From Chrysomallon squamiferum (lineage: Eukaryota > Animalia > Mollusca), in assembly GCA_012295275.1 (NCBI GenBank), contig CM022669.1:4402001-4466000 (forward strand): a stretch of DNA of 64,000 nt, in the 5' to 3' direction. The notes under the pieces are model-generated. The model saw only the letters and a program-made list of their open reading frames with translations, had not been told where the DNA came from and made no database searches. Below are positions 1 through 64,000 of the stretch, piece after piece. The position numbers and the translations under genes were made by a program. Within the stretch, counting starts at the first letter, position 1. Every line of letters starts with the position of its first letter.

Positions 1-1560
1 CTTAATGCATATACAATTCTAAAAGAAATAAAATTCAATTAATTAAAAATTGGCAGAGAATTTAAAAACAAATAAAGTTCAGAATATTAACAAAATACAA
101 AAAGAAATAATAAATTCTGATATTAAAAAGTCGAATCTCTCAAATGACAGATTAAAATATTTTATTTACTGATTTTTTTTTTTTTATTATAACAGAAATA
201 AGCAAAGTACACAGGATAAAACAAAAGAAAAAAGAAACAAATAAAGAACCACGTTGAATTATTAAAACGATAGAAGCTCGGCGTCTTCGCAGGTTCCATT
301 TTTCGGATAATTACCGTACGTAAGCTTAGTGAATACATCTCACGTAAGGGACATAACTCTAATCTATGTCTGTGAACACATCTCACTAAAGGGAGATAAC
401 TGTAATCGATATAATTTTTACTTTGCTTAGTGAGTACATCTCACGTAAGGGACCTAACTCTAATGTGTTTGTGAGCACATATCACTAAAACGAGATAATT
501 CTAATTGATCTGATTTTTCTCTTTCCTTAGTATACACAGACACAGACACACACACACAGACACACACACACACACACACACACAGAATCACACACACAGA
601 ATCATACGCAGAGAAAAACCTCTGGTACTTAATGCATATACAATTCTAAAAGAAATAAAATTCAATTAATTAAAAATTGGCAGAGAATTTAAAAACAAAT
701 AAAGTTCAGAATATTAACAAAATACAAAAAGAAATAATAAATTCTGATATTAAAAAGTCGAATCTCTCAAATGACAGATTAAAATATTTTATTTACTGAT
801 TTTTTTTTTTATTATAACAGAAATAAGCAAAGTACACAGGATAAAACAAAAGAAAAAAGAAACAAATAAAGAACCACGTTGAATTATTAAAACGATAGAA
901 GCTCGGCGTCTTCGCAGGTTCCATTTTTCGGATAATTACCGTACGTAAGCTTAGTGAATACATCTCACGTAAGGGACATAACTCTAATCTATGTCTGTGA
1001 ACACATCTCACTAAAGGGAGATAACTGTAATCGATATAATTTTTACTTTGCTTAGTGAGTACATCTCACGTAAGGGACCTAACTCTAATGTGTTTGTGAG
1101 CACATATCACTCAAACGAGATAATTCTAATTGATCTGATTTTTCTCTTTCCTTAGTATACACAGACACAGACACACACACACAGAAACACACACACACAC
1201 ACACACAGAATCACACACACAGAATCATACGCAGAGAAAAACCTCTGGTACTTAATGCATATACAATTCTAAAAGAAATAAAATTCAATTAATTAAAAAT
1301 TGGCAGAGAATTTAAAAACAAATAAAGTTCAGAATATTAACAAAATACAAAAAGAAATAATAAATTCTGATATTAAAAAGTCGAATCTCTCAAATGACAG
1401 ATTAAAATATTTTATTTACTGATTTTTTTTTTTATTATAACAGAAATAAGCAAAGTACACAGGATAAAACAAAAGAAAAAAGAAACAAATAAAGAACCAC
1501 GTTGAATTATTAAAACGATAGAAGTTCGGCGTCTTCGCAGGTTCCATTTTTCGGATAATT
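1..1560. repeat. ~625-bp tandem repeat array, forward orientation (about 2.5 units, cut by window start)
   Basis: Unit start CTTAATGCATATACAATTCT recurs at 1, 628 and 1251 (periods 627 and 623). Units are near-identical and each holds two ~100-bp sub-repeats (GCTTAGTGARTACATCTCACGTAAGGGAC...) and an (AC)n/ACAG tract. Confidence 0.95.
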
Positions 1561-1579
1561 CTGTGTTTCTGTTTTTCGG

Positions 1580-2789
1580 TGTTTCTGTGTGTGTGTGTCT
1601 GTGTCTGTGTATACTAAGGAAAGAGAAAAATCAGATCAATTAGAATTATCTCGTTTTAGTGATATGTGCTCACAAACACATTAGAGTTAGGTCCCTTACG
1701 TGAGATGTACTCACTAAGCAAAGTAAAAATTATATCGATTACAGTTATCTCCCTTTAGTGAGATGTGTTCACAGACATAGATTAGAGTTATGTCCCTTAC
1801 GTGAGATGTATTCACTAAGCTTACGTACGGTAATTATCCGAAAAATGGAACCTGCGAAGACGCCGAGCTTCTATCGTTTTAATAATTCAACGTGGTTCTT
1901 TATTTGTTTCTTTTTTCTTTTGTTTTATCCTGTATACTTTGCTTATTTCTGTTATAATAAAAAAATCAGTAAATAAAATATTTTAATGTGTCATTTGAGA
2001 GATTCGGCTTTTTAATATCAGAATTTATTATTTCTTTTTGTATTTTGTTAATATTCTGAACTTTATTTGTTTTTAAATTCTCTGGCAATTTTTAATTAAC
2101 TGAATTTTATTTCTTTTAGAATTGTATATGCATTAAGTACCAGAGGTTTTCCTCTGCGTATGATTCTGTGTGTGTGATTCTGTGTGAGTGTGTGTGTGTG
2201 TTTCTATGTGTGTGTGTCTGTGTCTGTGTATACTAAGGAAAGAGAAAAATCAGATCAATTAGAATTATCTCGTTTTAGTGATATGTGCTCACAAACAGAT
2301 TAGAGTTAGGTCCCTTACGTGAGATGTACTCACTAAGCAAAGTAAAAATTATATCGATTACAGTTATCTCCCTTTAGTGAGATGTGTTCACAGACATAGA
2401 TTAGAGTTATGTCCCTTACGTGAGATGTATTCACTAAGCTTACGTACGGTAATTATCCGAAAAATGGAACCTGCGAAGACGCCGAGCTTCTATCGTTTTA
2501 ATAATTCAACGTGGTTCTTTATTTGTTTTTTTTTTTTTTTTTTTTATCCTGTGTACTTTGCTTATTTCTGTTATATTAAAAAAAAAATCAGTAAATAAAA
2601 TATTTTAATGTGTCGTTTGAGGTATTCGGTTTTTTAATATCAGAATTTATTATTTCTTTTTATATTTTGTTAATATTCTGAACTTTATTTGTTTTTAAAT
2701 TCTCTGGCAATTTTTAATTAATTGAATTTTATTTCTTTTAGAATTGTATATGCTTTAAGCACCAGAGGTTTTTCTCTGTGTATGATTCT
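1580..2789. repeat. Same ~625-bp repeat in inverted orientation (about 2 units)
   Basis: Reverse complement of the 1-1560 unit. The same spurious 72-74 aa ORF appears on - at 162/793 and on + at 1758/2377. Confidence 0.95.
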
Positions 2790-3690
2790 TACAGCAGCCG
2801 GATAACAAACAGTTCATCAGTTATATTTGTCATATAATGTTTTGTCGAAAGTAACGTTTAATTCTGGAATCTGTTGTTGGTTTTCTCTACAGATTTTTGT
2901 GGCAGACACAGAGCCGGGTTATCCACCTCCAAAACCACCAGAAACCAGGAAGAAAGATATTTTCAAAATAGAGGATTATCAAGATATCGAAGTGAAAGCA
3001 AAACATGTTAGAGTCTTGTTTATAAGATATGGAATAACCTCAATTCGACACGTCTGTTTTATGTGTCTGTATATGTGGTGTAATTTTATGTATGTATTTA
3101 TGTCTGTGTATGTACATATGTATGCACGTTTTATGAATGTATATGAGTGAGCGTATGTCTGTATTTATATAGTATGATTGTGTATGGAAGTCGCTTTTAT
3201 CGTTATTATGGTTTTTATCGTGTTGCTATTTTTATGCTGATAATAATAGTTACTGTTTTCCTTATACTTATTATTATCATTATTACAGGCTTCGCAAGAT
3301 GACGCCTCCACTTACACGTCACTCGTAAACTATCTCACCTCAGATTTGAAGACAGATCTTCAGAAATTTAGGTCTATTTTCGTGTGGCTGGGAAATCAGA
3401 GAATCTACAACATGTCGTATCCTGACGTCAAAAACCGAAACACACCCAGAGGCTACATGAAACTAATAAAAAATCACATACGGTCGTACACATCATTCTT
3501 TGCCCTCCTTTGCAGGTATGTATTGCATTGTAATTGTCGTAAAGTTTCTAGAAGTATAATTTAATTAGTAATATAAAAAGAAATAAAAGTATTTAAGATC
3601 CCAAACAACCGGGCAAACAGTCGGTTACTGAAAATGTGTTCTTAAGGGGAAGTCCGTTAACTATCTATCTGTAGGTATGTCTGTCTGATT

Positions 3691-3704
3691 GTGTGTGTGT
3701 GTGT

Positions 3705-3785
<81 letters not shown>
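3691..3785. repeat. (GT)n(CT)n microsatellite
   Basis: Read directly; lies in an intron of copy 1. Confidence 0.95.
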
Positions 3786-3787
<2 letters not shown>

Positions 3788-4451
3788 ATTTATTCATTTA
3801 TTCATTTAGAGCATCCAAAATTCCGTGTGTTCTAATCACAGGACATTTCAAGGATACAGAGTTTGAAGTTGGCGATACAGACCTTAGTCACCACTACTCT
3901 GCCTGGAATGCTGTGTATGTAGATTATTCCTGGAGGATTGTCCACCCTTTCTGGGCTTTCACAGGAGTAGTAGGGCACGAAACGGGTCGATGGACTTTAA
4001 TAGAAAACCAAGGAAAAGGCGCAAGGCAAAAGCAACAAAAATCAGAAGGAATGCACAAAAAGATGTCAAATAATCCAGAATATGCCTTGGAAATCAACGC
4101 CAAAGAGAAGGGTTCTCTAGGTCAATTTGAGAACGTCTGTAACTACTTGATTTCTTCTGATCAAAAGGAATGGGCAAATGTATCAACGAATGAGGTAAAT
4201 GGCTATTGTTCATATTTGAGTTTCTTTCTTTTTATGATTGGTTGCAGTGGTTATTTATTTTGGTACAGGCTTATTTTTTCTTTCTTAATTTGTTTTTAGT
4301 TTCAGTTTTATTTTCCTTTTATTTGCCTTTTAAAGTGGACAAACAGAAAGGACAATGCAGTGATAGTTACCATATATTTTACTTCATTATTTTATTTAAA
4401 CAAAAGATATTCATTCATATAAACATGTCTGTATCTATAAAGAACAGGTAA

Positions 4452-4560
<109 letters not shown>

Positions 4561-5035
4561 AATAGATACATACATATTATTATATAAATAATTATGTGTA
4601 TGTGTGTAGGAGTGTGTTTTTCTGTATTTGTCTGCCTTTATGTGTTTATTTCAGAAGAGAGAGAGAGAGAAACAGAGAGAGAGAAAGAGATAGAGAAAAA
4701 AATGACAGAGACACAGAGAGAGAAAGAGAGAGAAAGAAAGAAAGAGAGAGACAGAAAGAGAGTGAGAGTGAGAGAAGAGAGAGAGAGTTACATATTATAC
4801 ACACATATAGTAAACATACAGTGAGAGAAGGAGACAATTCGACACGTTGATAAGTACATTCAGACTTTGTAAAGACATATTCAACTTTAAGATTGTGAAA
4901 AGAAAGCTGATCAAGGAAACTGAAGGTGACGACATAGAAGAGCTAGAAAAGACTGAACAGCAGCATGACGAAGAACTGACAGCTGCGAAAGAAAGGCTCG
5001 TTGAATTACATCTAAACCGTGAGTAGTGTGTAAAT

Positions 5036-5221
<186 letters not shown>

Positions 5222-5919
5222 CTTCCCTGTCTCTAAAGATACAGACATCCAGATAGACTAGTGGCAGAAAGATATTTGTGTGTATTTGTGTGTGTGTTTG
5301 TTAGTATATATGTGCACATAGAGAGAGAGAGGGAGAGAGAGAGAGAGAGACACACACACACACACACATACACACAGACACACAGGTCGAAAGAAGTATA
5401 GATCAGGGAAAATAGATATATTACGTTGTCTTTCTGTTTTCTGTTTTTCACAAGGTGTGAAAGAGGCCTCGAAGAAAAGAGATCTTCCTGAACTGAGCGA
5501 CGCTATTTACAGCGCCGAGAACTCGATCTCTTCACAGATGATCGTCAACTCAGATACCATGAATGAAGCTCGCCAAGTCCAAGAACAGCTGAAGAGACTA
5601 AAACTGTTTCTGCATAAAGTAGTCGAACTAAAACAAGAAACTGTGTCTGAAATACACAGCTACAACCGGCCGAAGAGAGTCATTCATGACGTGATGAAAG
5701 CGACATATCTCATTCTAGGAGAAAAAGAAAAAAACTGAAGGTAAGCTCAGTCATTGTTCATTTTTCTTGTTATGTAATTGAGATTTTCTTACTTACACAT
5801 ATATGTATATATACACACATTTAGATTGGAAAGCGCAAAAGTCTATTATATATACATATATTTTATTTTCAACGTCAGTGTAAACATAAATACGTATTTG
5901 TATCTGTCTCTCTTTTTTA

Positions 5920-5954
<35 letters not shown>

Positions 5955-8900
5955 GTGTGTGTGTGTGTTTGTTTACAGAATACAGTATATTTACGCTAAG
6001 AGTATGTTGAAATGATTTATTTAATATTTCTAGAAGTGGAAGTACGTACAGACTCTGTTGAGACGTATCGGAAAGGACAGTATTGTTACACGTATTAAAG
6101 ATTTTGATATTGTGAGGTTGTCAATCCCTTCTGCTAAACGAGCCGACATTTTGCTTAACCAGTACAAACTTGTTGACGTCAGACAACACAGTGCAGGGGC
6201 CGGCACATTTTACGTCTGGGTAAGTTTTTGATATTAACACTAAAAGAGATTATCAGTCTCATCCGCGCTCTAGTTCCGCCACCGGTCCTAAAGAATATCT
6301 TTGGTGATACTAACAAATAGTACAGCCTAATTAAGACATGGATAACCATTTTCGAGAAACATGGCTCATTCTTCAGACAGGCTGTACTACTAATAAACAT
6401 TATTTTCATCCTGAAAATAGAATTGTCTTTCAGAAAACACAGCGGGCCCCAATTTTCCCATGACTGTCCTAAATATTCACTGCATATTTCATTGTAGTCT
6501 TAGGATAGAGTTGGCTATAAGGTCCCCTTGGGATAAAAAGCCCACTGGCTTTATAGCGAAGTGTACATATGAACTGAAACCAGAAACTACATCATAAGAT
6601 TCCACTGACGTCGTAGATATATTCATCCTGTACCACGAAACTTCACTTCTAACTCATGTAAGTGTTTTATGAAATTTCGAATATTTGACAGATTCGTATA
6701 ATATTTTGTATTCGTGTTTTAGGTTAAAGAATGGTCACGTACTCACAAAGTACTGTGAAGTTAGGAAGGGATGTATTGACTTTATGTTTAATAACTTGTT
6801 TTTGGTTTGTAACAGAATAATTGATGGTGCATTCATTAAAATTTCGCCTAAAAGGCCCCATTACAAGATATTATTCTTTTATAAATGTGAGTGTTTTATT
6901 ATATTCGTTTAATGTCACAAATACACTAAATCAGTTCCTCTGTTCATTAATTATATTTACTGCTCAAAACGGGGAAAAGTTGCTAAATGTGATATAAAAT
7001 ATATAATATTTTCCTTAAGGGACGCTTTTACCCAATGCTATACTATATTTATTTTTTACATCTAGTCTTAATTTTTAATGAAGTATAGATAGGATCGAGT
7101 AAATCTTGAAAAATATCAGAGTGTAATGACGCAGTTCAGATGTTTTGTATCAGTATTATTTTATGATGAGGAAAAAAGGTCCAAGATGTGAATTATAATA
7201 AATTTCATTTGACCATTTGTAGTGTCAAATGTTCATACTTTTAGTCTCGTAGTTAAATGGATCAAACGTCATTAACTACCCACTAATTGCCAAATATTGG
7301 AATCATTAGAAAGAGAAGAAAAATAGACCATAAGGATTATGATTGCAGCAGATTAGACTGGTTCTAAGTTTCATTTATAAAGATGACTCTTGAAGGGAAG
7401 TAACTCACAGAGAATTGCAGAGTTGAACGAATAAAAGCGTCCTTTCTATAGATTAATATGTTTCTGAAAATATTAAACATTGTAGATGTAAAATAGATTT
7501 TGTTTTGTTTTATTTTGTTTCATTTCATTTCTTTATTTTTTATTGATATGTTTGTATTTATTTGTTTGTTTGTTTGTTTATTAATTAATTAATTTATTTA
7601 TTTATTGATAAATATTCTATTTTTTATTTGTTTCCAGAGTAACAACATAATAAGTGAAAAGATTAGAGAAGTGTAATTTTGAACAGAGAATGGAATCAAT
7701 ACAAGACTACAGTTATGTTCTTTTTCTTTGGACGAATTCAACTACAGCAGAGAAAATCGACAAAAATGTAGGATATTTAGTCACGGTTGACTGACGTTTT
7801 GTGATAAAGATGCGTAGATTACTGTCGATTAAATACTTTAATAAGTACTGTACCAAGGAAGTTTATACACTATATATAATTACACTTTACTATACTATAG
7901 ATAAAGCAATGTACATCACTACGAGAGACTTGTTATAAAATAATACTTAGAAATTATAATAAATTGTATTTTTTGTTGTTGTGGGGGTTACTACAAGTTG
8001 AAAAACTAAAATTTTGAAATAATTTCATATTGAATCAACATAAAGTGATGTTTTGAGTGTGTAGGTAAACTGAACCAAGACTCTTCTAATTAGCCACTTC
8101 GTTACATAAATCCGGTTATTTTATATTTGTGTGTATATTGTCACATTGTCTGTGTGTTTGTATCATTATATAAAGGAAAGTTTAAGATACATATTTTCAC
8201 TGTGATACAAGCGATGATGTGTATTGTTCATCATTAGAACTAGGAAAAATACTACAAGTCAACAAAAAACTGAATCAGACGGAGTTACGTCCCTTCAATC
8301 ACACTGCATTAAAAACATTTTGAAACTGATCAGACACTATGAACAGGCCTGTTCGGATACGTAATTTAAAAAATAAGCGCTCCATTGCCTCATGTTTTTC
8401 AAGATGATATAAGTTTTATTATTAAAGAAAAAAGAAGAGAACTTTGCTCGGCACAAGAACAGAATCAGAGTGCACCTGTCACCCATTCTCAGGCAGATCA
8501 GTTACAACACTGAGTAACTGTCCATTGTGTTTGTTTCACTGTGCGTTGAGGCTTTGTTTATTGAAATAAGTACTCTTAATTCAGGTCACGTACTCTTTGT
8601 TTGTGTTGGTGCTTATGTAGAAGTCATATCTAATCATAGATATTATCTTGAAGATATTTCGTTATTTACTTCCTCGTTTATTTGTTGTCGGGAAAGGATT
8701 GCAGTATTAATTTAGATTTCAAGCTTCAAGACTTGTTGCCAGACATTTAACAAGTGGATCGTGTAGTAATACTGTAAGTTTATCACAAAACGTTTTTGAA
8801 TCAATTTAACAGTGAAATATTCACGTTAAGATATAACAAAGAATTTAAACAGAAGAGCCAAATGTCACAATTTATACGCAAAACACTTAAAGAGACAGAC

Positions 8901-9149
8901 TTGAATGCGAGACGGTTATTTATTAAACCCAGAGTATCTTAAACTGAAGACAAAATGTTGTTTATAAATTAACTAATTCTAACAGTATGTATGAATAATG
9001 GGTTCTGATTACTGATGTTTAATAGAAACTCAGTTTTGATAATCACAATGTATCAAACTTATAATGACTTAGTTTTATACAGAGTAAAATAAAATAATAA
9101 GGATGAAAATAAATAAATAAATAAATAATAAATAATAATAATAATAATA

Positions 9150-9196
<47 letters not shown>

Positions 9197-9426
9197 AATT
9201 ATAATATTATCTTAAATTACTTTTTTCATTTTACAAAAAGACATCAATATTTTTTTTTTTATTTATTCAGAATTTGATTAATTTTGGCTGTAACTGAGTT
9301 TGTTTTCTCGTTCTCCAACTCTTTAATAAAACACGAATACTGTCAACATGTTAACATATGCACAGACTGTAGAATATTATACGCGGCCATTGACTTTTAA
9401 ATGTGAAGATAACAGAGGCGTGGCGT

Positions 9427-9449
9427 TGTTTGCCAGTCCCCGGGGCAAC
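9427..9449 (+). promoter_or_regulatory. Candidate forkhead site next to an RFX X-box-like site upstream of KY-like copy 2
   Basis: TGTTTGC (9427-9433) followed by GTCCCCGGGGCAAC (9436-9449; fits GTNNYY-N0-3-RGYAAC), in a locally GC-rich patch ~0.9 kb before the ATG. Motif match only. Confidence 0.3.
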
Positions 9450-10180
9450 GCAAGTGTAGTGCACCCCCTAACCCGTGGCAATTTATCCATCCCCGAACCT
9501 CTTTCACTAGTCCACTAATGAAGCTAAGAATTCTGCGACCGAGGTAACCGCCCTTGTGGCCCCTCCCACGCTCCACCCCTCGAATTTAATAACTACATGA
9601 CTGAAACAATGGCTTCACGACAGCTTAACATAATTAATTTAATATCATTGAATCTATCCCTTTTTGTTTTAAATATTATATTTCATTATATTGGTCTTAA
9701 TGAAAGCATATAGACCCAGTTCTGTCACTTCTAATTAAAAAGATTTATATATTTATCTTTGCATAGGCGACGGAAACATAAAACATCTATTGACACATGG
9801 TGTAAAAGATTATTACTCAACAACAGTTGTATTTTAAATCCTCGATCGCTGTCTACTATCACCCGGACATATTCGATCACGTGATCTACTTCAGAAAAAC
9901 AAATAATAAGCGTTTTTCTCGGAATCAGCCTATCTTGACTGGACCTGTCGTTGATCTTCGTATTTATCTCTGAGTGAAAACACATTATTCAAGTGGTTGA
10001 CGGTTAACAAGGAGGTGCGTCTCGATTTTATTTCAAAGTTAGACAAACTTCGATACACTTCGAGACAGTTGTCTTACAGTTACGTGCTGTAAGTATTAAG
10101 TATAAATTCAGGTTTGTGTATATTATTATTGTTATTATTGTTTTAATGATTACTATTAATATTATTATTGTTATAATTAA

Positions 10181-10232
<52 letters not shown>

Positions 10233-10266
10233 ATTGCCCTTGCCGATACATACATATACGTATACA

Positions 10267-10303
<37 letters not shown>

Positions 10304-10372
10304 ATCAGTCTGCAGACTGGTGATACCCATAATTTAGAATATTTTAATAATTATATTTTAGGTTGACAGAAA

Positions 10373-11398
10373 ATGGGATGTGGAGCAAGCAAGTCTACCC
10401 CTGTTGTGGACGAAGACGACACAGATATAGATTTTGTAAGTAGCATGTTTTGATGCAGTCGTTATTATTATATTTTTTCTTTTTATTCTAAAACAGACGA
10501 ACAAATGGTCTAAAAGAACATCATATACTTTCCAGTTCTTATTTATTTTTTGTTAGTAAAACAGAAAGTAATATATAAAACAGAAAATTTGCGAGGATTC
10601 ACATATGCTGACGTCTTCTTCATTTAATATGATGTCATTACATAGTAATCTTGTCTTTAGTAATGTCTCACAGTATTTATTATACCGGTGATATTTTACA
10701 GTACGAATACACTATATCAGTGACATTTATTACATATGCTATAGCAATAGTATTACATAGGACATATTTTACATAAACTATGCCAGTGATATTTGTTACA
10801 TATTCTATATCAACAGCATTTCATTTGACATATTTTACAAACACGATTTCAATAGTATTTCATATGACATATCAGTGATATTTGTTACATATACTATATC
10901 AATATAGTTTTATATGACATATCTTACATACACTGTATCAGTAGTATTTCAAATGACATATCTTACACTAAATCAATAGTATTTCATATCAAATATCTTT
11001 CATATACCATATGAATAGTATTTCATTTGACATACCTCACATACACCATGACAGTCATATTACACACTGCACATAATAAACACACACTATATCAGTAATA
11101 TTTTACAGCAGCCGGATTACAAACAGTTCAACAGTTATATTTGTCATATGATGGTTTGTCGAAAGTAACGTTTAGTTCTGGAATCTGTTGTTGTTTTTTT
11201 CACCAGATTTTTGTGGAAGACACAGAGCCGGGCTATCCACCGCCAAAACCACCAGCAACCAGGAAGAAAGATATTTTCAAAATAGAGGATTATCAAGATA
11301 TCGAAGTCAAAGCAAAGAAGGTAAGAATCTGGTATATAAGCTATTGATTTACCTAAAAAGTACTGATGTCTTTTAGGTGCCTGCTTTAATGTAAAGTA

Positions 11399-11431
<33 letters not shown>

Positions 11432-13680
11432 TGTATGTATGTATGTATGTTACTGTTTTTCTTATAATAATAATACTTATTATTATTACAGGCTTCGCAA
11501 GATGACGCCTCCACTTACACGTCACTCGTAAACTATCTCACCTCAGATTTGAAGACAGATGTTCAGAAAGTTAGATATATTTTCGTTTGGCTGGGAAACC
11601 AGAGAATCTACGACATGACGTATCCTGGCGTGAAAGACCCAAACACACCTAGAGGCTATATGAAACTAATAAAATATCGTAAAGGGTCGTACCCGTTATT
11701 CTTTGCCCTCATTTGCAGGTATGAACACACTGTAATTGTTTAAATCATACATAAATATAATTTAATTAGTAATATTAAAAGAAATAAGGAAACAGGAAGT
11801 GTTGATTCCGAAAGAAACGGGCAAACACTTAAATACTGAGAATATATTCATAAGGGAAAGTCCCTCTGTCTATCTATCTATATATATCTGTCTGGATGTT
11901 TGTCTCTCTGTCTATATATCTGTCAGTTAGTCTATAAATCTATCTATCTATCTATCAATCCATCTATCTATCTATCTGTCTGTCTGTCTGTCATCTGTCT
12001 GTCTGCCTGTCTGTCTGTCTATCTCTCTCTATCTATCTATCTCTATCTCTATCTGTCTGTCTGTCTGTCTGTCTGCGTGTCTGTCTGTCTCTGCATATCA
12101 GTTTATCTATCTATCTATATATCAGTCTGTCTGTGTATCTGTCTGTCTGTCTACCTGTATGTTTGTCTCTGACTGTGTGTCCGTCCGTCCGTCCATCCGT
12201 CCATCCACATGGCCTAACAGTCTGTCTTATTGTGTGTCTGAATGTTCATCAGCAATTTTCTCTCTCAGGGCAGCCAACATTCCGTGTGTTATAATCAGAG
12301 GCAAAACCAAAGGTCTAGGGTTTGAAGTTGGTGACACAGACATCAGTAACCGCAACTCTACCTGGAATGCTGTGTATGTAGATCAGTCCTGGAGGATTGT
12401 CCACCCTTTCTGGGCGTTCACAGGAGTGGTAGGGCACGAAACGGGTCGATGGACTTTAATAGAAAACCAAGGAAAAGGCGCCAGGCAAAAGCAACAAAAA
12501 TCAGAAGGAATGCACATTTATCATCGTAATGAATTTTATTTTCTCACCAATCCCGATGAGTTTATTTATATGTGTATGGCTTCCGAGAAAGAATGGCAGC
12601 TGTTACCATCGTCTTGGACTGAAGCTGATTTTGTTCGAGTTCCTATGTTTTCAGAATCTTATTTTTCTTCTGGCATAAAACTAAAAAGTGAAAATATTGG
12701 AGTAAAGAAATCTAAAGAAGGCTTAGTCAAGATCAGCTTTAAGATGCTTACAGAACGTCTACTAACTTACAAGTTGTTGTTTGACGAAAAAATGTCAGAA
12801 GAGAAACTGCCAAAAGACGTCCAGGCAGACTTGTACGTTTTACAGAACAACGAAGACAAAATAAAATCATTTATCATTCGCTTCCCTGTACGAGGTATTT
12901 ATAAGATGGAAATCAACGACGGCTTGTGTAACTTCAGGCTCGATTGTGATTCAATGGGGAAAAATACAAATCCTTTCCCAACAAATCCAGCAATAGGATT
13001 CGGCTACAATTTGAAAGCTGCAGAAGCAGGTTTGACTCAACCTTCCGTCAAAAACGGTATTGTTATCATGGACTGTGGTACGGTGAAGAAGTTCCAGTTC
13101 AAAAGCATCAAAGAACTGGAATTTCAGGTTTTTCTTAAACATTACTCGAAGGTTGTACAAAATCTTGAAGAGTTTATTAATGTGGAGCAAAAGGGTGAAA
13201 ATGTCATTGTCACTGTGACAATGCCAGACAAAAACGTGTCAAATAATCCAGAATATGCCTTGGAAATCAACGCCAAAGAGAAGGGTTCTCGAGATAAATT
13301 TGAAAACGTCTGTAACTACTTGATTTCTTCTGATCAAAAGGAATGGGCAAATGTATCAACAACGAAGGAGGTAAATTGCTATTTTTCATATTATACACAT
13401 GTATAGTAGACATACAGTCAGAGAAGGAGTTAAATCGAAACGTTGCTTCGTACATACAGAGTTTGTAATGACATATTTAACTTTCAGATGGTGGATGCTA
13501 AAACAAAGCTGATCAAGGCAACTGAAGGTGATGACATAGAACAGATAGAAAAAGCTGTACGGAATTTTGTCATGTCTCGGCAGCATGATGAAGGACAACT
13601 GACAGCTGCGAAAGAAAGGCTTGTTGAATTACATCTTGTTGAACTACATCTAAAACGTGAGTCTCTCTCTCTCTCTGTGT

Positions 13681-13735
<55 letters not shown>

Positions 13736-13935
13736 CTCTCTCTTGTTGTATCTCTCTCTCTCTCTGTCTCTCTCTATCTCTCTCTGTCTCTACCTCTCTC
13801 TCTCATTTATAAGCTGAAAACATAGAAGTTATGATACTTCCGTCATCAACACTGTTAGAAAGATGGTTAAAATGAAAGAGATGCACAGAGAGTCAGACAG
13901 CCAGACGGACAGACAGACAGATAATTGTTGGACGG

Positions 13936-13986
<51 letters not shown>

Positions 13987-14546
13987 GTAGATATATGCAC
14001 AGAGAGAGACACACACACACACACACACACTCACATCGATAGAAAGATAGATCAGGGAAAAATGATATAGAATGTTGATTTGACCAAAGTTCTTTTGTTT
14101 TCTGTTTTTCACAAGGTCTGAAAGAGGCCTCGAAGAAAAGAAATCTTGCTGCATTGAACGACGCTATTGACAGCGCCGAGAACTCGATCTATTCAAGGAT
14201 GATCGTCAACTCAGAGACCATGATTGAAGCTCGCCAGGTCCAAGAAGTGCTGAAGAGACTAAACCTATTTCTGCATAAAATAAGCGAACTAAAACAAGAA
14301 ACTGTGTCTGAAATACACAGCTACAACCGTCCAAAGAGCCTAATTCATGACGTGATGAAAGCGACATATCTCATTCTAGGAGAAAAAGAAAAACAACTGA
14401 AGGTAAGCTTAGTTATGCTTCGTTTTCGTTGTTATGTAATTCAGATTGTTCTTACTTTCTTACAGTAATTGTTTACTTGTTTGGACATTGTGTTTTGTAC
14501 AGACATTTGTATATCAAATAGAATAAGAAAAAGGCAAGCACACACT

Positions 14547-14587
<41 letters not shown>

Positions 14588-15432
14588 GCATTTAGAGAGG
14601 GCTAGGAGGATGTTGAAATGATTTATTTATTATTTCTAGAAGTGGGAGTACGTACAGACTCTGTTGAGACGTCTGGGAAAGGACAGTATTGTTAGACGTA
14701 TTAAAGAGTTTGATATTGTGAGGTTGTCAATCCCTTCTGCTAAACGAGCCGACATTTTGCTGAACCAGTACAAACTTTTTGACGTCAGACAACACAGTGC
14801 AGGAGCCGCATCATTTTACGTCTGGGTAAGTTTTTGATATTAACACTAAAACAGATTACCAGTCTCATCTGCGCTCTAGTTACGCCAACAGTCCTAAAGA
14901 CTATCTTTGGTGATACAAACAAATAGTACAGCCTAATTAAGACATGGACAACCATTTTAGAGAATCATGCCGCATGGGAACGTGGCTCATTCAGGCAGGC
15001 TGAACTACTTATAAACTTTATTTTCATCCTGAAAATAGAACTGTCATTCAGAAAACACACTGCAGGCCCCAGTTTGCCCATAACTGTCCTAAATATTCAC
15101 TGCATATTTCATTGCAGTCTTAGGGTAGAGTTGGGTAAAAGGTCCCCTTGGGATAAAAAGCCCACTGGTTTTGTAGTGAAGTGTACGTATGAACTTAAAC
15201 CAGAAACTACACCATAAGACTCTATTGACCTCGTAGGTATATTCATCCTGTACCACGAAACTTCACTTCTAACTCATGTAAGTGTTTTATGAAATTTCGA
15301 ATGTTGGACAAATTCGTATAATATTTTTTATTCATGTTTTAGGTTAAAGAATTGTCCACGTACTCACAAAGTACTGTGACGTTAGGATGGGATGTATTGA
15401 CTTTATATTTAATAACTTGTTTTGATTTGTGA
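10373..15432 (+). CDS. KY (kyphoscoliosis peptidase)/hillarin/LTD-1-like transglutaminase-fold protein, copy 2, ~745 aa, with N-terminal MGCGAS and C-terminal dynein-MTBD-like module
   Basis: Phase-consistent exons 10373-10435 (MGCGASKSTPVVDEDDTDIDF), 11207-11320, 11492-11718, 12269-13370, 13488-13656, 14116-14402, 14640-14825, 15343-15432, total 2238 nt. KY/hillarin-type motifs: KVRYIFVW, FALICRAANIPCVIIRGKTKG, TWNAVYVDQSWRIVHPFW, NEFYFLTNPDEFIY, WQLL, FPVRGIYKMEI. The last exon is the least certain. AATAAA at ~15500. Confidence 0.88.
10685..11105. repeat. Degenerate ~25-40-bp minisatellite in the first coding intron of copy 2
   Basis: Repeated CAYACTATATCAGTRRTATTTCATATGACATAT-type motifs. 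Confidence 0.75.
11865..12205. repeat. (TCTA)n/(TCTG)n/(TCCG)n compound microsatellite
   Basis: Read directly. Confidence 0.9.
12269..13370 (+). CDS. Large internal exon of KY-like copy 2 (transglutaminase-like core plus beta-rich region)
   Basis: Lies within the 415-aa ORF 12159-13406; bounded by ctctcag| and |gtaaat. Confidence 0.92.
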
Positions 15433-16800
15433 CAGAATAGTTGATGGTGCATTCATTAAAATTTCGCATAAAAGACCCCATTACAAGATATTATTCTTCA
15501 ATAAATGTGAGTGTTTTGTTATATTGGTTTAATATCACGAATACACAAAATCAGTTCCTCTGTTCATAAATTATAATTACTGCTCAAAACGGGGAAAAGG
15601 TGCTAAATGTGATATAAAATATATAATATTTTCCTTAAGGGGAGGCTTTTACCCAAATCTATACTATATTTATTTTTGCCATCTAGTCTTAATTTTTAAT
15701 GAAGTATTGAGAGGATCAAGTACGTCTTGAAAAATATCAGGGTATAATGATGGAGTTCAGATGTTTTGTTTCAGTATTATTTTATGGTGATGAAAGAAGG
15801 TCCAAGATATTCAGATAATATCTAGGAATTATATTAAATTTCATTTGACCATTTGTAGTGACAAATGTTCTTGTTTAGTCTCATAGTTATATGGATCAAA
15901 CGCCGTTATCGACCAACTAATTGCCACATATTAGAATCATGAAAAAAAAAAAAAATAAATAAAATTTCTTCGTACATAAGGATTATGAGTTCAGCGGGTT
16001 AGACTGTTTCTCGGTTTCATTTATAAAGATGACTGTTGAAGGGAAGTAACTCACTGAGAATTGCAGAGTCGAACGAATAAAATCGTCCGTTCTATAGATT
16101 AATATGTTTCTAAAAACATTAAACATTGTAGATGTAAAATAGGTTTTTCTTTATTTTATTTCGTTTCATTTTATTTCTTTATTTTTTGTTGATATGTATG
16201 TATTTATTTGTTTGTTTGTTTGTTTATTAATTAATTTATTTATTTATTTATTTATTTTTTTGATAGTTATATATTTTTTATTTACATATTTTATTTTTAG
16301 AAAACGATGTTTGTGTTATTTGTGGCTATATCTTATATACCTATCTGTCTATCTGTCTATCTCTCTTACTATCTATCTATCTATTTATCTAGTTATATTG
16401 TGCTAACGAACATTTTATTTTTTATTTATTTCCAGAGTAACAACATAATAAGTGAAAAGAATAGAGAAGTGTAATTTTGGACAGAGAATGGAATCAATAC
16501 AAGACTACAGTTTTATTCTTTATCTTTGAACAAATTCAACTACAGCAGAGAAAATTTCTAAAAACGTAGGAAATTTAGTCACGTTTGACTAACGTTTTGT
16601 GATAAAGATTCGTAGATTACTGTCGATTAAATACTTTAATAAGTTCTGTACAGAAGAATTTTATACACTATTTATAATTGTGATTAAATATATTGAACAT
16701 AAAGCAATGTTCATCACTATGAGAGACTTATTATTGAATAATAGTGAGAAGTTACAATAAAGTGTTTTTTGGTTATTTTATATTTGTGGGTATATTGTCA

Positions 16801-16928
16801 CCTTGTTTGTGTGTTTGTATCATTATATAAAAAAAAGTTTAATATTCATATTTTCACTGTGATACAAGCGATCTGTGATTGAAAGTTACTCCAAAAATAA
16901 ACATCATAAACAATTTTCTTATTATTTA

Positions 16929-16988
<60 letters not shown>

Positions 16989-17312
16989 GACCTTGTTTGT
17001 GTGTTTGTGTCATCATATAAAGAAAAGTTTATTATTCATATTTTCACTGTGATAGAAGCGATCTGTGATTGAAAGTTACTCCAAAAATAAACATCATAAA
17101 CAATTTTCTTATTTTAATTATTATTTATTTTATTATTATTATTGTTATTATTATTATTACCTTGTTTGTGTCATTATATAATGAAAAGTTCATTATTCAT
17201 ATTTTCACTGTGATAGAAGCGATCTGTGATTGAAAGTTACTACAAAAATAAACATCATAAACAATTTTCTTCTTTTAATTCTTATTATTTCTTCTTCTTC
17301 TTCTTCTTCTTC

Positions 17313-17350
<38 letters not shown>
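16801..17350. repeat. Three tandem ~180-bp units, each ending in (ATT)n
   Basis: CCTTGTTTGTG...TTTTCACTGTGATASAAGCGATCTGTGATTGAAAGTTACT...CATCATAAACAATTTTCTT starts at 16801, 16991 and 17160. The paralogous flank near 8145-8215 has one partial copy. Confidence 0.9.
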
Positions 17351-17352
<2 letters not shown>

Positions 17353-17925
17353 AAAGGTTAAACACATTAAAATATATCTCAGGAGATGATGTGTATTGTT
17401 CATCATTAGAAAGGAGAAATAATACAAGTCAACAAAAAACTGAATCAGACGGAGTTACGTCCCTTCAATCATACTGCATTAAAAACATATTGAAAGTGAT
17501 CAGACACTATGAACAGGAACGCTGGGATACATAATATAAAAAACAAGCCCTCCATTGCCTCATGTTTTTCAAGATGATATAAGTTTTATTATTACAGAAA
17601 CGAGAACAGAACTTTGGTCGGCACAAGAACAGCATCAGAGTGCACCTGTCAGCCATTCTCAGCCAGATCAGTTACAAAACTGAGTAACTGTCCATTGTTT
17701 GTTTCACTGTGCGTTGAGGCTTTGTTTATTGAAATAAGTACTCTTAATTCAGGTCACGTATTCCTTGCTTGTGTTGGTGCTTATGTAGAAGAACTATCTA
17801 AGGTATATAACGTTATTTACTTCCACGTTTATTTGTAATAATAATAAAAATTTATCATATCATTATTGTTATTGTTATTGTAATTATAATTATTTATGTT
17901 TTTTGACTGTAACTGAGTTTATCAT

Positions 17926-18565
17926 AGTAGTAATGCCTGATCTTAAATCAACCGGAGAACTTTTTCAGGCATCAACATGGTTCAAAATATCAGTTTCTGT
18001 ATTTCCTCACAGAATTTTTTCCCCGACACCCGGGCACACTGCCAACACGGCTTTCCAGTTTCTGAAAAGCGAATTTTTTCAAGACGCGTTGAAAATGCGA
18101 GAGGTATCTTTTTGAAAGTGGAATAACCTTTTCGCCGCACGTGGCAAAATTGGGGCGCACGTACCCAAAAGAGGGGCACGGATTGCCCCACACAGGCGAA
18201 AAGTACCACACGCCCCACTCAAGGGGAACAGCTCGTTTCCGACACGTTTAAAAAAAAAAACCGCACATATTTTGCAAATTTGCTCGTTGTTTTTTTCACA
18301 CGCATTTCAGATATGTGGCGCACCTTTTGTAAAAGTGAGTCGTCCTCTCAAACTCGTCGAGAAGAATGACGTCATTCGGTCGAGTCGGCGGGCACGGGTT
18401 CAGACCTCGAAGTCGCGCCGAGTCGTTTCCGAGCGGGCCGAGCCGGCCACGTGTCGCCTCGTTTCCAAACGGTGTCCCGCATTTTATTCCGCGAGTGGAT
18501 AAAAGGTTTTTCACATATGGAAAATGTTTTTTGGAAATATTGCGCGACGGGGAAAAAGTTCTCAA
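17926..18565. mobile_element. CpG-rich non-coding block, possibly a Polinton/Maverick-type terminal inverted repeat fragment
   Basis: Abrupt switch to GC/CpG-rich sequence starting AGTAGT, with internal palindromes (GGGGCACGGATTGCCCC, GAATGACGTCATTC) and no credible ORF. No partner TIR seen in the window. Confidence 0.35.
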
Positions 18566-19245
18566 CATAGGAACATTTTCACGTAGTAAATCGATAATAC
18601 AAAATGTTCACCTTAGTTACATTAATGAAACTGTATAATATATATGATAAAATAATAAAGATATTTATAAACTAATATTATCAATAATATCTTTAACTAC
18701 CCCAACCAAAAAAAAAAAAAAAAAAAATTTACAAAAATATTAAAAACATAAAGACTTTTAAAGAAAGTATATATCTGCCTATATTTTTAGCAACATAAAT
18801 AATACTGGCAAAATAAAATAAAATTAATTAAAATTAATAGAATGTATAACGTCCAAGAAAAAAAAAAAAACACACACAATACACAAAGAAAAGAAGAAAA
18901 TAATTTTAAAATAAATTTTATGAAGAACAAAAAAGAAGAAAAGTAAAGAAACCAGAATGCTGTGATTTTCAAAAATGTGTTTATTTACTGAAAGTTTAAT
19001 ATAATTAGACAGCAATTTTATAAAGTGGCTAAAAAAGTTAAGAAATAAAAAAGATCTTAAAAATGTAAGAAGCAATAGTAAGTTATTCTGCTAGTTACGC
19101 ATTTTAACAACATTGACTCACAAACATAAAATATATCTTAATAGATAACAATATTCTAATATTAGTATATAGATGAAAATATAAAAATGTCTTATTTTGT
19201 ATTATTGATTTACTACATGAAAGTATAACTAGCATTGTTCGGACA

Positions 19246-19572
19246 CCACCATTTGTAATAAAATTTTATAACTGTCTGGGAACATTAACAGACAGTAATC
19301 CTAGATCAGAACGATTAGTTTATTTAATAATTTGTCTAAGTATTTTAATTTATTATTTTTATTATTATTATTATTAACTTGGTTAGGTTCTATTATTCCT
19401 GACCATTAAAAAAAAAAATAATAATACAAAAAATTAAATGTCACCTGGTGAGTGATGACACCCACACAGAAATTGCTTGGACGTCACCATTTGTAATAAA
19501 GTTTTATAACTTTCTGGGAACATTAACTGACTGACAGTAATCCTAGATCAGAACAATTAGTTTATTTAATGA
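19246..19572. repeat. ~85-bp direct duplication
   Basis: CACCATTTGTAATAAA.TTTTATAACT.TCTGGGAACATTAAC...GACAGTAATCCTAGATCAGAAC.ATTAGTTTATTTAAT at ~19247-19330 and ~19485-19570. Confidence 0.85.
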
Positions 19573-20818
19573 TAAGAAAAACATTCATATGCATTATATG
19601 TACATATGCAGAACCAACCAATTCATAAAATAATACTAATGCTTTTTAACAAGCATTTCACTGTTAAGTGAACAAGACATGGAATTTAATGTCAATGCAC
19701 TTACATATAATTCAGAAGATGCATGAATGTGCAAGATCGTGCTTTAATTCTTGTAAAATTATTTGCACAAAATTAAGTCATAAAAAAGCACTTATCCGTC
19801 CAATATTCATTTTTCAAAAATACGCCTTACGATTAAAACATTTTCCTCCCCACATAATAGGTTTTACAAAACAAGGTAAATTTAAAACCTAAAATTAATC
19901 TAGATATTCCCATAAAATCTATACTTAAAATGAAAGTAAATTATTAATTCTGTTTGAATATTTTAAATTTGTTTTCATAATATAAATATTTAATAATTCA
20001 ATTCTGATTTTTTTTTTTTTTTATTTTTTTTTCAAAATTTACTCAGATGTTAAAATTCATACAAGCACAAATGTGGGAAATCTTCATATTAAAAGTGTTT
20101 ACTATGACAGCATGCACCAAGCAAAAATAATAAAACTATATTTAAATGTTGCCATTTGTGTAATTCACAGCTACTGAAAGCTGATTTGCACAACAGTTAA
20201 TATTATATTGAGGTAAATGACAAAACAAGTATATCCAAGTTTTAAATTAAAAATAATCATAATAATAATCTTGTAACTTGCAACTGTGTATAAATATATA
20301 TTAATTTTGTGAAAAATTTAACATAATAAATAAATAAACCATTAGAATATTTATTTCACTTTATTTTTTTAACGTAATTCTTAAAAAAAACCATTTGTTT
20401 GCAAACAAAATATGAACATAAATATTTTTCAACAACAGTGAACATTATTTTTTAACATATAAAAATCCTGTAAATCTTCCATTTGTGTTCATAAGAAAGA
20501 TTGCAACAAAAGCAATTCTTAATAAAAAAATAATTAAAAATTTAATTATTCTCATTATTTTCTTTATTTTTTTTTTTCCACTAACTTTTAATTTAAATAG
20601 AATTTAAAAACAAGGACAAACACACAATATTAAACAGTTGTTCCATTCTACTGAATTTTAAAAAATTTAATTATTCAACATATGTGTCTGTGTGTGTGCA
20701 TATGTGTGCATGTATGTGTGTGAATACATATATATTACTGACTCAATGTAATCAAATAGACTGAAACTCTCATAAAAATGAATTCTCCTGATACTGGGCT
20801 TTTTTGGTTGTTTTTATT

Positions 20819-20849
<31 letters not shown>

Positions 20850-21708
20850 AGATAATTTTCATTATTTAAATCTCCAGCTCAAAAAGACAAACATAAAAAG
20901 ATAAAGAAAATCAAACTATTTGAAAATGAAAAGTAGCATTTTCCTTATCATCAAATGAAAATGAATACTGATTGATTGAAGTGTTATGTTTCTAAGTAGA
21001 AAGACTATTTTTCTAACAGCAAGTTTTCACTGACACCACTCAATACAATTCGACTTCCAAGAATGACACAGGCATACATAATAACATATATTTCATTTAA
21101 TTTCCATATAATAAATTTTGTCTTAGACATAATTTTATGAATTGGCTAACAGTTAATTTGATATGTATGTGTGATGGAAATAATTATGAAAACTTTAAAA
21201 CATGTCTCTCAAATACAGGGGGAAAAAATGGTCATTATTCTTTGCATACTTTTGTAACTAAAACAAACTGGTGATGTCAGTAAAAACTTAAGTCTCCAAA
21301 ACAACTTAAAGTCTTAAAATAAAAATAGTTAGTTGTTTTCATAGTGCAATTCAACTATATACAATAATCAGTTTGATTTATAACCTAGAGAAAATGCCCT
21401 TTAAAATATTATAGCATTTGATTTACAATGAAAATAAACTGAACCATTTTTTTTTTTTTTTTTTTTTTTATTTTAAATCACAGATATTTTGTCATAGTTA
21501 CATTTAAAATACAACATTCATTTTACATTGCAATAAAATTATCTTCAGCTAATAAAAAAAATTATATAAATATAAAACAAATTCAAAAATAAGAAAGAAA
21601 ACAGTTAATGTTTAACAATTATTAAATGAGGTATCTCTTAAACTGTAAATTTATTTTCAAAACCACCATCTTTGTTTTTCTCTTCATTTTTTTGTTTTGT
21701 TTTGAATG

Positions 21709-59650
<37,942 letters not shown>

Positions 59651-59828
59651 GGCTGTTGGTAACAATGACTGTCTCTCTCACTCTCTCGGTGTTCTATCTA
59701 CTCTGACAAGCACGCCACATTACTCATCGATTTGTACAAAATCAATGCGCAGTAGCCGCCCTTGTCTCGACTCTTTTGAAATTAATTAGACGTGTTTTCT
59801 CTCGTGCCGCTAGAAGTGCAGTGAGAAC

Positions 59829-59846
59829 GTGACGTAGATACGTCAC
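59829..59846. promoter_or_regulatory. Inverted pair of CRE/ATF-like sites in the A2M-like proximal promoter
   Basis: GTGACGTA-GA-TACGTCAC, a perfect 8-bp inverted repeat ~180 bp upstream of the A2M ATG. Motif match only. Confidence 0.4.
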
Positions 59847-59984
59847 TTGTGATTAAAGTGGTCGAAACAATTTTCACAATTAAAAAGTAATAACAATTAA
59901 AAAACAAAACAATATTAAAAATATATAATACAAATTACAAAAAAAATTATAAATAAATAAATAAATAATAATAAATTAATAATA

Positions 59985-60061
59985 ATTATTATTATTATTA
60001 TTATTATTTATTGTTGACTGTTAATGAAGAAAACATTAACTTACACTTAGACAAATTTATA

Positions 60062-60097
<36 letters not shown>

Positions 60098-60115
60098 TAT
60101 TGTTAATGAAAAAAA

Positions 60116-60165
<50 letters not shown>

Positions 60166-60207
60166 TGACTGTCAATGAAGAAAAACATTAACTTACACTT
60201 AGACAAA
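59985..60207. repeat. (ATT)n with a duplicated ~42-bp spacer
   Basis: TGACTGTYAATGAAGAAAA(A)CATTAACTTACACTTAGACAAA at ~60015 and ~60166, partial copy at ~60100. Confidence 0.8.
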
Positions 60208-60422
60208 AAGCTTATAAATCTGAATAAGTTGGAAATTGTTACTCGTGTTCCTACATTTCTTTAAAAATGTTTTATCTATTGTTTAGTTACAAATCTGAGG
60301 TTAATGGAGAACATTTTTGTGGTTCTTCTTAGGGGCGGAAACGTAATTTCTGAAAACAGGAGGTGCCTTTATGGTGGTGTATTTTATAAAATATTAAATA
60401 TGTTTCCTCAGTAATTGACATC

Positions 60423-60423
<1 letters not shown>

Positions 60424-60500
<77 letters not shown>
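60424..60500. repeat. (CT)n microsatellite
   Basis: Read directly. Confidence 0.95.
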
Positions 60501-60503
<3 letters not shown>

Positions 60504-61977
60504 CTTGTGTAAGTGCATGCGTAAACTCTCGGATATATTTCATACATACAAACGGACACAAGTTTTTAAGTGATGTAACACAAGTTAGTAATGTATCTAA
60601 CGCGTTGTTCGTGCGTCATATTATGCAATGTTTCGGAAATGCGTGGGTACGAAACAAAGGTAGAATTATTTCAGTAGTTTCAATGGTTTAGCGAAGAAAA
60701 CAAGTGTTAAGCGCGTGACCACATGCCTCCCCATTCAAAATCGTACGTTTCCGGGCCATCCCGTCTCTTGTGTTTATTTGTGCAGCTAACTTCCCATTTG
60801 ATCTTAGCGTATTCAACCGTCCATTTAATGGAGTATTTCAAGTGCTTTACATAAGCTATAGCGAGACTGTCTTCAAGAAACAAATTAGTTGTTCGTCTTC
60901 AACATCGTCACAATCATTTTCTTCATCTTTAATTCTCAACATTAGTCATCATTCTTTAAGAAAACACACGTACTGGAGTTCAGCCTTATTTATCAGTGTT
61001 TAGAGGAGGATGACGTTAGAGTTGCTATTAATATGCTTCTTCTTCTTCTTCTTCTTATTATTATTAGGTTAGCAGCAAAAGTAGTAGCACAAGTAGTAGT
61101 GGTGGTAGTAAAAGCAGTGGTATCTGTAATAGTACTGTTATTATGTTACTACTACTACTGCTACTACTACTATACTAAAACCGATGCTACTAATGTCATT
61201 GCTGTTGATGATAATGGTGATAATTACGATACTGTTGCTGCTGCTACTAATTACTGTTAATTTTTTTTTTTTCTCGTTTGCAATGAATCAATGAATATCT
61301 ACTTACAAATAACAAAACGACATCATTATGGTAACTGTTTAATTTGTTTACAAGCATCAGCCCAACACAGTTTCAGTATATAAACAATAAACATAATCCC
61401 TATACTTAAAATCAACCAACCATCCAAATGAATGCATATTACCCGAATAAAGCGGTTCGCGCTGGAGTACCAGTTTGTGACGTCACCTCACCCTCCACTG
61501 GACAATCTGATCTTACACTGTCCGCTCTCACTTCCGTCTCCTGGTCATCTTCCCTTCGTACGTCTTGGCCCGGATCCACGTCTGCCCGGGATCGCCTAAG
61601 TTAAACATCGACGGGAAACTTGTTTATATATAGATATAGATACAGTGTCATGATTAAACGTCGAATGGAAATGCACGTGCTTTAAATGTACTGACAGTGC
61701 ATGTCCGTTCTTTGGTCAACGTGCATGTTTTTCTAGTATGCGAATAACGTGACATTATGCGTCATACAGAAATGGGTGAAAGACATTAAAAGACGTTTAA
61801 GCTATTTGATTATCCAAGATGTGTACGTCATAACTTTCTGCCAATGAAATCGTTCGTTTCCTGACGATCCTACTTATATGTTGTGAATCCGGCCCTTTGT
61901 TTCTTTCTTTGTGTTTGTGTGATGGGCGGTGGATATGTGAGAGTATATAAATAAGTCTGTTTCCTTTTATATGCAAA

Positions 61978-61983
61978 TATGTG

Positions 61984-62037
<54 letters not shown>

Positions 62038-62610
62038 ATTTTTCTTTTTTGTGTGTACATATGTTCTTATTTGTTTTTCTTTCTGTGTATATGTCCTCTT
62101 TTTTTCTATATATATGTGTGTGTGTGTGTGTTTCTTTGTTTATATGTGTGTATACGTACGTGTGTTTCTGTTTCTTTCTGTTTCAGATAAGTGTATGTAT
62201 GTTTCTTTGTGTAGGTACGTGTATGGATTGTTTTTTTTAGTTTTGTTTTTATCAGATGTGTATATCTGTAGATATGTGTGTTTCTTTATGTAGATGTGCG
62301 TGTTAATTTGTGTCCATGTGTGTACACTGTATGTAAGTGCTTTTTTGTGTAGGTGTGTGTTTCTTTACGTAGATCAATGTGCATGTGTATTTCTTTTGTG
62401 TTGTTTCTTTGTGTTGTTTCTTATGTATATGTGTTTATTTGTGTCCGAGTGTGTATCTTTGTGTAAGCGTGTCTACGTTTCTGTATATGCTTGTTCATAT
62501 ATGTGTTTGTGTACATGGGTGGGTGTGCATTTCTTTGTAGCATTCCTATCTGTACGTGTATTCTTGTTTTTTGTGTGTATGTGTTTCTTTTTCTTTCTCT
62601 ATGTTTCTAT
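61978..62610. repeat. (TG)n and degenerate TG-rich low-complexity region
   Basis: Read directly; source of the C/V-rich ORFs. Confidence 0.85.
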
Positions 62611-62622
62611 GATCATTACGTT

Positions 62623-62669
<47 letters not shown>

Positions 62670-63285
62670 TAAAAAAATAATGAAAAAGAAATAAGAAAAG
62701 AAGACCAAATTAAAATAAAAAAATTAAAATATACGTATTTCTTTTGAAGTAATTGATTCGAATTATTTCATTCAACCAATGTTTTTATTTATTTATTTAC
62801 TTATTTATTTATTTATTAATTAATTACTGTTGCTGTTATTGTTGTTAATTGGTTATGTTACAATAGTAGTAGTATGGTAATAATAGTAATACTAATAATA
62901 TTAATGTTAGTGTAATAGTTGTAGTAGTAGTAACATTTGTAGTAATAGCAGTAGTGTCTTTAGTAGTAGTACTAGTAGAAGTAGTAGTGGCAGTAGTAAT
63001 AGTAATATAAAATTTGTTCGTCATCATCATCATCATTTATTTATTCATTCATTCATAAATTCAGGTATAACAGCACGAGTACGTTATAAAATATATAGTA
63101 TAACAAACTTTAATCAAAATACAAATACCTTAAGACTTAAATGTTAAATGAGTATTTATAAACATATTTTAAACGTATGTTCCAGTTTTTGTCATAGTTA
63201 TATGCACCTTTCGTTTACAAACGATCGTTAACGGACTATTTTGGTGCTCTAGCTTAGAAGAGGAATGTCATAAAGTAAAATAACA

Positions 63286-63378
63286 ATGTCAGCCACCACA
63301 CCACATATGAAAGATTTGATGAAGAAAAAGAATGAAATAGAATCCAGTATCAAAGAGTTACATGAATTACTCGATTCA
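63286..63378 (+). CDS. PSMD9: First coding exon of 26S proteasome non-ATPase regulatory subunit 9-like (p27/Nas2); gene continues beyond the window
   Basis: acaATG; MSATTPHMKDLMKKKNEIESSIKELHELLDS|gtagga resembles the PSMD9 N-terminal coiled coil (recalled human ELMRRKEEIEAQIKANYDVLES). Only 31 codons are visible. Confidence 0.7.
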
Positions 63379-64000
63379 GTAGGAAACACACATATTTATA
63401 ATTTTGCTTTTGGTCATGTAATTTTATATACATAATATATTATAATTCGTATTTGCATATTCATCGTGATAAATCAAGATTCAAATCATTATGATTATGA
63501 TTATGATGATTAATATTATTTAATCATTCGATTCATTGCAAACATAAATTGACATAATGTTATTTAGTTTTCAGTCCCCTATACAATTTTAGAAACTGTT
63601 ACTGTCATTAATGTGTTAAATTACCAATTTGATTTTAAAAATCATATAAATTAGTGTTCTGCTATTTGACAAATCATAATTACATAAATCGACAAATCAT
63701 AGCCTAGTTGGTCTGATGAAATCAAGATCAATGGAAATATTGTTAATAATCTTTTGTTGAAACAAGTTATATATATATATAAATAATTCTACATATTTTA
63801 AGATAATTTATTTAAATAGGGATTTTTTATTCGTTTGAATATGTGAACAAGGGAACATGAAAACTTTAAAACAAGTTAGAATTTGTTACAAAAATGTTCA
63901 CAAATGATTTTTAAAAAACAAAGACAATTACTGAATTAATACTGATTAATAAAATAATGTGCTTAATTACCCAACCATCATATAATTATTATTATTACTA

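Follow-up and report, generated by a model that had tools for sequence, protein, structure and literature searches.

What kind of protein is encoded from position 10373 onward in the window, by which we mean the whole 64,000-nucleotide stretch of Chrysomallon squamiferum DNA that was analysed, and what might it do? The earlier note had read the locus as an acylated pseudo-transglutaminase fused to a motor-less dynein microtubule-binding domain (MTBD), a candidate link between membrane and microtubules. In dynein the MTBD is regarded as a motor tip that cannot be separated from the rest, its affinity being set by sliding of the stalk, and no paper describing a KY/hillarin-like scaffold with a motor-less MTBD was found in the literature. 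The gene, and the neighbouring copy discussed further below, are laid out as follows.

2893 to 7676, + strand: upstream tandem paralogue, 79-90% identical in amino acids on most exons by tblastn, with long blastn matches at 78-89%.
10373 to 10435, + strand: coding exon 1, with the MGCGASKS start; a paralogue's RNA contig joins it to exon 2.
11207 to 11320, + strand: exon 2, with a proline-rich GYPPPKPP motif common to relatives; an RNA contig (X1 record 1) leads on to exon 3.
11492 to 11718, + strand: exon 3, first half of the transglutaminase-like core, with K123 at the catalytic Cys position; an RNA contig (X3 record 13) leads on to exon 4.
12269 to 13370, + strand: exon 4, the remaining core (S165 at the His position, H180 at the Asp position) and KY-like Ig domains.
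13488 to 13656, + strand: exon 5, helical repeat 1, which forms helical hairpins in the orthologue model.
14116 to 14402, + strand: exon 6, helical repeat 2, a short CC1-like helix (14220-14279) and MTBD helices H1-H2 (14280-14402), including E624.
14640 to 14825, + strand: exon 7, MTBD helices H3-H6 and the beginning of a CC2-like helix.
16436 to 16474, + strand: true last coding exon, SNNIISEKNREV and stop, a 12-residue CC2 stub with no stalk.

The GT-AG exons through 14825 form a single open frame, as had been proposed, and with the last coding exon placed by RNA contigs the product is 728 amino acids long and ends WSNNIISEKNREV. The joints 13370>13488, 14402>14640 and 14825>16436 (GT..AG) were each found in three of three RNA runs, those for the last joint coming from one study. 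One X1 contig, extending to 16694, differs at 3 of 409 letters across this last joint, and a further X1 match shows 0 differences in 247 letters. The joint between exons 5 and 6 of the exact copy (13656>14116) was not seen in the RNA runs; in a close paralogue, a single RNA contig of 1,007 nt contains both KY and MTBD exons, which bears out the proposed fusion. A last exon at 15343, giving an end in YVWVK, was ruled out because RNA joins 14825 to 16436: no joint to 15343 is among the joints listed from a searched stretch that included it, and two runs leave 14825 with letters of 16436. The gene thus ends at 16474 and not within 10373 to 15432, the span of the earlier note. The corrected end, FYVWSNNIISEKNREV and stop, resembles the C-terminus of the Gigantopelta orthologue.

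The start MGCGASKS stands at the true N-terminus, with an in-frame TGA directly upstream (10364-10366), and fits the MGxxxS motif; N-myristoylation at G2 and S-palmitoylation at C3 are predicted from the sequence, and MGxxx[STAGCN] starts occur in 30 of 54 KY+MTBD representatives and in 10 of 90 other fusions. The protein itself is a hillarin-like/KY protein, in which, as in KY, hillarin, LTD-1 and Cyk3, a transglutaminase-like core is followed by KY Ig-like domains (PF01841, PF23265). Pfam places PF23265 on exon 4 (E 7.3e-24, two stretches, the best at about 12627-12980) and PF01841 on the orthologue P0001 (E 5.9e-5), and lists PF01841 for 11 of 12 full-length relatives; FAP246 is the nearest solved relative and the top PDB match for the N-terminal part. 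The triad is replaced by K123/S165/H180, positions assigned from the spacing in KY and from the alignment with FAP246, which bears out the pseudo-transglutaminase of the earlier note; a full Cys-His-Asp triad is present in none of 88 related domains, which sets them apart from active transglutaminases and peptidases, whereas human KY keeps C225/H267/D282. The gene product also differs from KY, hillarin, LTD-1 and Cyk3 in its N-terminal acylation motif and C-terminal MTBD. Hillarin proper is a septin partner with a LIM domain; Pfam found no LIM domain on the exons or in 12 relatives, the N-terminus bearing instead the acylation motif, and it found no SH3 domain. Relatives are automatically named hillarin-like, and two mentions of hillarin in mollusc papers are annotation only. 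Two helical repeats separate the KY part from the MTBD, and both lie in the spliced frame as quoted in the earlier note; Atlas matches to this spacer (0.83-0.84) are all unnamed and give no assignment. How the domains are arranged cannot be read reliably from the full-length model (pTM 0.35), for which FAP246 and Ig domains make up the Foldseek list.

Is the tail truly related to dynein, or does its likeness come from helical bundles resembling each other by chance or from exons wrongly joined in the gene model? The latter is very improbable and already largely refuted, though it could draw on Pfam, which finds no MTBD on single exons and matches PF12777 to 4 of 11 tails (best E 0.01), single tails falling below its cut-off; the single-exon result is explained by the intron that splits the domain and by sequence divergence. 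Against it, a profile of 11 tails searched against the PDB gave a best E of 1.1e-8, and all 59 PDB sequences at E<=1 can be identified from name or length as dynein heavy chains or constructs of the MTBD, while tail profiles reach E 1e-8 to 1e-11 with dyneins only among the matches listed and hhalign gives a probability of 92% to a dynein fragment. Scored against one dynein fragment, the spliced window domain reaches 67, compared with a mean of 27.5 (SD 5.0, maximum 51) for 2000 shuffles. Among the 59 matches, one chain of 4,583 residues is labelled RSPH9. The domain that was folded is that of P0001, which shares 462 of 728 residues with the window protein overall; its model (pLDDT 85) predicts six helices flanked by CC1 and CC2 and superposes on dynein MTBDs (VIA Z 15.1, rmsd 2.5, 130 residues), unrelated rows scoring Z of about 5. 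Foldseek returned at least 33 matches, all of those listed coming from dynein-containing entries (TM 0.58-0.77), though none listed reaches E 0.001, a point for chance similarity. The RNA contigs that join the exons, and the recurrence of KY+MTBD fusions among named proteins from many species, speak further against a chance or mis-joined origin. The tail is a true homologue of the dynein MTBD, as the earlier note had argued from motifs. The model does not distinguish the high-affinity from the low-affinity state, 3ERR (Z 14.9) and 6RZB (Z 14.7) being tied.

Compared with the dynein MTBD (PF12777; 3ERR, 6RZB, 6KIO; the DNAH6 type without flap), the tail has the same six helices in the same order, CC1 and CC2 stubs, no flap, and the invariant E (H1), P, LG, W (H3), S and W. 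It differs in occurring without AAA ring or stalk at the C-terminus of unrelated proteins, in mostly lacking the H6 arginine and K3117, and in an H3-H4 insertion of three residues with a basic patch. That it is motor-less agrees with the lack of any AAA-family Pfam match on the exons or 12 full-length relatives; neither the AAA+ ring nor a long antiparallel stalk is present in a protein of 728 residues with 12 after the last conserved Trp.

These parts suggest a static membrane-to-microtubule tether, a reading from sequence that we hold at about an even chance. The predicted myristoyl and palmitoyl groups would hold the protein at the membrane, the dead transglutaminase and Ig-like domains would bind partners, as in Cyk3 and KY, and the tail would bind tubulin, either at the dynein site through E624 and adjoining basic residues or at another site on the lattice. 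Because CC1 has only about 20 residues and the chain ends 12 residues past the last conserved Trp, no sliding stalk exists, so the tail's affinity would stay constant and not vary with ATP. The earlier note had named cortical or axonemal microtubules as the target; nothing points specifically to either.

A tentative alternative, less probable though still to be taken seriously, is that the fold has been re-used to bind protein (or acidic lipid) with tubulin binding gone, leaving a membrane-cortex scaffold of the KY/hillarin/Cyk3 type that acts with septins, actin cross-linkers or Rho. Known relatives are described as working with filamin C, septin and Rho1 (PMC13434911, PMC3718969), in keeping with such a scaffold. 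The tubulin-contact residues divide between the two. In descriptions of yeast dynein, E3122 pairs with alpha-tubulin R402 and is the binding face's sole acidic residue (PMC7042235, PMC4298687); its equivalent, E624 in H1, is retained in all 123 non-redundant domains, matching the core Trp in its invariance, and the R3124 position is K/R in 72% of the tail family (H626 in the window protein), both of which favour a tether and argue against loss of tubulin binding, although the invariant Glu could be structural rather than tubulin-contacting, Ser707 being 95% conserved. On the other side, the window protein shares only two of the six salt-bridge residues of yeast (E624, R664), the others being changed (K3117>Q619, R3124>H626, R3152>E657, R3201>Q705). 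The H6 arginine is termed highly conserved (PMC4298687), and yeast, DNAH6 and two protist dyneins all have R or K at this basic H6 position, a comparison that rests on printed alignments and papers since a single dynein fragment was retrieved; across the tail family the position is K/R in only 12% and D/E in 40%, with a basic residue one position earlier in 59% (R704 in the window protein), and the K3117 position is K/R in 12%. These losses favour re-use and weigh against a tether, while that of R3152 and R3159 says little because DNAH6 keeps neither. Conserved basic residues at H3-H4 positions 73, 76, 81 and 82 (71-82%) are in favour of the tether, though this family-specific patch may serve another ligand. 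Net charge is similarly two-sided: +7 in the window domain, but a median of +2 (range -5 to +12) in KY fusions, only mildly basic.

Motor-less occurrences of the fold outside dyneins also bear on the choice. The Chlamydomonas radial-spoke chain 7jtk_C matches the tail model with Z 12.3 (rmsd 2.3, 132 aligned) and 7jrj_I, from a recombinant head-and-neck complex, with Z 7.1; these, which we take to be RSP2, carry the fold within the spoke, in a setting that contains no tubulin, and with other partner domains, which favours re-use over a tether. Chain 9ya2_L (Z 9.2, rmsd 3.2, 121 aligned), very likely Toxoplasma ICMAP2 as judged by size (162 of 1,678 residues modelled), is a counterexample, since it sits on the microtubule. 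The globular domain of ICMAP2 lies on the microtubule surface and helps to hold two microtubules together (PMC12819142, whose main text does not use the term 'MTBD'). It therefore offers the tether a precedent in a tethering protein, but it binds as a dimer between protofilaments and not at the dynein site, connects microtubule to microtubule, and carries long insertions. No sequence match of ICMAP2 to the tail family was found, and neither 7jtk_C nor 9ya2_L is among the matches listed in the tail profile searches, which in one case cover 60 of 66 rows.

The family might bind microtubules with the window copy contributing little, as a relaxed copy in a tandem array that expanded recently; this we regard as unlikely. 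The neighbouring paralogue is probably degenerate, having no exon 1, an in-frame loss of 717 nt from exon 4 that removes most of the Ig-like part (PF23265 finds no match there), and one nucleotide fewer in an A-run of its MTBD exon, which leads to a stop. Many copies 90-99% alike occur in the RNA runs and run X4, and the window copy has a private 15-nt duplication in exon 5 (LVELH twice), missing from the paralogues' RNA contigs, and AGAASF in place of the AGAGTF consensus. Yet its 728-codon frame is intact, its splice sites are canonical, the near-identical X1 contigs are spliced, and it keeps all invariant MTBD residues (E624, P631, W656, S707, W716).

The tail is a widespread mobile C-terminal module with 1,604 representatives and is not peculiar to KY proteins. 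The phyletic survey proposed earlier recovered the KY fusion in molluscs, brachiopods, annelids and amphioxus, but the tail extends beyond this family: elsewhere it sits behind predicted transmembrane helices, and in CLCA/VWA, CD20-like, EGF and VWA fusions a hydrophobic segment precedes it, so that membrane anchors recur, a further point for the tether. In a tree of 109 columns, 87 single C-terminal domains separate from 10 multi-repeat domains and one dynein on a branch with SH-aLRT 99; built by a quick method with the careful search unfinished, the tree is unrooted, includes one dynein and uses rows picked by our own profile, and a single origin is thus only suggested. A tubulin pattern gave no match in viral contigs. 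Taken broadly, invertebrates from sponges to amphioxus and tunicates may possess a so far unrecognised microtubule-binding module that is mobile and independent of ATP, arose once from the dynein foot and sits at the C-terminus of proteins with a lipid anchor or a transmembrane segment (KY-like, CLCA-like, CD20-like, EGF); these would form a class of membrane-to-microtubule tethers at the dynein/kinesin site, a proposal that we consider possible but place somewhat short of even.

If the tether holds, a large animal family bearing the MTBD without stalk or motor on predicted membrane-anchored proteins would constitute a new type of cortical microtubule anchor, and it would provide a natural test separating the MTBD residues that give affinity from those that only signal to the ATPase. 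Together with ICMAP2 and the radial-spoke chains, it would make the MTBD a stand-alone domain that has been re-used repeatedly, and the poorly understood KY/hillarin scaffolds would gain a link to microtubules.

The C-terminal tail of the window protein, a KY/hillarin-like protein, is a homolog of the dynein microtubule-binding domain (MTBD). At E ≤ 1 a profile of 11 such tails matched 59 PDB sequences, each of which its name or its length marks as a dynein, with a best E of 1.1e-8 to the yeast MTBD, and a second profile from 25 short family members reached E values down to 1e-11, which upholds the likeness proposed in the earlier note. The predicted tail model (pLDDT 85.4) of the orthologue, a Gigantopelta aegis hillarin-like protein with 462 of 728 residues in common with the window protein, returned the MTBD fold in structure searches: the 33 rows listed by Foldseek were all dynein-containing entries, none at E ≤ 0.001, and VIA gave Z 15.1 (rmsd 2.5, 130 residues), with 14 chains at Z ≥ 8, 12 of them dyneins, and the next row at 4.9. 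The same model, compared with 48,161 representatives in a fold search, gave nine at Z ≥ 8 (seven dyneins), and the first match in the ESM Atlas was a cluster whose automatic name derives from PF12777 (score 0.90; 50% of 76 members). Set beside these searches, a chance likeness to dynein appears very improbable. A CC1-like helix of ~20 residues precedes the domain and only 12 residues extend beyond the last conserved Trp, and the tail is therefore without a stalk.

The tail profile drew 1,604 representatives at E ≤ 0.001, a count that may take in dynein pieces; the longest among the best 150 is 1,861 aa. A Pfam scan that took in 135 of those 150 found KY Ig-like domains in 54 and a dynein AAA family in none. 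Named KY+MTBD fusions occur in gastropods, bivalves, Lingula, Owenia, and Branchiostoma. The tail also forms the C-terminus of non-KY proteins, namely CLCA/VWA and CD20-like proteins of amphioxus, an EGF protein of Saccoglossus, VWA proteins of tunicates, and, in the sponge Sycon, an EF-hand protein. Several of the non-KY fusions have a hydrophobic segment ahead of the tail by simple hydropathy; in two CLCA-like Branchiostoma proteins (P0039, P0065) this segment is followed by a long tail with the MTBD-like domain at its end. An amphioxus member, 764 aa long, bears the automatic name DNAH2. Of 197 proteins, 135 have the domain end ≤40 residues from the C-terminus. Tandem MTBD copies, 2–6 per protein and nearer to dynein, are present in six motor-less proteins (P0043, P0073, P0089, P0131, P0146, P0149) that are unnamed or known from transcriptomes only; the lysine of helix H1 is kept in 24/29 and the basic residue of H6 in 23/36. 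Their sources are metagenomes and a transcriptome set of protists.

The window DNA is of animal type, AT-rich, with many microsatellites, and contains the following features.

1–2790: array of a ~627-nt repeat in two inverted blocks that turn near 1560, copies 96–99% alike
2893–7676, + strand: tandem paralogue of the KY+MTBD gene, with no exon 1 and 717 nt lost in frame from exon 4
10373–16474, + strand: KY+MTBD gene
about 28000–48200, − strand: exons of an alpha-2-macroglobulin/thioester protein gene, with TED, bait-region, and MG2 matches

The KY+MTBD gene has a single open frame across seven exons with GT-AG borders, spread over 10373–14825, and a TGA in frame at 10364–10366 marks the ATG at 10373 as the start. 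Four public runs, all in the form of contigs, cover part of the stretch; three of them are RNA runs of one study. The joints 13370>13488, 14402>14640, and 14825>16436 are present in all three RNA runs; the earlier note had placed the last exon at 15343, and the RNA joint from 14825 instead makes it 16436–16474, with a protein of 728 aa. Joints 1-2, 2-3, and 3-4 are each spanned by single contigs, from this copy or paralogues. A 1,007-nt contig (run X3, record 16) spans the KY exon and the two MTBD exons after it, but it differs from the window copy by 53 letters and 12 gaps across four listed pieces and is therefore assigned to a paralogue; the joining of KY and MTBD exons in one transcript is seen for this paralogue. 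The exon 5-6 joint occurs in RNA only in a form without the 15-nt duplication of the window copy. At 10364 one RNA contig continues in a loose end that matches 10084–10111, followed by a GT donor, as for a probable 5' untranslated exon ending at 10111 (+). A homologue search gave 12 matches, of which all nine named ones are molluscan, so that a mollusc is the likely source.

The repeat array borders the upstream paralogue at the place expected for the missing exon 1, and the MTBD exon of this paralogue has a frameshift, which lies in an A-run and so may be a sequencing error. Across 10290–16780, the four runs (X1–X4) show many copies 90–99% alike, which points to a recent expansion of the family in this organism. 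Among so many copies the window copy may be a relaxed duplicate, which we consider improbable.

The protein begins MGCGASKS, which we take to fit the N-myristoylation consensus with an adjacent Cys, a predicted acylation; an MGxxx[STAGCN] start is found in 30 of the 54 KY+MTBD representatives. In the Pfam scan, PF23265 matches exon 4 (E 7.3e-24) and PF01841 is listed in 11/12 full-length relatives; the best PDB match of the N-terminal part is the central-pair protein FAP246. The triad of human KY is C225/H267/D282, with further cysteines at 236 and 243 (PMC13434911), and at the positions matching this spacing K123, S165, and H180 stand in the window protein; the full triad is kept in 0/88 related domains (of 94 rows, 6 were left out because of gaps). 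In Cyk3, dead transglutaminase domains serve to bind partners, and the hillarin of Drosophila acts with a septin at the cleavage furrow (PMC3718969, PMC3495828).

The MTBD fold also recurs outside dynein. Motor-less matches include 7jtk_C of the radial spoke (Z 12.3), 9fqr_Xl of the bovine sperm axoneme (residues 1335–1490, Z 10.1), and 9ya2_L (Z 9.2), with weaker ones to 9e5c_2e (7.7) and 7jrj_I (7.1); for helical folds a Z below ~13 may lack specificity, but these rows span most of the domain and lie above the ~5 background. All but 9ya2_L are axonemal chains that are not dynein-sized; 7jtk_C is presumably RSP2, and 9fqr_Xl, at a guess from its length, might be EFCAB5. The Toxoplasma intraconoidal microtubule protein 9ya2_L is very likely ICMAP2, since its 162 modelled residues fit a protein of 1,678 aa that is 10% resolved (PMC12819142). 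ICMAP2 is a dimer bound between two protofilaments, and its loss lets the two intraconoidal microtubules come apart (PMC12819142); the term MTBD is absent from the main text of that paper, where a dynein-MTBD-like fold goes unmentioned. By the ICMAP2-type and radial-spoke matches, the fold is therefore in use both on microtubules and off them.

Yeast dynein contacts tubulin through K3117, E3122, R3124, R3152, R3159, and R3201 (PMC7042235), among which the Glu and the Arg of H6 are described as highly conserved and critical (PMC4298687). Mapped through the 11-tail profile alignment with PDB, the window counterparts are Q619 (K618 adjoining), E624, H626, E657, R664, and Q705 (R704 adjoining). 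Among 123 non-redundant domains, drawn from 205 well-covered rows, the E3122 position is E in 100% and the R3124 position K/R in 72%, while K/R stands in 12% at K3117 and in 12% at R3201, where D/E reaches 40%. DNAH6 likewise lacks R3152 and R3159 yet has Lys where yeast has K3117 and R3201, and the losses at the latter two are therefore the real departures of the family. A family-specific basic patch lies near H3-H4, helices counted as part of the interface (PMC6629372). These residues give a mixed indication for tubulin binding, and a ligand other than tubulin is a serious though lesser possibility, second to the tether considered below.

Both the KY-like part and the MTBD are of known kinds; their fusion, and the module in animals, appear undescribed, as searches of openly accessible literature on hillarin, KY, MTBD, radial spoke, and conoid yielded no account of the architecture. 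The most likely reading, to which we give about an even chance, is an acylated membrane-to-microtubule tether: the acylated N-terminus would hold the protein at the membrane, cortical partners would bind to the dead enzyme and the Ig domains, the helical repeats would provide reach, and the tail would grip the microtubule with a fixed affinity independent of ATP.
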